The notes under the pieces were generated by a model. That model was not told the origin of the DNA. It made no database searches and saw only the letters and a program-made list of their open reading frames with translations. This document shows, piece after piece, positions 1 through 64,000 of a stretch of 64,000 nt of DNA. Where the stretch lies: positions 1 through 64,000 of the IMG/VR virus record IMGVR_UViG_3300017917_002466. One strand, written 5' to 3'. The position numbers were made by a program, and so were the translations under genes. Every line of letters begins with the position of its first letter. Within the stretch, counting starts at the first letter, position 1.

Positions 1-205
1 ACTTGTACCCGCATTAATACTTGTACCCGCACTTATAGTAGTTGCACTTAAACTACTGGATTTAATACTTGTACTATCTATTATACTTGTACCCGCATTA
101 ATACTTGTACCCGCACTTATAGTAGTTGCACTTAAACTACTGGATTTAATACTTGTACCCGCATTAATACTTGTACCCGCACTTATAGTAGTTGCACTTA
201 AACTA
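1..205. repeat. Coding tandem repeat, 66-nt unit (1-66, 85-150, partial 151-205) with an 18-nt spacer unit
   Basis: Nucleotide-identical copies; in frame in the 1..474 ORF. Confidence 0.9.
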
Positions 206-474
206 TTAGTATAACTAGTTGCATTAATATATAAATTATTAGAAGCACTTATATTACCAATTGCTGAAATACCAGTATTTAAAGCACTCAATTTAATACT
301 TTCATTTGTATAAGTTAATATACTATGATTATGATGTGTAACATCATTTATAATTTTTGATCCGCTAGTTGGCATTAATTGTGCAAAAGCTGAAAGTAAA
401 TTAAATTCTCTTTGTGACCAATCTACTGGTTCACCTGGTTGATTTAAACTATATTGATTAACTAATTGTGACAT
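1..474 (-). CDS. Ser/Thr-rich repetitive virion (fibre-like) protein, runs off window edge
   Basis: Not in ORF track. Manual translation from ATG at 474 (RBS TAGGAGG upstream): MSQLVNQYSLNQPGEPVDWSQREF...SLSATTISAGTSINAGTSIKSSSLSATT..., open to base 1. Confidence 0.8.
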   Translation of the reverse strand, partial: MSQLVNQYSLNQPGEPVDWSQREFNLLSAFAQLMPTSGSKIINDVTHHNHSILTYTNESIKLSALNTGISAIGNISASNNLYINATSYTNSLSATTISAGTSINAGTSIKSSSLSATTISAGTSINAGTSIIDSTSIKSSSLSATTISAGTSINAGTS

Positions 475-507
475 ATTGAAAATCCTCCTATCTAAATATC
501 TAATTAA

Positions 508-515
508 TATTTATA
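508..515 (-). promoter_or_regulatory. T4-type late promoter TATAAATA
   Basis: Exact consensus upstream of the 474 start; gp55 encoded in window. Confidence 0.7.
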
Positions 516-517
516 CA

Positions 518-1402
518 TTACCATTCATTCGAACCAGTTATAGTGATATTTTTTCCTAAAATCATATAATTAAAATCTTGTTTATTAGCTGACCAAGAAG
601 GCCAATGAATAGGAACATTCCATTTATATTGTATATTAGAAGATGAAGTTATTATAACTGTTCCTGATAATTGACTAAGATTTATAGATGGTACTGTATT
701 CCAATTCCATATTGCTGAAATAGCTGAAACTGGAGTTTTTATAAAACCATTTATTCCATCCTGAAAGTTTTGTGATTGAATATAAATTATAGAATCTTTA
801 ATCTGTAATAATGTTGGTTCTCTAAAATCAACATCTAAAATTTTATTTGAACTATCATCTGAAATAATTGTTGAACCAAAAATTCCAAAATATCTTTGTA
901 CATCTCCACAATAATTATTTCTACAATATCCATATCCTACTATTAAAGGAGTTGCTGATGAACTTGGAAAAGACCTTAAAGAAATTCTTTCTGCTTTAAT
1001 AAAACTTGTTTCAATAGCTGAAGTATAAAGCATTATATTTGGAGTGATTTCTTGAACTTCGCTAGAATTTCTAGTATAGTCTGAAACTATAATTCCTCCA
1101 TTAATTTCAATTACTCCATTTAAAGCAATTCTATTTAAAGAATCATATATTGACCAAGGCCCATAAGCAGATAAATCCCAAGCTAAAAGTTTAATTTGAA
1201 AATCAGTATCTTCTTTAAAACTCTTGTTTCCACTAGGGGAACTTGTAATATTCTTTGATCCTCTCAAATATATGTTATCACCATTAGCTACTGTTCCACC
1301 GGAACCACTAACATCGGCGTAAAACTGTAACCAAGTCCAAGGACTTCCAATTGTTCCTGAACCATTTGAAGATGCGCTTAAATTTACATAATAGTTTGAC
1401 AT
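518..1402 (-). CDS. Putative virion structural protein (beta-rich; N-terminal YYVN...GSGT.GSPW motif)
   Basis: ORF in structural operon; shares motifs (GSP/NPxxW, AWDLSAYGPW) with the adjacent 797-aa protein. Confidence 0.55.
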   Translation of the reverse strand: MSNYYVNLSASSNGSGTIGSPWTWLQFYADVSGSGGTVANGDNIYLRGSKNITSSPSGNKSFKEDTDFQIKLLAWDLSAYGPWSIYDSLNRIALNGVIEINGGIIVSDYTRNSSEVQEITPNIMLYTSAIETSFIKAERISLRSFPSSSATPLIVGYGYCRNNYCGDVQRYFGIFGSTIISDDSSNKILDVDFREPTLLQIKDSIIYIQSQNFQDGINGFIKTPVSAISAIWNWNTVPSINLSQLSGTVIITSSSNIQYKWNVPIHWPSWSANKQDFNYMILGKNITITGSNEW

Positions 1403-1405
1403 ATT

Positions 1406-3799
1406 TTATCCACTTGTAATGTACTGATTTCTGTAATATCCAAATAATCCTGTTTCGTAATTTAGGAAATTTGGTGCATTCTTACCTGGATTTGGTGGAA
1501 TTGTTATTTCATTAAAAGGACGAAGCTTTTTCTTATTAGTTCTAATATAGTTAATATCTTTATCATACAAATCATTATTTGGAGTGAATGGATAATCAGT
1601 AGGAGAATTCCATTCATATTGACAATTTTCATCAGCACAAGTTTTGAAATTAGCACTTATATCTACTGCTTTTCTATTAAATGTACTATTATATCTTGCA
1701 ACAGAGCAAGCACTAAAATCTGATGAGGTAATAGTTGTAAAATTAGTAATAACCGAATCAGTTATTTCCATAATATATGAAGATGCACTAACTGCCGAAA
1801 AAGTATTTGAATCAAAATTATCTTTCCAACCATTTCCACTACTAATATATAAAGTTGATCCTATTATACTTGAAGAAGCACTTGGTACAATTCCTCCAAG
1901 GTCTCCACAATAATGACTAAAATATGGATCAATAATAATTTTTGAATATTTTCCTTGATAAACTATAAAAGTATTATATAAATTACTTAATGTAATTTGA
2001 CCACCAGCACTAAGTGAGCTAAATATCTTATTATAAATAATTCCATTTTTAAGAGTACATCCTGCTGCTGAAAGTATTGTATTTCCATCAATATTAGTAA
2101 AATCTTTTATTTCTAATACCCAAGGTCCATATGCAGAAACATCCCAGTCTCTAATAGTAAAATTTTTTCTACGGTCAATATTTAAAACTTTTCTATTTGA
2201 ACTAGAAGCTGAAAGTACTCTTGAACCGCTTAACCTGAATGTATCTGCATACTCTCCACTAGTTTCAACCATCCCTTTAAATTCATTCCAGTTAAATGGA
2301 TTAGCTGATGTTCCAGAATTATTAGCACATACATCATATCCCGAAGTAATATTTACAAAATATTCAACTCCAGATAAATAAATTTTTAAAAATATATCAG
2401 TAGAAATATTAATTGATGAATCTACAGCTGCACTTGCTGTAATATATGGATTTTTAGTACCTGATGTTAAATAATATTCGGTTGGAGAAACTTCTGTTGA
2501 TGATGTACCATTATCAAAATACCAATAATAATTTCCAATTGCTAAACCATCAGAAGAAGCTGCAAATGTTAAATTAGTTAATACTTTTGTACTTCCAAAA
2601 TTTATAGAAATATTTTTACCATTTTGGTCAAAAATATATGGAGTTATATTAAAAGGACCAACAATTATATAAGTAGAAATATTTTTATTATACCATTCAT
2701 TAAATGAAATAATTGATACTGATACATTATATTTATTAGATGCAGAATATGTATGAGATTGTACAGTATTTGTACTAATAGCTGAAATAATTCCATCATT
2801 AAAATTATATGTTGCCGAAGAAGCACTAAAAATAATAAAAGGATTATTACCACTTAAAATAAAACTAACAGGATTTAAAGAAGGTTCATATGCTGTATTA
2901 GCTGATATAGATACTCCACTAATCTCTGGAAAATAAAGGGCGCCAATACCATCTCGTCGTCCACTCATCCAAGTATTAGTATAAAATTTATTTCCTGTTG
3001 CTGAAATAGTAGAAAAAGATGCACTAAGATAATTTAATTGAGAAGTAATATTAATTGCTGAGACTGCACTACTAAAAATTGATGGTCTTGTCCAAGAACT
3101 TTGAATATTAGACCAAGTAGTATTGGATTCTAAATAATTAGTAAAAGCCGATGTTGCACTCGTAAAAGTACAATTATCAATTATAATAGTACCCATATTA
3201 TCAGCTGTCGTTGCCTTAAAATCTGCAATATCAAAAATATTATTAACTAAACTCATTGTCATATTATCTGTTGGAAGAACTGGATCATCAAAAGAATATC
3301 CTTCTAATTTTCCATCCGAAATAACAATAGAGTTTCTTACCAATAAAGCCGTTAAACGACTAAATTTGGCAATACTATTGATCTTCAAATAACAGTTATC
3401 AATAGTTACTGTACCATAATTTCTTGTAAGAATTCTATGAGCACTATCTAAGAAAGCATTATTTGTGGCCGAGCATTTTGCTTGAATTAATAAATCTGTT
3501 ACATTAAATAATGGAGTTTCAAGTTCAAAATAAATACCTTCAGTTGAGTATATTATTGCTGGATTATTTTTATTCCAAGAATAAAAATTAATAGCATTAA
3601 TTGCCGAAAGCGTTATAAATGAGTCTGTATTAAGTGATCTAACTCCAGAAAGATAATAGTTATTTTCAGTAATAATTCCAATATTACTACCACCAGAAAG
3701 TTCAGTTAAAAATTGAGTCCAGTTTAATGGATTACTAGTTGAACCATCTCCATTTGATGAGTAACTATTACTTAGATAAACATATCTATTAGTTGCCAT
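1406..3799 (-). CDS. Virion structural protein with PKD-like domains and two GTSxNPxNW modules
   Basis: PKD-like YxWxFDNG and HTY..S.KYNVSV segments; duplicated N-terminal module; lies after gp6. Confidence 0.6.
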   Translation of the reverse strand: MATNRYVYLSNSYSSNGDGSTSNPLNWTQFLTELSGGSNIGIITENNYYLSGVRSLNTDSFITLSAINAINFYSWNKNNPAIIYSTEGIYFELETPLFNVTDLLIQAKCSATNNAFLDSAHRILTRNYGTVTIDNCYLKINSIAKFSRLTALLVRNSIVISDGKLEGYSFDDPVLPTDNMTMSLVNNIFDIADFKATTADNMGTIIIDNCTFTSATSAFTNYLESNTTWSNIQSSWTRPSIFSSAVSAINITSQLNYLSASFSTISATGNKFYTNTWMSGRRDGIGALYFPEISGVSISANTAYEPSLNPVSFILSGNNPFIIFSASSATYNFNDGIISAISTNTVQSHTYSASNKYNVSVSIISFNEWYNKNISTYIIVGPFNITPYIFDQNGKNISINFGSTKVLTNLTFAASSDGLAIGNYYWYFDNGTSSTEVSPTEYYLTSGTKNPYITASAAVDSSINISTDIFLKIYLSGVEYFVNITSGYDVCANNSGTSANPFNWNEFKGMVETSGEYADTFRLSGSRVLSASSSNRKVLNIDRRKNFTIRDWDVSAYGPWVLEIKDFTNIDGNTILSAAGCTLKNGIIYNKIFSSLSAGGQITLSNLYNTFIVYQGKYSKIIIDPYFSHYCGDLGGIVPSASSSIIGSTLYISSGNGWKDNFDSNTFSAVSASSYIMEITDSVITNFTTITSSDFSACSVARYNSTFNRKAVDISANFKTCADENCQYEWNSPTDYPFTPNNDLYDKDINYIRTNKKKLRPFNEITIPPNPGKNAPNFLNYETGLFGYYRNQYITSG

Positions 3800-3801
3800 T
3801 C

Positions 3802-6486
3802 TTACCTCTTATATTCATAAGTCAGTTGTATATTAATTTTAACTATTTCATTACCAAGAGAATATCCTCCCTTGATAGGCTTCTGATCTGTACTAACTTG
3901 TTCGTCTTTAGCAATATTTCCAAGAGTATCAATTAGGTTATATCTTATAATTTCAAGATAATCTTTTCTAATATCACTTAAAAGATTAATAAAATCATCT
4001 GAATTTGCAAAAATATCTTGGTCATTTGTTATTAATGATAAATAAAGATTTTTTCCAAAAACTTCAAGAAAAGTTCTTTCCGTTATTTCTCTATTCCATT
4101 TAAATGAATATGACTGATTTGTTTTATTTCCATAAACTATTAATTTTTCTTGTGCTCCACTTGTGTCTTCTTGATTAGTACCACTAATATATGCGGAAAG
4201 AGTTTGATTAACAGTAGTATAAATTATACTTCTATTAGCACTATCTTGCTTTTCAATAGAGGGATGACTGATTCCATTATAAAATAATCCACCAGCTGGA
4301 TTAACTGGAACTTCAGGAACAAATTTAATATCAGCATAAAAAACTGATGGAAATTGTTCAATTAGTTCAATAACATTAGATGTATAAATCTCCTTATTAA
4401 AATCTGCATTATCTTCAAACCATTTATAAACCGCATCTTCAATATTTGTCTTTTCGACTTGCTTATCATATAAATCTTTTAAAAATACTTTTCCAATTAA
4501 ATTCATTGACTGAATAATTGGGCTTATATAAATATTTCTAATAGTTACTTGACTTCTTTTATCAAGTTCCTCAACAACATCAATTATCTTTTTACTTAAA
4601 CTTCTATCAGTAGTAACTTCAAAAGAAGCAGCTGAATTAAGTCCCATATCAGAAGCTCCAGTGCCTTCTATTGAATAAATATAAGCGGGAGTATCTAAAT
4701 CGTGAGTAACTATAAACTTTCCAACATCAGCACTATAAGAAACTACTATATTTGGAAAAGCATCACTATTATAATTTGCATTTTTAACTATACTAGTTCC
4801 TCTTAAATCTTTAATACTTTGTAATTTTAAAGTAACTAAAGATGCAAGAAGATTGAGTCCTTCATCATTATTAGTAGTATCATTGTATGCGCTCAATCCT
4901 CTTACATCAACAAAAACTTCAGTTGATGCACTAAGAAGTGGATTATTAGCTACAATACTTGAAGAATATTTAATAGTTAAAGGCATACTCTCACCAAAAG
5001 TTCCTGCAAAATATGGAGCAGTTTTTTCAACTTGATCTCCCATTATTTTCCAAATAAAAGTAGTAGTTGTATATTCTTTAAGTTGTTCAACTAAACTGCT
5101 TTGATCTGTTGCATATCCTTTAGTAAAAACATTAAAATAATTTCTTTGATTTAATTCATCGTCGTCGTATCCATAATCCAAAACAGCAGTATCTAATCCT
5201 GTTTCTTTTGTCTTTACAAAATATGGAGATTTAGTTAAATCATAAAGAGAACCTACAACACTAAAGAAAACTACGTTAAACATTCTCATTAATGCAGTCT
5301 TTCCTCTTTCTTTAAGCTCTTCTTGTTCTCCCCAAGCAATTGCGTTCTTTACATTAATTGGACTTGTTAAGGACTTCAAATAGTTTACATAGTCTCTCTT
5401 TGAAACAAGCCTATCAAGTGTATAATAAATGTTAGGAGCATTGACTCGAATAGATTCAATATCTTCCATATCCGAACCACCAGTAATATTACTTTCAAAA
5501 TAGAAAGTTATATTACTTGTAATATCTTTTCCATTACTATCAAATACTTTACCTGAAAACTGAATCTTTTTATCCTTAACTCCTACCTGATTAGCTTCGG
5601 AACCTTTTGTCGCAAAATATTGAACATAAACATTATCATTAGAAGTTGCTGGAGCTTGTCCTGATGTACTTGCTCCTAGTTGAGTAAATCTACCATCACC
5701 GAATAAAATTTCAACTCCTTCAGTAATAGCTGTTCTTACAACACAAACTTTTTCTGCTACTCCAATAGTAGCTGCATCAATAACTTCCCAGTCAATTAAA
5801 GACCTTCTATTAATACCATATTCTGTTTCATCATTTTTAACGTCACCGACCCATACTTTAGTAATCGGATAATCATAATCATCTTCTCCATATCTATTAC
5901 TAAATTCAGTATCTTCTATTCTATAAATCTGGAAAGTTGAACCTACTTGTGAGTTAGTGGCTCCATCAATAAATTTTTCCTTAATCTCTCCTTGAATAAG
6001 TTCAATTTTATCTCCATTATAATCCTTGGTGATAAAATCAGTTTCTGAATTTTCTGGTAGTGGAGGTAAATCATCGACATTAATTGTCAAAGAATTTTTT
6101 AAAACAAATTTAATTCCATTATATGAAAACACTGCGTGTGCAGGAATTTGAATTGTACCATTACTACTTAAATCTTGTAATGGTCCTTTTATCTTTAGCT
6201 TAATAGTAGCTTCAGCAGGGATTGGTCTTTGAATAACATATCCAAGAGAACGAGCAAGCAACATAACGGAACTGCGAAGACGTGCAGTATCAAAGAAAGA
6301 TTCTTCGGCTCTTCTTTCAAGATTGTAGTTAATAATATCAACTGTTCCTGCGAAAATTTCTACAAGAGTCTGTGCGATAGCCGATTCTCTAAAGTTAGCA
6401 AATCTTTCGTCTGAGTTTAGTTTATCTGTTACTTGACGTACAATTTCATCATACGTCAAACCAGAATACTTCAAGAAGTTTTTCAT
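3802..6486 (-). CDS. gp6: Baseplate wedge subunit (T4 gp6-like)
   Basis: N-terminal ..NYNLERRAEESFFDTARLRSSV..LARSLGY, GGSDMEDIESIRVNAP..RLVSKRDY; follows gp25. Confidence 0.9.
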   Translation of the reverse strand: MKNFLKYSGLTYDEIVRQVTDKLNSDERFANFRESAIAQTLVEIFAGTVDIINYNLERRAEESFFDTARLRSSVMLLARSLGYVIQRPIPAEATIKLKIKGPLQDLSSNGTIQIPAHAVFSYNGIKFVLKNSLTINVDDLPPLPENSETDFITKDYNGDKIELIQGEIKEKFIDGATNSQVGSTFQIYRIEDTEFSNRYGEDDYDYPITKVWVGDVKNDETEYGINRRSLIDWEVIDAATIGVAEKVCVVRTAITEGVEILFGDGRFTQLGASTSGQAPATSNDNVYVQYFATKGSEANQVGVKDKKIQFSGKVFDSNGKDITSNITFYFESNITGGSDMEDIESIRVNAPNIYYTLDRLVSKRDYVNYLKSLTSPINVKNAIAWGEQEELKERGKTALMRMFNVVFFSVVGSLYDLTKSPYFVKTKETGLDTAVLDYGYDDDELNQRNYFNVFTKGYATDQSSLVEQLKEYTTTTFIWKIMGDQVEKTAPYFAGTFGESMPLTIKYSSSIVANNPLLSASTEVFVDVRGLSAYNDTTNNDEGLNLLASLVTLKLQSIKDLRGTSIVKNANYNSDAFPNIVVSYSADVGKFIVTHDLDTPAYIYSIEGTGASDMGLNSAASFEVTTDRSLSKKIIDVVEELDKRSQVTIRNIYISPIIQSMNLIGKVFLKDLYDKQVEKTNIEDAVYKWFEDNADFNKEIYTSNVIELIEQFPSVFYADIKFVPEVPVNPAGGLFYNGISHPSIEKQDSANRSIIYTTVNQTLSAYISGTNQEDTSGAQEKLIVYGNKTNQSYSFKWNREITERTFLEVFGKNLYLSLITNDQDIFANSDDFINLLSDIRKDYLEIIRYNLIDTLGNIAKDEQVSTDQKPIKGGYSLGNEIVKINIQLTYEYKR

Positions 6487-6496
6487 CTAAATCCCC

Positions 6497-6892
6497 TTAT
6501 GTGTTGCTAATAATCTTCTTTTTAAAAGTACTTTTAATACCAGTTCTTTTAATAATATATGGAATAATAATTATAATATAATGAGCATCTATATTTGCAA
6601 CTATTCTCATTTGGCTTTCAACTAAAGTAACTCTATCTTCCCATTTCTTAATTGCATCTGCTACTTCATTAAGTATATCTTCAGCTTCTTCTGGTGAAGC
6701 AATATTAAAGATTCTATATTGAAGTCCATAACCAAAGGTATTATTGAAAATTCTTTCACCCGGTAATGTACCAAGAATCATTTCAATGCTTTGATTTATA
6801 CAATCTGCATCCCATATTTCACCAACATCAATAGGGTTCTTATCAATGTCATAAGCCCATCTTTCTGAAATATTTCTTATTATTTTAGCCAC
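6497..6892 (-). CDS. gp25: Baseplate wedge subunit (gp25-like)
   Basis: INQSIEMILGTLPGERIFNNTFG...IKKWEDRV gp25/GPW signature. Confidence 0.9.
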   Translation of the reverse strand: MAKIIRNISERWAYDIDKNPIDVGEIWDADCINQSIEMILGTLPGERIFNNTFGYGLQYRIFNIASPEEAEDILNEVADAIKKWEDRVTLVESQMRIVANIDAHYIIIIIPYIIKRTGIKSTFKKKIISNT

Positions 6893-6931
6893 TTTAATAT
6901 TCCCTATAAGTCATTTACTTATATTTATCTT

Positions 6932-7669
6932 TTATTTAAAACTTACTGTTCCAGTTGATGCACCAACATAAGCTATTCCATTTGGAACCGTAGTTGTATC
7001 TGGTGTTCCAGCATCAACAGTGGATACAATATTTCCATTTAATCCTTGATAGATATATTTTCCAATAATATTCCAAACTTCTTTATATCCTTTTCCAGTT
7101 GGTTTTCCTTCACTGTCTACAAATTCTATTGCTGACGTTTCATTTAGACAAGACTCGGCTAAATTTACTGGAATAAAATTAGGAAAAGTTATTGTTCCTA
7201 CTCCTGTAACTGTCGAAAGATAAGATACTGGATTAACTGTTATATCTATTACTGGTCCTGTTACATTTGAAACTTTAGGTAACCATAACAAAATGTCATT
7301 AAAAAGAGTTGTCATATTTATTAAAGCATCTGTCACTGTAGAAGTTAAAGTATTACTAAATAATATTGATAAAATATTATAAGAAAAAACTGTTATATTT
7401 CCTTCTACAGCATAATTAGCAACTGGTAATGTTGCTCCTGGGGGTGGTGGAGAAAGAGTTATAGCTCCAGTAGTTTTAACATCAAATGTATATTCATTAG
7501 AAATATACTCATATAATCCTTCAGTAATTGCTTCCTGCCATCTAATTTTGAAGGTTGACATAAGAGATTGAGAAGGCGGATTATCCCCCATTTGATTTAT
7601 AAAATCATCAGTAACATCTTTAATCTTTTCTGTAATATATTTAGAAATTAAATCGCCTTTTTCTACCAT
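6932..7669 (-). CDS. Hypothetical baseplate-region protein
   Basis: ORF track 6932..7693; start reassigned to ATG 7669 after RBS AAGGA. Confidence 0.6.
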   Translation of the reverse strand: MVEKGDLISKYITEKIKDVTDDFINQMGDNPPSQSLMSTFKIRWQEAITEGLYEYISNEYTFDVKTTGAITLSPPPPGATLPVANYAVEGNITVFSYNILSILFSNTLTSTVTDALINMTTLFNDILLWLPKVSNVTGPVIDITVNPVSYLSTVTGVGTITFPNFIPVNLAESCLNETSAIEFVDSEGKPTGKGYKEVWNIIGKYIYQGLNGNIVSTVDAGTPDTTTVPNGIAYVGASTGTVSFK

Positions 7670-7679
7670 TATGAAATCC

Positions 7680-8441
7680 TTATGGAGTTCCACCCGTTGC
7701 TTTATTAGTTTGATGAGGAGCGCCAGTTATAACACAACTTGGAAGTAAACACATTGGTCCGATTCCACCATTAGGTGATGGAGTCCCGTGAATTAATAAA
7801 GACGCTGTTCCTTTAATATCAACAGTATTAGATGCTTCAATATTAATATTAGCGCTTCCCTTTATTGTAATATCTTTAGTTACTGTTTCTTTAACTTCCC
7901 CTTCAATAGTTTCAGTCTTATCCTTTTTAATAGTAATTTCAACACTTCCATCTTTCTTTATAAGAACCTTAGTTCCTGAATTATGATTGAAAGTTGTTTC
8001 TTTAGTCTTTCTATTGATAGTAAAGTAATCTCCTTCATCCATTTCCCACATTACTACGTTGTCAGGATAGTCAGTATCTTTCTGTATTGGCTGCTTACTT
8101 TTTCTTACTGCTTTTGTTATATAGTGCGGAAGGTAAATATCTCCTTTATCAAAATAGACATTAACAATTGCATCAACTGGTGGAACAGTAAAATTACCTA
8201 CCAAGCTACCTACAAAAGAAAAGTCAGGCAATGCCCACGGTAAATCTGCATCTGGTATATCATCCCCATAAATGCTATAAACTCTTATTTGACACTTACC
8301 CTCCTTGTCTTTATCATTATTATTTACTACTATACCCGTGTAGATGTAATTTTCTTGATCTTCAATATCTTCATCTAAAAAATCTTTAATATTTTCATCC
8401 AAAGATTTACCCGATCTAATTCTTACTTCATTGTCTATCAT
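7680..8441 (-). CDS. gp5: Baseplate central spike (gp5-like OB fold plus short beta-helix, no lysozyme)
   Basis: YTGIVVNNNDKDKEGKCQIRV...LPWA...VPPVDAIVNVYF gp5 OB motif; C-terminal CLLPSCVITGAPH putative metal-binding tip. Confidence 0.8.
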   Translation of the reverse strand: MIDNEVRIRSGKSLDENIKDFLDEDIEDQENYIYTGIVVNNNDKDKEGKCQIRVYSIYGDDIPDADLPWALPDFSFVGSLVGNFTVPPVDAIVNVYFDKGDIYLPHYITKAVRKSKQPIQKDTDYPDNVVMWEMDEGDYFTINRKTKETTFNHNSGTKVLIKKDGSVEITIKKDKTETIEGEVKETVTKDITIKGSANINIEASNTVDIKGTASLLIHGTPSPNGGIGPMCLLPSCVITGAPHQTNKATGGTP

Positions 8442-9640
8442 AGTGTTTCAACTCCATAGTTCTTAACATCAGGACTCTTCTCCATACCATTTCTTCCAAG
8501 AGCTAACTTCTTCTTATATATTCCACCATTAGAAACTTCGTGTTGGACTCCTGCTACTAAGTAGAATCCTGACATAGCTTCATTGGATTCTTCTTCTGCA
8601 AGCATAGATGGAATATCAACAAATATCTTATCCATTAAACTTACTTTACTAAGTGCATTAATATTCAAAACAAGAGAATTAGCAAAAAAGTTATTCTTCA
8701 AAAACTGATTTCTTAATTCTGATTCAAAATATTCTTCTCCATAAATATTGGCTTCAATCATATCAATATTAAATTGTCTTATGACTGGTTTACCTGCAAT
8801 TTCTTTGTTTCTAAAAGAAAGAGCCGTCATTTTTGGAATCTTACTATAAGTCTTTTGAATGCTTTCTTCAAGATTCCAATAGTTAAACTCAAAACCATAC
8901 CCAATTCTTTTATTAAAAAAACCTGAATTATTTACCATACTATATGAAGTAAACCAAATAGTATCGTCTTTATCTTCATCATCTTTAATGTTTCTTTCAT
9001 AGTTCTCTACACTAAATTTAGACTTCTTCGTATCTTTTCTTCCTATACTAGAATTTAAAGAATTAAGCACAAATTTATTATCAGTAGTTGCATAGAACAT
9101 TAACATATCATCTGGGACATATGATCTTCTAAGTACGTGTCTAATGAAATCAAAATTACTTTGGCTATTTTGAATCCACGTCATATTATCAGATGGAGTA
9201 ATATTAAATGGATTTGAAAACGGAATATTAGATTCATTCGCTATTGTAGATAAAACTAAAGAAGAATTTTGTTTTGAGAAGCTTCTTGTTCTCAATGTAA
9301 ACATATCGCTTGCTTTAAGAAATCCATTCAAATTAACAAAAGACCTTCTATTATCTCCTGCAATTGAAACTGTATAATCATTCAAAGAAAATGTAAGTCT
9401 TAATGGGTTTTCATCGTCTTCATTCTTGCCTAAAGTGACTTGAATATCCTCTCCATCTTCAAGAGGAAAGGTTTCCATAAGAAATCCATTATCTGCAAAC
9501 TGAATCTCTATGTACGGAAGTGGATTGAAAATCCATTCTCGGATAATCAAGTACGATATGTTAAGTGGATTGTACTTGTTTCCTTTGATAGTAAGTTCAA
9601 GATAAAATTGTTGGCCAGGTAGTTGTCCATATTCTGACAT
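8438..9640 (-). CDS. Baseplate hub protein (gp27/late control D-like)
   Basis: Position between gp53-like and gp5-like genes; size; C-terminal SGFYLVAGVQHEV...LALGRNG motif. Confidence 0.65.
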   Translation of the reverse strand: MSEYGQLPGQQFYLELTIKGNKYNPLNISYLIIREWIFNPLPYIEIQFADNGFLMETFPLEDGEDIQVTLGKNEDDENPLRLTFSLNDYTVSIAGDNRRSFVNLNGFLKASDMFTLRTRSFSKQNSSLVLSTIANESNIPFSNPFNITPSDNMTWIQNSQSNFDFIRHVLRRSYVPDDMLMFYATTDNKFVLNSLNSSIGRKDTKKSKFSVENYERNIKDDEDKDDTIWFTSYSMVNNSGFFNKRIGYGFEFNYWNLEESIQKTYSKIPKMTALSFRNKEIAGKPVIRQFNIDMIEANIYGEEYFESELRNQFLKNNFFANSLVLNINALSKVSLMDKIFVDIPSMLAEEESNEAMSGFYLVAGVQHEVSNGGIYKKKLALGRNGMEKSPDVKNYGVETL

Positions 9641-9975
9641 TAACTTGCTCTCCTTTTCCTGACTTCAGTATACCAATCTTCAATATCTCTAATATCTGGA
9701 ACTTCAATTACATCACCTACTACTAAATCGTTCCACCAATCCATAATAGTTGGATTGGCTTTAGCTAGAACCCACCAATAGTTTTCCTTACCATAAAGCT
9801 TTATTGAAAGTAAATCTGGTCTTTGAATATAAGAACGACCAACTGTAAAGAAGGTCATTGGTCTTTTGATTTCAAATAAATCCCAATCGTTATCAATCAA
9901 ATCCTTTTCTAGGATTCCATCAACAACAGCATCTTGTAAAAAGTTAGTTCTTCTATACTTATTTTGAAAAGACAT
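9640..9975 (-). CDS. gp53: Baseplate wedge protein, gp53/LysM-like
   Basis: RPDLLSIKLYGKENYWWVLAKAN...GDVIEVP. Confidence 0.8.
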   Translation of the reverse strand: MSFQNKYRRTNFLQDAVVDGILEKDLIDNDWDLFEIKRPMTFFTVGRSYIQRPDLLSIKLYGKENYWWVLAKANPTIMDWWNDLVVGDVIEVPDIRDIEDWYTEVRKRRAS

Positions 9976-9984
9976 TTTATCACC

Positions 9985-10947
9985 TTATGTTAAGTTTCCT
10001 GCACCGACTAATTCAAGGTATCTTGTATTACTAATAGTTCCTAATCCAATATCTTGAATACTTCCAAGAATTTTTCTTGTTGATAAAGAGATATTAAACT
10101 TAACATATAATGGACCTGCTTGAGTCATTTCTTTTGAAAAAGTATATTCAAGATTTTCTATTACCATATCATCGTGCTTAAAGAAACGACCAATCTCAAC
10201 TTTAACAGGAACTGGAGAAGACCTCAATGTTATAATATCATCAGCATCACCAATAATATTATCTTTACTATATTCAGTATTTGTTTTATCTACTAGTTCG
10301 TCTATACCTTTTGAAGCAGCATCTTTTCCTTTTATTACAGCACCTTCAAAATAATTTGCTGTTCCCTGTAAAAAGTTAGTAATCATTTCACCAGTCGCTC
10401 CAGAATCTTTCATTTTTTGAACTTGTGAGTCAATAAAATCTTTGGCCGCTTTAGTAATATCTTGTGTTACATTTCCACTTGGAAGACAATACCAAGCTAG
10501 AAGTAATGCCGAAAAAATAGGTTGTCCCATTCCGTCCCAATCTACTACCATCATAGGAATTTTAAGATTCATATAATTACTCTTTTGATAAATCTTTTTT
10601 GAAGCATAAACATTAGCTTGAGCCGTTGCTCCTAAAAGATTTGCTACACCACCAACTCTTTGATATGCGTCAATAATACCACCACCAGCACCACCTGGAA
10701 GAACTGACTGAGCTACTCCACCTAATTCTGCCCAAGTAGAATCAATTGTAAAAGATAAATCTCCTTCAGCAGTATTATATACTCCTTTAATCGGTGGGTC
10801 TTTAGAATCATTACCAACACGAGCATATTTTGGAGTTATTTTTACAACAGCATATCCATTCTTATCGTCTTTACCAATAGCTGCCGCATATGACTCTTTA
10901 TTAAATAAAGACTTATTAAAAGAACCTCCAATTGAAAAATCCGCCAT
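9985..10947 (-). CDS. Baseplate/tail-tube cap or initiator (gp48/gp54-like)
   Basis: Tube-fold-like C-terminus (VEIGRFF..DMVIENLEYTFS...PLYVKFNISL) and synteny. Confidence 0.5.
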   Translation of the reverse strand: MADFSIGGSFNKSLFNKESYAAAIGKDDKNGYAVVKITPKYARVGNDSKDPPIKGVYNTAEGDLSFTIDSTWAELGGVAQSVLPGGAGGGIIDAYQRVGGVANLLGATAQANVYASKKIYQKSNYMNLKIPMMVVDWDGMGQPIFSALLLAWYCLPSGNVTQDITKAAKDFIDSQVQKMKDSGATGEMITNFLQGTANYFEGAVIKGKDAASKGIDELVDKTNTEYSKDNIIGDADDIITLRSSPVPVKVEIGRFFKHDDMVIENLEYTFSKEMTQAGPLYVKFNISLSTRKILGSIQDIGLGTISNTRYLELVGAGNLT

Positions 10948-10951
10948 ATAA

Positions 10952-11041
10952 TTACTCCCAATTTAGTTTATCTCTTTTTGCTAAGTTATCTTTAGAAGTT
11001 AATATTTGAAGATTATTATATTGTTTACAAATTTTTTTCAT
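10952..11041 (-). pseudogene. Internally deleted HNH endonuclease remnant (29 aa)
   Basis: MKKICKQYNNLQILTSKDNLAKRDKLNWE: start resembles MKTKVC and end resembles HYTNLQLLTKEDNLIKHDKL of the 35027..35755 HNH. Confidence 0.7.
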
Positions 11042-11043
11042 TA

Positions 11044-13155
11044 TCAGCCCCGCATATTTGTATCTATGCTAACTCTTCCAGCTTTCTGAGTTGGCCAAGA
11101 ACCCTTGAAAGATGTTCCCATTGCTTGTGCCAATGCTTGAATAGTCGATTCAGATAAGTCTAACTTTGTATTAGAAGCTGGTGTTGAAGTTGCCGCTATT
11201 GCAGAAGATGGAAGATTGCCTGCTGATGCTTGTGCCATATTTCCGCTACTTGGACTTTCTGATGGCGCTTCTGGAGTTGATGTAGTTGTTGGAATAGCAA
11301 TTTCAGTTCCTTGTCCTGCAGCCTGCAAGAATGCTTGAGCATTAGCTTCGGCTCTTGGAGTTACTTGTTCATAATACAAAGAATTTCTAATTCCAGCAGC
11401 AGCCGCTGCATAGTCTCCCTTTCCAATTGCCTTAACAGTATTTTTAAATTTACTTATCCAACCTGGACCCATATTATAGGTCATATCAATCATAGCTGCT
11501 TGAACTGGGAATGGAGCCTTACCAAAATTAGGAATCTTACTTGCATTAGCTTGAGCTTTTGCAAAATCAGTTTCAAAAAATTGATCTGCTTGTTCTTTAG
11601 TAATCTTAGTTCCTAATCCACTTTTACCCGCACCAAGAAAATGACCATATCCTATTGACGTTCCAAAGGAGTCTGGATAAGCATCTAATTTTAATCCTTC
11701 TCTTTGTTTTATAGCCTCTTTTAAACTATTTAAATCAGTTATTTTAATATTCGAAGCCATACCAGATGGTGTTTGACCTCTCGATACAGTTCCTCCACTA
11801 GTCATTGAACCACCATAACCAGATTGAGAGCTTGCTAAAAATTCTTCTGACTTTGCTTTATATGATCTTGATACTTTTAACAAGGATTCTTTAGCTCTAT
11901 CAAACCAACCTTTCTTTTTTTCTTTTGGTATATCCGCACCTGCTACTACATCAACTGGTTTTTCTGGTTCTACTGTTGGTGGTTTATTATCTCCTTTTAT
12001 AAAATTTTCTGCAAAACTAAGAACTGGACTTAATAATAAATTTGCACCCGGTACTAAACTTCCCATTGCCAATGCAACTTCTTTCATTGCACCAATTTTA
12101 TCGGTCTTCCACAAACCAAAAGCTTCCTTGAAATGAATAAAAGTTCCAATAACTGGTAATGATTTAAGAACTTCTATTCCTACCTTCTTAAATCCACCTG
12201 CAATATCTGATCCTTTACCTTTACTTTCCCGAATAGGATTTTTAAAGTCTCTGAATAGAAGAAAAGCGTCAATAGCTATTCCAATTGCAGTTCCAACTCC
12301 TGGTATTACTGAAGAAATACCTGATGCAATTTCTAACATTCCACCAAGTATATCCCCCTTCTTAAATCTTTGTATTCCAAAGAAAAGTCCAATCAATCCA
12401 CCAACTACTGGAATCTTTTTAAGAACTGACATTCCTATTCCTTTTGCACCAGCTTTTGCTCCCTCTTTTGCCAATGCTCCACCGAAAAGTTTTCCAAGTG
12501 GTTCAAAAATATGACTAATTCCTTTAAATAATCCCATCACTGGCTTTACAATCTTTTCACCAACTCCCATAATTTGCTTCATTCCGGGAATCTTCATTAT
12601 CCATCCACCTATACCAGTGAATACTTTACCAATTCCTTCAAAAAGCTTCGGAGCCATCTTCTTAATTACATCATCTACAAATCCAAGTAAAAATTTCAAT
12701 GGAGAATATTTAGTAAGAGCCTTGACAACAGAAAAAAGCATTTCTTCTTTGCCAGTCAAAAGATAACCAAGAAGACCACCCAATCCCATCAAAGTACCAA
12801 CCCATCCAAGCAATCCCCTAGACTTCTTTTCTTTTTCCTTTTGAAGATTGATTGATTCTCTCATTAACTCTTCAAGATCATCAACAGCGAGATAAAGCTT
12901 CTTCATTGGATCATCACGACGAACAAAGTCCTTCTTCTTTTCAGTTGGTTTAGTAATCATCTTATTCAAATTTTGATTAAGAATAGCTAATTGTTTAGCT
13001 ACAACACCAAAAATACCAACATTCTTAGTAAGAGCATTAGTAAGTGGAACACCTTCTTTGTTTGCCATTGCTTGATTTTTAATAAAGCTTTGGGTTACAA
13101 AATTAGTTCCTTTACTTACTTCTGGATTATCTCTGTCTGCCACTTCTTCCTCCAA
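11044..13155 (-). CDS. Tape measure/hub protein with C-terminal phage lysozyme (GH24) domain
   Basis: Amphipathic Gly-rich helical repeats; IKQREGLKLDAYPDSFGTSIGYGH and AMIDMTYNMG lysozyme motifs. Confidence 0.8.
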   Translation of the reverse strand: MEEEVADRDNPEVSKGTNFVTQSFIKNQAMANKEGVPLTNALTKNVGIFGVVAKQLAILNQNLNKMITKPTEKKKDFVRRDDPMKKLYLAVDDLEELMRESINLQKEKEKKSRGLLGWVGTLMGLGGLLGYLLTGKEEMLFSVVKALTKYSPLKFLLGFVDDVIKKMAPKLFEGIGKVFTGIGGWIMKIPGMKQIMGVGEKIVKPVMGLFKGISHIFEPLGKLFGGALAKEGAKAGAKGIGMSVLKKIPVVGGLIGLFFGIQRFKKGDILGGMLEIASGISSVIPGVGTAIGIAIDAFLLFRDFKNPIRESKGKGSDIAGGFKKVGIEVLKSLPVIGTFIHFKEAFGLWKTDKIGAMKEVALAMGSLVPGANLLLSPVLSFAENFIKGDNKPPTVEPEKPVDVVAGADIPKEKKKGWFDRAKESLLKVSRSYKAKSEEFLASSQSGYGGSMTSGGTVSRGQTPSGMASNIKITDLNSLKEAIKQREGLKLDAYPDSFGTSIGYGHFLGAGKSGLGTKITKEQADQFFETDFAKAQANASKIPNFGKAPFPVQAAMIDMTYNMGPGWISKFKNTVKAIGKGDYAAAAAGIRNSLYYEQVTPRAEANAQAFLQAAGQGTEIAIPTTTSTPEAPSESPSSGNMAQASAGNLPSSAIAATSTPASNTKLDLSESTIQALAQAMGTSFKGSWPTQKAGRVSIDTNMRG

Positions 13156-13333
13156 GTAAATCAGCTATAGACATATTACCTTGACTCTTCTTAGCTTCTT
13201 CATTTTCCTTATATCTCTGTTCTGCCATTCGTTCATACTTCCAAATTAATTCAAAAAATTCCCAATCATTAAACATTGGTATAATACCCATCGCATAACC
13301 GAGACTAAATTCAACTTCTAATATTTCATTCAA
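13127..13333 (-). CDS. Small tail/baseplate assembly chaperone (TTG start only; possible frameshift extension of upstream gene)
   Basis: ORF overlaps end of the 312-aa chaperone and start of the tape measure gene. Confidence 0.55.
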   Translation of the reverse strand: MNEILEVEFSLGYAMGIIPMFNDWEFFELIWKYERMAEQRYKENEEAKKSQGNMSIADLLGGRSGRQR

Positions 13334-14264
13334 ACTTATATTCGGGAATAAAGAAACTTTCTTGAAAGGCTACCGGCACAAGGCCAGTACCTCCACAATC
13401 CTTGCACTCTACAGTGACAAGAGGCTTAATTCCCATTCCTTTCTTCTCAACATAAGTTTTTAGATAAGAAAAATCTCCCGGATTAAGGTCTATAATCCAA
13501 TGATACTTTTCTAACAAAGTTTTATTTTGTCCATTAATAGTTTTAATCATTTGAGCAATTGCTAGAAGTTCTTGGTCAATTTCTCCAACAGCTTCACGAT
13601 TAATCTCTCTGAATCTATTAATATACAACTCATCTTTGATTCTTAGATAGTCATACCTAATAACATCATTTCCAACCTTAATTTCAGCATCAGGACTAAA
13701 ATCATCCGAAAGAAGCTGAACTTCAAGATTGTTAATATCAAAATGGTATTCTGACTTCTTATTACATTTTGGACAAATGTAAGGAACGATGTATCCACTT
13801 TCTCTATATGTGTTGGCTCTCAACCAAAAGATGATAAACAACTTATCAGCAACATATAGATTATTAACATCAATTCCATTAACGGTCTTTCTAATAATAT
13901 CGTTAAGAATGAAATCTCCATTATCCTCTGTGATAGAAGAAATCTTCTTGACTTCTAATACTTTCATTGGTCTACCAAGAATTTCAGTTCCTTCTGGATA
14001 GAACTTTCCCTTGGAAGGAAGACCTTCTATCTTCCAAAAATTAACATTACTTAGTTGATTTTGAAACTCTAGGGCTTGCATCCTTGATTCCTCTGGTTCA
14101 ACTATCTTTGGTTGTTTAGGAGCAGCCGTTGTTTCTCCTTTCCTAATTTTTTCAACCATAGCAACCATCTGTTCATCTGAAATTTCATTACTAGCTTGAG
14201 ACGGTCTTTTAGCCATTCTTTCAAGTTGCTTCAATTCTTCCTCACTAACATCTTTCATTTGCAT
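13326..14264 (-). CDS. Baseplate hub assembly chaperone (gp26/gp51-like), two CxxC motifs
   Basis: LPSKGKFYP, RPMKVLEVK, DKLFIIFWLRANT, CPKC, CKDC. Confidence 0.75.
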   Translation of the reverse strand: MQMKDVSEEELKQLERMAKRPSQASNEISDEQMVAMVEKIRKGETTAAPKQPKIVEPEESRMQALEFQNQLSNVNFWKIEGLPSKGKFYPEGTEILGRPMKVLEVKKISSITEDNGDFILNDIIRKTVNGIDVNNLYVADKLFIIFWLRANTYRESGYIVPYICPKCNKKSEYHFDINNLEVQLLSDDFSPDAEIKVGNDVIRYDYLRIKDELYINRFREINREAVGEIDQELLAIAQMIKTINGQNKTLLEKYHWIIDLNPGDFSYLKTYVEKKGMGIKPLVTVECKDCGGTGLVPVAFQESFFIPEYKFE

Positions 14265-14281
14265 ATAAACCTCCTAGTTTA

Positions 14282-14938
14282 TTATGAACGATTTCCAAAT
14301 AATCCTGTCATTGCTCCAATTCCTGCGGCAACTGCATTTTGCTTTGTAAAGATTGTAGACATTCTATCACATCCGAAAGTAAGACTTCTCTTAATACTTT
14401 CATTACTTGTATATGAATAACTTGCTTCAGAAGCTTGCAAAAAGTAAATATCGTGAAACGTATAGTAAACAACTGGAATGCCCATCTTATCTTGAACTTC
14501 TACTACAAAGGCTTTAATTTTCGCCTTATTAGGTGCATTGTAATATCCACTACTATCTATAATATTTCTTTGATTCCAATTTATAAAGTATTCAACATTA
14601 CCCTTTTCATCTTCTTCTAAGGTAACATTAAAATTGAATCCTTCAAATTTTAATACTGGAAAACTTCTTGGAACCTGACCATACATCATTACGACTTTTT
14701 CAAACTCGTATGTCGGAATTGTAACGTCAAGAATATGGAATGGTTGTATGACAGGAGGCATTTCAATCTGTCTTCCAACAGTTACTCCCTGAAAAGGATT
14801 ATAGATAAACAATCCAAAGAACTGCCAGTTTCTTTGAATGGATTTGCCATAAGCACTTTCGGGCTGCCTAAAGTATCTTTGAAGCTCTAATCCGTTTACG
14901 CCTATTGGCATTTTATCGGCTCCCTTGTTACTTTCCAT
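14282..14938 (-). CDS. Tail tube-like protein (gp54/gp19 paralogue)
   Basis: Tube-fold pattern (DVTIPTYEF...YYTFHDIYFL...YSYTSNE..SLTFGCD); downstream of gp19. Confidence 0.6.
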   Translation of the reverse strand: MESNKGADKMPIGVNGLELQRYFRQPESAYGKSIQRNWQFFGLFIYNPFQGVTVGRQIEMPPVIQPFHILDVTIPTYEFEKVVMMYGQVPRSFPVLKFEGFNFNVTLEEDEKGNVEYFINWNQRNIIDSSGYYNAPNKAKIKAFVVEVQDKMGIPVVYYTFHDIYFLQASEASYSYTSNESIKRSLTFGCDRMSTIFTKQNAVAAGIGAMTGLFGNRS

Positions 14939-15576
14939 CCTTTATATACTTTGCCACTTCTAATATGTCTCAACAAAGTCGTTTCATTGAAATTCTTGAA
15001 GTGTTTGCAGATTTCATCAGCACTTATAAATCTAAGATATTGATTAAATCCTTCTAATATGTATTTATACTTTGCCTTAGATAGCTTTATCTTTTGGATA
15101 CTTTCTTTAGAATGTTTGATTCCCATTCTTGGACTATCTTTTCCTTTTTTACCAAACATTGAATTTTTACTTCCTAATTGTGCATTTGAAATTTTTAGCT
15201 TAGTTTCTTCTGAATGAGGCCCGTTTGATTTTCCTAAATGAGATTTACTCATCTTCTTTTTATCTTCTTTAGTAAAACGGTAACCTCTTATAGAATGACC
15301 ACCTTTAGTATCATTATAGCCATTATTATAGGTATCATAAAAGCTTATCCAATGTACTTCTCTTTCATCAAGAGTTTGAAGATTATTAATACCATCTTCA
15401 ACAATATTCCAAACGAATTTATCAAATCCGTATTGAACAATAGCTTTATGAAAACGGGTTTTTTGATATTTAAAAGCTTCGTTACGGTGTTTGTTTTTAC
15501 GATATTCTAAAGAATTAACTGTCTGACCAATATAAGATTTATCATTGATAATATTTGTGGCTTTATAAATAAGCAT
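14902..15576 (-). CDS. GIY-YIG homing endonuclease (Seg-like) with NUMOD3-type repeats
   Basis: MLIYKATNIINDKSYIGQT, EREVHWI, GYNDTKGG, HSEETKLKIS; start set to ATG 15576 after AGGAGG. Confidence 0.9.
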   Translation of the reverse strand: MLIYKATNIINDKSYIGQTVNSLEYRKNKHRNEAFKYQKTRFHKAIVQYGFDKFVWNIVEDGINNLQTLDEREVHWISFYDTYNNGYNDTKGGHSIRGYRFTKEDKKKMSKSHLGKSNGPHSEETKLKISNAQLGSKNSMFGKKGKDSPRMGIKHSKESIQKIKLSKAKYKYILEGFNQYLRFISADEICKHFKNFNETTLLRHIRSGKVYKGWKVTREPIKCQ

Positions 15577-15580
15577 TAAC

Positions 15581-15664
15581 AACCTCCTGATAGGTTAAAA
15601 AATAAAGTGGTAATCCTTACTTATCAGGTTTCAGGAAAAGGGTGGCCACCCTCTGTCCCACTTT
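15581..15664 (-). ncRNA. Structured leader, HEG-associated motif copy 1 (three-way junction plus RBS hairpin)
   Basis: AAAGTGG-GACAG-AGGGT ggcc ACCCT-TT-TCCT gaaaCCTGATAagta AGGA-TTA-CCACTTT, then AACCT atcagg AGGTT. Confidence 0.7.
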
Positions 15665-15672
15665 TAGTTTTA

Positions 15673-16221
15673 TTATACTAACTCCCAAAAATCAAATTGC
15701 CAGGTTACGTCATACTTAACGGATTCGTTACCACCATAAGCCATAGTAACGTCACCTATGTTCTGGATAAAACAATTGTAGAAGCGAATCTTTTTCTCAA
15801 GTGGTGCACCATTATAAGCATACATAAGTAAGTAAACATCTTTTGCCACATCTCTCTTTTTTGGTCTAAGAGACTGACCACCAGTTGGGTCATTTGGGCT
15901 AATATTATAAATCAAATTCTGCCAGAATGTCAATGCTTTGTGAACAATCTGGTTTTCAGTTTCTTCAATATTAACCGCAAATGTGGAACCAAAAGTTGGT
16001 TTACCAGGAAAGTATTGCTTCATACCAATAAACTCACTAGTAATAGGTTCATTACCGCGAGAAGGTATGACTACTGACCTTGCACGAATAACCAAGTCTT
16101 CTACATCACCCATTATTCCACCCGTTACATCTGCAATGGACGGAATCAAAAGCTCCCACATCCAGTTACGCTGAATGTCAGGTAGTTGTTTTGCTCTGCC
16201 TTCTATTGTAAAATTTGGCAT
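15673..16221 (-). CDS. gp19: Tail tube protein
   Basis: Follows sheath; QRNWMWEL, YFPGKPTFGSTFAVNIEETE, YDVTWQFDFW. Confidence 0.9.
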   Translation of the reverse strand: MPNFTIEGRAKQLPDIQRNWMWELLIPSIADVTGGIMGDVEDLVIRARSVVIPSRGNEPITSEFIGMKQYFPGKPTFGSTFAVNIEETENQIVHKALTFWQNLIYNISPNDPTGGQSLRPKKRDVAKDVYLLMYAYNGAPLEKKIRFYNCFIQNIGDVTMAYGGNESVKYDVTWQFDFWELV

Positions 16222-16238
16222 CTTACTCCTCCCTTATA

Positions 16239-18164
16239 TTATGCTGTAGCTATTCTTACTTCTTCAAAACTGATACCAGTACGGGTGATAACAGTTGTCA
16301 ACTGAATAAATTCAATTGTTCTTGCTGGCTGTACATAGATGTCAACATTCATTCTGTTTGAATCTATTACAGCAGGTGTGTTATTTGTTTCGTCAACAAC
16401 AACCTTGTATGCTGTCAATCCACCACCGGCCTGAACACCTGCCAAGAACTCGTCGACCAAGCTAAAGACTCTTAGTCTTGTCTTTGCAGTATTGTTCTCA
16501 AAGACGAATGGAAGTAATGATCTCTCAACATTATTCTCAATGAAAAGAAGATTTCTTCTAACATTGATTCTGTCAAGAGCAGATGCCTTCATTTGTGCAG
16601 TCTTCTGACCCCACATAACATATCCTGTTCCACGAATAAACTTAGGAACATTAATGTTTCTGTCATAAAGCTTTCCAATTTCATCATCTACAAAAACCTT
16701 TCTCTGGTCAAGAACTGAAAGGACTGCTCTATTAATACCTGCTGGAGCATCCCAAGGATTTGCGATATTGTCTACTCTTGCATAAAGAGCGGCTCCAAAA
16801 ATTGAATTTGGAAGGTAGACAAACTTATCATTATACTGGTCATAAGTCTTAGAGAAACCACCATAGATAGCAACATAAGATGGAGTTCTATATCCATACG
16901 CTTCTTTTGAAAGAACTTCTTCTGTTGAATCATCATCAAGAGTAGCTGCTTGAACTGTTGCAATAGCATCAGCTCTAGTAGCTGCAATTCTTCCCATTTC
17001 TTGTTTAATAGCAGTATTATTAGAAGTTCCAATAAGAATCTGAACGGATACATTTTCTCTATCTTCAAAGATTTTCCAAGCGGCAACATCATCATCACCA
17101 TTAGGATCAACTTTGGCTGGACTTGCCCCACCATCAAGAGGAATCAATCTATTATCTGTTGCTCCGCTTGTACCAGTTGTTTTATACTTAATGTATTCTT
17201 CTCCAGAAAGAGTTGCATACGGAAGAACCCCAGCATCAGCATCAGCTAATACTGGCCAGTTTAATGTTAGTGAGCTTCCTTTCTTTACATAGATATAAGT
17301 AGAATTTCCGTTTATAACATTCTCAATGAAAAGGTTATTTCCATTTCCATCCTTTAAATTCTCGTCTAAGGCTCCATAGAAAGTTTCAACAGGACTAATA
17401 TAAAGTCTTCCATTGGTTCTATCGTCTTGATTCCTGAAAAGATCATCCCACTCTTGAGTAGTTGTCTTAGTATAAACATTAATTTTAGCAACTTTACTTC
17501 CAATTGGATACCATGTCTGAATCTCACTAGTAGTCAAACCAGAAGTTGCACTTGCTGCTCTTGCACTAGTTGGGAATTCATCATAAGCAAATCTCCAATC
17601 AGCCGAAAGGCTGAATGGTTCAACAGTAACAGCAATACTATTACCATCTGTTCCAGGACCTAAAGCACCGACTAAAAAGTTAGATGCACCACCGGCAGCG
17701 GCATAACCGTCAAGAACACTAATATAAGTTTTAGTATCAAGTCTATCACCTTTTACCCAAGGAGTTCCAGTGATACCATCAGAAGATGTTGTAAACTGTA
17801 CGTCGCTTCCTTGTACGTTTATTTCATTATTAGCATACTTATCTGCTGTAGTTGTATATGATCTTACTACATAAAGTACTGAAGACTCTTTAAGGAATTC
17901 AAGTGAAGCATATGCTCCGTATCCATATTCTGGAACAAGATTCTGTGAGTTATTAGGAGCAGCGGAATTGTAACCAGATGTGAAAATTGGTTGTCCAAAA
18001 GTATCAATATACTCTTTATCGTTAGAAACAAGAACTGGTCTATTAACTGGACCTTTCTTTGCTCTAACTACAATTCCACCATTTGATATTCCAGTTGGAA
18101 CTAGAATTTCGGAAAGGTCGATTTCCCTTCTATATACACCGGGAGTTGAAAATACTCGTGCCAT
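16239..18164 (-). CDS. gp18: Tail sheath protein
   Basis: STPGVYRREIDLS, WDAPAGINR, GYVMWGQKT, LDRINVRRNLL, VYVQP.RTIEFI. Confidence 0.97.
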   Translation of the reverse strand: MARVFSTPGVYRREIDLSEILVPTGISNGGIVVRAKKGPVNRPVLVSNDKEYIDTFGQPIFTSGYNSAAPNNSQNLVPEYGYGAYASLEFLKESSVLYVVRSYTTTADKYANNEINVQGSDVQFTTSSDGITGTPWVKGDRLDTKTYISVLDGYAAAGGASNFLVGALGPGTDGNSIAVTVEPFSLSADWRFAYDEFPTSARAASATSGLTTSEIQTWYPIGSKVAKINVYTKTTTQEWDDLFRNQDDRTNGRLYISPVETFYGALDENLKDGNGNNLFIENVINGNSTYIYVKKGSSLTLNWPVLADADAGVLPYATLSGEEYIKYKTTGTSGATDNRLIPLDGGASPAKVDPNGDDDVAAWKIFEDRENVSVQILIGTSNNTAIKQEMGRIAATRADAIATVQAATLDDDSTEEVLSKEAYGYRTPSYVAIYGGFSKTYDQYNDKFVYLPNSIFGAALYARVDNIANPWDAPAGINRAVLSVLDQRKVFVDDEIGKLYDRNINVPKFIRGTGYVMWGQKTAQMKASALDRINVRRNLLFIENNVERSLLPFVFENNTAKTRLRVFSLVDEFLAGVQAGGGLTAYKVVVDETNNTPAVIDSNRMNVDIYVQPARTIEFIQLTTVITRTGISFEEVRIATA

Positions 18165-18179
18165 TATTTGCCTCCAAAT

Positions 18180-18332
18180 TTATTGGTTGTTCTTAGACTT
18201 TTTTAATCCTTCTTTCTTCGGCTGTATTTCAACGACTTCCGGTCTATTCAATTCTTCAGCCTTTACTACTTTTATCTCAACAGTAGTATTTATAGCTTTA
18301 CTCACTTTACCTGCATTTGGGTTTCTTCCCAT
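18180..18332 (-). CDS. Small hypothetical protein (50 aa)
   Basis: Manual: MGRNPNAGKVSKAINTT...; RBS GAGG; late promoters upstream. Confidence 0.4.
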   Translation of the reverse strand: MGRNPNAGKVSKAINTTVEIKVVKAEELNRPEVVEIQPKKEGLKKSKNNQ

Positions 18333-18361
18333 AATTATTCCTCTGCTTAAAATTCACAAAG

Positions 18362-18389
18362 TATTTATATTTCTTCACTTGTATTTATA
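18362..18389 (-). promoter_or_regulatory. Tandem late promoters TATAAATA (18382-18389, 18362-18369; another at 18287-18294) upstream of sheath
   Basis: Exact consensus copies. Confidence 0.75.
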
Positions 18390-18393
18390 CTTT

Positions 18394-19533
18394 TTACACC
18401 AAATCTTCATCCATAATAGCTGAAGGCTGCCAACTAGGATCACCTAAATCTTCCTGAGCATTAATTGCCTGAACTTCGTCTTCTTCTTTTCCTTCTTCCC
18501 ACTTACCTACTTGTACATTATACTCATCTTCTACATTCTTGGTTTCATAACTTTTTCCATTATAATCTTCTGTAGAAACAAAATATAAAGCCCAAAGTAA
18601 TGCTGTTACACAGTCATCGTGTTCGTGCCTTCCTGCCGCAAAAACATTTGGCTTAATTTCTTCAAATCTACTAAGTTCATAGATTGTTGGTTCGTCACAT
18701 ACTCTAATTCTATCTTTTTCAAGATATTCTTTAAGTAACATATTAGCTTTGAGTTTAGACTTTCTTGTACTTCTAACTCCTAAAGCATTTGGGTCTAAAT
18801 TAATCAAGTCCTCATATTCAAACTCGTGCCAAATTGTATCTGCTACAGTTCCACCAATATCATTGTTTTCAACCATCATATGGGCATTATTATAGAACTT
18901 GGCGACTGATACACATATCTGTGCAAAGTCTCTTGGATTAATCATATTGTTTCTGTAAATTGCTACTTGTTCAATATCATATTCATTTTTAATCCAAAGG
19001 ACTTGAATAACTGAATAATCTTTTCCTATTCCTTTACCAGTATCAACACCAAGCACATATTCTCCGCCGTGAACTGGTTGTCTATAAATTGACAAAAGTC
19101 CATTCCATTTGGTTGCGATTGGGTCTTTAAACTGAATTCTTTCAAGAACGTCCGAATCAATAAGAGTTGATTGACTTCCAAGAAATTTACAATTTTTACT
19201 TATAATATTATTTGTATAATAAGAATTATCAGAAGAATTAACTTGAAGTAATGTATAAACTTTTTCTTTCTTTTTATTCAATTCTATTTTAACTATTTCT
19301 TTTAAACCATTTTTTGTTTCAAGTAAATCGCCTTCAAGAAGATATTTTGATTGTTCTTCATTACCATTTATAATAAAAGTATGGTCAGTAGATACTTCAA
19401 TAATATTCTCATCTTCTAAAGTAAATTTTAAAATTTGAACTTTTTCTAAAACCTCACCGATACCAGCAAAAGTTTTAAAACCTTCAGGTGTTTCAACTTC
19501 AAAGTTTGATATAAATTTAGTTTTGGTTTTCAT
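18394..19533 (-). CDS. gp17: Large terminase C-terminal (nuclease) part fused to split-intein IntC
   Basis: First 114 aa intein-like (STDH block B; VYTLLQV...YYTNNIISKN/C), then CKFLGSQSTLI, YVLGVDTGKG.GKDYS, HDDCVTAL. Confidence 0.92.
   Translation of the reverse strand: MKTKTKFISNFEVETPEGFKTFAGIGEVLEKVQILKFTLEDENIIEVSTDHTFIINGNEEQSKYLLEGDLLETKNGLKEIVKIELNKKKEKVYTLLQVNSSDNSYYTNNIISKNCKFLGSQSTLIDSDVLERIQFKDPIATKWNGLLSIYRQPVHGGEYVLGVDTGKGIGKDYSVIQVLWIKNEYDIEQVAIYRNNMINPRDFAQICVSVAKFYNNAHMMVENNDIGGTVADTIWHEFEYEDLINLDPNALGVRSTRKSKLKANMLLKEYLEKDRIRVCDEPTIYELSRFEEIKPNVFAAGRHEHDDCVTALLWALYFVSTEDYNGKSYETKNVEDEYNVQVGKWEEGKEEDEVQAINAQEDLGDPSWQPSAIMDEDLV
19192..19533 (-). other. Split intein C-fragment (114 aa), ends Lys-Asn, +1 Cys
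   Basis: Hint-domain blocks B, F and G visible in the translation. Confidence 0.85.
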
Positions 19534-20518
19534 TCAATTTTTCCATAAATTGTTTTTCAGTTAAATAGTTTTTAGCCGAATTTATTTTACGAGAACAAAT
19601 ACATAAGTTTTTAAAAGAACCTATTTCTCTCGGATCAATCTTATTTACAAATCCATAATAAACAGAAATTTTATGGTCAATAGTTGGTTGCATAGAATTA
19701 GTATTAAAATGTCTATGATCTATTTTTTCATATTCTAAATTTCCAACTAATTTTTCTCCAGTATAATAATCATATCCATCAAATATTCTATAAACTCTAA
19801 TCCTATGTTTTAAAGTTTCATTTCTAACTAAAGACCAATATTTTTCATATTCAGTTTTAATTTTTCCAATCAACCATTTACCATTTTCTTCGTTACTTTT
19901 TCTTATTTTATCATAAACCCAATCTAATTGAGTATTCCACTCTACACCATATTTTTCTAAACAAGTTTGTTTTCTTTTATTTAAAATTATATTCAATTCT
20001 TCTTCAGTTAAATTTCTCCAAAATTTTTTTCTCTTTTCATTAATTTCTTTTTTATTTTCATTCAAAACTTTCCATCTAGCTTTAATACAAGACTTCATTA
20101 AAAAATTATGACTAACTCCATATTTTTCCTGAATAGTATTACTTTGTTTATTTTTGACATTTTCAACTTCCATAACATTATCGGCACCATATTTTTCTAA
20201 ACAAGTTTGTTTTCTTTTATTTGCTTCTTTTTTAACATCTCTTATTTCAAAAGATTTTTTAATTTTATCTCTAACATATTCTGATTTTTGTTGATGTTTT
20301 AAGCAACAAAATTTAGCATAACCTTTATTGTATCCATAAAATTTAGTTTCTTTTCCACAATATAAACATTTTCCTTCGTCTTCTTTTTTAATATGTTTAT
20401 CATAATATTCTTGTAAACTTATATTATGTTTTATTTTAAGATGATATTGACTAAAACTAATAATAGTTAAATTAGTTTGAATATTACATTCTTTACAAAA
20501 GAATTTTTCTTTTTCCAT
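19517..20518 (-). CDS. Free-standing HNH homing endonuclease with N-terminal Zn finger
   Basis: CKEC...HLKIKH, CLYCGK, KQTCLEKYG repeats, TIDHKISVYYGF...NLCICSRKINSAK. Confidence 0.85.
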   Translation of the reverse strand: MEKEKFFCKECNIQTNLTIISFSQYHLKIKHNISLQEYYDKHIKKEDEGKCLYCGKETKFYGYNKGYAKFCCLKHQQKSEYVRDKIKKSFEIRDVKKEANKRKQTCLEKYGADNVMEVENVKNKQSNTIQEKYGVSHNFLMKSCIKARWKVLNENKKEINEKRKKFWRNLTEEELNIILNKRKQTCLEKYGVEWNTQLDWVYDKIRKSNEENGKWLIGKIKTEYEKYWSLVRNETLKHRIRVYRIFDGYDYYTGEKLVGNLEYEKIDHRHFNTNSMQPTIDHKISVYYGFVNKIDPREIGSFKNLCICSRKINSAKNYLTEKQFMEKLNENQN

Positions 20519-20543
20519 TTTTGACTCCTTTATAAATAAAATT

Positions 20544-20604
20544 TAGAGGGACATATAGGAGATTTGACTCGCCTATCGCAGAACGCCAATTCTGCTTACC
20601 TCTA
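20544..20604 (+). ncRNA. HEG-associated motif copy 4, inverted relative to the HNH gene
   Basis: TAGAGG-GACAT-ATAGG agaTTTGACTCg CCTAT-C-GCAGAA cgccaa TTCTGC-TTA-CCTCTA; TATAAATA at 20531-20538 (+) and 20606-20613 (-). Confidence 0.6.
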
Positions 20605-20706
20605 TTATTTATATTTTTTACTTTTAAAAAATTCCCCAATTTCAATATTTTTTTCTACTTTCATCTTTATATCTCTAATATTTATAATAGTTTGTGAATT
20701 AGCGCA
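20605..20706 (-). other. Split intein N-fragment (33 aa, starts Cys)
   Basis: Block-A-like CANSQTII...IGEF after the extein EFQ. Confidence 0.8.
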
Positions 20707-21510
20707 TTGAAATTCTTGTGCGAATCTGATTGGGTTAGTATCAGCAATGGTTTGCTTTTTCCATTTTTCATCTCTACCAGGAACTTCCCACCAGCCAACA
20801 CTTATAGGAAAGAAGTTATTAGTATTTTCTGTTCTGATAGCCTTAGCCCAAAATTCATAAAAGTGGTTCAAACCCTTTGGGGTTGAAACCATAATAATCT
20901 TGTTGCCTTCATAGCTTGAAATAACTGGATAGGTTGATGTAATGAATTCTTCGGCAACGTGAGAAGGAACCTTGGCAAACTCATCCAAGAAAAGAAGGTT
21001 AACGGTTAAAGAGGTCAAAGCTTCCGCAGAGGTAGCAGATGCTAGTATCCTTGAACCATTCTCAAATTCAACAGACTTTTTATTCCAACCACTTTCTGTT
21101 AATCCTTGTTGTAGCCAAATAGGAAGCATTGTTATAGCTGTTTTAACTCTTTTTAAAATATCTACAGCGGCTTCTTGTTTATGAGCCACGATTGCAACAG
21201 TCTTATCCTTATTGAATAATGCATACCAAAGTAAAAAAATGGTTGAAACAGTAGTCTTTCCACTCTGTCTGGCTATCTTTACGATACAATGTCTCTTGTT
21301 ATTTGGGGTTTCTACGAAGGCTTTTAATACTTTCTTTTGCCATTCATAAAGAACAATCTTTGACTTTCCTTTTTTACCAGTAATAATATAAAAGTAATTC
21401 TCAGCAAAGTAAACAATATCCGTTTTACACTTGATGATTTCATCAATCATCTTTTGAGTATATTCAATCTTTTCACCAACTTTTCTTAAATTAGGATTTC
21501 CAAAAAACAT
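20605..21510 (-). CDS. gp17: Large terminase N-terminal (ATPase) part fused to short split-intein IntN
   Basis: ARQSGKTT Walker A, LLFLDEFA Walker B, VSTPKGLNHFY; ends FAQEFQ/CANSQTIINIRD...IEIGEFF. Confidence 0.93.
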   Translation of the reverse strand: MFFGNPNLRKVGEKIEYTQKMIDEIIKCKTDIVYFAENYFYIITGKKGKSKIVLYEWQKKVLKAFVETPNNKRHCIVKIARQSGKTTVSTIFLLWYALFNKDKTVAIVAHKQEAAVDILKRVKTAITMLPIWLQQGLTESGWNKKSVEFENGSRILASATSAEALTSLTVNLLFLDEFAKVPSHVAEEFITSTYPVISSYEGNKIIMVSTPKGLNHFYEFWAKAIRTENTNNFFPISVGWWEVPGRDEKWKKQTIADTNPIRFAQEFQCANSQTIINIRDIKMKVEKNIEIGEFFKSKKYK

Positions 21511-22046
21511 TATTCAATATCCTTTTCTTTTTTGAACCTGGCCGATGGTAAATGCTCATCTTCAATTGTAAAAGTGGCTTCAATTTTATTCATTTCACTT
21601 GTTGCACTGGCTTTATTTATCATATCAAGAAGCTGTTCCGAACTTAAGGATATTTTATTATTAGCTCCAATATTTTTAATATCAACTGCTCCAACTTGAA
21701 CTTGAGCATCAAAAATATTCTTATTCAATTCAATAAGAGAATTATATTGCTTACCAATAGCTTCTATAAGCTTTGCGTATACTTCTATCTTACGATTGTC
21801 AGTTCCTATCTTAATGTCTTGCTCAACCTTATACATGACTGTTCTCGCAGACATAATAAGGGAACGAAGTTCTGTTCTGATAAAGTCTTGATCTTGTAGT
21901 AATGTGGTAGGAGATTTTACTTTAAGTTCAATCTCAGTCTTTTTATTTTCAATCAAATTCATATCACGATCAACTTCTTTAATTATCTTTTTAAACTCTT
22001 CATCATTGATATTAAACGCACTGGTCAACCCTTCAAACCCTTCCAT
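21510..22046 (-). CDS. gp16: Small terminase subunit (gp16-like)
   Basis: Directly upstream of gp17; DQDFIRTELRSLI...IEVYAKLIEAI helical pattern. Confidence 0.7.
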   Translation of the reverse strand: MEGFEGLTSAFNINDEEFKKIIKEVDRDMNLIENKKTEIELKVKSPTTLLQDQDFIRTELRSLIMSARTVMYKVEQDIKIGTDNRKIEVYAKLIEAIGKQYNSLIELNKNIFDAQVQVGAVDIKNIGANNKISLSSEQLLDMINKASATSEMNKIEATFTIEDEHLPSARFKKEKDIE

Positions 22047-22059
22047 AATAAACTCTCCT

Positions 22060-23001
22060 TTACGTTATATTTGTAGCACTAGTAAAGTATGCAAAATCTT
22101 TTACATCATCTTTAAAATCTCCACTAAAAGTATAAGTTCCAATTGCTGGGACTGCGCTGGATGGTAATTCTCCCGCTGATGTGTATTTAACCCCTGAAGT
22201 TTCAAAATAATCTGCTGAAATAACTAATCCATTAAAGTCTGATGCAGAAGTATATTGTGCTGACATAACAGCAACAGCCTGTGAAGAATCAACAACAAAA
22301 TATTTACTATTAATAACTTTAATGATCTTACTATATTCAAATGGACGATACATCCAAGATTCAACAGTTAAATCTAAAGTTGCATTAATATATCTTCTTT
22401 CATCATCTGAAATTTCTGATGAAACAAATTCAGGAACTACTCCCGGCATCGTAACTTTCAAATCCCTCTCAACATTCAAAAAGGAAAATTCTTTGACTCT
22501 TAAAAACAAAGCTGGATTAAAATAAGGAAGAATGTTTTCCATTATCTGTGAAAAATAATCCATTGAGTCAACCATAATATGAAGAGTATAATTAATATCC
22601 CAAGGGGTTGGTTGATAATCACGAAGAACTTCATCAACATTGGTTCCATCAACTAATGTTTCTGCAAACCATTCTCTCCACTCATTGACTCCGTATGCTC
22701 TATCTGCATTATAAGCTATTCCATTCATCACCAAGGCCATTCTTGGTGTTGAAATCCAGTATCTCTGGCCATAAGGTTCTACTTGTTTATATCCATTAAT
22801 ATCATTAGCGCTTGCAATATACTCGTGATCTTCAATACGTTGCATATGTTCCTTTTCCATTGGACCAAAAGAAATAGGAACATTATATACATCAGCTGAA
22901 GTACCAGATGATGTATACTTATATACTATAATATCATTGAACATATCCATTAAAGCAACAGTCACATTACGAATTGTGCGTGGATAATAAAAAGTTTTCA
23001 T
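22060..23001 (-). CDS. gp15: Tail terminator / sheath stabiliser
   Basis: FYYPRTIRNVTVALMDMFNDI, VPISFGP, PTPWDINYTL, QIMENILPYFNP. Confidence 0.9.
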   Translation of the reverse strand: MKTFYYPRTIRNVTVALMDMFNDIIVYKYTSSGTSADVYNVPISFGPMEKEHMQRIEDHEYIASANDINGYKQVEPYGQRYWISTPRMALVMNGIAYNADRAYGVNEWREWFAETLVDGTNVDEVLRDYQPTPWDINYTLHIMVDSMDYFSQIMENILPYFNPALFLRVKEFSFLNVERDLKVTMPGVVPEFVSSEISDDERRYINATLDLTVESWMYRPFEYSKIIKVINSKYFVVDSSQAVAVMSAQYTSASDFNGLVISADYFETSGVKYTSAGELPSSAVPAIGTYTFSGDFKDDVKDFAYFTSATNIT

Positions 23002-23167
23002 TTAATTTTTTCCAATTTTATTTTTAAATTCTTCTTCTGTCATATAATTTTTTACACTATTAGTACTTCTACTACAAATACATAAATTATTTATGAGTTT
23101 GATTAATATGAGACATTAAACCTTGTAAACTTTTACATTCTTTTCTGCAAATCTTACAAATTTCCAT
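23002..23167 (-). pseudogene. Internally deleted Zn-finger/HNH endonuclease remnant
   Basis: MEICKICRKECKSLQGLMSHINQTH joined out of frame to NNLCICSRSTNSVKNYMTEEEF, matching both ends of 19517..20518. Confidence 0.8.
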
Positions 23168-23172
23168 AATTT

Positions 23173-23244
23173 ACCTCCAACTAGGTTAAAAATTGGGATA
23201 ATCTTTTGAGTTGGCAAAAGAAACGCCCGTCGGCGCTGTCTCCC
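23173..23244 (-). ncRNA. HEG-associated motif copy 2
   Basis: GGGA-GACAG-CGCC gacg GGCG-TT-TCTTTTG ccaact CAAAAGA-TTA-TCCC, then ACCT agttgg AGGT. Confidence 0.7.
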
Positions 23245-23251
23245 TCTATAT

Positions 23252-24001
23252 TTATCTTCCCATTCCCGGTATAACCATTGGGTTTGAAGCCTTTTTCTTA
23301 AAATTCATTTTCTTATCCATTAACATTTGAACAAAAGGTTGAAGACCTGCTTCTCCATTATCTGTTGAAATGATTTCTTGTATCATTGACTTGAAATGTT
23401 TCCAATCATCAAAGTTTCCTGATTTACTCTGATCTGCAATCTCAAGTTGCTCTAATGCCTTTTTTAAATAGTCAAGAGCAGCTTTTCCTGCAAATATTTC
23501 ACTTATATTTGAGTCTTGACCAAGAACTGATTCCTTAACAGGTTTTTCTGTTGAAGTTTCTTCTTTGCTTTCATCTTCTGGTTTATCAGTTGTATCAGCC
23601 TGAGCTTCTTCCTTTGTCTTATGAATAACACCGGCCTTATGGTTTGGTGGTGCATAGATAGTATAGACTTTAAGTCCCTTATCGTCTGCAATAACATTAT
23701 GCTTTGAACCGGCGGGAACAACAAAAGCAGAACCGTCTTTAATTTCTGTTTCTTTTCCGTTAATAACTACCTTTCCAGAACCACCATCAACTCTAAAAAA
23801 CTGATCTACCTTTTCGTGTGTTTCTTCCCCAATATCTTCATTTGGATTTAAAGACATTAACACAAGCTGAAGATGTTCTCCAGTAAAAATATCTTTACGA
23901 AAGTTGGTATTATCAGTAGTATCCTTCTCAATATCAACTACAATTCCCTTTGGTTGTTCTTCTGCTGCTTCTGCTTCTTTAACAAAATCTTTGAATGACA
24001 T
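23252..24001 (-). CDS. Cupin-domain protein with capsid-targeting-like N-terminus
   Basis: LQLVLMSL..EDIGEETHEKVDQFFRVDGGSG...VVPAGSKHNV cupin motifs; begins MSFKDFVKE. Confidence 0.8.
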   Translation of the reverse strand: MSFKDFVKEAEAAEEQPKGIVVDIEKDTTDNTNFRKDIFTGEHLQLVLMSLNPNEDIGEETHEKVDQFFRVDGGSGKVVINGKETEIKDGSAFVVPAGSKHNVIADDKGLKVYTIYAPPNHKAGVIHKTKEEAQADTTDKPEDESKEETSTEKPVKESVLGQDSNISEIFAGKAALDYLKKALEQLEIADQSKSGNFDDWKHFKSMIQEIISTDNGEAGLQPFVQMLMDKKMNFKKKASNPMVIPGMGR

Positions 24002-24003
24002 AG

Positions 24004-24231
24004 TTATACTCCTAAAGTTTGTTTAATTTTATCTATAATTGAAAGTTCTTCGCCTTCTTTTGGTTCATTAAGATATTCACTACCAAATTTTCTTGTAAGC
24101 CGAATTTGTACTTCTTCCCAACGAGCACCTTGGTCTAACATCTTCTTAGCTGTATCAATAATGAAATTAATTTCATCATCTGCGCCTTCTTCATCGTCAA
24201 TAAATTGATCTAGTTCTTGTAGAATATCCAT
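24004..24231 (-). CDS. Small acidic hypothetical protein
   Basis: ORF in coupled operon. Confidence 0.6.
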   Translation of the reverse strand: MDILQELDQFIDDEEGADDEINFIIDTAKKMLDQGARWEEVQIRLTRKFGSEYLNEPKEGEELSIIDKIKQTLGV

Positions 24232-24614
24232 TATGACTCTCCTCCAATTTTAGTATAAAAATTTTTTTTATAAGCTATGTTATCAAGAGCAAGCTTTCTT
24301 GCGATTGCTTCTGAATTAGTATGTATATCTAATTCAAATTTAATACCTTTTTTAAGTTCTTCTTCATCTGGCTCAATTGGATTCTCTTTAAATTTTCCCG
24401 CATTAAATAAATCAGAAAGAAGAGAATAAATTTTATCTTCAAATTCGTGAATAGTCTTTCCCTTATCTCCCTCTACATAACCAAAAGATTTGGCTATTTT
24501 ATGTATATCTTCATCTTCTGGATGATCGTGAGTAGAAAAGTATTCAATTATAGCACCCATCTCTTTATCTTCAGTCTCTTCTTTCTTTTCTCTAATGAAT
24601 TCTTTGAATGACAT
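24231..24614 (-). CDS. Putative internal head protein (GIKFELDIHT...IALDNI..Y motif)
   Basis: Begins MSFKEFIRE. Confidence 0.55.
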   Translation of the reverse strand: MSFKEFIREKKEETEDKEMGAIIEYFSTHDHPEDEDIHKIAKSFGYVEGDKGKTIHEFEDKIYSLLSDLFNAGKFKENPIEPDEEELKKGIKFELDIHTNSEAIARKLALDNIAYKKNFYTKIGGES

Positions 24615-24616
24615 AT

Positions 24617-24892
24617 TTAACTCCTATGTACTCTAAGTTCGCCTCTTTTAATCATTTCAGCAAATTGATCGTATCCAAATTCTACTTTTTTATCAAGATA
24701 TATAGTTCTATTATTAAATTCTACTGTAACTCCAAAATCTCCAATATATGTAATATGTCCAAATCCTCTTCCATAACTTTCAACAACATCTCCAACTTTA
24801 ACTTGTTTTATATTAGTCTTATATGCCATTTCATTACTTACATCTAATAATTCATTGAACAATGTCTCTCTTAAATAGTATTTAAATGACAT
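24617..24892 (-). CDS. Putative internal head protein
   Basis: Start reassigned to ATG 24892 (RBS AGGAG): MSFKYYLRE. Confidence 0.55.
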   Translation of the reverse strand: MSFKYYLRETLFNELLDVSNEMAYKTNIKQVKVGDVVESYGRGFGHITYIGDFGVTVEFNNRTIYLDKKVEFGYDQFAEMIKRGELRVHRS

Positions 24893-24893
24893 T

Positions 24894-25097
24894 TTAAGCT
24901 CCTTTGATTTCCAAATTTCTAAAAATAGTTTTAAGAACTTTGTCATAGATTTGGTTAGCTATATTATCCTCAAGCCCAAACTCTAAGTCTTGTGATGTCA
25001 TTTCTTCAATAATTTTCGCGATTCGATCTACTATATCTTCACGAAAACTTGGGTCTACACGACTACTAAATTCTTTCAAATATTTCTTATAAGACAT
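24894..25097 (-). CDS. Putative internal head protein
   Basis: Begins MSYKKYLKE; RBS AGGAGGAG. Confidence 0.55.
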   Translation of the reverse strand: MSYKKYLKEFSSRVDPSFREDIVDRIAKIIEEMTSQDLEFGLEDNIANQIYDKVLKTIFRNLEIKGA

Positions 25098-25109
25098 ATT
25101 GACTCCTCC

Positions 25110-25889
25110 TTATGCTACAATAAAATCTGGTGGGTGTGATTCATCAAAGAATCTATCAAACCACTTTTCTTCCATCTCTTTATATTCGCTGATAATATCA
25201 GCCGCATTAATTGTCAATCCGTCTGGTAATGTTCCACCATACTTAGAAAGGTTTCGTCCCCAACGTATACCGGCTCTTGCAACAGCTACCTTCTTAACCA
25301 ACGGATTATTATAAAGGTTCTCTGCATATTCCCTTCTCCAAAAGATAAGGACTCCTACTAAGGCTTCGCTTGGAGTTGGTGTGATTCTTATGACCTCTCG
25401 CCCCGGTAAATAGTCTACTTGATACATCTTACCAAACATTTCGTTAATCATATCCAAGTAAACCATTGCGGTAGAATAATTGGTCAAGGTTAGTCCAGTT
25501 CCTCCTACAGAACCCGGACCTCCCGGATAACCACCTTGGTTAACATACTGATCATAAAGAAGAATATGTGTTGGACTGAATAGAGTATTAATTCCATCAG
25601 CACCAAAAGCAATGGATAATTCCCAAGCGTGCTGGACATTTTCTAGTGTTGCACTTGTTCCATATTCCCTACACGAAGAAATAGGGTAGTCCATTTGACC
25701 AGCTGATGTTTGAAAAAGAAAGTAATCTCTGAAAGAGCCTTCGTCGTAGTTATATCGCTGAAAATCTTGACAAACATCATATATTGCTTGTTCAAGTTGG
25801 GTATCAGAGATTTCGATGTTTATTACTGGATAACCTAATTGAGTTAAAATATAATTTTTCATTTCTGTAAGATTAGTAATTTTTGCCAT
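25110..25889 (-). CDS. gp13: Neck protein
   Basis: MKNYILTQLGYPVINIEI...Q..QAI..F.RYNYDEG; WGRNLSKYGGTLPDGLTIN. Confidence 0.9.
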   Translation of the reverse strand: MAKITNLTEMKNYILTQLGYPVINIEISDTQLEQAIYDVCQDFQRYNYDEGSFRDYFLFQTSAGQMDYPISSCREYGTSATLENVQHAWELSIAFGADGINTLFSPTHILLYDQYVNQGGYPGGPGSVGGTGLTLTNYSTAMVYLDMINEMFGKMYQVDYLPGREVIRITPTPSEALVGVLIFWRREYAENLYNNPLVKKVAVARAGIRWGRNLSKYGGTLPDGLTINAADIISEYKEMEEKWFDRFFDESHPPDFIVA

Positions 25890-25890
25890 A

Positions 25891-26583
25891 TTATTCTCCT
25901 AAAAATTCATTAAGTTGAATTTGATTATTTCTTTTCTTACCATAAATTTTATGAAATTGTTTATGGCAATGATTACATAAACAAATTCCATTATCAAAAT
26001 CAACTCTTTTATCTTTATTTGAAACAAAATTCTCAATATGATAAGCTATTAAAGTTCCATCATATCTTTCACCAATATACCCACATTTTTGACAAGTAAA
26101 ATTATAATTTTGTAATATTGTTCTTTTCCAACGGTCATATCCATTAATTGATCGACCTTTAATTCTTTCTTTATAACTCAATTTTATTTTTCTTTTTATA
26201 GATTTTTCTATTGCTGAACAATCCAAACATCTTACTGAATTATAAGTAATCTTTTTTCCACAATCTTTACAATAATGTTGTTTAATAGAAACTCCATTTC
26301 TCCATTGTCTATTTCTCTCACCAGAAGTTGCACACTTAACACAAATATTTCTATATTGATAAAATTCTAATTCTGAAATTTCACCACATACATCACATTT
26401 TCTTAAAACTTTAGCTTTAGATTTTGGAAGTAAATCTTTTATACTAACTAAAATAATAGTTCCGTTTTTAATATACCATCTATAACTACTATCTTTATAT
26501 CTTGGAATTTCATAACCAAGACCTTCATAGTGTCTATAATTGCGGCCATTAATACTTACTTCAACTCTATCAGATAGTATCAT
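25891..26583 (-). CDS. HNH homing endonuclease
   Basis: Several CxxC; FTCQKCG...AYHIENF...DNGICLCNHCHKQFH. Confidence 0.8.
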   Translation of the reverse strand: MILSDRVEVSINGRNYRHYEGLGYEIPRYKDSSYRWYIKNGTIILVSIKDLLPKSKAKVLRKCDVCGEISELEFYQYRNICVKCATSGERNRQWRNGVSIKQHYCKDCGKKITYNSVRCLDCSAIEKSIKRKIKLSYKERIKGRSINGYDRWKRTILQNYNFTCQKCGYIGERYDGTLIAYHIENFVSNKDKRVDFDNGICLCNHCHKQFHKIYGKKRNNQIQLNEFLGE

Positions 26584-26938
26584 TTGCTTCCTCTGTTACT
26601 AGAGTTTTATTATCAGATGGTCTTGTCTTTTTCTTTTCAGACCTTACTTTCTTATCAAGACGAACACCTTTCAATGGCTTATTCTTCTTTTCTTCAATCT
26701 TTTCAATAATGATTTCTTTTATAGAAGGCTCATTTATATCATATTTTGGACTATCAATTGTTTTAAGAATCTGCTTCACAGGTTGAGGCGGGACTATTAC
26801 TCTTAGTAATCCAGTAAAATTATCTTCAAAAAAACAAATATCTGGAATTATATGAAGAAGACCATCACAAGGAACTTTATAAGTTTGTCCATTCTTATCA
26901 AATTTTATGTCAAATCCTGCTACATTTATTACTTTCAT
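26570..26938 (-). CDS. Hypothetical protein
   Basis: ATG 26938 follows AGGAGG. Confidence 0.6.
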   Translation of the reverse strand: MKVINVAGFDIKFDKNGQTYKVPCDGLLHIIPDICFFEDNFTGLLRVIVPPQPVKQILKTIDSPKYDINEPSIKEIIIEKIEEKKNKPLKGVRLDKKVRSEKKKTRPSDNKTLVTEEANDTI

Positions 26939-26965
26939 CTTAGTCCTCCTTTTCAAATTTTCAAT

Positions 26966-27104
26966 TTAATACATTTTGGTATGTTTAACTAAATTATCTT
27001 CTTTAGTTAATAACTGAAGATTTGTATAATGACACAATTTATTAACCTCTTCTTCAGTTTTAGCAGTCACTAAAGGAATGATATGGTCTATATGATACCT
27101 ATTA
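26966..27104 (-). pseudogene. 3' remnant of HNH endonuclease
   Basis: NRYHIDHIIPLVTAKTEEEVNKLCHYTNLQLLTKEDNLVKH, near-identical to C-terminus of 35027..35755; no start or N-terminus. Confidence 0.85.
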
Positions 27105-27110
27105 TTTTAA

Positions 27111-27167
27111 AGTAGAGATAATCTTTGTGTTGGCAAAGAAAAGTTAATTACTCCCTGTCTCTCTACT
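27111..27167 (-). ncRNA. HEG-associated motif copy 5
   Basis: TATAAATA (27172-27179), then AGTAGAGA-GACAG-P2 (G-U rich)-TCTTTG ccaaca CAAAGA-TTA-TCTCTACT. Confidence 0.7.
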
Positions 27168-27204
27168 TATGTATTTATACTTGAATGACTTCTGAACGCA
27201 AAAT

Positions 27205-27230
27205 GGGGTTGGTGATTTCTCACCAACCCC
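27205..27230 (-). terminator. Intrinsic terminator after major capsid gene
   Basis: GGGGTTGGTGA-gaaa-TCACCAACCCC followed by ATTTT. Confidence 0.85.
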
Positions 27231-27260
27231 TATTTTTACCGAGTATCTTTACTCAGTTAA

Positions 27261-28640
27261 TTACCATCCACGAACAGCAGTAGAAATTCCAGAAGGAAGA
27301 TTACTGGTTGTTGCACCCGGGATAAGCTTATTAACATTGTAGAACGGAATCAATCTGTAATAACGTCCACTACCAAGCAATGTATCGGTGATAGCATATC
27401 TGCTCATAACACCAATTCTTGGTGTGAAGTCAGCAGGGTGAATTGCCCTATTGGTAAGACCCATAATATAAGGACTGAAGATAATACCACAGTCACTGAT
27501 ACCATTGCCTTTGTAACCAATCAATGCATACTCTGTACGAGCATATTGATCACGATATACGTCCATTGTTCCATTCAACTTACCAATTGCGGCCATAACC
27601 TGAGTTGGGTTAACATTCTGGTTATAGTTGACAAAGGTATGTCCAGCAGCTTGAAGTGCAGTTGCAATCGCAGGAGATACGATAACAAAGTTACCTGGAC
27701 CTCTACGAGTTGTAACAGCAATCTTATTGGACTGATAGACAATTGCGCTAATGATGTTCATGTACTTTTCACCAGACCATCTTCCGTCGATACCAGTGGA
27801 GTTTACACCACCAGTAAGGTCAACGGCACCGATAACCTCTCCACCATTATTGGTGTTGACGGCTGCGGCCTTCATTCTGGCAATAAGCTCTCTGTCAAGC
27901 TCAGCAGTAACCTCGTACTGAAGGAACTGAACCATTTCCCTCTCAATGTCAATACCGTGCATAGCCTTTACGTCCTGAGCCGCTTCAAGGCTGAAGCTAG
28001 CTGCAAGCTTTCTGGTCTTAGCAGTAATTGCAAGCTGGTCAATTCTCATTCTAAGTTGAGGCCAGTCACCACAACCATTAGCAGACTCAGCAGTATCACA
28101 AGTGTTTGCGATAGTCCACGTTTCACCGGCGGATGTTGCAACACCTGTACCAGATGTATCATATACTCCAGTATCAGCAGAACTATTGTTCCAAGAACCT
28201 TGCAATATGCCAGATGTTCCAACCTGATTACCAGTGTATCCACCGTATTCAGGAACCTTATCCCAAGCAGCTTCATTTCCATTACCATCATCGTAAACAA
28301 CTCGCATAGCATAAGCAAGTCCAACTGGTGTTGACATTGCCTGCACGCCTACGACCTTGTTTGCGAAAAGGTCAGGGAAAGTACGTCTGACAAGGGCAAG
28401 GGCGATTGGTCTGAAAATCCAAGAGTCAGAAGCTGCGGCACCATCGGTGAATCCACCCATATTACCATAGTTCATATTACCCTGAGAAGTTTCAGTTAAA
28501 ACTTCCTGTCCGTTAAAGTCCTTTCTCTCTTGATTCTCCAAAAGAGTTGCAAGGTTTTCCTTAACGTATCTGTCCTTAATGTCCTTAATAGACATCTTAC
28601 CTTCGGCAGATTCCCATTTCTTAATTAGTGAAAGACTCAT
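27261..28640 (-). CDS. gp23: Major capsid protein
   Basis: LALVRRTFPDL.A..VVGVQAMSTPVGLAYAMR, TAKTRKLAASFSLEAAQDVKAMHGID, FTPRIGVMSRY. Confidence 0.97.
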   Translation of the reverse strand: MSLSLIKKWESAEGKMSIKDIKDRYVKENLATLLENQERKDFNGQEVLTETSQGNMNYGNMGGFTDGAAASDSWIFRPIALALVRRTFPDLFANKVVGVQAMSTPVGLAYAMRVVYDDGNGNEAAWDKVPEYGGYTGNQVGTSGILQGSWNNSSADTGVYDTSGTGVATSAGETWTIANTCDTAESANGCGDWPQLRMRIDQLAITAKTRKLAASFSLEAAQDVKAMHGIDIEREMVQFLQYEVTAELDRELIARMKAAAVNTNNGGEVIGAVDLTGGVNSTGIDGRWSGEKYMNIISAIVYQSNKIAVTTRRGPGNFVIVSPAIATALQAAGHTFVNYNQNVNPTQVMAAIGKLNGTMDVYRDQYARTEYALIGYKGNGISDCGIIFSPYIMGLTNRAIHPADFTPRIGVMSRYAITDTLLGSGRYYRLIPFYNVNKLIPGATTSNLPSGISTAVRGW

Positions 28641-28682
28641 AATTTTTCCTCCCTTTCCTATCTTAATTGTTAAAAGACCTAT

Positions 28683-29480
28683 TTACTCATCCAAATATCT
28701 GTTTGCCTTCTCGGCATATGTGAATTCTTCTTTTTCCTCATTGATAGATGGCTTAGATTCCTCAATATGGTCGTCCTCAGTGATGATTTCTTCCATAGTT
28801 CCCTTACTCTCATTCTTTGGAGCAGGAGTATTGGATTCCTTTACCATTCCGATAAACTCGTCAATTGCATCCTTGACTTCGTCGAACTTCTTGTTCTTGA
28901 ACATCTTGGTTACTCTCTGAATCTGAGACTCAGTAAGTCCCTTTGTCTTCTCAGAGATAAGCAAGAATGTTGCAGACTTCTCAAGTCTATCCTCAGCTTC
29001 CATAAGCTTTGCGTGTGCATCGGAAAGCTCACTCTCAAGCTTTGCAGCCTTCTGCTGTTCCTGCTTAAGCAATGCGGAACCATCGGAATCAAGCTCAATA
29101 TAGTTCTGTCCAAAAACTTTCTTAATCTGCTCTACAACGGGCATTGCAATTTCGTTAATTGCAAGTTTGGTGATTGTATCGTCAGAAATTTGCTCAACAA
29201 TTACGTGGTCAAGAAAAGAACCAAGCTTGGTAACAACTTTCTGCTCAATATTCTTGAGCTTAGCATCGTATTCCTCAATGAGAGTAGCCTTGGACTTTTC
29301 AGTTTCCTCGGTTACTTTCTTTGCGACATACTCTTCTGCCAATGCATCGTACTTACTCTTAAGCTCTTCTTCCTTCAAACCAACTCTTGTTGCAACCATT
29401 TTCTCAATGGCTGCTTCAAAGACTTTAAGGTCTTCTGGAGTCAACATTTCTTTAATCTTATCAGTAATTTTCTTGCTCAT
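28683..29480 (-). CDS. gp22: Prohead core scaffold protein
   Basis: Acidic coiled coil between gp21 and gp23; LGSFLDHVIVE. Confidence 0.85.
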   Translation of the reverse strand: MSKKITDKIKEMLTPEDLKVFEAAIEKMVATRVGLKEEELKSKYDALAEEYVAKKVTEETEKSKATLIEEYDAKLKNIEQKVVTKLGSFLDHVIVEQISDDTITKLAINEIAMPVVEQIKKVFGQNYIELDSDGSALLKQEQQKAAKLESELSDAHAKLMEAEDRLEKSATFLLISEKTKGLTESQIQRVTKMFKNKKFDEVKDAIDEFIGMVKESNTPAPKNESKGTMEEIITEDDHIEESKPSINEEKEEFTYAEKANRYLDE

Positions 29481-29547
29481 AAAAAACTCCTCCTATTACT
29501 TACTCGTTAATTATTTATGCTTTCTATACTTAAAAAAGCAGAAAATT

Positions 29548-30201
29548 TTATAATTTTTTCTGCTGAATTTCTTCCAAGAACCTCATCATATAACTTAAAA
29601 CGTGATTTGACATAGACTTAGGATCATATTTTTTGTCAACAGATTTCTGTAAATTCTGAACTGCAACTTCAACAATCCTATCTCCATCCATAATGTACTC
29701 TTTATTTTCCAACACTCCTTCTACAAAGCAGTTAGGTGCTGAAGGGTCTGCAACAATGTCAACGGTAATGAGTTTATAGTCTTCCTTAACGGTCTTACCG
29801 TCAAGGGTTCCAACACCACGAGTTGACATTCCTACGATGATACCTTCATCAACAAGAGTCTTTGCAATCCTTCCCATCGGAGTATCAAGAAGCTTTGCAC
29901 AACCATATCCCACATTATCCTTCATTTCCAAGCTCTCAATAACGTGAGAGACTCTTTCAAGGTTAATCTGTGGATTTTCTGGATGGTCAAGCTCGCCCAT
30001 TGAACGGTTCTTCTTAATCTTGTTCTCAAAGAAATCTTTGACTTCACGAACAAGAATATCTTTGGAATAGACTCTTCCGTTCTTATTCTCAATCTCAGCT
30101 TCTAAGAAAGGGCCTTTCAAACGGAAAATCTTCTTTCCTTCCACTTCTTCTTTGATAACTTCAAGTTTATCAAAGGCAACTATTTCGGTTAAAAGTTTCA
30201 T
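29548..30201 (-). CDS. gp21: Prohead protease
   Basis: NKNGRVYS, MGELDHP, LLDTPMGRI, GMSTRGVG, TVDIVADPSAP. Confidence 0.97.
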   Translation of the reverse strand: MKLLTEIVAFDKLEVIKEEVEGKKIFRLKGPFLEAEIENKNGRVYSKDILVREVKDFFENKIKKNRSMGELDHPENPQINLERVSHVIESLEMKDNVGYGCAKLLDTPMGRIAKTLVDEGIIVGMSTRGVGTLDGKTVKEDYKLITVDIVADPSAPNCFVEGVLENKEYIMDGDRIVEVAVQNLQKSVDKKYDPKSMSNHVLSYMMRFLEEIQQKKL

Positions 30202-30215
30202 TTAATTTCCCCTTA

Positions 30216-30398
30216 TTACTTAGATGCTAATGCCATTACTTCCTTCTGTTTCTCAATATTGATGCCGTTGAGCTTTGCCAAAACATCAAACTTCTTCTCG
30301 TCAACCTTTGACTTAACCTTATCAGCAGCCATCTTCTCTATATCCTGCTGGAGACTTGCCCAGTCACCATCAAGAACTCTTTTAATAACACTCTTCAT
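30216..30398 (-). CDS. Small prohead core protein (gp67/gp68 position)
   Basis: Synteny between portal and protease. Confidence 0.55.
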   Translation of the reverse strand: MKSVIKRVLDGDWASLQQDIEKMAADKVKSKVDEKKFDVLAKLNGINIEKQKEVMALASK

Positions 30399-30438
30399 AA
30401 TTTCCTCCTAACAATTTGAGTTTATACCAATTCCTAAT

Positions 30439-30446
30439 TATTTATA
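30439..30446 (-). promoter_or_regulatory. Late promoter TATAAATA for head-core genes
   Basis: Exact consensus after portal stop. Confidence 0.75.
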
Positions 30447-30456
30447 AGAATTACAC

Positions 30457-32343
30457 TTATTTTTGTGGTTTGAACTTCTTTCTCAAGCTTGAATCCTTGT
30501 ATTTGTCCTTAATCGAATTATCTAGAGTCTTCCACTCATTAAGTAAGGTAGAGTCACTCTGAGTCACTGGAAAGCTAACTGATTCTGGAGTTTCTGGTGG
30601 TGTAGCTTCAGCTCCACCTCCTGCTTCTGCTCCAGCCGGTACTGCGCCTGCTTCAGCCCCTGTCTCAGGAGCCATACCCGCTTCGGCTCCACCTGCTCCA
30701 AATCCTTCACCACCACCACCCGCTTCGGCTCCGAATCCACCGGCTCCACCACCTGCGGCGGCAATAGCGGCTTGTTCTTCCTTGGAAGGCTTAATAGCAT
30801 CCAATAGTTTCTTATTCCAGTTCCACTCTTCTTCAGTCATTAAAAACATTCTTCTAAGAGCAAACTCTGGTGCAAAGAATCCAGTTGGGTTCTCTGTCGG
30901 ATTGTAAATAAACTCAGATGTTGATGCAAGAACCGCAAGTCTTGACTCCATCAACTCCATCTCTTTATATTCTTTGAATAGGCTAGACTTTGTAAAGCTT
31001 ACATTAAAAATATCCTGTCCAACGTATCTTTCGTCAATTCCACGAAGTCTTAGCAATGTAATGAATGGGTCAAGAACAATGTATTTGAATCTTCTCTGAA
31101 GTCTTTCAACAAATCTTGAAAACTTAATTTCTTCTCTCTGAATTTCACCAGACTTACCAGATGAATACATTGAAGTTGCTGGGTCTTCCCATCTTGAACG
31201 AGGAAGCATAAGAGACTTATAAAGATTTTGCTGAAAGTACTTTACGTCTTCCATATCACTAAAGTTATTCTCTCCACCAATAGAATCGACTGTTGTTCCA
31301 TTTCCATTAATATCTCTTGTGAACCAATAGTCTTCTGTAAGAGACTGTACGTTCTGTGCAGAGTTCATTGCACCAGTCGAAGAATCATAAATAAGCTTCT
31401 TCTTGTATCTATTTGCCAATTGCTTGACAAACTCATCAGCTTTACCCTTTGGCATACGTCCCGTATAGATGTTCCAAATTCTTCTTTGTGGAGCCCTTAC
31501 AATCTTATTAACAACAATAGCATCTTCCATATTGTTAAGCATATTAAAAGGTCTAATTGCCGCTTCTAAGAATCCTCTAACATCAAGGAAAGTTTCACCA
31601 TAATCTCCATAGTTTGCGTAGGCAACTTGGTCTTTATCAAAGATAACGCTTTGAGTATCTTCTGAAAAAGTTGCAGTTCTAGCATAGTCAACATTACCTT
31701 GAACTGCACCTTCTGAACCAGTTCCTTTTAATGGAATATTTGCATTTGTCTGCATATAGGCTTTGATCTTACCTTCTTCATAAACTGGCATCATAGTATG
31801 TGCAGGAAGAACCTTTATTCCGATAATATCACTACCTTTATCATTCAAAACTATTTCAACATATAGCTCGGCCTCAATAAGCCACTTACGAAATAAATCC
31901 CATCCTCTTTCATTAAACTTAAAGACTTTGTAAATAAGGTCTTTCCAAATTTTTCTTATCTCGTCTTCAATATGTTCCGGGATTTCTTCTAGAATTTCAA
32001 GATTAAGAATATCTCCTTCTGGGTTATCAACTACTGCATCATCACAGATTTGGTTCAAAGCATCATTGATAATCGGATACCTTGCCATCTGACGATACTT
32101 TTGAATTCTTCCTCTCTTACTTCCAAAATATTGCTCAAACTGAATTCCAACGAATGTTATTGAAGACCCCGGATTTGCCAAATAATCATAATTGATAAAG
32201 TTTGCTGCTTCAATTTGTTCTTGAGAAATACCTTGGCTATTTTCCATTTCTTGTTTTTCGCGTTTTTCTTCTTCTGGTCTTGATTCACGAAAGAACTTAG
32301 AAAACGGATTAAAAAGAAAAATCTTGCTTAAATCAAAATTCAT
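30457..32343 (-). CDS. gp20: Portal protein
   Basis: MEDAIVVNKIVRAPQRRIWNIYTG.MPK.KA, EDYWF, EIQREEIKFSRFVERLQ. Confidence 0.97.
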   Translation of the reverse strand: MNFDLSKIFLFNPFSKFFRESRPEEEKREKQEMENSQGISQEQIEAANFINYDYLANPGSSITFVGIQFEQYFGSKRGRIQKYRQMARYPIINDALNQICDDAVVDNPEGDILNLEILEEIPEHIEDEIRKIWKDLIYKVFKFNERGWDLFRKWLIEAELYVEIVLNDKGSDIIGIKVLPAHTMMPVYEEGKIKAYMQTNANIPLKGTGSEGAVQGNVDYARTATFSEDTQSVIFDKDQVAYANYGDYGETFLDVRGFLEAAIRPFNMLNNMEDAIVVNKIVRAPQRRIWNIYTGRMPKGKADEFVKQLANRYKKKLIYDSSTGAMNSAQNVQSLTEDYWFTRDINGNGTTVDSIGGENNFSDMEDVKYFQQNLYKSLMLPRSRWEDPATSMYSSGKSGEIQREEIKFSRFVERLQRRFKYIVLDPFITLLRLRGIDERYVGQDIFNVSFTKSSLFKEYKEMELMESRLAVLASTSEFIYNPTENPTGFFAPEFALRRMFLMTEEEWNWNKKLLDAIKPSKEEQAAIAAAGGGAGGFGAEAGGGGEGFGAGGAEAGMAPETGAEAGAVPAGAEAGGGAEATPPETPESVSFPVTQSDSTLLNEWKTLDNSIKDKYKDSSLRKKFKPQK

Positions 32344-32344
32344 A

Positions 32345-33349
32345 TTAAACTCCTAATAATTTTTCACTTAAAATTTTATCAATATTTTTAAAATTTTTAT
32401 AACTTATTCTAATTAAATCTATATCATTATTTATGCAATATTCATTCTTGATATTATCATTCTTTTTCGTTATTTCAAAATTTTTAATAGCTTCTTCATA
32501 TTTAATACCACCAAATTGAACTGGTCTAAAGTGATGTTCCCCATCTAACTCAATACAAGTATTTTCTTTAATCAAATAAAAATCAAAAGGTAAACAATTT
32601 TTTAAACCTCTACAATTATCAAACTTTTTTTGTTCTTCATACAATAAATTATTATCTATTATCCATTTTTTAGCTTTTAATTCAGCTAATGAATTAATAT
32701 TACATTCCGGGCAATAAGTTCCTTTTCTTAATAAATCTAAATTTCTATAAAAAATCCCATGTTTTTTACAAATAATAGGTAATTTAATTTTAGTATTCTT
32801 ATAAGTTTCTTCATTAATTAAAGAGAAATCAAAAGGTTCATTTTTATATAATTCTTTTAATTCTTTAATAACTTCTATAAAAGAATTTCTTCTAGCATTT
32901 TCTATTCTTTCTCTAGCACATTTAGGACATGAATGATTTGATTTATGATTATTGGCCATTTGATGAAATAATCCATGTTCTATTCCTTTTTTATCTTTTT
33001 TATGACAAATAATTGGAATAATACTATAATTATTTTCATAATTAAATTCATTTATTAAACTATAATCATATTTTTCGATTCCATAAATTTGTTCAAATTC
33101 TTTAATTAAATCTTTAACTTTAGTTTTAAATTCTGCTTTTAATATATCAATTTTACATTTTGGACACCTATTACCACTCATATGATTATTAATTATTTGA
33201 TAAAAAATTCCGTGTTTTTTACATATAATTGGTATTTTAGATTTACTATTAACACAGTTATCTTCGTTTAATAAAGAATAATCAAATTCATTCCCATGAA
33301 CTTTTTGAAAACTTTCAATATATTCTTTATAACTTTTAGGTTTACTCAT
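32345..33349 (-). CDS. Putative homing endonuclease: repeated Zn modules plus Vsr/EDxHD-like nuclease
   Basis: VHG..FDYS...CKKHG.F...CPKC repeats; LPFDFYL...CIELDGEHHF. Confidence 0.8.
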   Translation of the reverse strand: MSKPKSYKEYIESFQKVHGNEFDYSLLNEDNCVNSKSKIPIICKKHGIFYQIINNHMSGNRCPKCKIDILKAEFKTKVKDLIKEFEQIYGIEKYDYSLINEFNYENNYSIIPIICHKKDKKGIEHGLFHQMANNHKSNHSCPKCARERIENARRNSFIEVIKELKELYKNEPFDFSLINEETYKNTKIKLPIICKKHGIFYRNLDLLRKGTYCPECNINSLAELKAKKWIIDNNLLYEEQKKFDNCRGLKNCLPFDFYLIKENTCIELDGEHHFRPVQFGGIKYEEAIKNFEITKKNDNIKNEYCINNDIDLIRISYKNFKNIDKILSEKLLGV

Positions 33350-33516
33350 TAACTTTTCTTTGCAAAATAATGTTCAACAAAGGATTCATTTTTACTTTTC
33401 CACATATTTAAACACTGGGCAACACCTTGTTTATGAGGCTTGCCTTCCTTCTTGGTTGTATGCATACAAGCCTTCATAAATTTCTTTTGGCTTTTATACT
33501 TCTTTGGATTTGGCAT
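33349..33516 (-). CDS. Small basic hypothetical protein (55 aa)
   Basis: Manual: MPNPKKYKSQKKFMKACMH...QGVAQCLNMW; coupled start and stop. Confidence 0.55.
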   Translation of the reverse strand: MPNPKKYKSQKKFMKACMHTTKKEGKPHKQGVAQCLNMWKSKNESFVEHYFAKKS

Positions 33517-33517
33517 T

Positions 33518-33982
33518 TTATTCCTTATTGAAATAATATTCTGTAAATTCTCTGACCTTTTTCTTTCTTTTCTTAGAAGGAATATCGCCTTTTCTACTTA
33601 GCATAGAACCAACCTTTGGAGCAAAAATTGCAGAACTTCCAAAACGAGCAGGTTCGCCTGTTGCCATAGTCGGAGAGCCAATACTGCCTGTGGTAATTCC
33701 ACCTTGGGCATCCTCATATTGCGTAGATTCTAAACCAGCAATTTTCATTATTTCTGGATCAGTTGGATTCATTCCAGCCTGCTGTAATTTTTGAGCGACT
33801 GCTTTAGCAAGTTTAGCTTTTTCTTTAGCCGCTTTTCTGGCCGGGGTAAGAATACCAGTAGATGATTTAGCTGCTTTTGCAGCCGCTTTAATGGCCGCAT
33901 CTCTCTGAAATTTAACCACATTTTTAGCTTGTGGAGCAAGGTCTTGAAGAATATCGGCTTCATTTACTTTTTTATTTTCCAT
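33518..33982 (-). CDS. Hypothetical protein
   Basis: ORF with RBS; LE/SQYE possible prohead protease site. Confidence 0.6.
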   Translation of the reverse strand: MENKKVNEADILQDLAPQAKNVVKFQRDAAIKAAAKAAKSSTGILTPARKAAKEKAKLAKAVAQKLQQAGMNPTDPEIMKIAGLESTQYEDAQGGITTGSIGSPTMATGEPARFGSSAIFAPKVGSMLSRKGDIPSKKRKKKVREFTEYYFNKE

Positions 33983-33991
33983 ATTTTCCTC

Positions 33992-34414
33992 TTAGAAATC
34001 GTTCTCCAACTCTTCTTTGATTAGTGAACAAATTAGTTCTTCGGTGTCTATATTATATTTCTCTTGGATGCCTTTTACGTCTTTGGCAATCCTTAAAATT
34101 TCTGCTCTTTGTTTAATAGTTCCCCTTACCACTAACTTGTTATAGAAGTCATTATTAATGGTTTGGAGATAGAGGAAATTATTGAGATTGAGAATCTTAT
34201 TACCAAGCAATCTTTTCAACTTAAATACTATTCTATCGAGAAGAGTTAGAGCTTCATTTTCCTTATCCGTCTGCGGTTCCTTAATTACTTTGCCGGCAGA
34301 ATTGACAAGATTAAGCTTATAGGCTTCTGTCCTGACAATTGGTGTAACCAATTTCTTGATAAAGATAAAAGACATTATAGCATCAACATTGCTCTTGTGG
34401 TCTTCTTTAGACAT
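33992..34414 (-). CDS. Conserved T4-like hypothetical protein (30.3-like)
   Basis: FIFIKKLVTP..RTEAYKL.LV...GKVI motif. Confidence 0.55.
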   Translation of the reverse strand: MSKEDHKSNVDAIMSFIFIKKLVTPIVRTEAYKLNLVNSAGKVIKEPQTDKENEALTLLDRIVFKLKRLLGNKILNLNNFLYLQTINNDFYNKLVVRGTIKQRAEILRIAKDVKGIQEKYNIDTEELICSLIKEELENDF

Positions 34415-34767
34415 TATCTAATCCTCACTAAGATTTCTTCAACAACCTTTCTTGCATCTAATCCCTTCTCTTTAGCCTTATCACTAATAGCTTTAGCAAA
34501 ATACTTTGCCATTAAAGTCTCAGGAGACTTACTACCAAACATATCTTCATTTATAAGAATCTCTCCTTTATCATCAACCGAAATAACCTCAACAAGCTTA
34601 GTTAGCTTTCCAATAAAGTCAATTTCTTCCTTCTTCTCAAAGGTTTCAATCTTTGAATTGGCTTCAGCAAGCTGAGCTTTAAGACTACTATTCTCTTGAA
34701 GAACCTTATCCTTTTGCTCGCTTATAGAAGTCAATTTTTCGTAAAGTAATTCCTTATTTTCTTTCAT
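34414..34767 (-). CDS. Hypothetical coiled-coil protein
   Basis: ORF track. Confidence 0.6.
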   Translation of the reverse strand: MKENKELLYEKLTSISEQKDKVLQENSSLKAQLAEANSKIETFEKKEEIDFIGKLTKLVEVISVDDKGEILINEDMFGSKSPETLMAKYFAKAISDKAKEKGLDARKVVEEILVRIR

Positions 34768-34795
34768 AAGCCTTTCCTCTTTGTATTTATGTCAC

Positions 34796-35011
34796 TTACG
34801 AAATCGTGCATCCAGACATTACTGGAACTGGAACGTGTGCAGAAAGAGCATCACTCCAATTATAGACACAACTTAGTGAACCAGCTTTAAGTTGTCCGCC
34901 TTCATAATAAACTACAGAAACTTGAGAACCTTCAAGTTGTACGTCAACGGCTGTTACCGTTTTTCCAAAGTCTAAATTAGGAATTAATAATGTTCCTACT
35001 ATTGTTGCCAT
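34796..35011 (-). CDS. Small hypothetical virion-region protein
   Basis: ORF with RBS AGGAG. Confidence 0.55.
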   Translation of the reverse strand: MATIVGTLLIPNLDFGKTVTAVDVQLEGSQVSVVYYEGGQLKAGSLSCVYNWSDALSAHVPVPVMSGCTIS

Positions 35012-35026
35012 ATTTTATTTCTCCTT

Positions 35027-35755
35027 TTATTTTAAAATTAATTTGTCATGTTTAATTAAATTATCTTCTTTAGTTAATAACTGAAGATTTGTATAATGAC
35101 ATAATCTAATAACATCTTCTTCAGTTTTAGCAGTTGATAAAGGTACTATATGATCTATATGATATTTATTCTTTTCAAGAAATTCTTTTGGCTCAAAATT
35201 AGTATATTTAAGTTTGATATTTTTAAAAAGATATTTTTGAAGTTCTTCAAAAGAGCAACCAAGAATTTGATAAGTTTTAGATTTTTTTGAAAAACCTTGT
35301 CTTGTAAATGAAATCCTTATTAAACTTCTAATATTAGTTATTATTTTATATAAAATATCTTTTTTTCTTCTATTAACTTCATATAAACTTCTATATTCTG
35401 GATTTTTTTCTCTCCACTCTTTATTTTTTTTATTAATTTCTTCTTTATTTGTTTGATATTTTATTTTTCTTTTTTCTCTTATTATTTCTTTATTTTTTTC
35501 ATACCATTCTTTTTTCCATTGTTTATTTTCATTTTTATATTTTAAATTATAATTTTTTTTATAATCTTTATAATGTTCATTATTTTTATTTTTCCAATTT
35601 TCAAATTCATTTTTGATTTTATTCTTATTTTCTAAACGATATATTTTTCTACAAGATTTACAAATAGATTGTATTCCGTTTTTTGATCTATTATCTTTAT
35701 CAAATTTATCTAAAGATTTTTTAATTTTACATTTATTACAAACTTTAGTTTTCAT
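35027..35755 (-). CDS. HNH homing endonuclease
   Basis: CNKC...CKSC N-terminus; YHIDHIVPLS...CHYTNLQLL...DN. Confidence 0.85.
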   Translation of the reverse strand: MKTKVCNKCKIKKSLDKFDKDNRSKNGIQSICKSCRKIYRLENKNKIKNEFENWKNKNNEHYKDYKKNYNLKYKNENKQWKKEWYEKNKEIIREKRKIKYQTNKEEINKKNKEWREKNPEYRSLYEVNRRKKDILYKIITNIRSLIRISFTRQGFSKKSKTYQILGCSFEELQKYLFKNIKLKYTNFEPKEFLEKNKYHIDHIVPLSTAKTEEDVIRLCHYTNLQLLTKEDNLIKHDKLILK

Positions 35756-35775
35756 AATTTTTCGTCGCCGTCAAT

Positions 35776-36564
35776 TTACCAATTTGCCCACGGATCACGA
35801 CTTTCACACTCATTCGGTTTTGGTTGATAATTTACTGATGTCTTCTTATCATCTATAGTTTGCTTTATATCAAACTTATCAGTCTTTTTATTCGTAAAAT
35901 CAGCAATAGGAGCCGCCGAAGTAATAGAAGTTGTCGCGATTTTCTCATCTTTAAATGGTTTCACCAAAAACTCCCATACGTGTTGTTTAGATAAAAGATT
36001 CATCATAATTTCATCTTTGACTTCTACTATCTCATAACAGTATTTATTATATTTTGCAAAAATATAATCCCCTGCCTTTGGTATATATGGAGCAAAAGCT
36101 TTTGGATTAGTTTGAATATCGTTATACTGAGAAGATTCCCAAAAATGTCGCTTAGATACATAGATGCTAAAAGAATCCATACCTTCAATTCCAAACTTTG
36201 ACCAAAGTTTTTCTTCCCTTGGAAGATTAAAGAAAGCCATAATCTGGAATCTTCTTTCATATCTTCTGTTATTATCTTCTCCCCAAATCTTATCATAGGA
36301 CTTATCATAACTCGTAACATAGTAGTCCATACATACACCGTGTTTATTATAAGCTTCAGTAACTAACACATCAAAAAGTTCTCTTTCGTTGTTATAATTT
36401 CCGACTGAACCGGCATAACTACTATTTACACACTTAGTTATATACTCATTTGGAATATCCGAGTATTGTAAATAAGTACCAGAAATATTGGAAGCCGATG
36501 ATTCGATTTCTATAATTTCTTCATCAAACCATCCAAGAGTATCTACTGATACAAAGTCTGCCAT
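35776..36564 (-). CDS. gp14: Neck (head completion) protein
   Basis: LVTEAYNKHG..MDYY...DKIWGED, SKFGIEGMD, PKAGDYIF. Confidence 0.85.
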   Translation of the reverse strand: MADFVSVDTLGWFDEEIIEIESSASNISGTYLQYSDIPNEYITKCVNSSYAGSVGNYNNERELFDVLVTEAYNKHGVCMDYYVTSYDKSYDKIWGEDNNRRYERRFQIMAFFNLPREEKLWSKFGIEGMDSFSIYVSKRHFWESSQYNDIQTNPKAFAPYIPKAGDYIFAKYNKYCYEIVEVKDEIMMNLLSKQHVWEFLVKPFKDEKIATTSITSAAPIADFTNKKTDKFDIKQTIDDKKTSVNYQPKPNECESRDPWANW

Positions 36565-39500
36565 TATAACCTTGTCCTTTCGCTACGTTCACTCTCCAAG
36601 GTATACAATGCTGTTGTATTATCTTGCTTATAATAAGTGAATTTATTGTTAATTCTCGTAATTCTACCAGTTGCCATTGCGAGCAATATCTCCATCAATT
36701 CTTCAAAAGTTTTTCCATCAACAGTAGTTGATAATAATGCGGCAATAATAGTATTTGGATCAGCAGAAACAACACCACCAGAAACAAATGAATTAACAAT
36801 ACCAGGTGAATTAAAAGTAAACTGATCTTGTATTGCAATTATACAACTAGCTGAAATTTCATCAATAGTGGAACTTAACGACCAATTTGTATCTCCGTGT
36901 TCTATAATTCCAGCTGATGTTGCGGATAAATCTGATAATGATGCAACTATACCATAATCAACTGAGCTTATATTTACACTTGGAAAGTTCTTATATGCAA
37001 TAGTAGAATTCCAAACTGCTGATGCATCATATTCTGATGTATGAATATGATTTGGAAGAATTACATATCCAGTTGTAGTATCTGGAATTTCTTTCCAAAT
37101 ATGATTAATATAAGCTGTATGAGTTGATCCATCATAAGCTGTTACTAATCCAACCTGATCCTGTCCATAACCTGATCTCAAAAATATTAACTGACCAATA
37201 TAAACATCATCAAAGTCACTTGCCCACTGATTAAGAGATATAGAAGATAATGTTCCAGCTGTTACTCTTCCTTCATTAACGTGTTCTCTACCTGGATGAG
37301 CATAAATGATAAAATCCGATGAAGAATCTGGTATTATCTTCCAATCTCTATCAACAAGGGCAATATGATTAGAACCGTTATACTCAAGAATTAATCTACT
37401 CTGACCTGCTCCTATTCCTCCAACTATTGCAATAAGTGATGGATCATATGCTCCACTATAAGATGCAGCACTTGAGTCTAAAGTTATTGAATTAGAGGTT
37501 GCACTTATTACAACACCACTATAAATAGTTGTTCCCCCAACTGCAACTGATAATTCTCTTAATTTTTTACCAGAAGAATTATTAATATTATGTTTAGCAA
37601 TTGTTAACTCTTCATCCCATACTCCATTAACCATATCAATTTTGGTAGCAGAGGTAAAAGCAGAAACTATAACTTCTGGAAAGTTTTGATATGCACTTAC
37701 ACTTCCATAAACACCATTATTAATACCCGAAATCTGTACTTGTGGAAAGTTTTGATAACCAGAAACTATAACTGGGTTTGTAATAGAATTAACGGTTCCT
37801 GCTGATACTTGGACTTGTGGAAAGTTTTGATAAGCACTAACAATTGTTGGATTAATAACATTATTTATTGTTCCACCTGATACTTGAACTGTTCCACTTA
37901 TATTAATGCTTGGAAAATTCTGGTAAGCAGAAACGACTACTGCATTTGTTACATTATTTACAGTTCCACTTATTACCGTATAGTTCATCTTATCAAGATT
38001 TGCACTTACTGTAACTTGAGGCATATTTTGATATGCACTTACACTTCCATAAACACCAGTATTGATTCCGGATACTTGAACTTGTGGAAAGTTCTGGTAC
38101 GCAGAAACTATTACAGCACCAGGAAGAATAATTTCATTAACTGAATAAGCTTCAACAGCTGAACCATTAAAAACAAATGATTCTTCAATAGCTGATATTG
38201 AAGCATTTTTTATTGCAACATAATCTATTATAGTTGTTGCAGAAATTTCAATACCACTATTAATTCCAGATACTTGAACTTGTGGAAAGTTCTGATAAGC
38301 GGATACTGTTATAGGATTAATTACGTTATTAATAGTTCCACTAGAAACTGTATAATTTGTTTTATCTAAATTAGCTGATACTGAAACTTGAGGAAAGTTA
38401 GTATAAGCTGATGTTCCAATGTATAGTCCTCCATTAACACCTGATACTTGAACTCTTGGAAAATTTTGATAAGCTGATACTATAACTGGATTAGTTATAT
38501 TATTAATAGTTCCGCTTGAAACTGTATAATTTATTTTATCTAAATTAGCGGATACTGTGACTTGAGGAAAATTCTGATAACCAGAAACTATAACTGGGTT
38601 TGTAATAGAATTAACGGTTCCTGCTGATACTTGGACTTGTGGAAAGTTCTGGTACGCAGATGTTCCAACAAATAAACCTCCATTTATAGCTGATACTGTA
38701 ACTTGTGGGAAGTTCGTATATGCACTAACTGTAACTGAATTTGCCAAAGAATATCCTGTCTTATCGTTATTAGTTCCAACGGTGACTGGGTTTGTAACAG
38801 TAGAAACTGTTCCACTAGAAACAGTATAGTTTATCTTATCCAAGTTAGCTGATACAGTTACCTGTGGGAAGTTAGAATATGCTGAAACAGTCTTTTCTTC
38901 TCTAGATACATTTTCAATTGTCTTTTCAACTGAATTAGTTCCAATTGAAATAGTTGAAGCATCAAATTCTCTAACTGCTCTTGCAATAACGTCTTTATTA
39001 ATATTAGTATTTGCAAGTTCCATTGTACCTGGAGCTTGAGCATAAACTGTAATTACTCTACCATAATGAAGTTCCTTGGTATTTTCTTTAAGAGCAAAAT
39101 CAATAACTATTTCGTCTGGAAGAACAAAAGCCGATGTTGCAAACTTATAATAAGTTTGCCAAACACCTACTCCTGCGCTTGTCATTGCATAATAATCGCC
39201 GCTAAATGTTGGTGAAATTGATGCGTGAACTGATCCAGAAATATCATTATAAAATTCTGTAAGTGCTATAATTTGTCTTACTGAATTTGCTTCAATAGCA
39301 ATTTCACCATCAGGATTCTCCATTGTACCACTCATATTATAAAAATAAACTTTGATTTCATAAATCTGTGAACCAGAGATTGGTACAATAACTTCCGTAG
39401 GAACTGCGGCTACAAATCTTGTATTTTGAATAATAGAAGCAACATCTGTTTGGCTTGCAATTTGACCAACTGGAAGTTTGCTCTGAATTTCATTTGTATC

Positions 39501-42176
39501 AGTAAGGATTGCTCCAGTATCTGCTGAAATCTGATTTACAGTTGTCTGTACATCAGATGTAGCAAGTCCAAGCTGTACTCTGGTCCAATAGTTTGCTCCA
39601 AATTCAGCACTTGTTAATGCTCCATCAGTAACTGCGTTAGATGTAATTACGTTATTTGCCATATTACCAACGCTAACACTTAATCTTCCACCCACAACCT
39701 GAGTAGCTGTTAATGCAGTTCCTCCTGCTTGTCTTAAATCTGCTGAAAGAGGAACTGTAGTTGAAGAAACTTGAACTTGTGGAAAGTTTTGATAAGCAGA
39801 TACAATAACAGGATTTGTAACCGTGTTTATTATTCCGCTAGAAACTGTATAGTTAGTCTTATCTCCATTAGCAGAAACATATACTTGTGGAAAGTTTTGA
39901 TAAGCTGATACTGTTATAGGATTAATTACGTTATTAATATTACCACCAGAAACATAGACTTGTGGGAAGTTCTGATAAGCTGAGACTGTAACTGGAATTG
40001 TATTATCATATCTTGCACTACTAGTGATAATAACTCCTGTTCCATTGTTAGTAACTTGCCAGAATCCTCTTAATGTTAAGTCTCCACCGGAACAACTTGA
40101 AGCAATAACTACTCTTCCAGCACCATCTAGCTTAATGGAGTTAGAAGATATCATATTATTAAATTGAATTCCTCCACGATAATCTCTAAATGCCATTGTT
40201 GCACTTGGTGTACAAACAAATGTTGGTGAAGCCAATCCCGCTGGATTTGCGTCAATACATCTTTTAAAAACATATACTCCATTTGCACAAGTAGTAAATG
40301 TTCCATTAAATTCGCTATTGTGAATACTTCCAGAATCTAGTGTAACATCTCCAATAGCACAATCATCCATTACATAGTCTTGACCAACTGATGTTCCAGA
40401 AATCCATTCTACATTTTCAAAAGATGCATCAGCAATACTTTGACCATTTAATCCAATAATTGCTCTTCCAATAAATCTCCACGCATCATAAGCAGAAACA
40501 AGAACTATACTAGAGTCTGGCTTCAAATAGAATCTCTTTAAATTAATTTGTTGTGCTAAATTTAATGCATTTGCTAGATTATTAGAAGGATATGTAGAAA
40601 TACCATTGACTCCAAGGGTAGTTCCTGAGAATCCATTAATGGTATCAATCCATATTCCATTATCATAAACTACCATTCCCATCTTGTTATAAACTGCATT
40701 AGCAATATCGGTAACGGATGTACCAGCTGCTACTGCATTCATAATTACATAATCTAAATTTAATATATCATTTGTATTAGTTCTTCCTGCTACAAATAAT
40801 ATTTGGGAATTTCCAGTTGAATTAACATGAGTTGTTGAATTTAACACATAGGAATATGTTGAATTAGAAGTTCCATTAAGAATTGCAGTACTAGCATTAC
40901 TAATTAATTCATATGCTGATGTTATATAATTGTATGCGTGGACATTAACTATACCCGCATTAGTTGGTGTACCAGCTTGTAAATATCCATAAATTGAAAT
41001 AGTAGATGGAACCCTTGTGCCTAAATTAAAAGTTAAACTTGCAGATAGTGGGACTGTTCCACTTGTTTGAATTTTCCATAAACTTCCATCATTAGCAGAG
41101 GTATTTAAATAAGAACCGGACAAATTTGTTCCGCCAATTACTGATCCTCCATTTGCTGTTAATGATGATGCATTATTAGAAACAATTTGATTATAAATTC
41201 CTTTTAATGAATTAGCAGAAATAAAAGTACTTCCAGTACTTCCATCAGCTATTTGTTGTAACATTCCTGCAATAGTAGATGTTCCACCATTCAAAGAAAC
41301 TGGAGTTCCTATTCCAATTTTATTCCAATAGTCTATTGCATAATCAGCTGAAGTAATTGATCCATCTGTAACAGAAGATACATTTACTGATGGAAAATTT
41401 GTATAGGCGGATGTTCCAACAAATAAACCTCCATTTATAGCTGATACTGTAACTTGTGGAAAGTTTGTATAAGCGGATACTGCAACAATTGGATGATTAG
41501 TTTGAGCGGATACAGAAACAGAATTAACAACTCCGTTAACTGTTCCTGCAACATTTCCAGTAACTGAACCAACTGATCCGGTTACGTTTCCAGCAACTGC
41601 TGTTATAGAACCGCTTGAAACTGTATAATTTGTTTTGTCTAAATTAGCTGATACCGTAACTTGTGGATGGTTTAAATATGCTGATGTTCCAACAAATAAA
41701 CCTCCATTTATAGCTGATACCGTAACTTGTGGATGGTTTAAATATGCTGATGTTCCAACAAATAAACCTCCATTTATAGCTGATACCGTAACTTGTGGGA
41801 AGTTCTGATATGCTGAAATAGTTAATGGACTACTTACTGTATCAATAGAAGCATCATAATTAGTTATTCTTATTAAAATAGTTTGTTCAAGAACTTGATC
41901 TGATTTTAACTTAATTGACATATAATCAGACGATGCAGAAATTTCAGAAGCTGAAATAACCAAATACCATTTTCCAGTCGAACCAAGTTGAATTGGATTT
42001 GCTGCAATTGTTGATGAAGTAGGCGCACTGGCATCGTCTGACCATAAATAAACTGATTTACTTGCATTAGTCATTGATGTCCAAGCGCTTGTCGTATAGT
42101 ACTGTGTTGCGCTTGCGGCATTTATTAAAGGAAAGACAACTTTTGTGGCTTGAGACCTTTTTCTGCTAACTTCCAT
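36564..42176 (-). CDS. Large repetitive virion appendage/fibre protein (1870 aa)
   Basis: About 22 copies of SAY(Q/T)NFPQV; adjacent to neck gene; duplicated domain near C-terminus. Confidence 0.75.
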   Translation of the reverse strand: MEVSRKRSQATKVVFPLINAASATQYYTTSAWTSMTNASKSVYLWSDDASAPTSSTIAANPIQLGSTGKWYLVISASEISASSDYMSIKLKSDQVLEQTILIRITNYDASIDTVSSPLTISAYQNFPQVTVSAINGGLFVGTSAYLNHPQVTVSAINGGLFVGTSAYLNHPQVTVSANLDKTNYTVSSGSITAVAGNVTGSVGSVTGNVAGTVNGVVNSVSVSAQTNHPIVAVSAYTNFPQVTVSAINGGLFVGTSAYTNFPSVNVSSVTDGSITSADYAIDYWNKIGIGTPVSLNGGTSTIAGMLQQIADGSTGSTFISANSLKGIYNQIVSNNASSLTANGGSVIGGTNLSGSYLNTSANDGSLWKIQTSGTVPLSASLTFNLGTRVPSTISIYGYLQAGTPTNAGIVNVHAYNYITSAYELISNASTAILNGTSNSTYSYVLNSTTHVNSTGNSQILFVAGRTNTNDILNLDYVIMNAVAAGTSVTDIANAVYNKMGMVVYDNGIWIDTINGFSGTTLGVNGISTYPSNNLANALNLAQQINLKRFYLKPDSSIVLVSAYDAWRFIGRAIIGLNGQSIADASFENVEWISGTSVGQDYVMDDCAIGDVTLDSGSIHNSEFNGTFTTCANGVYVFKRCIDANPAGLASPTFVCTPSATMAFRDYRGGIQFNNMISSNSIKLDGAGRVVIASSCSGGDLTLRGFWQVTNNGTGVIITSSARYDNTIPVTVSAYQNFPQVYVSGGNINNVINPITVSAYQNFPQVYVSANGDKTNYTVSSGIINTVTNPVIVSAYQNFPQVQVSSTTVPLSADLRQAGGTALTATQVVGGRLSVSVGNMANNVITSNAVTDGALTSAEFGANYWTRVQLGLATSDVQTTVNQISADTGAILTDTNEIQSKLPVGQIASQTDVASIIQNTRFVAAVPTEVIVPISGSQIYEIKVYFYNMSGTMENPDGEIAIEANSVRQIIALTEFYNDISGSVHASISPTFSGDYYAMTSAGVGVWQTYYKFATSAFVLPDEIVIDFALKENTKELHYGRVITVYAQAPGTMELANTNINKDVIARAVREFDASTISIGTNSVEKTIENVSREEKTVSAYSNFPQVTVSANLDKINYTVSSGTVSTVTNPVTVGTNNDKTGYSLANSVTVSAYTNFPQVTVSAINGGLFVGTSAYQNFPQVQVSAGTVNSITNPVIVSGYQNFPQVTVSANLDKINYTVSSGTINNITNPVIVSAYQNFPRVQVSGVNGGLYIGTSAYTNFPQVSVSANLDKTNYTVSSGTINNVINPITVSAYQNFPQVQVSGINSGIEISATTIIDYVAIKNASISAIEESFVFNGSAVEAYSVNEIILPGAVIVSAYQNFPQVQVSGINTGVYGSVSAYQNMPQVTVSANLDKMNYTVISGTVNNVTNAVVVSAYQNFPSINISGTVQVSGGTINNVINPTIVSAYQNFPQVQVSAGTVNSITNPVIVSGYQNFPQVQISGINNGVYGSVSAYQNFPEVIVSAFTSATKIDMVNGVWDEELTIAKHNINNSSGKKLRELSVAVGGTTIYSGVVISATSNSITLDSSAASYSGAYDPSLIAIVGGIGAGQSRLILEYNGSNHIALVDRDWKIIPDSSSDFIIYAHPGREHVNEGRVTAGTLSSISLNQWASDFDDVYIGQLIFLRSGYGQDQVGLVTAYDGSTHTAYINHIWKEIPDTTTGYVILPNHIHTSEYDASAVWNSTIAYKNFPSVNISSVDYGIVASLSDLSATSAGIIEHGDTNWSLSSTIDEISASCIIAIQDQFTFNSPGIVNSFVSGGVVSADPNTIIAALLSTTVDGKTFEELMEILLAMATGRITRINNKFTYYKQDNTTALYTLESERSERTRL
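41645..41798. repeat. 66-nt exact tandem repeat inside the 1870-aa gene
   Basis: Period 66 (starts 41645, 41711, 41777). Confidence 0.85.
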
Positions 42177-42210
42177 TTATTTCCCCTATAATTTGTTGAG
42201 TACTCAAGTA

Positions 42211-42218
42211 TATTTATA
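42211..42218 (-). promoter_or_regulatory. Late promoter TATAAATA upstream of the 1870-aa gene
   Basis: Exact consensus, followed by palindrome TTGAGTACTCAA. Confidence 0.75.
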
Positions 42219-42225
42219 GTAAATA

Positions 42226-43404
42226 TTATCCTATTCCTACCCAAACTCCACGACCAACTCCTTCCCAAATTCCACGAAAATAAAAATTAATTGATTCTAC
42301 CTCTATTGTTTCAACTGTTCCAACTGTCCAAAAGTTTGTATTATTATTTTCATAATTATAAATTGTTTTAATCCAGTTTGCATTAACTAATCCTTTTCTA
42401 ATTCTTATTTCATCAATAGTTGCTCCAAATCCTCCGTCTTGTTCACCTACACCAGTTGTAGTATGTCTTCCAATTGCTTCATTAACATTAGTTAATGGTT
42501 CAGTAATAACATTAAGTCCAGCTGCACTATTAACAAAATTTCCATTAATGTACCATAATCCATTTTTTAGTCCAGTTCTATTATCTAAAACAAAATCCAT
42601 TTTATACCAAGTATTAATATTCCATGATGCACAAGTACATGCTATTACGTTCAAATCTTCTCCATTATAATATTGAAATTTTGGCGCACCATCTTCATCA
42701 AAATAAATCCAAAAATGTTCATTAGTAGTACTCCCTTTACTAATTACATTTTTAAGTTTACCAACTAATGTTGTTGAATTCCAAGCTGCATGTGGTTTTA
42801 TCCACCATTGCCAAGATGATACATTTCCACTTGTAATTAAATTACCTGCTTTTAATTGAGTATTTGCACTTAATCCTAAACCAGTATCATTATCACCACT
42901 AAAAGCACTACCAATAAATCCAGAAGTAAATTTTGAAGCTGCCGTATTTAATATTCTAGCATTATGTCCATAAACTGATTCAACAACATTCATTGTATTT
43001 GAGCTTGTACCAGATTGAAGATGCCATACTCTTAAATAGGTTGGATTCCAAACTAAAGAATATCCGTATGTATTTCCGCTTGATGGTTGAGTACTACTAG
43101 GGTCTCCCCAATATAGATAAAAGTCATTAGTAGCAGAAGAACCAGAAACATTTAATGAACCAGATGTAGTAAAATAAACTTGTCCTGTTTTTGCTGTAGT
43201 ATTGATATACACTATTTCAAGTGGACATCTTACTAATCCACTTGGAGAATTCCAATATACTAAAAGATCATCACCATTTGATTTTATATTACTCCAAAAT
43301 TGATTTGCTGAAATATTAGAAAGTTCAAATTCTAATGGTAAATTAGCTGAATTAGAAAGAACAAGATTATTATTAGTTGTAATCTTAACTCTATTAATTG
43401 GCAT
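42226..43404 (-). CDS. DUF2341-like plus LamG/ConA-like virion protein
   Basis: NGDDLLVY...EIVY, FYLYWGDPS, VWHLQ; GATIDEIRI...WIKTIYN. Confidence 0.75.
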   Translation of the reverse strand: MPINRVKITTNNNLVLSNSANLPLEFELSNISANQFWSNIKSNGDDLLVYWNSPSGLVRCPLEIVYINTTAKTGQVYFTTSGSLNVSGSSATNDFYLYWGDPSSTQPSSGNTYGYSLVWNPTYLRVWHLQSGTSSNTMNVVESVYGHNARILNTAASKFTSGFIGSAFSGDNDTGLGLSANTQLKAGNLITSGNVSSWQWWIKPHAAWNSTTLVGKLKNVISKGSTTNEHFWIYFDEDGAPKFQYYNGEDLNVIACTCASWNINTWYKMDFVLDNRTGLKNGLWYINGNFVNSAAGLNVITEPLTNVNEAIGRHTTTGVGEQDGGFGATIDEIRIRKGLVNANWIKTIYNYENNNTNFWTVGTVETIEVESINFYFRGIWEGVGRGVWVGIG

Positions 43405-43426
43405 CTTTTCTCCAAATTTTCAAACA

Positions 43427-43852
43427 TTAAATAATATTCATTATTCCATTAGAATTCCATTGAATTGTAATACTTCCATTAACTGTAATTATTGGACTAT
43501 TCGTAAATTCAACAAATCCTACAACTATTCCATCACTTACTCTATAAATTGTATATCCATATGAATTTAATGTAACACCGCTCCATACAATATTATCTCC
43601 ATCCCACGAAATAACACTTTCGTTAATTAAACTAATTGTAGGTGAAGTTAAACTTACTGAATTATATCCAACCGCAGTTACTTCATAAGCTGAAACTTCT
43701 GACCAATTAATTATAGATTGTAATATACTAGTATCTGTTATACTGATATATTCTCCCATTAAAGCAATAGCAAATGTATCGTTAATTAAATCAATTTGCT
43801 TTTTTGCCATCAATTCTCTAAAATAATTAGTTGTTACGACTTTATTAGCCAT
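43427..43852 (-). CDS. Putative small virion structural protein
   Basis: Beta-rich; WDGDNIVWSGVTL...ITIQWNSNGI pattern seen in fibre-associated phage proteins. Confidence 0.5.
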   Translation of the reverse strand: MANKVVTTNYFRELMAKKQIDLINDTFAIALMGEYISITDTSILQSIINWSEVSAYEVTAVGYNSVSLTSPTISLINESVISWDGDNIVWSGVTLNSYGYTIYRVSDGIVVGFVEFTNSPIITVNGSITIQWNSNGIMNII

Positions 43853-43864
43853 TTGAAATACTCC

Positions 43865-44317
43865 TTACAAAAGTGCTGATGCATGACCAGCAACTGTCTC
43901 GTTTTTAATTATCTGAGGTTTATTTTGTAGGCTACTTGTATTTATGTTAGATTTAATTATTTCCTCAGTAATAATATTATCATCAGGAAGGCCGTTCAAA
44001 ATATCTACTGCATGAGACTTAGCTTCTTTAATTGGTGATTGAACGATCTTCTTTGGTAAAATCTGATATTTGTGATCAACTGAAGTGGTTTCTTTAAGCT
44101 CAAAATGTTCTTTGGATTCTTGTTTTGAAATCCATTCTTGAAGTTTATCAATAACCTTTTGGGCTCCTTCAACTGTACGAATTTCAACATTCATACAAAG
44201 AACTTTCGGTTTACTAATGTCTTGCTCCTCAACTTTTTTAACCGCTGGTTTTGGTTGAGAAACAACCTTCTGTTGCTTTTTATTGAAATCATCTAGATAG
44301 TCTAAAAATCCGTCCAT
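43865..44317 (-). CDS. Hypothetical protein
   Basis: ORF track; RBS GAGG. Confidence 0.6.
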   Translation of the reverse strand: MDGFLDYLDDFNKKQQKVVSQPKPAVKKVEEQDISKPKVLCMNVEIRTVEGAQKVIDKLQEWISKQESKEHFELKETTSVDHKYQILPKKIVQSPIKEAKSHAVDILNGLPDDNIITEEIIKSNINTSSLQNKPQIIKNETVAGHASALL

Positions 44318-44331
44318 ATGAATATCCTCAC

Positions 44332-44706
44332 TTATTCGTATAGAATATTAGCAGCAACTTTACTCATAAAACTGCTTGCTGACTCTTCTGTGGTTGATTG
44401 TTTTGGTTCTTCTTCGGATACATCTTCTGGCTCTTCAGTTTCTATTTCTCCTTCAACTGGCTCTAATATTTCAACTGGAATTTCTTCTATATCACTATCA
44501 GGTGCCATCAAAGAATATTCAGAAGCAAGTTTTTTACCTGCTTCAAAAAATGCTTTAAGAAACTGACGAACATTAGTTTCATCTTCATAAATAATCTTCT
44601 TAAATTGTCTAATAAGTTCTTCTTTATCTTCTTTTTGATAGTAATTCTTCTCAATATCAAAATTGACAAATTTTTTTACAATATCATTAATTTCTGTGTT
44701 TACCAT
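44332..44706 (-). CDS. Acidic hypothetical protein
   Basis: Start reassigned to ATG 44706 after AGGAG. Confidence 0.6.
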   Translation of the reverse strand: MVNTEINDIVKKFVNFDIEKNYYQKEDKEELIRQFKKIIYEDETNVRQFLKAFFEAGKKLASEYSLMAPDSDIEEIPVEILEPVEGEIETEEPEDVSEEEPKQSTTEESASSFMSKVAANILYE

Positions 44707-44716
44707 TAGAAATCTC

Positions 44717-45457
44717 CTATTTAATTTTCTTATTCTCGTTAATCTTATCACTATAAAACGAAATTAGACTTGAATGCATTTCAGTAAGTTTCTGTTCTGC
44801 AAAATTCATTTGAGATTTTAAAGTTTTTAAAAACTTAGATTTTTTATTTTCTGTAATTAATTTTTTTCCAAACATAACTGTTACACAACTACCACAATCT
44901 TTATCATTTTTATTATTAGTAAATTCATTAATTTCTTGTTCAAATTTCTTATCAATTTCTTCAATTGATTCATCATCTTGCTTCTTAAACTTTTTAGCTT
45001 CCATATAAATTTCTAAAATAACTGATTCAAATTTAGATTCATCTTTATCTATTTGAACCAATATTTCTTCCATTGAAACTAACATTCCCCTATTATCAGG
45101 AGGATAAAGATTAATAACGTGATTTCTTAAATATGAAATCAAACTTTTACTTTGATTCTTTACATACTGTAAAAAATCTTTTTCGTCTAAATCATGAAAC
45201 CCATTTTCTTTAAACGATCTTCTTATTTCGTCTTTCATCTTCATATTAATTGCATCATTAGAAAGCCCCCAAAACATTCTATAATAAAGTGTTTCTGATT
45301 TTTCTCCAAATAATTTAACTCCTATAAATGATAAAACATTTCTCCAAAATTTACCAACAATCAATAAAAAAGTCATAGTCAAAAGAATAATAAGTCCTTG
45401 CCACCATTCAAAGGCTGATACATATTGTATTAGTTCTTTAAAAAAATCCAATAACAT
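44717..45457 (-). CDS. Membrane-anchored protein (one N-terminal TM segment), function unknown
   Basis: WWQGLIILLTMTFLLIVG hydrophobic helix. Confidence 0.6.
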   Translation of the reverse strand: MLLDFFKELIQYVSAFEWWQGLIILLTMTFLLIVGKFWRNVLSFIGVKLFGEKSETLYYRMFWGLSNDAINMKMKDEIRRSFKENGFHDLDEKDFLQYVKNQSKSLISYLRNHVINLYPPDNRGMLVSMEEILVQIDKDESKFESVILEIYMEAKKFKKQDDESIEEIDKKFEQEINEFTNNKNDKDCGSCVTVMFGKKLITENKKSKFLKTLKSQMNFAEQKLTEMHSSLISFYSDKINENKKIK

Positions 45458-45471
45458 TTTACTCTCCTTGT

Positions 45472-46029
45472 TTAAATTCTTGTAATAGAAGAGTCTTTTT
45501 GATTAAGGTTAATATTTGGACTACTAATCTGAACCAACTCAGTTCTCTTTCTAATATTATTATTTCTCATTAATATAAGCTTAAGAATTTTATGATTTTC
45601 CTCGTCTACAGAAATCTTTGAATCAATATCGTAAATATCCCCCAATCTTCTTATCAAATTAAGAATAAGATGTTGCTGTATTCCTTGAAGAAAAAAGTCA
45701 TTTGTGTCTTCAGAATCCATCTTTGTAACAACAAATGTAAATATAATTTCCTTTTCTAAAAGGTCTACTCTCCACGTCATATTTCTAAGAAATAGATGTT
45801 TGTCTGTCAAATCCTTTATTGCCTTGATGGCTTCATAATACTCTGAATGATTGTCTGTAACAAAACCATTTCCTCTTGAGTAGAAAGACTGCATATCCGA
45901 ATTGGAATACATATGGTCTTCTGCTCCGTGAATTGGATCAGAAGCATCTGGGACCTTTTGAACAACCTTTGGGTTATCATAGAATTCCATTTCTTTTTCA
46001 GTAAGATATTCTAATATATTTTTATTCAT
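45472..46029 (-). CDS. Hypothetical protein
   Basis: ORF track. Confidence 0.6.
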   Translation of the reverse strand: MNKNILEYLTEKEMEFYDNPKVVQKVPDASDPIHGAEDHMYSNSDMQSFYSRGNGFVTDNHSEYYEAIKAIKDLTDKHLFLRNMTWRVDLLEKEIIFTFVVTKMDSEDTNDFFLQGIQQHLILNLIRRLGDIYDIDSKISVDEENHKILKLILMRNNNIRKRTELVQISSPNINLNQKDSSITRI

Positions 46030-46879
46030 TTTGAAAAATAGTTATAAATGATTCTAATTGGTTGTTATTTTCTAAATTAAAATTGCTATTATTTAACTTT
46101 AACTTAATAGCAAACGTAATACTAAAATTTGAAAAATCTGTTCGACTTCCAGTATGATATTTTAGTCGCAATCTAACACTTGCGCTTGTTATTTCGTTAT
46201 CTAAAGATGGTATCTTTAACTCTTTACTTTCTTTATTATTTTTTTTATTTAGACTAAACAAACCAATTCTTTTAATTTGAATAAAGTCATATTTTGAGTA
46301 GTATTCGGATATTATATGTTTATCAACTTTTATAACTGTTTCCCTGTTTCCTTCAAACAATATTTCTTGTAACTTGTTTTTAATAGTCCCACCAACTATT
46401 GAATCGCCTTTTTCATTCTTTACATTTCTCAAATTAACTGATGAAATTAAGTTATTTTTGATTTTTACATTTATATCTTTTTTGTTTTCTTCAATAAAAT
46501 TTCTAAACAATTCTATTTTTGGGTCTAGAAATTTCTTAATATAATCCTCAAAAATTATAAGCATTACTAAGTTTTTATCACTATCTAAATTTTTACTGGT
46601 TCCACCAATAATCCATTGGTTTTTAGATACATCAAAAGCGATTCGGCCTTGACCAAAATCTAAACGGTCAATGTCCGTATTATCTTCCAAATTTTTGGCT
46701 TCAATAAAAATATTACCTTTTGTAAATTTACATACTATATCAGCACCGGGACCAGTACAACCAGTATTTGGAACATCTACCCCTTTTTGACGAAAAAGGT
46801 CTGCAATAAATGTTTCATATTCACATCCTTTTTCCACACTAATATTTCTCTCTAAGAAGTAAAATTCATTAAAATTCAT
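46022..46879 (-). CDS. PD-(D/E)XK restriction-endonuclease-fold protein
   Basis: G.EYE..IADL, GADI...IFIEAK motif; start reassigned to ATG 46879 (MNFNEFYFLE) after GGAG. Confidence 0.6.
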   Translation of the reverse strand: MNFNEFYFLERNISVEKGCEYETFIADLFRQKGVDVPNTGCTGPGADIVCKFTKGNIFIEAKNLEDNTDIDRLDFGQGRIAFDVSKNQWIIGGTSKNLDSDKNLVMLIIFEDYIKKFLDPKIELFRNFIEENKKDINVKIKNNLISSVNLRNVKNEKGDSIVGGTIKNKLQEILFEGNRETVIKVDKHIISEYYSKYDFIQIKRIGLFSLNKKNNKESKELKIPSLDNEITSASVRLRLKYHTGSRTDFSNFSITFAIKLKLNNSNFNLENNNQLESFITIFQNE

Positions 46880-46907
46880 TAAAGTTCTCCGATAAAATAA
46901 ATTTCTA

Positions 46908-48452
46908 CTAAATATTGATCTCACTTATATTTATCTTTTTAGCGATATTCTCAAAGCCTTGCTTCTTATAATACTGTAATCTTTCGTGCCAATGCTTAAA
47001 TACATGATTTGTATGGAGAACTTCTTTATCTCCCCATTGATGAATCCAAGTGAGGTCGTCTACTATGTCCCATACAATTAATCGTTCTTTGCTTTCATGG
47101 ACTCTCAATCCTCGTCCAATGCTTTGAAGAACCTTAATCTTTGAACGGTAACTGGAAGCAAAAATAATATGGTGTAGTCTTTTTATATTTATCCCAGTAC
47201 TCATTGTTGCATAAGTACCAAGAATAATTGTGCTACCTTGGATATTAGTAAGTTGTCTAATTCTTTCTCTTTCTTCGGCTTCAGTTTTTCCGTAAATCTC
47301 AAAGATTTTATGTTCCTTGAAATTTTCTTCAAGGTACTTCTTGATGTCTTTAAGATGAGCTATCTTGTGACAAAGAATAAGAATGTTTTGGGTTTTATCG
47401 AGTCTGTTTATGATATACTTGAAAATCTTATTTCGGTCGGTATTGCCATAAATAATGTCCAATTCTTCTTGATATTCCTTCTGCTGAATATCTCCTTCAT
47501 CATCATGCCAATAGCTATAAACCTGTTCCTTTGGATATTTCAGAAGAAGATTGGCTATCTTGATTTTTGATAGAATTCCTTTGTCAATCAACTCTGAACT
47601 GGTTGATTCAAAAATCTTCGGGCCAAGATAACCGTAAATCGTATACTGATTGCAAAGCTCTTCTGGCATTGTTCCGGTCATACCGATACGATACTCTGCG
47701 TTGACACACTTTTTCATACATGATTGAATTGATTCGGCTTTGGCTCCATGTGTTTCATCAACAATGACAGCCTGAAACTTGTCAAAGAAATCAATTCCTT
47801 TTTTGTAAATAGACTGCCAAGTTGAAATAATAATGGGACATTCCCAGTTAATTCTTTTACTTTTGTGAAAAACTAAAGCACAATTGGATTCACAGTATTT
47901 CCAACCATAGTCTTTGAAATCATTGAACATTTGGTTGACGAGACTTACATTAGGCACGATAAGCAATATCTTGCCTTGAGCAATACCTAAGATGAACCTG
48001 ATGATAGAATAGATAACCAAAGACTTTCCTGAACCAGTCGGAGACTCTATGACTCCTCTTTTCATTCTCAAAGCCTTTTTGATGCATTCGTCTTGGTAGT
48101 CTCTTGGGGAGTAAGAAGAGTCAGTAAAAATGGCTTCATAGAAAGTTTCAAACTTTTCGTCTGAAATTTCGTTGACAACATCGCTACGATTAAAATTAAC
48201 TTTATACTGATAGTTAAACCGATGACAGAATTTAACAAATTGAGGAAAAAGGCCAATGGGAATTGTTTGGCTTTTCCAATCATAAAAAGAAATTCTTCCA
48301 TCCCACTGCTTTGATCTGAACAAAGGATGAAAAAAATAGTTCTCAATATAACAAGAAAAATGTTCTCTTATTTCCATCGCTGAACTTCTTTCTAAATTCC
48401 TAATTTGTAAATAAACTTCGTTAACTTTATCTACTTCAAGTATTTCTGACAT
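46908..48452 (-). CDS. uvsW: SF2 DNA helicase UvsW
   Basis: SPTGSGKS, VDETH, MSTGINIKRLH, LQSIGRGLR. Confidence 0.95.
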   Translation of the reverse strand: MSEILEVDKVNEVYLQIRNLERSSAMEIREHFSCYIENYFFHPLFRSKQWDGRISFYDWKSQTIPIGLFPQFVKFCHRFNYQYKVNFNRSDVVNEISDEKFETFYEAIFTDSSYSPRDYQDECIKKALRMKRGVIESPTGSGKSLVIYSIIRFILGIAQGKILLIVPNVSLVNQMFNDFKDYGWKYCESNCALVFHKSKRINWECPIIISTWQSIYKKGIDFFDKFQAVIVDETHGAKAESIQSCMKKCVNAEYRIGMTGTMPEELCNQYTIYGYLGPKIFESTSSELIDKGILSKIKIANLLLKYPKEQVYSYWHDDEGDIQQKEYQEELDIIYGNTDRNKIFKYIINRLDKTQNILILCHKIAHLKDIKKYLEENFKEHKIFEIYGKTEAEERERIRQLTNIQGSTIILGTYATMSTGINIKRLHHIIFASSYRSKIKVLQSIGRGLRVHESKERLIVWDIVDDLTWIHQWGDKEVLHTNHVFKHWHERLQYYKKQGFENIAKKINISEINI

Positions 48453-48478
48453 AAAAATTCCTTAATTTGAAAAAATTA

Positions 48479-48901
48479 TTATAAAAGGCCCAGCTTCATT
48501 TTTTTGAGGTCTACGAAGTTCTTGATTCTAAATCCAAGATTATCTATATGAGTCAAAGTTTTCTCTAAAAAGTTAACTTGAGTTTCAATTTGAGAAAATT
48601 CTAGTTTGAGTTGATAATATTGGTTGTCATTGAAAATATAAATTTCAGCTTCTTTTATTGATTCTACTGACCTACCATTGTAGCCTTCGTTTTTATACTT
48701 AGCATAATTAATCCCAAAACACCTATCAATTTCAAGCTTTTTTTCTTTAAGAGATTTTAACTCTTTTGAGTAAATTTTTAAAACCATTGAGTACAGGTTA
48801 GAAAGTTGAATAGATTTTTCCATTACATTGTCTTCAGTAACTTTCAGTTCAATTTCAATTCGGTCTTTCAATTTCTGAAAATCTTCAGTCTTCATAAACA
48901 A
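48479..48901 (-). CDS. uvsY: Recombination mediator UvsY-like
   Basis: Adjacent to uvsW; FLEKTLTHIDNLGFRIKNFVD...KMKLG ending. Confidence 0.75.
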   Translation of the reverse strand: MFMKTEDFQKLKDRIEIELKVTEDNVMEKSIQLSNLYSMVLKIYSKELKSLKEKKLEIDRCFGINYAKYKNEGYNGRSVESIKEAEIYIFNDNQYYQLKLEFSQIETQVNFLEKTLTHIDNLGFRIKNFVDLKKMKLGLL

Positions 48902-48924
48902 ACTCCTTATGGAAAAGTAGGAAA

Positions 48925-49056
48925 GCGGCCGAAGGCCGCACTTTCTAGGTTATTTAGGTCTTTAGGAAACTTAAGGTCTAGGTACCAGTTTCCGGGTTCT
49001 AGAACCAAGATACCTAGAAAACTCTAGATATTTATACCTAGGTTCTTTCTAGGTTC
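48925..49056. other. Strand-switch intergenic region with GC hairpin and 7 CTAG copies (candidate origin)
   Basis: GCGGCC-gaa-GGCCGC at 48925-48939; CTAG at 48945, 48978, 48999, 49014, 49024, 49038, 49049; TATAAATA (-) 49029-49036. Confidence 0.4.
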
Positions 49057-49151
49057 TTTATTTTTATATATTCATTATAGGCGATTTTAGAACCCTGAAA
49101 AAGAAAAACCCAACAGATTGTGGAAAAAATTTCAATAAACACAATTAAACA

Positions 49152-49180
49152 TTGACAACTCAGAAAGAAAATGTTATCAT
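49152..49180 (+). promoter_or_regulatory. Sigma70-type early promoter
   Basis: TTGACA-N17-TATCAT with TG extended -10. Confidence 0.85.
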
Positions 49181-49216
49181 ATGATTAGTGCTTAATCCAT
49201 TTGAAACGGAGAAACT

Positions 49217-50992
49217 ATGGTAGTAACATTTAAAAAGCTTGTATTTCAGAACATTTTGTCATTCGGAGCAAAGCCGATAACAATAGATTTTCAACACGGA
49301 GTCAATCTGATTTCAGGAAAAAATGGATCAGGAAAGTCAGCAATACTCGATGCTTTATCTTTCTGCTTATTTGGTCAACCCTACCGCAAAATCAAAATTA
49401 AAGAATTAATAAATCGTCGAAATAAGCGTAATTTAAGCGTTACTTGTGAGTTCGTTATTGACGAAAAAGATACTTTTACGATCACAAGAACAATGAATCC
49501 AGACACAATAGAAATTTTGAAAAATAGGGAGGAGCTTGAGCTTCTTTCATCTAAGCGCTTAAATCAAGAGGAAATTGACAAGATAATCGGCATCAACTAC
49601 CAGATGTTCAAACAAGTCATTTCGTTGGCTGTCAACTATAACAGGCCATTTTTATCTCTACAGCTTTGGGAAAAGAGAGAAATTATTGAACAAATTTTCA
49701 ATATTGTAGTTTTTGGACAGATGCTTAAGTATCTCAAAAAGAACAATGTTGAAATCAAAACCAAGAATGAAGTGAATGAAAGAACTATTAAAATCCTTGA
49801 AGAAAATCTAAAATCTTTACGAAGAAGAGTTACTGAACTAACAGAAGCCCAAAGTAATTTCAAAACCAACAAGGAAAAAGACCTATCGGATATTGATGGT
49901 CGTATTAAACAATATTTAGCTGAAAGAATACAAATAGATGAAGAAATTGAATCATTAACTGACTGTATTGATAAAAGTAGCTATGATGAAGAAAAAATTA
50001 AACAACTTAAAACAGAAAGAGATACGGTAATTAAAAGTATCAATGAAAATGAATATGCGACCAAAACCTCAATTGAACAAATATCATTGATAGATCGCAA
50101 TACCGTTTGTCCGTGGTGCAAGAATGAAATAACTGCTGAACACAAAGATACAGAAATTAAAAGATTATCTGGGGAGAACAGAGACAGAGTCACCGCGGTT
50201 AAAGGACTTAAAAGTCATAGGATAGAAATTGAAAAGGAAATATCTAGACAGGAAACTTGGCTACAAGAACTTAACGATTTTAAATCTAAAAAAGAGGCTT
50301 TACAAGATAAAATAAATATAATAGATCGAGAAATAACTAGTGCTGAAGAAAGAAGAAACGAAATTCTCAACAGAGAAATTGAGTTTAATCTTGATAATTT
50401 AATTCAAGAATTTGAAGACAAAAAAAATGAGTACAAAGTAATTTGGAATGAAACTAAAGGTATCAAAAAGAAGCTTAAAAATAATGATATTATCCAAAGT
50501 ATTCTTTCAGAAAGTGGTATTAAGGCTTATTTCTTTAAGAAACTTATCCCTATTCTTAACAGTAAAATTAACGAGTATATCAAACTTTTTGAACTTCCAG
50601 TTATCATTCAATTTGATGAATTGATGAATGAGAAGATAACCAACCTTGAAAATCTAAGGGGTGAAATTTCGTACTATGCATATTCGGAAGGAGAAAAGAA
50701 GCGAATTGATATGTCCATTCTCCTTTCATTTATCAGTATTACAAAAATTATTTCAAATTGGAACTGTAACCTTTTGATTATTGATGAACTTTTAGATAGT
50801 GCTATTGATGAAAGTGGTCTTGAAAAGTTAGTTGGTAGTTTAAAAAATATGTCATTTGACTCAAAAGAACTATGCATATACATAATATCACATAGATTAC
50901 AACAAGAATATAGTACACATTTTAAAAACTGTATAACTATTCAAAAGAATAACAACAGTTTTTCAGATGTTATCTTCTCTAAGGAGGCGTAA
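49217..50992 (+). CDS. gp46: Recombination endonuclease ATPase subunit (Rad50/SbcC-like)
   Basis: GKNGSGKS, CPWC hook, YSEGEKKRID, LIIDELLD. Confidence 0.95.
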   Translation: MVVTFKKLVFQNILSFGAKPITIDFQHGVNLISGKNGSGKSAILDALSFCLFGQPYRKIKIKELINRRNKRNLSVTCEFVIDEKDTFTITRTMNPDTIEILKNREELELLSSKRLNQEEIDKIIGINYQMFKQVISLAVNYNRPFLSLQLWEKREIIEQIFNIVVFGQMLKYLKKNNVEIKTKNEVNERTIKILEENLKSLRRRVTELTEAQSNFKTNKEKDLSDIDGRIKQYLAERIQIDEEIESLTDCIDKSSYDEEKIKQLKTERDTVIKSINENEYATKTSIEQISLIDRNTVCPWCKNEITAEHKDTEIKRLSGENRDRVTAVKGLKSHRIEIEKEISRQETWLQELNDFKSKKEALQDKINIIDREITSAEERRNEILNREIEFNLDNLIQEFEDKKNEYKVIWNETKGIKKKLKNNDIIQSILSESGIKAYFFKKLIPILNSKINEYIKLFELPVIIQFDELMNEKITNLENLRGEISYYAYSEGEKKRIDMSILLSFISITKIISNWNCNLLIIDELLDSAIDESGLEKLVGSLKNMSFDSKELCIYIISHRLQQEYSTHFKNCITIQKNNNSFSDVIFSKEA

Positions 50993-50993
50993 G

Positions 50994-51359
50994 ATGGCAG
51001 AATATATTAACAACAAGGAATTTCACGGTCTGTTGAAAGACTACAGACAAACAAGGTCTAAGAAAATATTTGAACAAATTGGTAAAAGTTTTTTGTTAAT
51101 AGCCAAAAATCTTCTTAACAAATCTAACTTTATTAATTACACTCAAGATAGAAAAGATGAAATGATTTCTGATGCTGTTTATTATATGTGTAGATATGTT
51201 GATAAGTTTGATGTTGAAAGAAAGAATCCATTCGCGTATTTCACAATGATAGCTAGAAATGCCTTTCTCCAGAATATTAATGATTATTCCAAACGTGACT
51301 TAATGTTTACAAGTATTGAGTATATAGATAATTGTGAAGTTGCGGATAATATTTTATAA
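50994..51359 (+). CDS. gp55: Late-transcription sigma factor
   Basis: YINNKEF, FINYT..RKDEMISDA, FD.ERKNPFAYFTMIARNAFLQ; ATG 50994 after AGGAGG. Confidence 0.92.
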   Translation: MAEYINNKEFHGLLKDYRQTRSKKIFEQIGKSFLLIAKNLLNKSNFINYTQDRKDEMISDAVYYMCRYVDKFDVERKNPFAYFTMIARNAFLQNINDYSKRDLMFTSIEYIDNCEVADNIL

Positions 51360-51387
51360 ATAATTAGACAAAATATGAATGATTTTT

Positions 51388-51413
51388 TATAAATACTTCT
51401 AAAGGAGAGAAGT
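51388..51413 (+). promoter_or_regulatory. Late promoter overlapping an RBS hairpin
   Basis: TATAAATA, then ACTTCT-aaaggag-AGAAGT; second TATAAATA at 51355-51362. Confidence 0.7.
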
Positions 51414-51418
51414 TAGTT

Positions 51419-52318
51419 ATGAAAAATCTTATAAAACAATTTCAAAAAGTTCATGGAAATAAGTATAATTATGATAAAGTAGTTTATAATAATTGTAGAA
51501 CTAAAATTTGTATTATTTGTCAAGAACATGGAGAATTTTGGCAACTTCCACTCAATCATAGAAATGGTCAAGGATGTCCAGATTGTGGTAAAAAAGACCA
51601 AGTTAGGCAAGTTCAAAATGAAGAATTTATTCGACGATTAGTAGATAAGTATGGAAATCAATATAATTTTGATAAAACTATTTTTAGAGGTACTAAAAAA
51701 AGAATAATTGTTACTTGTAAACAACATGGAGATTTTGAAGTTTTTCCGTTTAATTTCCTTAAAGGAAAAGGTTGTCCAAAATGTGTAAATGAAAGAGTTA
51801 GTAATGAAAGAAGGAATGATTTTGATAAAATAGTTCAAAAATTTAATAAAGTTCATAATTTTAAGTACGATTATTCAAATTCAGTCTATCAAAATTATTG
51901 TAAGAAAATTGAAATTATTTGTTCAAAACATGGTTCTTTTTGGCAATCAGTCTCAGACCATATAAAAGGAAGAGGTTGTCCAATTTGTAAAAGCTCTAAA
52001 GGAGAAATTATTGTTAGTAATATTTTGCTTAAAAAACAAATTGAATTTATTCCACAAAAAAGATTTGAAGAATGTAAATTATTTAAACCATTGGCGTTTG
52101 ATTTCTTTTTACCAAAAAATAATACTTGTATAGAATATAACGGCATTCAACATTATGAATCTTTAGATTATTTTGGTGGAAAACAAGAATTAGAAGAAAT
52201 TCAAAAAAGAGATGCTATTAAAATTAAATTTTGTAAAGACAATAATATTAAGTTAATAATAATACCATATTGGAAATTGGATGAAATTGAAAATATTTTA
52301 AAAGGATTTTTATTATGA
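51419..52318 (+). CDS. Putative homing endonuclease (Zn-module repeats plus Vsr/EDxHD-like)
   Basis: Paralogue of 32345..33349; LAFDFFL...IEYNGIQHY. Confidence 0.8.
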   Translation: MKNLIKQFQKVHGNKYNYDKVVYNNCRTKICIICQEHGEFWQLPLNHRNGQGCPDCGKKDQVRQVQNEEFIRRLVDKYGNQYNFDKTIFRGTKKRIIVTCKQHGDFEVFPFNFLKGKGCPKCVNERVSNERRNDFDKIVQKFNKVHNFKYDYSNSVYQNYCKKIEIICSKHGSFWQSVSDHIKGRGCPICKSSKGEIIVSNILLKKQIEFIPQKRFEECKLFKPLAFDFFLPKNNTCIEYNGIQHYESLDYFGGKQELEEIQKRDAIKIKFCKDNNIKLIIIPYWKLDEIENILKGFLL

Positions 52319-53364
52319 TGATTTGTTTGGTTAGCGACCTTCACTTCGGCGTTAGGAAAAATTCTGAAATCTTCTTAGAAAGCCAAGTAAGGTTTGTTGA
52401 AGAACAATTTATCCCTTATCTCAAAGAGCATAACATCAAAGAAGTCTTCATCCTTGGAGATTTGTTTGATAATCGCAACAGCACGAATACAAAAGTGATG
52501 AATACGGTATTTGACTTATTTGATAAAAAGCTCACCGATTTTAATGTTCATATGCTCATTGGAAACCACGACTGTTACTTTAACAGTTCAGTTGAAATTA
52601 ATTCACTAAAGTTTCTTGAAAAATTCTCCAATGTCAATCTTGTTGAAAAAATTACCGTTGTTGAGGTTGGTAGAAAAAAGATAGTTATGGTTCCTTGGGT
52701 TACCGATACCCTTTCGTTTGTCAGAGATTTTAGCCAAATAGAATCCTGTGATCTTTGCTTTGGACATTTCAATATATACGGATTCAATTTCAACAAAGTT
52801 AAAAGAAGCGATGATGGAATACAAGGAAAGCTTTTTGCTAAGTTCAAGAAAGTTTTCACAGGTCATTTCCATATCCGAAATTCACAGAATGTTCAAGGAA
52901 GTGATATCATTTATATCGGTTCACCTTTTCAATTAACAAGAAACGATATAGATGAGAATAGAGGATTTGTTATTTTGGATACTGATACTTTAGAGTATCA
53001 GCATATAGATAACAATGTCTCACTTAAATATATAAAGATAAAATACCCCGAAAAGTTTACATCAAGCAGAATCAAGAATAATATCATAGACGTTTATGTG
53101 GATTATGATGAAAATTATAATGAAGAAAAAGTTAATAAATACGTTAAAAAGATAGAAGAATTTGGACCAGCCTCAACACCTAATATCTTCGTTGAGAATA
53201 ATAACGCATTGAACAGTGATATTGATTTAGAAAATTATAAATTTGGTTCAATGCTTGATCTTATGAGAGAATATGTAGACAGTCTTGATGTCGGAAATAA
53301 AGAAGAAATTAACCAACTTCTCATTGAATTGTACAATGAGTCCACTAAAGGTGAAAGTATTTAA
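52315..53364 (+). CDS. gp47: Recombination endonuclease nuclease subunit (Mre11/SbcD-like)
   Basis: SDLHFG, LGDLFD, IGNHD, GHFH. Confidence 0.93.
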   Translation: MMICLVSDLHFGVRKNSEIFLESQVRFVEEQFIPYLKEHNIKEVFILGDLFDNRNSTNTKVMNTVFDLFDKKLTDFNVHMLIGNHDCYFNSSVEINSLKFLEKFSNVNLVEKITVVEVGRKKIVMVPWVTDTLSFVRDFSQIESCDLCFGHFNIYGFNFNKVKRSDDGIQGKLFAKFKKVFTGHFHIRNSQNVQGSDIIYIGSPFQLTRNDIDENRGFVILDTDTLEYQHIDNNVSLKYIKIKYPEKFTSSRIKNNIIDVYVDYDENYNEEKVNKYVKKIEEFGPASTPNIFVENNNALNSDIDLENYKFGSMLDLMREYVDSLDVGNKEEINQLLIELYNESTKGESI

Positions 53365-53375
53365 GGAGAAGAAAG

Positions 53376-54575
53376 ATGGAAAATCAGCAGCAAATTCCTA
53401 CCAGTAATTACGAAGTGTTTAGACAACATTTGTTGAATCCAAACACAGCTTTTGAACTTTCTGTCCAAGAAGGACAGATAATGAAAATTCAAAAAAATTT
53501 GGTAATATCTTACGTTTCGGATTCGACGGGATGTGGCCACATTAGAAACATTTTTCCAATGACATATCTGAATTCTATTTTTGGAAAAACCGGAAGATTC
53601 AATATCATCATATCACCAGTTATGCTTTTCCAACACGATGTTCTTTTGAGAACAAGAAGTATTTTCTTCCAAAGAACTATGGCACCTGGACATATTCAAG
53701 CTGTCAAAATGTACAAGGATGCACAGAAGAAATACGGATTCAAAATGGTCTACGACATTGACGACTTCATTTGGGATGGTCCGGATGAAGGAGAAACTAT
53801 TCCTCCGTATAACTTTGGAAAAGATGGAATCACACCAGAAGTTCAAAAATCTTCACTTGAAATTATGAACGAAATGGACGTTGTATGTGTCTCGACAGAT
53901 TTTCTTGGACAGTATATTAGAAATCACGGAGTAACAAATCCCAAGATAATTACAGTCTATAATGCTGTTCCTCAATACTTCTGGGGGCCTCAGAGAAAGA
54001 AGCCTATTAAAGAAAAATTGAAGAAGCCAAGAGTTATTTACACTGGAAGTCCCACTCATTATCATCAAATGAAAAAATTAAAAGGAGACTGGGAAAATGC
54101 TTGGTGTGAATGGGTTATCAAAAACGTGGAAAATGGTAAGATTGAGTTTTGTTGTATGGGTGGTCTTCCTTTCTTCTTTGAAGGAATCAAAAATAAAATC
54201 AAAATAGTTGACTGGGTCAACTCATATCAGTATCATCTTCCAATCAAGGATTTCCGTGCAGATATTGGAGTTGCGCCGCTTGTACCAAACTATTTCAACT
54301 ATAGTAAGTCCGATATTAAACATATAGAGTATTGCGCTCTTGGAATCCTAAGTATAGGAACTGTATTTACAAATGGAAGGCCAAGCCCTTATGACAATAA
54401 CCTTCTAAAAGTCCCGAACAACTGCTCTGTACAAGATATAGACAGACTTGTAGACGAATATACAGAACCAGAAAATTACAATAGAATCATTAAACAGCAA
54501 TATGAAATATTGGATAAAACCGGGAGGTGGCTTGAAAGCCCCGAATATGTCAAGATGATTACAGAAATTTTATAA
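53376..54575 (+). CDS. Glycosyltransferase (GT-B-like)
   Basis: GCGHIR, YDIDD, YTGSPTH, DIGVAPL..N.FN..KSDIK.IEY. Confidence 0.75.
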   Translation: MENQQQIPTSNYEVFRQHLLNPNTAFELSVQEGQIMKIQKNLVISYVSDSTGCGHIRNIFPMTYLNSIFGKTGRFNIIISPVMLFQHDVLLRTRSIFFQRTMAPGHIQAVKMYKDAQKKYGFKMVYDIDDFIWDGPDEGETIPPYNFGKDGITPEVQKSSLEIMNEMDVVCVSTDFLGQYIRNHGVTNPKIITVYNAVPQYFWGPQRKKPIKEKLKKPRVIYTGSPTHYHQMKKLKGDWENAWCEWVIKNVENGKIEFCCMGGLPFFFEGIKNKIKIVDWVNSYQYHLPIKDFRADIGVAPLVPNYFNYSKSDIKHIEYCALGILSIGTVFTNGRPSPYDNNLLKVPNNCSVQDIDRLVDEYTEPENYNRIIKQQYEILDKTGRWLESPEYVKMITEIL

Positions 54576-54585
54576 ATAATTTTAG

Positions 54586-54669
54586 AGTATGTTAGGACAG
54601 GGAGGCATCCTTTTCTGACACGAACAGAATTACTGACATACTTCTTTCAAATACCTTATTCGTGGAGGT
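54586..54669 (+). ncRNA. HEG-associated motif copy 3
   Basis: TATAAATA 54571-54578; AGTATGTTAG-GACAG-GGA ggca TCC-TT-TTCTG acacgaa CAGAA-TTA-CTGACATACT; ACCT tattcgtgg AGGT. Confidence 0.72.
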
Positions 54670-54673
54670 TCCT

Positions 54674-55232
54674 ATGAGTTGCTTTATTATCTACAAAACT
54701 ACGTGTCTTGTTAACCAAAAAATCTATGTTGGTCAGCATAATACTTCAGCTAATGATGGTTATTTAGGCACTGGAAAAATAATCAAGTTAGCCATTAGAA
54801 AGTATGGCAGAAAAACTTTAAAAGAGAAACAATAGAGTTCTGTACTTCTGCTAACGTAAACGAAAGAGAAGTTTACTGGGTTGGTAAGTTAGATTCTACG
54901 AACCCTCAAATCGGTTATAACATCACTAGAGGGGGAGATGGTGTAATAATTGTTGGTAGAAATAATCCTATGCTTGGAAAAAACAAAGTCAAAATTCAAG
55001 AAATTTGATGAGTTTAAATCATCAAGATTTTAATGGAAAGTTAAATCCAAGATACGGAAAAGGAAAATACCTTTATATTTTTTCATCCAAAGAAAAAAAT
55101 ATTAAAACTAAAAGTCTCACTGAATTTTGTAAAAATCAAAATCTTAATTTGAATACACTTAATTGGTGTTTTAGAGTTGGTCGAAAATTTCATAAAGGGT
55201 GGGAAATTAAAAGAATCTTGTTAACTTCTTGA
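54674..55232 (+). pseudogene. GIY-YIG (Seg-like) endonuclease with two frameshifts
   Basis: MSCFIIYKTTCLVNQKIYVGQH..GYLGTG / NFKRETIE..EREVYW..GYNITRGG / ..LMSLNH..; both shifts in A runs. Confidence 0.8.
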
Positions 55233-55257
55233 CATCAAACAATGAATATGTTATAAT
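55229..55257 (+). promoter_or_regulatory. Sigma70-type early promoter
   Basis: Perfect TTGACA-N17-TATAAT with TG extension. Confidence 0.9.
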
Positions 55258-55280
55258 AATAGAAAGGAGTTAATATTGAT

Positions 55281-56180
55281 ATGAAAATTATTCCAAAAAC
55301 AAGTAAGATTTTATCCATTTCCCACAACGATTGGGACGGAGTTTTCAGCCAAATTATTTTAGGAAACGTGTTTCCAAATATTAGTTATCTTAATGCTTCT
55401 TTTTATAAAATAGACTCTATTATGGAATCTATTGAGTATAATAGATATGATTTTGTTTTTCTTACAGATATAAACCTAACTGATATTAAACTTCTTGATT
55501 TATCGGACAACATTATTCTTCTTGACCACCACGAATCGGCTATTGAAGCTAATAATCCATCTAAAATGCATTACGTTATACCGGGACAATGTGCAGCTAA
55601 ATTAACACTTAAATTTGTTGAAAAATACTATAAAATTAAACTTAATCATCTTTATGACCACTGCGAAATGGTTAACGATTATGATTTATGGATTTTGAAA
55701 AATCCAGATAGTAAAAAATTAAACGATTTGATGTTCTACCACTACAAGCCAAGAAAGTTTAGAGAAATTTTCTTTGATGGTCGCACAACTTTTACTGATG
55801 AAGAAAAAGAATGGCTTGAAATGAGAGCAAAGGAATTTGAAGCAAGATATAATGCTATTACCGTATTTGATTGTGAAAAAATCAATGGTTGTGTTGTTCA
55901 ATCAGAAGAGTTTATAAATGAAATTTGCGATAGGTTGATGAAGGAAGAAGGGTATGATATTGTGTTTTGTCGAAATCCTGTTCATGGAAGAGTCAGTATA
56001 AGACATAAAATTGAAGGATTGGATATGGGAAATATGTTAAAAGAAAAAGGTTGGGGGGGAGGGCACCGGGATTCGTGTGGAATGTTTTGTTCAGATATTT
56101 CAGATTTTCAAATAAAAATTAAAATACTTGACGATGAAATTGCCAAAATTAATCCAAGAGGAGAAATTGATTATGAGTAA
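55281..56180 (+). CDS. DHH/DHHA1 phosphoesterase
   Basis: SHNDWDG, FLTD, LDHH, GGGH. Confidence 0.85.
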   Translation: MKIIPKTSKILSISHNDWDGVFSQIILGNVFPNISYLNASFYKIDSIMESIEYNRYDFVFLTDINLTDIKLLDLSDNIILLDHHESAIEANNPSKMHYVIPGQCAAKLTLKFVEKYYKIKLNHLYDHCEMVNDYDLWILKNPDSKKLNDLMFYHYKPRKFREIFFDGRTTFTDEEKEWLEMRAKEFEARYNAITVFDCEKINGCVVQSEEFINEICDRLMKEEGYDIVFCRNPVHGRVSIRHKIEGLDMGNMLKEKGWGGGHRDSCGMFCSDISDFQIKIKILDDEIAKINPRGEIDYE

Positions 56181-56550
56181 AAAGAAAGTTAATTTACAAA
56201 AAATTATTAAAGATATTACACCTATTTTTGAAAAATATACAGATTTGACAGCTTTTCCGATTTATGCGTGGGGAAGATATTATAAGTATGAATTACGCGG
56301 CGAACCATTTGATTCTAGTGGATATGCTTGGTCAGAAGGAATTAGCTATGGTGTTAAAGATGTTAAGATTGATTGGAAACTAATTTCAAAAATTGAAAAA
56401 GAACAAGACTTTAATATTCATATTCCAGATAGAAAAGAATGGGCATACGAATACGGTGATGATGAACGAGGCGGTCAAATGGCGGTTGCTATCAAAGATA
56501 AAAAAGGAAAAATAAAAATTGAATTTTATGATTGTGATTCACCAGAATAA
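56173..56550 (+). CDS. Hypothetical protein
   Basis: Start reassigned to ATG 56173 after GAGGAG. Confidence 0.6.
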   Translation: MSKKKVNLQKIIKDITPIFEKYTDLTAFPIYAWGRYYKYELRGEPFDSSGYAWSEGISYGVKDVKIDWKLISKIEKEQDFNIHIPDRKEWAYEYGDDERGGQMAVAIKDKKGKIKIEFYDCDSPE

Positions 56551-56568
56551 TATGAAAGGAGTTAAAAT

Positions 56569-57048
56569 ATGTATTGTTATCTCGCTGGACTAATTCAGGG
56601 CAGTGTCATTGACAAATGTATTGCGTGGAGAAGAAAAATAGTTGAACATTACTCTGACTGGAAAGGATCGGGAATTCCGTATGAAAACTTATATTTTTTA
56701 GACCCGTGTAATGGAGAAAAGGATATTTCTGCGGATGGAATGAAATCTAATATTCCAACTAAAGTTATCCTTGATAAAGACTATAATGCTATAAAGAAGT
56801 GTGATCTTTTCGTGGCTAATATGGATAAATTTGGTGTAGAAAGAGCCCCCATTGGTACTATTATGGAAGTTGCTTTTGCATACGACTTTCATAAACCAAT
56901 TATAATGATAACAACAGAAGAAGTTTATAAAAAACACCCGTTTGTTTCAAATATGGTTTCTTGGTATTTTGAAACAGTGGATGAAATGTTAGAAGCTAAA
57001 GCTATCAATCAGTTTTATAAATCTATTAATTCGGTCCAATATGTTTAA
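56569..57048 (+). CDS. Nucleoside 2-deoxyribosyltransferase / dNMP N-glycosidase-like protein
   Basis: YLAG, D...IKKCD.FVA, IGTIMEVAFA. Confidence 0.75.
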   Translation: MYCYLAGLIQGSVIDKCIAWRRKIVEHYSDWKGSGIPYENLYFLDPCNGEKDISADGMKSNIPTKVILDKDYNAIKKCDLFVANMDKFGVERAPIGTIMEVAFAYDFHKPIIMITTEEVYKKHPFVSNMVSWYFETVDEMLEAKAINQFYKSINSVQYV

Positions 57049-57523
57049 AACAACAGCAATTTACGAAAATAGAATTCGTGACAAAAAAGAGTTGTTTGCA
57101 GAGATACCCCTTACCGAAGAAGGTGACGCACAGACTCTTTTTTTGACCAACAAAGACAATTTGCTCTGTACTGGTTATGAAAGAATAGTTTTCGGAGATC
57201 ACGGGCCTTACATAGAATTTAGCATTTATCAAGTCAATTTTGATAATTGGTTTAGTGAAAGAATTGGAGTAGGATACTATGATAAATTCTACCCAAGGGA
57301 TGAAACCAGAATTTTGATGTATGCTCAAAGAAGAACAGTGGAAAAACTTCCCAATCCACCCAAAGGAAAAAGAAGTTTTTTTGGAAAAAGAATGGAAGGA
57401 TACGCAGACTACAAAGTAGGAATGTTTTATATTTGCCCTTGGGAAAAACAGTTGAAGATTGTGAAAAGTGGAGTTGTTATAAACAATCAGAAGAGTTTTC
57501 TTTCTGATATATTAGGAGGATGA
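57041..57523 (+). CDS. Hypothetical protein
   Basis: ORF track; ERIVFGDHGPYIEF and ADYKVG segments. Confidence 0.65.
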   Translation: MFKTTAIYENRIRDKKELFAEIPLTEEGDAQTLFLTNKDNLLCTGYERIVFGDHGPYIEFSIYQVNFDNWFSERIGVGYYDKFYPRDETRILMYAQRRTVEKLPNPPKGKRSFFGKRMEGYADYKVGMFYICPWEKQLKIVKSGVVINNQKSFLSDILGG

Positions 57524-57526
57524 AGT

Positions 57527-57814
57527 ATGATTAATGTAGAAAACCTTTTCAAAACTTATGATTGGGATAAAAAACCAGAAGAATTAAATGTTAATGAAAT
57601 TTTAAAAGATTATAAAAATGTTCATATAGTAGACGCTCCACAAATAGAATATAACGATAAAAAAATTCTATTAGTTTCCAGAAAGTTTACAAATTTAGAA
57701 ACATTTCTTAAATGGTTACAATATTTCGCATTAATATTTATTTGGAAAATTATTAAAATTGAAAATAGTGAATCTATTGTTGTAAGATGTGCTATTCCAG
57801 ATATTGGAGGTTGA
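57527..57814 (+). CDS. Hypothetical protein
   Basis: ORF track. Confidence 0.55.
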   Translation: MINVENLFKTYDWDKKPEELNVNEILKDYKNVHIVDAPQIEYNDKKILLVSRKFTNLETFLKWLQYFALIFIWKIIKIENSESIVVRCAIPDIGG

Positions 57815-57817
57815 AAT

Positions 57818-57898
57818 ATGCCATACATTAAAGCAGAAGAAATCTTGATAAAAGAGAAGATGAAGCAATGTTTCAGAATGGAGATATTAGATGAATGA
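57818..57898 (+). pseudogene. Internally deleted small phage gene remnant (MPYIK...NGDI type)
   Basis: RBS GGAGG; MPYIKAEE joined out of frame to KREDEAMFQNGDIR. Confidence 0.45.
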
Positions 57899-58056
57899 AT
57901 TTTTAGTTATTACATTAATAGTCATAGTTGGAATTCTTTTTTCCAAGATACTTCTTTACATTTATAACAGAATATGTTATATTTTTTTAGAATTGTGTAT
58001 CAGATTCGGAAATGATTGGGTTCAAAATAAAATTAATAAATTACTTTTATGAAAAA

Positions 58057-58350
58057 ATGGCGTTTAGAAAAATCACAACTTTTATTAATTGAAAATAACA
58101 ATAATAAAGAAAAACTTCTTTTTATTAGAAATTTAAGTAATTTAAATACAAAAGAGTTTAAAAAATCTTTGAAACTATTAATTTAATTTCTTCTTCTAAT
58201 AAAGATGCTATTCTTAATTTTAAACATTCAAACGATATTATTAAAGAAATAGCTCAATTTAAAATTATAGAAGCACCAAATGAAAATATTGAAGTTTCTG
58301 CATTAAATATTGAAGAAGCTTATATTAAAGTAGCAAATTTATTTATGTAA
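58057..58350 (+). pseudogene. Frameshifted small ORF
   Basis: Adding one T at about 58168-58170 gives a continuous ~98-codon frame. Confidence 0.4.
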
Positions 58351-58395
58351 TAAAAAATATAACATAAATATAAATCAAATTTATAAGGAGAATTA

Positions 58396-59751
58396 ATGTT
58401 TACAAGAATTTTTTATGATCCATACAAGAATCACCTATATTGTGTTGAAACAGTTAATGGAAAAAGAACAAAGATAGATTTCCACCCAAAGTTTGAGTAT
58501 TACGTTCCAGACAATACAGGCAATTCTCCATATAAAGATATTTATGGCAATCCTGTCATGCTCCAAGAAAGTGAGACAAGACAGGATATGAAAACTGTTG
58601 CCGAATCTGTAAAGACCTGTGAGACAGATATTTCAGAAGATATAAAGTTTCTTCAAAAGAGATATAGAGGTCAGAATCTTAAAGCCGATCTAAACAATTT
58701 TCAGATTTGTACAGTGGACATTGAGGTTGAATCAGAAAAAGAATTTCCCAAGGCGGACGAAGCAAAATATCCAATCAACCTTATTACCGCTCACTATTCC
58801 AAAGACAATCAGACATATACTTGGGGATTGAGGCCATACACTGGCAATGACCCGAGTGTTAAGAACTATACCTACTGCGCTGACGAACCCACCCTTATAA
58901 GAAGCTTCATTGCACATTTCCGAAAGAAGTCCGTGGATATTCTTACAGGCTGGAATATTATGGGATTTGATGTTCCATATATGGTCAACCGATGTAAGAT
59001 ACTTAAAATTGAAGAATCATTATCGCCTCTCAATATGTACAAGGAAAGAAAACACGGAGGATATCATATTGACGGTGGTGGTTATATCATTGCCGGTATT
59101 TCAATTCTTGATGGATTGGAACTTTATAAGAACTTTGTTTATGTTAAGAGAGAAAGATATTCGCTTCAGTTTATTGGAAAGCTTGAAGTTGGAGAAGGAA
59201 AGAAAGACCTTGAAGGAACTGTTAATACAGCTTGGAAGCAATGGAATGAGTTCGTTGAATATAACGTACAAGACGTTAACCTTTGTCGCAAGATAGAAGA
59301 AAAGAAAAAGCTTATTAAGCTCACCATTGAATTCTGTTATCAAGCCCTCATTCCTTTTGATAGAATCTTTTCATCAATCACTCTCGTAACTGGATATATG
59401 TTGCGAAGACTTCACGACAAAAATATTGTCTTCCCTGATAGAGTATCTACTGAAAAGAATCAAAAATTCCCCGGTGCATATGTTATGGCAAAACCCGGTT
59501 ACTATAACTGGGTTGTGTCGTTTGATGTCGCTTCTATGTACCCACACGAAATTTTAACTTATAATATTAGTCCAGAAACTTTATGTTTTAAAGAATATAC
59601 ACTAATTTATAAAGATAAAGAATATTTTTTTGATGGAAACGATGAAATTTTAGTTGAAAGTAAAGATGAATATATTAAAAAATTTGTTAAAGACTTACAA
59701 GAAAATGATGTTATTTATATAAATACTTCTAAAGAGAATACATCGTTATAA
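58396..59751 (+). CDS. gp43: Family B DNA polymerase, N-terminal part (3'-5' exonuclease and motif A)
   Basis: TVDIEV, GWNIMGFDVPY, YNVQDV, SFDVASMYP, YNISPETL. Confidence 0.93.
   Translation: MFTRIFYDPYKNHLYCVETVNGKRTKIDFHPKFEYYVPDNTGNSPYKDIYGNPVMLQESETRQDMKTVAESVKTCETDISEDIKFLQKRYRGQNLKADLNNFQICTVDIEVESEKEFPKADEAKYPINLITAHYSKDNQTYTWGLRPYTGNDPSVKNYTYCADEPTLIRSFIAHFRKKSVDILTGWNIMGFDVPYMVNRCKILKIEESLSPLNMYKERKHGGYHIDGGGYIIAGISILDGLELYKNFVYVKRERYSLQFIGKLEVGEGKKDLEGTVNTAWKQWNEFVEYNVQDVNLCRKIEEKKKLIKLTIEFCYQALIPFDRIFSSITLVTGYMLRRLHDKNIVFPDRVSTEKNQKFPGAYVMAKPGYYNWVVSFDVASMYPHEILTYNISPETLCFKEYTLIYKDKEYFFDGNDEILVESKDEYIKKFVKDLQENDVIYINTSKENTSL
59718..59734 (+). promoter_or_regulatory. Late promoter for the HEG embedded at end of polymerase N-part
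   Basis: TATAAATACTTCTAAAG, identical to 51388-51404. Confidence 0.7.
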
Positions 59752-59769
59752 CATCTTTGGGAGAAATTT

Positions 59770-60711
59770 ATGAAATGGAATAAAGAAATTTTTATTAAAG
59801 AATCTAAAAAAGTTCACGGTGATAAGTATAATTATAGCAAAGTAGAATATATTAATAGTAGAACTAAAATTCAAATTAAATGTTTAGAACATGGTTTTTT
59901 TGAACAACTTCCTTCCAATCATATTAGAGGATATGGTTGTCCTCGGTGTGCTATTAATAATAGAACTACAAAACAAAAAATTTTTATTAAAGAAGCTAAA
60001 AAAGTTCACGGTGATAAGTATGATTATAGCAAAGTAGAATATGTTAATAATCATGTTAAGGTTGCTATAATTTGTCAAAAACATGGAATTTTCTTACAAG
60101 AACCACAAAATCATTTAAGAAATCATGGTTGTCCTAATTGTATGGTTAATAATCATGTCTTAAAAAATTCTTTTAATAAAGAAATTTTTATTAAAGAAGC
60201 TAAAAAAGTTCACGGTGATAAGTATGATTATAGCAAAGTAGAGTATGTTCAAAGTACAATTAAAGTTTGTATTATTTGTTCAAAACATGGTAAATTTTGG
60301 CAAACTTATAATTCACATATTCATCAAAAAAGTGGTTGTCCAAGTTGTAAACAGTCTAAAAATGAAATTTTAATTGAAAATTGGCTTAAAAGTAAAAATA
60401 TTAAATTTATTCCTCAAATGAAGTTTAATAAATGTCGTGGTAAGAAAAGGCCATTACCATTTGACTTTTATCTTCCTGATTATAATACTTGTATTGAATA
60501 TGATGGAGAACAACATTTTTATCCGATTGATTTGAGTTTTGGACAATTAACAAAAAAAGAAATTAAAGAAAAATTTCAACAAACTAAATTAAGAGATCAA
60601 ATTAAAAATATTTTTTGTAAAAACAATAATATTGAATTAATAAGAATTTCTTATAAACAAAATACTAAAAAGGAACTTGAAAAATGGTTGAAGGAAAAAA
60701 CTTTAAATTAA
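59770..60711 (+). CDS. Putative homing endonuclease (Zn-module repeats plus Vsr/EDxHD-like) splitting gp43
   Basis: Three KKVHGDKY(N/D)YSKVEY repeats; LPFDFYL..CIEYDGEQHF. Confidence 0.85.
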   Translation: MKWNKEIFIKESKKVHGDKYNYSKVEYINSRTKIQIKCLEHGFFEQLPSNHIRGYGCPRCAINNRTTKQKIFIKEAKKVHGDKYDYSKVEYVNNHVKVAIICQKHGIFLQEPQNHLRNHGCPNCMVNNHVLKNSFNKEIFIKEAKKVHGDKYDYSKVEYVQSTIKVCIICSKHGKFWQTYNSHIHQKSGCPSCKQSKNEILIENWLKSKNIKFIPQMKFNKCRGKKRPLPFDFYLPDYNTCIEYDGEQHFYPIDLSFGQLTKKEIKEKFQQTKLRDQIKNIFCKNNNIELIRISYKQNTKKELEKWLKEKTLN

Positions 60712-62081
60712 GCAAAAATTATAGTTGTCCATTATCCAAGCAAAGAACTTGGGAAACTATTGAAGGCCCATTTGAGTGCGGCGGAATTTATTATCGCTCA
60801 GATAAAAAAGGTGTTCTTCCATCAATTGTCGGCGACATATACAATGAAAGAAAAATACTAAAGAAGAAGGGATTTATTGCCGATGCTATTGCCAAGGGTA
60901 GACCGATTGAAGGATACCCAGCCAATCTTATTGAAGCAGTACATTCGGAAGGAGAAACTGCCGAATACTACGATTCTCAACAGCAGATTCGTAAAATCCT
61001 TATCAATTCTGTATATGGAGTTCTTGGTAATCCATATTTTAACTTCTATAATATCAACAACGCAATAGCTGTAACATTGGGTGGTCAAGACCTTATTCGT
61101 TACCTATCTAATACATTGAATGATTATATGAAAAAGAATTGGCATACTCTTGGGCCAAGACTTTATCCAGAGTTCAAGGGAGAATGGAAACCTTTGACTC
61201 AAGACGTAGTAATCCTTCTTGATACAGACTCTAACTACGTTTGTTTACAAGAAATTGTCAAGAATATGGGATTGGATTTCAAGACTAATCAGGAATTTCT
61301 TGACTGGGTAAACGACCTTGATAAGAGGTTCTTTAAACCTTTCTTTGACAAGATTTTGAAAATCTATGCAGACCGATATGGTGTGCCACAAATGATTGAG
61401 TTTAAGAGAGAAAAGGTTATCACTCAGAAATTCATCCTTGCCAAGAAGAAGTATGCTGATGAAGTTATTGCTGATGAAGACAAAATATATGTTGACCATC
61501 CGAAGATTTCAACTACTGGAATTGAAGTTGTCAGAACAGATACTCCTAAATTCAGCCGAGAAAGAATTATGGGAGTTCTTCAAAAGATATTTGAAGTTCG
61601 TGGAAAAGATAGACACGTTGTAATGCAAAGACTTCGTCAAATTCACGATGAGTTTTTGAAGGCAACTCCAACTGACATTGCCAATCCAAAGGGAATCAAA
61701 GACTACCAGAAGTATGCTGAGCCAGTTGAAACCTATCTTGCTAAGAATGTAGCTTCATATCCTAAGCATTTACCAATTCACGTAAGAGCCGCAATCAACT
61801 ATAACTTTACTATTGCCAAGTATAAGCTTCCTCTTATGGAAATCAACAATGGAACCAAGATGAAGTTCATATATGTTGCACCCCAAAAGAATGAGCTTAA
61901 ACAAAATATTATTGGCTTCATTAATGAGTGGCCAAAAGAATTTGAAGCAATGTTTAAAGTAGATGTTGAAGAACAGTGGCAAAAAGTCTTCCAAGACGTT
62001 ATTCAAAGATTTTTTAATGTACTTGGATGGGGAAATATTGAAATTGAAGAAAATACTTTGTCAGACTTTATTCAGTTTTAG
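60684..62081 (+). CDS. gp43: Family B DNA polymerase, C-terminal part (motifs B, C and thumb)
   Basis: KGVLPSIV, RKILINSVYG, LLDTDS, KKKY; ATG 60684 with AAGGA 9 nt upstream. Confidence 0.9.
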   Translation: MVEGKNFKLSKNYSCPLSKQRTWETIEGPFECGGIYYRSDKKGVLPSIVGDIYNERKILKKKGFIADAIAKGRPIEGYPANLIEAVHSEGETAEYYDSQQQIRKILINSVYGVLGNPYFNFYNINNAIAVTLGGQDLIRYLSNTLNDYMKKNWHTLGPRLYPEFKGEWKPLTQDVVILLDTDSNYVCLQEIVKNMGLDFKTNQEFLDWVNDLDKRFFKPFFDKILKIYADRYGVPQMIEFKREKVITQKFILAKKKYADEVIADEDKIYVDHPKISTTGIEVVRTDTPKFSRERIMGVLQKIFEVRGKDRHVVMQRLRQIHDEFLKATPTDIANPKGIKDYQKYAEPVETYLAKNVASYPKHLPIHVRAAINYNFTIAKYKLPLMEINNGTKMKFIYVAPQKNELKQNIIGFINEWPKEFEAMFKVDVEEQWQKVFQDVIQRFFNVLGWGNIEIEENTLSDFIQF

Positions 62082-62092
62082 CTGAAAACCCC

Positions 62093-62121
62093 TTGACAAA
62101 ATCTAATGAAAATGTTATCTT
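62093..62121 (+). promoter_or_regulatory. Sigma70-type promoter upstream of uvsX
   Basis: TTGACA-N17-TATCTT with TG extension. Confidence 0.75.
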
Positions 62122-62152
62122 TAAAGAAATACATTACCATCAAGGAGGTATT

Positions 62153-63301
62153 ATGCGATCATTATATGATATAATAATTAAAGATAAGGAAACCAAAGAC
62201 AGTCCACCACTTTCTTCTTATTTGTTTACAGAAGATGAAAAGATTGAGTTTCTTTCAACTAACGTAATTTCGCTTAATCTTCTTTTTAGTGGAAGAGTTG
62301 ACGGTGGAATCCCTAAGGGAAGGATTTCAATGATTTCAGCCCCGTCAATGCTTGGTAAGTCTTTCATTGCATATGGACTTGTTAAGAACGCACAAAAGAA
62401 GGGGATGCAGGTTTGTATCATTGATACTGAGAGAGCCTTTAGCTTCCAGTTCGCACAAGCTATCGGAATTGATATTAGTCCAGATAAACTTGTTGTTCTT
62501 CAAGAAAATGGAATCGAAGAAGTGTCTGGTATGATTATGACAATCTGTAACGAAATTCCAAAGAATGAAAGAAAAGATGTTCTTTTCATTATTGATAGCT
62601 GGGGTTCTTTGGTCACTTCCAAAACACTTAATAATGCACTTGTCGGAAACGATGCCGCAGACTTTACAATTCCAAAGAAGAAAAACAATCTTGCCAATAT
62701 CATTCTTAATACCAAAGCAACCTATTTCATTGCCAACCATGTTTATGATAACGTCGGTGGAATGGGAGATACTTTGAGTGTGCCTGGTGGAAGAAAAATC
62801 GTATTTAATAGCGAATGTGTTATCTTAGGAAGAAGCCGAGCAAAGGAAAAGAAGTCTGCATCAGACCCAACAATTGTCGGTCATATTATTACAGCTGAAA
62901 CATACAAGTCAAGATGGTCTAAGGAAAAGTCTAAGCTTCAGTTTAGAATTAAGGTAGATGGTGGTTTAGATATTTTCTATGGTATACTTGATGATGCACT
63001 TGAAGCAGGAGTTGTAGATTCCCCAGCCGCTGGTTCGTTCCGTAGACCAATTATTAATAAGAACGAAAAGATTAAAGAAGCAAATATTTACAATTCAGAA
63101 TTTTGGCTTCCAATTTTTAAGGAAACCGATTTCAAGAAGTGGCTTGAAGCAAAGTATACATTTAGCAGTCCTTTGGATATTTCCAAAGAATCGGATATTT
63201 TGAACATGCTAAATGGAGAACCAATAGTAGAAAATCTATTAGAAGAAAAGAAGGAAGAAAATACAGAAGAAAAGAAAACTTCATCCAAAAAGAAAAAATA
63301 A
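62153..63301 (+). CDS. uvsX: RecA-like recombinase UvsX
   Basis: SAPSMLGKS Walker A, IDTE, IIDSWG, GGRK; start reassigned to ATG 62153 after AGGAGG. Confidence 0.92.
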   Translation: MRSLYDIIIKDKETKDSPPLSSYLFTEDEKIEFLSTNVISLNLLFSGRVDGGIPKGRISMISAPSMLGKSFIAYGLVKNAQKKGMQVCIIDTERAFSFQFAQAIGIDISPDKLVVLQENGIEEVSGMIMTICNEIPKNERKDVLFIIDSWGSLVTSKTLNNALVGNDAADFTIPKKKNNLANIILNTKATYFIANHVYDNVGGMGDTLSVPGGRKIVFNSECVILGRSRAKEKKSASDPTIVGHIITAETYKSRWSKEKSKLQFRIKVDGGLDIFYGILDDALEAGVVDSPAAGSFRRPIINKNEKIKEANIYNSEFWLPIFKETDFKKWLEAKYTFSSPLDISKESDILNMLNGEPIVENLLEEKKEENTEEKKTSSKKKK

Positions 63302-64000
63302 ATGGATATTATATTTTTTGAAAAAGTTCTAATTAAGTTCTTGTTTATTGATGAAAAGATTAGGGACAAGGTAATTCCATTCCTTGTCCCTGAAATCTTT
63401 GAAGATCACAAGAACATCCAATTGATTAAGTCAATACTTTCTATTCTTGAAAGGTTTGAGCATTTTCCTTCTATTTCAGAAATGAAGCTTGAACTCAATA
63501 ATGAGGAAGTATTCAATCGTCTTATTGAAATAAAGGAAATGGATATTAATGAGTACAAAAAGGAATTCCTTTTAGAACAGATTGAAGAATTTATCAGAAA
63601 TAAGATGGTTCACAATGTCAATGTTGAGATTGTTATGAGTCTTAATAGTGAAGATAATGAATCTCTTAAACAGGCACCAGATAAACTAAGAGAAGCAATT
63701 GCTTTTAGTTTTGACACAAAAGTTGGACTTGACCTTTTTGATGAAGAAGAAAGATTGTATAATCATCTTCATAATAAAGATAGAGTAATTCCAACAAGTA
63801 TCACACAGTTCAATAGACTTATTGAAGGTGGTTTCCACGAGAAATCTTTGACTTTGTTTATGGCAGAAACCAACCTTGGTAAGTCTCTCATTATGACTTC
63901 TCTTGGAGTAGACTGTATTTTAAGGAACAAAAATGTTCTTTATGTCTCTTGTGAAATGTCAGAAGAAAAGATTTCTGAGCGTGTAATGTCAAATATGTTT
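63302..64000 (+). CDS. gp41: Replicative DnaB-like helicase, 5' part (truncated by window)
   Basis: Not in ORF track. Manual: MDIIFFEKVLIK...GGFHEKSLTLFMAETNLGKS...YVSCEMSEEKI. Confidence 0.9.
   Translation, partial: MDIIFFEKVLIKFLFIDEKIRDKVIPFLVPEIFEDHKNIQLIKSILSILERFEHFPSISEMKLELNNEEVFNRLIEIKEMDINEYKKEFLLEQIEEFIRNKMVHNVNVEIVMSLNSEDNESLKQAPDKLREAIAFSFDTKVGLDLFDEEERLYNHLHNKDRVIPTSITQFNRLIEGGFHEKSLTLFMAETNLGKSLIMTSLGVDCILRNKNVLYVSCEMSEEKISERVMSNMF

Follow-up and report, generated by a model that had tools for sequence, protein, structure and literature searches.

Organization of the leader at the locus

The region examined lies on the minus strand of a 64,000-nt stretch (referred to here as the window), which is the first 64 kb of a 253,664-bp IMG/VR record (IMGVR_UViG_3300017917_002466) with terminal repeats and a G+C content of 33.5%. 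It lies in the 85-nt gap between a Cupin_2-domain gene and a 26-codon open reading frame (ORF), and a T4 gp15-like tail sheath stabiliser gene follows. The gp15-like protein is only about 25% identical to those of cultured cyanophages, and the phage thus is a very divergent T4-like virus. Read 5' to 3', the RNA consists of a three-way junction (P1, the trinucleotide GAC, P2, P3, and UUA), a short linker without G, and a 4-bp hairpin (P4) that carries the Shine-Dalgarno sequence GGAGG, with the AUG following five bases after P4. P2 is a G+C-rich hairpin that opens with A-U and G-U pairs, and P3 has the stem UCUUUUG/CAAAAGA. The P3 loop (L3) is the exact complement of the P4 loop (L4), and the Shine-Dalgarno sequence is split between L4 and the P4 stem. 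The coordinates of all features are collected in Table 1.

The short ORF is what remains of a larger gene. Its product is 72% identical over 25 amino acids to the start of a protein of at least 448 amino acids, and a related phage has an intact 289-amino-acid gene at the same site. Thus, the copy examined here is a leader left in front of a deleted nuclease gene.

Table 1. Coordinates of the leaders and neighboring features (window coordinates unless a contig or the genome, G000, is named)
Feature	Position	Strand	Description	Support
Cupin_2-domain gene	23252..24001		Upstream of copy 2	Domain match
Copy 2, promoter-like box	23249..23256	-	T4-type late-promoter-like box GATAAATA; overlaps the TAA stop (23252-23254) of the Cupin_2 gene	One mismatch to TATAAATA; ends 4 nt before P1
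Copy 2, whole leader	23173-23244	-	First base of P1 to last base of P4
Copy 2, three-way junction	23195..23244	-	P1 GGGA 23241-23244 with UCCC 23195-23198; J1/2 GAC 23238-23240; P2 hairpin 23222-23237; P3 hairpin 23202-23221; J3/1 UUA 23199-23201	Model R1, 52.9 bits, E 2.7e-11; helix covariation
Copy 2, L3	23209..23214	-	CCAACU	Complementary to L4
Copy 2, linker	23187..23194	-	AAUUUUUA, G-free and A/U-rich, between P1 and P4	Linkers G-poor in all instances
Copy 2, P4 hairpin	23173..23186	-	ACCU-AGUUGG-AGGU; L4 (AGUUGG) 23177-23182; GGAGG 23174-23178	Loop-loop duplex -7.8 kcal/mol; P4 alone -3.2 kcal/mol
26-codon ORF	23087..23167	-	N-terminal stump of a DUF7487-type (PHROG 'homing endonuclease') gene	72% identity over 25 aa
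Copy 1 leader	15582..15664	-	P1 AAAGUGG 15658-15664 with CCACUUU 15604-15610; GAC 15655-15657; L3 core CCUGAUA 15622-15628; target UAUCAGG 15586-15592; TATAATAA box 15670-15677	R1, 51.6 bits
Copy 1, P3	15614-15636	-	GAA...AGUA flanks around the pairing loop
Gene served by copy 1	14902..15576	-	GIY-YIG + NUMOD3 homing endonuclease gene	Pfam
Copy 3	54571..54669	+	TATAAATA 54571-54578; P1 54585-54595 with 54633-54643; GAC 54596-54598; P2 54599-54612; P3 54613-54629; L3 CACGAA 54619-54624; target UUCGUG 54659-54664 inside ACCU...AGGU (54653-54669)	R1, 52.4 bits
Gene downstream of copy 3	54674..55232	+	GIY-YIG gene in two pieces (54674-54835 and 55005-55232)
Relic fourth copy	27107..27179	-	TATAAATA 27172-27179; intact three-way junction 27107-27171	R1, 72.5 bits
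gp23-like capsid gene	27261..28640		On one side of the relic, a 128-aa ORF on the other
HNH endonuclease gene	25891..26583		About 520 nt further on from the relic
Relic copy elsewhere in the genome	G000 159849-159913		No gene
DUF7487-type endonuclease gene	19517..20518		Preceded by TATAAATA and a different branched leader
Different branched leader	~20519-20625	-	No GACAG core; octamer GAGUCAAA
T4-type layout	~51385-51418	+	TATAAATA followed by a small hairpin, upstream of 51419; also G000 ~59730 and ~205800
Group I intron	L204:1123-1454		Enterocloster phage CB457P1 (OP172753.1)	Rfam RF00028, 93.6 bits
TnpB-type genes behind the leader	L199:8512-9712, L199:10928-11208, L157:252-1510		OrfB_IS605 plus Cas12f-like TNB domain, in viral contigs

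Distribution of the leader

The initial annotation had reported that three copies of the motif in the window each kept perfect complementarity of 6 to 7 bp between the P3 loop and a hairpin at the ribosome-binding site, always adjacent to GGAGG, despite having three different sequences. This observation was correct: all three pairs were present on the strand of the downstream gene, and each target abutted or overlapped GGAGG 7 to 9 nt before the ATG, while shuffles of the window gave an expectation of 0.00 to 0.02 such matches. All three copies share the same three-way junction with different helix sequences.

To find further copies, a simple descriptor and then a covariance model (R1) were used. 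R1 was built from the junction only and excluded the Shine-Dalgarno region, since MAFFT alignments of full leaders were out of register past P3; a full-length model (R2) was built from four well-aligned copies, and the remaining sequences were aligned to it with Infernal. R1 identified 17 copies in the genome, four of them in the window. One of these four is a relic with a promoter box and an intact junction but no complementary target, Shine-Dalgarno sequence, or nuclease gene directly downstream. On the 16 copies first aligned, 91.7% of cells were paired and 18 of 21 pairs showed compensatory changes, which none of 500 shuffles reached.

Pattern scans of viral contigs followed by the model gave about 50 further contigs of many sizes and G+C contents. 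Additionally, the motif was present in five cultured Enterocloster phages, directly upstream of a gene annotated as I-TevI-like, and in a few contigs of metagenome-assembled genomes (MAGs), mostly Clostridia. A general gapped pattern in viral contigs returned almost only chance matches (3 true among the 80 listed loci that were searched), and of 33 pattern matches in bacterial and archaeal genomes only 9 were true by the model, the rest fitting the roughly 17 expected by chance. No match was found in 150 sampled genomes of the class of one carrier MAG, a sample of limited sensitivity that is not proof of absence. R1 found nothing in SPO1, P-SSM2, or Twort and nothing at an E value of ≤1 in T4, and in Aeh1 it gave only a 15-bit hit at chance level. 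A megablast search of the region against GenBank phages also found nothing.

No Rfam 15 family matched the element. Searches gave no hit at the gathering score on the window, none at an E value of ≤10 around copy 2, and none at an E value of ≤5 on 17 loci holding copies, with only noise at permissive values. A hammerhead, pistol, hatchet, HDV, or tRNA-like identity was rejected because no model matches and the core differs. Similarly, the motif is not part of a group I intron: the copies in this genome lie between ORFs, and in Enterocloster phage CB457P1 the group I intron ends about 35 nt before the leader and its I-TevI-like gene. Thus, the leader also serves intron-associated endonucleases. 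Full-text literature searches found no description of the element. A bulk catalogue of candidate structured RNAs from IMG/VR (PMC10690425) uses the same data source and could contain this motif as an unnamed candidate, and its text describes no motif linked to homing endonucleases.

Covariation of the loop-loop interaction

Because the search model did not include the downstream region, complementarity there is an independent test of the interaction, and its absence from homologous copies had been named beforehand as an outcome that would count against it. The P3 loop was defined from a stem anchored at the junction, as picking it from minimum-free-energy folds failed for long P3 loops. With this definition, 52 of 60 nonredundant instances from many phages had at least 6 nt of perfect Watson-Crick complementarity within 45 nt downstream, whereas permuting the partners gave a mean of 5.0 and a maximum of 15 in 5,000 trials. 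The bases flanking the target formed a stem of at least 4 bp in 71% of instances, compared with 8.6% at random positions, and many different stem sequences occurred, for example, ACCU/AGGU, AUCU/AGAU, ACUC/GAGU, and CUUU/AAAG.

On an Infernal alignment of 55 distinct sequences made with the full-length model, which has no kissing helix, 94.2% of cells of the whole structure were paired, compared with 64% in shuffles and 46 to 57% when partners were slid. Compensatory changes were seen at 29 of 31 pairs, and none of 500 shuffles reached this. The kissing helix, written as a pseudoknot, was 80.3% paired, and all six of its pairs changed on both sides; all five helices covary. RNAalifold recovered P1 to P4 on the same alignment. 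Additionally, a related phage carries the orthologous leader upstream of its gp15 gene with both sides changed together, CCAACC/GGUUGG instead of CCAACU/AGUUGG.

About 14 core positions were invariant or nearly so while the helices varied freely: GAC, the A-U and G-U pairs at the base of P2 (68 of 68 rows), the U-A and C-G pairs at the base of P3, and UUA or UAA. However, much of the external sample was collected with a pattern based on P2, and conservation of P2 in that sample therefore says nothing. The invariant G-U pair in P2 and the constant orientation with the gene point to RNA rather than DNA.

Downstream genes and promoter

The genes downstream of the leader are almost all selfish nucleases. 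In this genome they are GIY-YIG+NUMOD3, HNH(+NUMOD3), and DUF4379/DUF723 zinc-finger nucleases or their truncated remains. Besides the broken GIY-YIG gene behind copy 3, several other leader-associated genes are stumps of 15 to 43 codons that still keep the loop-loop complementarity. Elsewhere, the downstream genes encode GIY-YIG, NUMOD1/3/4, I-HmuI-like, HNH_3, LAGLIDADG_3, OrfB_IS605/Cas12f-like (TnpB), DUF7487, and DUF723/DUF4379 proteins, families that PHROGs labels homing or HNH endonucleases. One weak non-nuclease exception looked DnaD-like. Not every nuclease gene carries the leader: of roughly 21 nuclease-like ORFs in the genome, about 12 have it and about 9 lack it, and others use a T4-style arrangement of late promoter and hairpin or a different fold. 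At 51419, TATAAATA is immediately followed by a small hairpin (ACUUCU-aaaggag-AGAAGU) holding the Shine-Dalgarno sequence, and two strategies therefore coexist in one genome.

A TATAAATA box (at most 1 mismatch) ended 3 to 12 nt before P1 in 16 of 17 copies, and in other phages a TATAAT-like box often sat at the same place. In T4, transcription starts about 6 nt after the late-promoter box. By this rule, the RNA is inferred to start at or one base before P1 and thus to contain the whole fold.

Interpretation

The interpretation in the initial annotation, a kissing-loop or pseudoknot translational switch, was partly supported. The structural part is strongly supported, since L3 and the loop of a short hairpin carrying the Shine-Dalgarno sequence covary to stay complementary and the P4 stem covaries too, so that the ribosome-binding site is base-paired in the conserved fold. 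The comparison made there with the cobalamin riboswitch, which noted that the B12 box is lacking, is apt as a mechanism. However, the word "switch" was not supported by anything that we could test. The annotation also missed that the motif is a three-way junction, that it is a leader specific to homing endonuclease and other selfish nuclease genes, that it starts at a promoter, and that copy 2 now precedes only a gene stump.

We consider it most likely, with a probability of roughly 0.6, that this is one copy of a conserved cis-acting mRNA leader that travels with selfish nuclease genes in phages and acts as a portable, self-contained translation attenuator. In this view, the RNA starts at its own promoter, a T4-type late promoter in this genome, and folds at once into the three-way junction, in which P2 and P3, joined by 0 to 1 nt, probably stack into one rod and P1 closes and insulates the module. 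The 6- to 7-nt P3 loop would then kiss the loop of the weak P4 hairpin about 10 nt downstream. Together the two helices pair the whole Shine-Dalgarno sequence, with the first GG in the kissing helix and AGGU in the P4 stem. This would mask the ribosome-binding site whatever the insertion site, and the potentially harmful endonuclease would be made only at a low level, from rare opening of the kiss. The G-free A/U-rich linker could serve as a standby site for 30S subunits, and the 5'-terminal P1 helix could protect the mRNA end. Our analysis establishes the fold, its covariation, the gene association, and the position of the promoter, whereas translational repression, its constitutive nature, and the standby and stability roles are inferred from sequence alone.

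Nearest-neighbor estimates fit attenuation rather than a complete block: the kissing duplex (-7.6 to -9.8 kcal/mol) plus P4 (about -3 kcal/mol) is roughly equal to the duplex of the Shine-Dalgarno and anti-Shine-Dalgarno sequences (-10 to -11 kcal/mol). Additionally, structures masking the ribosome-binding site have precedent at I-TevI, mobE, and segB (PMC3014915). Other observations fit less well. A simple hairpin would be enough to mask a ribosome-binding site, and the strict conservation of GAC, the A-U/G-U base of P2, and UUA across very different phages therefore is not explained by this model and hints at a further partner. The promoter lies upstream of the whole fold, so no route to derepression is visible. 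About 9 nuclease-like ORFs in the same genome do without the leader, and one weak downstream gene is the DnaD-like non-nuclease. In three Clostridia-phage GIY-YIG instances (contigs L156, L179, and L143), the masked site lies 17 to 20 nt before the annotated AUG and a second AAGG lies nearer the start, and the masked element may therefore be a standby site or an upstream Shine-Dalgarno sequence rather than the functional one.

The conserved junction keeps open a regulated version, although we regard it as unlikely. In this reading, the junction is the sensor of a riboregulator that binds a small molecule or a phage or host protein, which stabilizes or disrupts the kiss so that nuclease synthesis follows a signal such as replication state, nucleotide pools, or coinfection. 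The presence of conserved unpaired core nucleotides within covarying helices, the parallel to the cobalamin kissing loop, and the use of one leader by at least six unrelated nuclease families, as would be expected of a shared sensor, are consistent with this. However, the junction has only about 6 to 7 unpaired nucleotides, no Rfam aptamer matches, and no ligand candidate emerges from the gene context. Only the platform in which the kiss involves the Shine-Dalgarno sequence was seen in about 60 instances, also in Clostridia phages, and no conserved alternative helix was noticed, albeit without an exhaustive search. If this reading is true, the element would be the first shared RNA control device for mobile nuclease genes (homing endonucleases of several folds and TnpB) across unrelated phages, timing nuclease synthesis during infection.

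Two further alternatives are less likely still. As in type I toxin mRNAs, the primary transcript could be inert until an endonucleolytic cut in the A/U-rich linker detaches the junction, upon which the kiss falls apart and frees the ribosome-binding site. A G-poor, single-stranded A/U/C linker of 8 to 15 nt always separates P1 from P4 and the kiss has only 6 to 7 bp, but there is no evidence of cleavage, the linker sequence is not conserved, and the mechanism would need compatible RNases in very different hosts. In the classical T4 scheme, documented for I-TevI and gene e (PMC3014915), read-through early or middle transcripts carry the inhibitory structure, while late transcripts start inside it and are translated. 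The TATAAATA boxes and the presence of this layout at other nuclease genes of the same genome, for example, upstream of 51419, are in its favor, but from the position of the boxes late RNAs would contain P1 to P4 entire, and a TATAAT-like box takes the same place in other phages. Finally, a DNA-level element (a repeat, recombination site, or nuclease target without RNA function) is very improbable, since, despite the many copies in one genome and the relics that persist without a gene, pairing is kept through compensatory changes while the sequence diverges, G-U pairs that would be C-A on the other strand are invariant or frequent, and the element keeps the orientation of the downstream gene and involves its Shine-Dalgarno sequence.

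Comparison with known systems

The closest systems in function are the hairpins that sequester the ribosome-binding sites of phage homing endonuclease genes (T4 I-TevI/II/III and segB; Aeh1 mobE), in which a cis RNA structure pairs the Shine-Dalgarno sequence, associated with a T4-type late promoter and presumably serving to limit endonuclease synthesis (PMC3014915). Those are simple local hairpins that are not conserved between genes and have the late promoter inside the 5' arm, so that late transcripts lack the inhibitory strand. In contrast, a conserved three-way junction plus kissing loop is shared here by at least six nuclease families and many phage lineages, and the promoter lies upstream of the whole fold. 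In the cobalamin riboswitch, the L5-L13 kissing loop likewise joins a structured 5' domain to the loop of a hairpin carrying the ribosome-binding site and so blocks initiation, but the present element resembles it in geometry and mechanism only: no B12 box or cobalamin model match was found, the core is far smaller, no ligand is known, and the loop sequences vary freely rather than being conserved. In the fully paired complexes HIV TAR-TAR* and ColE1 RNA I-RNA II, two hairpins with 6- to 7-nt loops pair every loop base to give a quasi-continuous stacked helix. The two loops described here are also complementary over the whole 6 to 7 nt, but those complexes form between two molecules or are engineered, whereas here both hairpins sit in one mRNA leader and the second holds the Shine-Dalgarno sequence. 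The SAM-II, preQ1-II, and guanidine-III riboswitches also draw the Shine-Dalgarno sequence into a tertiary pairing with an upstream loop; they are H-type pseudoknots with conserved ligand pockets, none of which matched, and the pairing sequence here is hypervariable.

Homing endonucleases and TnpB nucleases are abundant selfish genes in phages, and little is known about how they are kept from harming their carrier beyond a few T4 hairpins. A single portable leader shared by at least six nuclease families and many phage lineages suggests a common solution, or a common signal, for controlling them. The leader also marks free-standing nuclease cassettes and their relics in metagenomic phage genomes, represents a compact natural kissing-loop module, inferred to act on translation, with freely reprogrammable loop sequences, and is a well-supported candidate for a new Rfam family.

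Additional features of the leaders

A conserved (U)GUCAAG box lies 12 to 14 nt upstream of TATAAATA in six copies of one subfamily (genome positions 112541, 148583, 158820, 171364, 186754, and 189326) and may be part of the mobile cassette or a further promoter element. In P3 of copy 1 and about 10 other instances, the conserved GAA...AGUA flanks around the pairing loop resemble a loop-E/sarcin-ricin module, a resemblance of sequence only. In the different branched leader of the DUF7487-type gene at 19517..20518, the octamer GAGUCAAA occurs both in a hairpin loop and at the Shine-Dalgarno sequence, and there the two occurrences are identical, not complementary.

What the first reader, a model, noticed from the sequence alone, without database searches (positions are those of the whole stretch)
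58396..62081. DNA polymerase split between motifs A and B by a HEG, with no visible intein C-part or intron core
Seen: the N-part ends YNISPETL plus a 55-aa tail starting CFKEY. The C-part has its own SD and ATG inside the HEG 3' end and resumes at the G.YY..DKKGVLP region. Base composition turns AT-rich from about 59550. Known: two-subunit gp43A/B polymerases exist in some T4-like phages, and gp43 also hosts split inteins and group I introns. Inference: a heterodimeric polymerase created by HEG invasion; the Cys-initiated tail could be a relic IntN.
Basis: partly seen in the sequence, partly recalled or inferred. Interest (0 to 1): 0.6.

Follow-up and report, generated by a model that had tools for sequence, protein, structure and literature searches.

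The report
Split phage polymerase with intein-relic tails
The only DNA polymerase gene of this 254-kb T4-like phage is cut in two by a mobile endonuclease gene, and the short extra peptides at the cut are dead leftovers of a split intein that probably help the two halves dock without being spliced.

Summary
The family-B polymerase is encoded as an N-part (58396-59751) and a C-part (60684-62081), separated by a 313-aa Vsr-like/DUF723 homing endonuclease gene (59770-60711). No group I intron and no complete intein is present.

The new result concerns the 55-aa tail. It is homologous to the C-terminal, block-B ("N2") half of the N-intein of a real split intein that sits at motif C of the same polymerase in relatives. 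Profile-profile comparison gives probability 97.5%, E 6e-12 and score 61.6, against a maximum of 19 in 200 shuffles. The block-B Thr and His are replaced, and the junction Cys is not conserved in other lineages, so the tail cannot splice.

The C-part begins with an invariant head, M..GKNF[KE]L. This lines up with the first strand of the C-intein, but only weakly.

Tail, endonuclease gene and head occur together at the same site in at least five diverged lineages, interleaved with intact alleles. They stay intact where the endonuclease gene has decayed.

Most likely this is a two-chain polymerase that reassembles non-covalently, with the intein relics acting as docking pieces. It is a new variant of the known "fractured gene" kind. 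The docking role is inferred, not shown.

The parts
58396..59583 (+). Native N-terminal part of the family-B DNA polymerase: N-terminal domain, 3'-5' exonuclease and palm motif A. It ends ...DVASMYPHEILTYNISPETL.
   Evidence: Pfam PF03104 and PF00136 positions 13-89. Collinear with intact 860-865-aa relatives L004-L008, L010 and L031 up to ETL.
59584..59751 (+). 55-aa tail plus TAA stop. It is a relic of the C-terminal (block B, 'N2') lobe of a split-intein N-fragment, and is catalytically dead (DGNDE where inteins have TEDHS).
   Evidence: - hhalign of 8 tails against 6 N-inteins: probability 97.5%, E 6e-12, score 61.6. Column shuffles give mean 10.4, sd 2.3, max 19.
- hmmsearch with the tail HMM hits bona fide N-inteins at 41-42 bits.
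- In the library of 1.84 billion representatives, only polB tails and polB N-intein block-B halves match.
- The 20-row alignment is essentially gapless.
- dN/dS is 0.17-0.39.
- The AF2 model is a beta-meander with pLDDT 82.8. Its top PDB matches are inteins, first the Aes123 PolB1 intein (9hth), but all at non-significant E-values.
59718..59734 (+). T4-type late-promoter-like box TATAAATA plus shared leader (TATAAATACTTCTAAAG), lying inside the last codons of the tail.
   Evidence: The 17-mer occurs exactly twice in the 253,664-bp genome. Both copies lie just upstream of a copy of this endonuclease gene family, at 51388 and 59718. Positions 59666-59755 are 93-97% identical to L001 and 88-95% to L020, the most conserved stretch of those comparisons.
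59718..59772 (+). Predicted RNA hairpin. Its 5' arm is the late-promoter box and leader. Its 3' arm holds the endonuclease Shine-Dalgarno (GGGAG, 59759-59763) and the AUG (59770).
   Evidence: RNA fold: centroid -11.5 kcal/mol, z only -1.57. A hairpin that pairs the Shine-Dalgarno is also predicted in L022, and the paralog at 51419 has its own small hairpin around its Shine-Dalgarno. In L001 and L020 the predicted fold differs. The layout matches that described for I-TevI, segB and mobE (PMC2988022).
59770..60711 (+). Free-standing homing endonuclease gene (313 aa). It has three tandem DUF723/treble-clef zinc-finger modules and a C-terminal Vsr-like PD-(D/E)xK nuclease domain.
   Evidence: - Pfam DUF4379, DUF723 and DUF5889.
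- PHROG 559 and 9084, annotated as homing endonuclease.
- Invariant D38, E49, D51, H55 and D82 in the nuclease domain.
- Best PDB sequence match is the Vsr-like domain of AbaSI, E 0.008.
- 6-7 paralogs in the genome.
- More than 1100 phage records carry relatives.
60670..60686 (+). Shine-Dalgarno AAGGAA (60670-60675) and ATG (60684) of the C-part, inside the 3' end of the endonuclease gene.
   Evidence: Read directly from the sequence. The C-part frame is closed by TGA at 60678-60680.
60684..60710 (+). 9-aa head MVEGKNFKL of the C-part. It is not polymerase sequence and may be a relic of the first beta-strand of the C-intein ('C1').
   Evidence: - G4, K5, N6, F7 and L9 are invariant in 10 split C-parts that are only 42-82% identical overall.
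- The head is absent from intact alleles.
- It aligns in register with C-intein residues 1-11 (MKFIEVEDFEV). The score is 10.0 against shuffles of 6.4 +/- 1.7, which is not significant alone.
- Head residues 2-15 lie in the predicted interface.
60711..62081 (+). Native C-terminal part of the polymerase: fingers with motif B, palm motif C (DTDS) and thumb.
   Evidence: Pfam PF00136 positions 145-416. Collinear with intact relatives from ...NYSCPLS onward.

Best explanation
**Two chains from one mRNA**
- The phage's single replicative family-B polymerase is made as two polypeptides from one early/middle polycistronic mRNA.
- The N-part is translated into the insert and stops at TAA 59749.
- The C-part starts at its own Shine-Dalgarno and ATG, which lie in the 3' end of the endonuclease gene.

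**What the insert is**
- It is one mobile cassette made of four pieces.
- (i) The tail: the dead C-terminal (N2, block-B) lobe of a split-intein N-fragment.
- (ii) A T4-type late promoter embedded in a hairpin. The hairpin masks the endonuclease ribosome-binding site on read-through transcripts, so the endonuclease would be made only late.
- (iii) A Vsr-like/DUF723 homing endonuclease gene.
- (iv) A start signal plus the head M..GKNF[KE]L, possibly the first strand of the C-intein.

**How the polymerase reassembles**
- There is neither RNA splicing nor protein splicing.
- The halves reassemble non-covalently through the split palm (motif A strand against motif C strands).
- The relic N2 lobe and head probably act as a docking clamp. 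N2 and the C-intein are the parts that mediate the initial electrostatic 'capture' in working split inteins.

**Shown and inferred**
- Shown: the gene anatomy, the homology of the tail, conservation and selection, persistence after endonuclease decay, and the mobile distribution of the cassette.
- Inferred: absence of splicing in vivo, the docking role, late-only endonuclease expression, and homing.
For: **Anatomy and missing splicing elements**
- Gene anatomy.
- No intron core. No Hint HMM hit on the tail.

**Homology of the tail to an N-intein block-B lobe**
- hhalign probability 97.5%, E 6e-12, score 61.6, against a shuffle maximum of 19.
- HMMER hits bona fide N-inteins at 41-42 bits.
- The search of 1.84 billion representatives returns only polB tails and polB N-intein halves.
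- The alignment shows TEDHS replaced by DGNDE, NGNDI, KEDDI and similar.
- The tails-only profile ranks the Aes123 PolB1 intein second in the PDB, in the same register, although E is 0.93.

**Selection and persistence**
- Tail dN/dS is 0.17-0.39.
- Tails are recognisable at 21-38% identity in lineages whose polymerase N-parts are 44-60% identical.
- The head GKNFxL is invariant.
- In L020 the endonuclease gene has decayed to a 112-aa fragment plus frameshifted pieces, yet the N-part with tail and the C-part with head remain open.

**The polymerase must work**
- It is the sole polB in a complete genome with terminal repeats, and there is no polA.
- Predicted complex: ipSAE 0.78 in 3 of 3 runs, best of 3 controls 0.00. 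This mark was reached by 58 of 80 solved complexes and 2 of 110 mismatched pairs. The runs agree in at least 95% of contacts and partner pLDDT is 85. The interface includes tail residues 397-406, 431 and 434-440 and head residues 2-15. This pass may partly reflect memory of intact PolB folds.

**Charges**
- Charges are the reverse of the working intein. Tails are -1 to -5 and heads +1 to +2. N-intein halves are +2 to +9 and C-intein residues 1-12 are -4 to -5.

**Mobility and regulation**
- On the C-part tree, split and intact alleles interleave and need at least 4-5 gains or losses.
- The late-promoter 17-mer is shared only with another copy of the endonuclease gene. A hairpin over the ribosome-binding site is predicted.

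**Precedents**
- Tails derived from a mobile element are essential in split NrdA of phage Aeh1 (PMC3045599).
- gp43A and gp43B of phage 25 co-purify and are active (PMC2988022).
- Capture in split inteins is mapped to N2 and the C-intein (PMC11923092).
Against: - There are no RNA or protein data. No RNA run holds this sequence and the host is unknown.
- The head-to-C-intein similarity is not significant on its own (z about 2).
- Hairpin stability is only marginally better than shuffles (z -1.57).
- The complex prediction used my own alignments and a fold the model has seen in one-chain form. Tail-head contact is implied by the interface lists but is not given as explicit pairs.
- The AF2 model of the tail was built with intein rows in its alignment, so its intein-like fold matches are partly circular, and their E-values are about 1.
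- The native palm interface alone could suffice for assembly. In Aeh1 NrdA the tails were not needed for heterodimer formation (section title).
Confidence: 0.7

Rival explanations
1. The tail and head are functionless passengers. They are only read-through of the cassette's flanks, which happen to supply a stop and a start. The two halves assemble solely through the native palm, N-terminal-domain and thumb interfaces.
For: - The native interface is large: 350-360 confident contacts, mostly N-part residues 358-396 against C-part 23-51, 98-142, 174-192 and 232-259.
- The 3' third of the tail overlaps the endonuclease promoter and leader, so part of its conservation is at the DNA level.
- Stop positions differ between relatives.
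- The Aeromonas phage 25 split polymerase works without such tails.
Against: - The first ~35 residues of the tail, upstream of the promoter, are conserved as protein between lineages with 44-60% identical N-parts, with dN/dS 0.17-0.39.
- 55 stop-free codons in DNA of 20-27% GC are unlikely without selection.
- GKNFxL is invariant, whereas fewer than 40 of the 465 C-part positions are.
- Both pieces are retained after endonuclease decay.
Confidence: 0.2
2. The tail and head form an unusually small split intein that still trans-splices the halves into one chain.
For: - The tail is Hint-derived.
- In the window lineage it begins with Cys directly after the N-extein.
- Working split inteins exist in the same polymerase clade at motif C.
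Against: - The two pieces total only about 64 residues, against about 160 for the clade's own intein.
- Block A is absent and the block-B Thr and His are replaced.
- Blocks F and G and the terminal Asn are absent. The residue after the head is L, with no Cys, Ser or Thr nucleophile.
- The junction Cys is V, I or K in L025, P0050, P0051 and P0058.
- Intein HMMs are silent.
Confidence: 0.03
3. The insert is a group I, or other self-splicing, intron carrying the endonuclease gene. The mature mRNA would encode one chain.
For: Group I introns with endonuclease genes are known in gp43 (phage 25 43B). The insert is AT-rich.
Against: - No Rfam intron match at E<=10 with lax filters.
- The 5' part of the insert evolves as protein and is homologous to an intein lobe.
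- The C-part has its own Shine-Dalgarno and ATG, and they are conserved in relatives.
- After the endonuclease stop there is no room for a 3' intron core.
Confidence: 0.02
4. The split gene is a decaying pseudogene and replication relies on another polymerase.
For: The gene is interrupted, and relatives show up to three interruptions.
Against: - The complete 253,664-bp genome has no other polB and no polA.
- All Exo and Pol motifs are intact.
- The core is under strong purifying selection, dN/dS 0.065-0.098 where dS could be estimated.
Confidence: 0.02

Closest known systems
'Fractured genes' of Dassa et al. 2009 (NAR 37:2560, PMC2677866). These are phage DNA-metabolism genes broken in two by a split intein, with a free-standing endonuclease gene (GIY-YIG or Vsr-like) between the halves. 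The paper also describes one intein-less SbcD-like case.
   Same: - Two adjacent same-strand half-genes with a free-standing Vsr-like endonuclease gene between them.
[quoted passage not shown]
- The SbcD-like locus also has unexplained extra peptides: a 25-aa tail and a 9-aa head.
   Different: - The intein here is neither complete nor absent. Only its endonuclease-proximal pieces remain: the N2 lobe and perhaps the first C-intein strand.
- The catalytic residues are lost and the charges are reversed.
- The host site, after NISPETL of polB, has no Cys, Ser or Thr at +1.
[quoted passage not shown] 2006 and 2010, as reviewed in PMC2988022)
   Same: A T4-like phage polB in two cistrons, with a free-standing endonuclease gene between them in phage 25. 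The subunits co-purify and are active.
   Different: - The split lies at the finger tip, about 75 residues further downstream.
- The endonuclease is a seg-type, described as GIY-YIG by Dassa et al..
- There is no intein-like tail (tail HMM score below 0).
- Phage 25 has an additional group I intron in 43B.
Aes123 PolB1 cysteine-less split intein of T4-like Aeromonas phages (PDB 9hth; PMC11923092), and its homologues at motif C in this clade (P0021, P0009 and others)
   Same: - The tail aligns end-to-end with the block-B/N2 lobe of these N-inteins.
- 9hth is the top structural match, though not significant.
- The host protein is the same.
- The split point is where endonuclease genes sit.
   Different: - N1 (block A) and blocks F and G are missing, and TxxH is lost, so no splicing is possible.
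- The insertion site differs: after motif A rather than within motif C.
- The charge polarity is opposite.
Split NrdA-a/NrdA-b of phage Aeh1 with mobE (Crona et al. 2011, PMC3045599)
   Same: An essential gene is fragmented by an endonuclease-gene insertion. The C- and N-terminal tails that arose with the insertion are needed for enzyme function without any splicing.
   Different: - The enzyme and the endonuclease family (HNH) differ.
- The origin of those tails is unknown.
- Here the tail has a traceable intein ancestry and recurs in several lineages as part of the cassette.
EDxHD / Vsr-like homing endonucleases (I-Bth0305I, Taylor et al. 2011, PMC3239194)
   Same: A C-terminal Vsr-like nuclease domain with conserved E, D, H and D, found in phage genes as a free-standing gene or associated with an intron or intein.
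   Different: The N-terminal DNA-binding region here is three DUF723/treble-clef modules rather than NUMOD/HTH motifs. There is no direct sequence match to the I-Bth0305I structure.

Membership tests
Fractured gene with split intein (Dassa 2009) | Two halves of one enzyme gene, adjacent on the same strand, with a free-standing endonuclease gene between them | tested here: met
   ORFs at 58396-59751, 59770-60711 and 60684-62081. Pfam domains. Intact relatives define the break.
Fractured gene with split intein (Dassa 2009) | Complete N-intein and C-intein halves (blocks A and B; blocks F and G) at the broken ends | tested here: not met
   Only a 55-aa relic of the block-B lobe and a 9-aa head are present. 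Intein HMMs are silent. See the alignment.
Hint/intein superfamily (homology of the tail) | Significant profile similarity to an intein splicing domain | tested here: met
   - hhalign probability 97.5%, E 6e-12, with shuffles reaching at most 19 against 61.6.
- HMMER 41-42 bits.
- Library search.
Functional (splicing) split intein | Position-1 nucleophile within block A, conserved | tested here: not met
   Cys appears only in the window's sub-clade and is V, I or K elsewhere. The N1 lobe is absent.
Functional (splicing) split intein | Block B Thr-x-x-His | tested here: not met
   DGNDE, TGNDE, NGNDI and KEDDI stand where inteins have TEDHS. Only P0058 keeps D-H.
Functional (splicing) split intein | Blocks F and G, terminal Asn and a +1 Cys/Ser/Thr | tested here: not met
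   The head ends ...GKNF[KE] and native L follows. Intact alleles have V or K at that place.
Group I intron with endonuclease ORF | Conserved intron core (P3-P9) detectable by covariance models | tested here: not met
   Rfam 15 at E<=10 over 59300-61000 gives only chance snoRNA and miRNA matches.
gp43A/gp43B split polymerase of Aeromonas phages 25 and 44RR | Same split site in the fingers domain | tested here: not met
   Phage 25 43A runs about 75 residues past NISPEM, to ...ASRGIKTDH, and 43B starts MELELF....
gp43A/gp43B split polymerase of Aeromonas phages 25 and 44RR | The two chains form an active complex | not testable with these tools
   Only a prediction is available: ipSAE 0.78 against 0.00 for the best of 3 controls.
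EDxHD / Vsr-like homing endonuclease | C-terminal Vsr-like nuclease domain with conserved E, D, H and D | tested here: inconclusive
   D38, E49, D51, H55 and D82 are invariant. The best PDB match is the Vsr-like domain of AbaSI at E 0.008. I-Bth0305I itself was not matched.
EDxHD / Vsr-like homing endonuclease | Cleaves the endonuclease-free allele near the insertion site (homing) | not testable with these tools
   Support is only indirect. Split and intact alleles interleave on the tree, needing at least 4-5 changes.
T-even type endonuclease regulation (late promoter inside a hairpin that sequesters the ribosome-binding site) | TATAAATA box in the 5' arm of a hairpin that pairs with the endonuclease Shine-Dalgarno and AUG | tested here: inconclusive
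   The box lies at 59718-59725, and the 17-mer is shared only with the paralog's upstream region. A hairpin is predicted, but its z-score is -1.57. A comparable Shine-Dalgarno-pairing hairpin is predicted in L022 and a smaller one at the paralog.

The most novel reading that the evidence does not exclude
The endonuclease gene travels with its own 'staple'. The staple is a charge-reversed, non-splicing remnant of a split intein's capture module (the N2 lobe plus the first C-intein strand). It re-joins the two halves of whatever essential protein the cassette breaks. This would let the element colonise sites that lack the Cys, Ser or Thr a true intein needs. It would also keep the staple orthogonal to a working split intein in the same polymerase, as in L059. 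If so, it would be a natural intermediate between protein splicing and simple heterodimeric enzymes.
Probability: 0.4. Interest if true: 0.78.

Novelty: new variant of a known kind. Interest (0 to 1): 0.62.

Why it matters
How essential genes survive being cut by homing endonuclease genes is an open question. [quoted passage not shown]

This locus suggests one concrete answer. A split intein has been stripped down to the lobe that normally captures its partner. It is retained under selection and moves together with the endonuclease gene.

If confirmed, three things would follow:
- It would document an evolutionary route from intein-mediated splicing to non-covalent subunits.
- It would explain the unexplained 'extra' tails seen at other fractured genes.
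- It would offer small, natural, charge-orthogonal docking peptides for protein engineering.

It also shows that gene callers and polymerase-based phage phylogenies must expect polB in two to four pieces in this clade.

Tried and rejected
**Splicing elements**
- Group I intron: Rfam at E<=10 gave nothing relevant.
- Direct Hint detection was negative. I tried a Pfam scan of the tail, and TIGR01445 and PF14890 over the whole genome in six frames. PF14890 found only the RNR intein at about 74.5 kb.

**Origin of the tail**
- PDB sequence search with the tail alone gave only chance hits.
- The genome has no paralog of the tail.
- The tail is not native cyanophage-type polymerase sequence. The tblastn extension to residue 441 proved to be alignment drift onto the GGIYYR...GVLP region.
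- The tail HMM does not match the long native insertions of distant PolBs L049-L056.

**Head**
- Head against C-intein by hhalign: the register is right, but the score of 10.0 against shuffles of 6.4 +/- 1.7 (max 12.8) is not significant.

**Expression and assembly**
- No RNA run holds the sequence.
- Laid Logan contigs only confirm contiguity at both junctions. Unitigs break in the endonuclease gene's internal repeats.

**Comparisons**
- Phage 25 gp43A/B has a different site and no tail.
- phmmer of the endonuclease against the PDB found nothing significant.
- Recent horizontal spread of the cassette was not supported. The endonuclease gene is about as diverged as the polymerase. Only 59666-59755 is unusually conserved, which I attribute to the promoter and leader.

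The halves were always handled separately by reference.
- Read laying was given 3,686 letters.

Full report
**1. What is there**

The window is the first 64 kb of a complete 253,664-bp virus record with direct terminal repeats, from a pond metagenome. Its gene order is T4-like: polB, uvsX, then the gp41 helicase.

Three same-strand ORFs lie at the coordinates given:
- A 451-aa N-part of a family-B polymerase, 58396-59751.
- A 313-aa endonuclease gene, 59770-60711.
- A 465-aa C-part, 60684-62081.

Pfam places the exonuclease domain and the first 89 positions of the polymerase domain in the N-part, and positions 145-416 in the C-part. Motif A (DVASMYP) is in the N-part. Motif B (KILINSVYG) and motif C (DTDS) are in the C-part.

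Intact relatives of 860-865 aa (L004-L008, L010, L031) read ...NISPETL-VLNPENPE(D/E)Y(Y/F)(R/K)(C/T)PLS...GGIYYRKDKKG.... The window differs from them in two places:
- After ETL (59583) the N-part continues with 55 foreign residues, CFKEY...ENTSL, and then TAA.
- The C-part starts with nine foreign residues, MVEGKNFKL, before native sequence resumes (LSKNYSCPLS...).

The C-part's ATG (60684) and its AAGGAA Shine-Dalgarno (60670-60675) lie inside the last 42 nt of the endonuclease gene. A TGA just upstream closes the C-part frame. GC drops to 0.20-0.27 over the insert.

The arrangement recurs in independent contigs. Logan contigs of the probable source run bridge both junctions without a single difference.

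**2. No RNA splicing and no complete intein**

Rfam 15 at E<=10 over 59300-61000 gives only chance matches.

The intein models PF14890 and TIGR01445 and the Pfam scan do not hit the tail. PF14890 does find a real intein elsewhere in the genome, in the ribonucleotide reductase gene, so the search works on this genome.

**3. What the tail is**

A word search restricted to the tail found it only in N-parts of this polymerase clade. Wider searches with each half added more split alleles: P0050, P0051, P0052 (= L025) and P0058. Their polymerase N-parts are only 44-60% identical to the window's, but all end in a recognisably related tail of 46-49 aa.

The same searches found relatives carrying a bona fide cysteine-less intein at motif C (DTD|S...VHN|S). 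It is split in P0021, P0028, P0032, P0042 and P0043 (N-intein) and in P0009, P0013, P0014, P0016 and P0017 (C-intein). It is contiguous in P0025.

The tail is homologous to the C-terminal half of that N-intein:
- A profile of eight tails aligns end-to-end with the last 51 residues of the 119-aa N-intein: hhalign probability 97.5%, E 6e-12, score 61.6. Two hundred column shuffles give 10.4 +/- 2.3 with a maximum of 19.0, and the reversed profile gives 10.5.
- Plain HMMER with the tail profile hits these N-inteins at 41-42 bits.
- A filter-free search of 1.84 billion representative proteins returns, besides three spurious or repetitive proteins (P0162, P0166, P0170), only polB tails and polB N-intein block-B halves.
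- The 20-row alignment is essentially gapless. Where the inteins have the block-B motif T-E-D-H-S, the tails have DGNDE, TGNDE, NGNDI, KEDDI or PSDHR.
- The tails-only profile ranks the solved Aes123 PolB1 split intein (9hth) second in the PDB, in the same register (E 0.93).
- An AF2 model of the tail (pLDDT 82.8, five strands) has that intein as its best structural match, and seven of the top nine matches are inteins. E-values are about 1, and the alignment used for the model contained intein rows, so this is consistency only.

But the relic is the N2 (block-B) lobe next to the split point, not the Cys1/block-A end. The junction Cys is V, I or K in the other lineages.

**4. The head**

All ten split C-parts examined begin with M-x(1-7)-G-K-N-F-[KE]-L. 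G, K, N, F and L are invariant although the proteins are only 42-82% identical. Intact alleles lack the head.

In P0010 the native sequence resumes directly after GKNFE, in step with its intact sister L010 (ETL|KLNDNRYGKTPFS against head|LNLINDNRCGKTPFS). In that lineage the cassette is therefore a clean insertion after ETL.

The head aligns in register with the first eleven residues of the C-intein (MKFIEVEDFEV, MNFIEVENFEV). At this length the score is not significant (10.0 against 6.4 +/- 1.7). I treat a C1-strand origin as plausible, not shown.

**5. Evidence that the pieces matter**

- The tail evolves under purifying selection, with dN/dS 0.17-0.39. The polymerase core gives 0.065-0.098, with synonymous sites near saturation.
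- Only the last third of the tail is also constrained as DNA (see section 6).
- In L020 the endonuclease gene has decayed to a 112-aa fragment plus frameshifted remains. The N-part with its tail and the C-part with its head are still intact.
- The genome has no other polB and no polA, so the split enzyme must work.
- A complex prediction of the two chains gave ipSAE 0.78 in all three runs, against 0.00 for the best of three controls. That mark was reached by 58 of 80 solved complexes and 2 of 110 mismatched pairs. The runs agree in at least 95% of contacts and partner pLDDT is 85.
- The predicted interface is mainly the split palm (N-part 358-396 against C-part 174-192 and 232-259). It also includes tail residues 397-406, 431 and 434-440 (the LQENDVI strand) and head residues 2-15.
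- This supports binding but does not show it. It may partly reflect the model's knowledge of one-chain PolB folds, and my own alignments were used.

**6. Regulation of the endonuclease gene**

The last codons of the tail contain TATAAATA (59718-59725), the T4-type late-promoter box. The 17-mer TATAAATACTTCTAAAG occurs exactly twice in the genome. Both copies lie just upstream of a copy of this endonuclease gene family, at 51388 and 59718. This stretch is also the best-conserved DNA of the locus, 88-97% identical to relatives.

The RNA is predicted to fold so that the box and leader (59718-59735) pair with the endonuclease Shine-Dalgarno GGGAG and its AUG (59754-59772). The z-score is only -1.57.

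This is the layout described for I-TevI, segB and mobE. Read-through early transcripts mask the ribosome-binding site, while late transcripts start inside the 5' arm and free it (PMC2988022). It would let the polymerase halves be made early from one mRNA while the endonuclease stays off. This step is inferred.

**7. The cassette is mobile as a unit**

The endonuclease has three DUF723/treble-clef modules and a Vsr-like nuclease domain. There are 6-7 copies in this genome and relatives in more than 1100 phage records.

The same endonuclease family sits at the same polB site in every split lineage whose contig reaches that far: L001, L025, L026, L028 and L059.

On a maximum-likelihood tree of the C-part, built with heads removed, split and intact alleles interleave. 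P0010 is sister to intact L010 and P0012 is sister to intact L032, both at 100/99 support. At least 4-5 gains or losses are needed.

Because the tails and heads of these lineages are homologous to each other, they did not arise independently. They travel, or are lost, together with the endonuclease gene.

The native residue after the insertion point is V, K or L, never Cys, Ser or Thr. A working intein could hardly have lived at this exact site. I therefore favour a cassette that carried only the endonuclease-proximal intein pieces into a new site, over in-place decay of a full intein. I cannot decide between the two.

**8. How it most likely works**

Working split inteins associate by electrostatic 'capture' between the disordered N2 lobe and the C-intein, before the fold collapses (PMC11923092, citing Shah et al. 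2013).

The N2 lobe is exactly what is retained here. The first C-intein strand may be retained as well.

The charges are reversed relative to the clade's working intein:

| Piece | Net charge |
|---|---|
| Relic tails | -1 to -5 |
| Relic heads | +1 to +2 |
| Working N-intein halves | +2 to +9 |
| Working C-intein, residues 1-12 | -4 to -5 |

L059 carries both the relic fracture and the working split intein in one polymerase, so the reversal could prevent mispairing. This reading is an inference.

The closest functional precedent is split NrdA of phage Aeh1. There, tails that arose with the mobE insertion are essential without any splicing (PMC3045599).

**9. Comparison with what is known**

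- The locus is a 'fractured gene' in the sense of Dassa et al. 2009, but with a reduced, dead intein rather than a complete one or none.
- It resembles the gp43A/B polymerase of Aeromonas phages 25 and 44RR in principle. It differs in split site (their finger tip, about 75 residues downstream), in endonuclease family, and in having tails.
- I found no paper describing intein remnants kept as non-covalent docking pieces. The library is incomplete, so this is weak evidence of novelty.

**10. Verdict**

The split itself belongs to a known kind. The intein-relic tail and head, moving with the endonuclease gene, are a new variant.

The main uncertainty is functional. No transcript or protein data exist, and the docking role rests on conservation, a structure prediction and analogy.

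Noticed in passing
L001 3358-5077; L022 435-2915: Some relatives carry a second fracture of the same polymerase directly after the Exo I motif (..DIEVE). An HNH endonuclease gene of 299 aa sits in the gap in L022. In L001 the gap is only 185 nt. This fracture has its own conserved tail (GYTGF..NHKIKIRKK) and head (MNEE.ITISEFETKNDK...). The polymerase is then made in three pieces.
   Followed up: partly
L059 6001-7184; L061 201-3512; L062 2-3122; proteins P0021, P0009, P0025: Relatives hold a bona fide cysteine-less intein at motif C (DTD|S...VHN|S). It is split around a different endonuclease gene (L059, L062), split with the endonuclease gene lost (L061), or contiguous (P0025). L059 combines it with the relic fracture. 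TATAAATAC also sits at the 3' end of that N-intein gene.
   Followed up: partly
window 51419-52318 (+) and 32345-33349 (-): Two further copies of the same endonuclease family lie in the window, both free-standing. One lies between a gp46-like/sigma-like gene pair and a gp47-like gene, preceded by two TATAAATA boxes. The other lies beside the T4-type portal gene. The genome has 6-7 copies in all.
   Followed up: partly
window 59749-59769; L001, L020, L022, L025: The N-part and the endonuclease gene are in the same reading frame, separated by one TAA and 18 nt in the window and by two stops in L001 and L025. In L059 the frames differ. This may be a vestige of a once continuous intein-endonuclease ORF, or chance.
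   Followed up: no
G000:C1:72954-76190 (outside the window): The ribonucleotide reductase gene of the same phage carries a LAGLIDADG-type intein (PF14890 and PF14528 inside PF02867).
   Followed up: partly
proteins P0082-P0092, P0121, P0128, P0141; L063 6461-7957: A large set of PolB N-parts of about 487-493 aa, in clusters of up to 82 member sequences and cyanophage/pelagiphage-like, all end at the finger tip (...EMKKRGL.). This is the split site of Aeromonas phage 25 gp43A, so split polymerases of that second type seem widespread.
   Followed up: no
proteins P0171, P0076, P0077, P0083, P0131, P0137: Other PolB N-fragments of 528-728 aa, broken at other sites, end in similar block-B-less tails (...ITIMRNN.IMKIKA.EFN..TDLL). 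This suggests that intein-lobe relics mark several fracture points.
   Followed up: no
window 59770-60340: The endonuclease gene has three tandem modules of about 64 aa (KEAKKVHGDKYDYSKVEY...GCP.C). They are similar enough at the DNA level to break the Logan unitigs at 59978-60211.
   Followed up: no
window 59492-59514: A terminator-like hairpin followed by a T-run lies inside the N-part coding region, just before motif A. One such site is about what shuffles give (mean 1.6), so it is probably chance.
   Followed up: no
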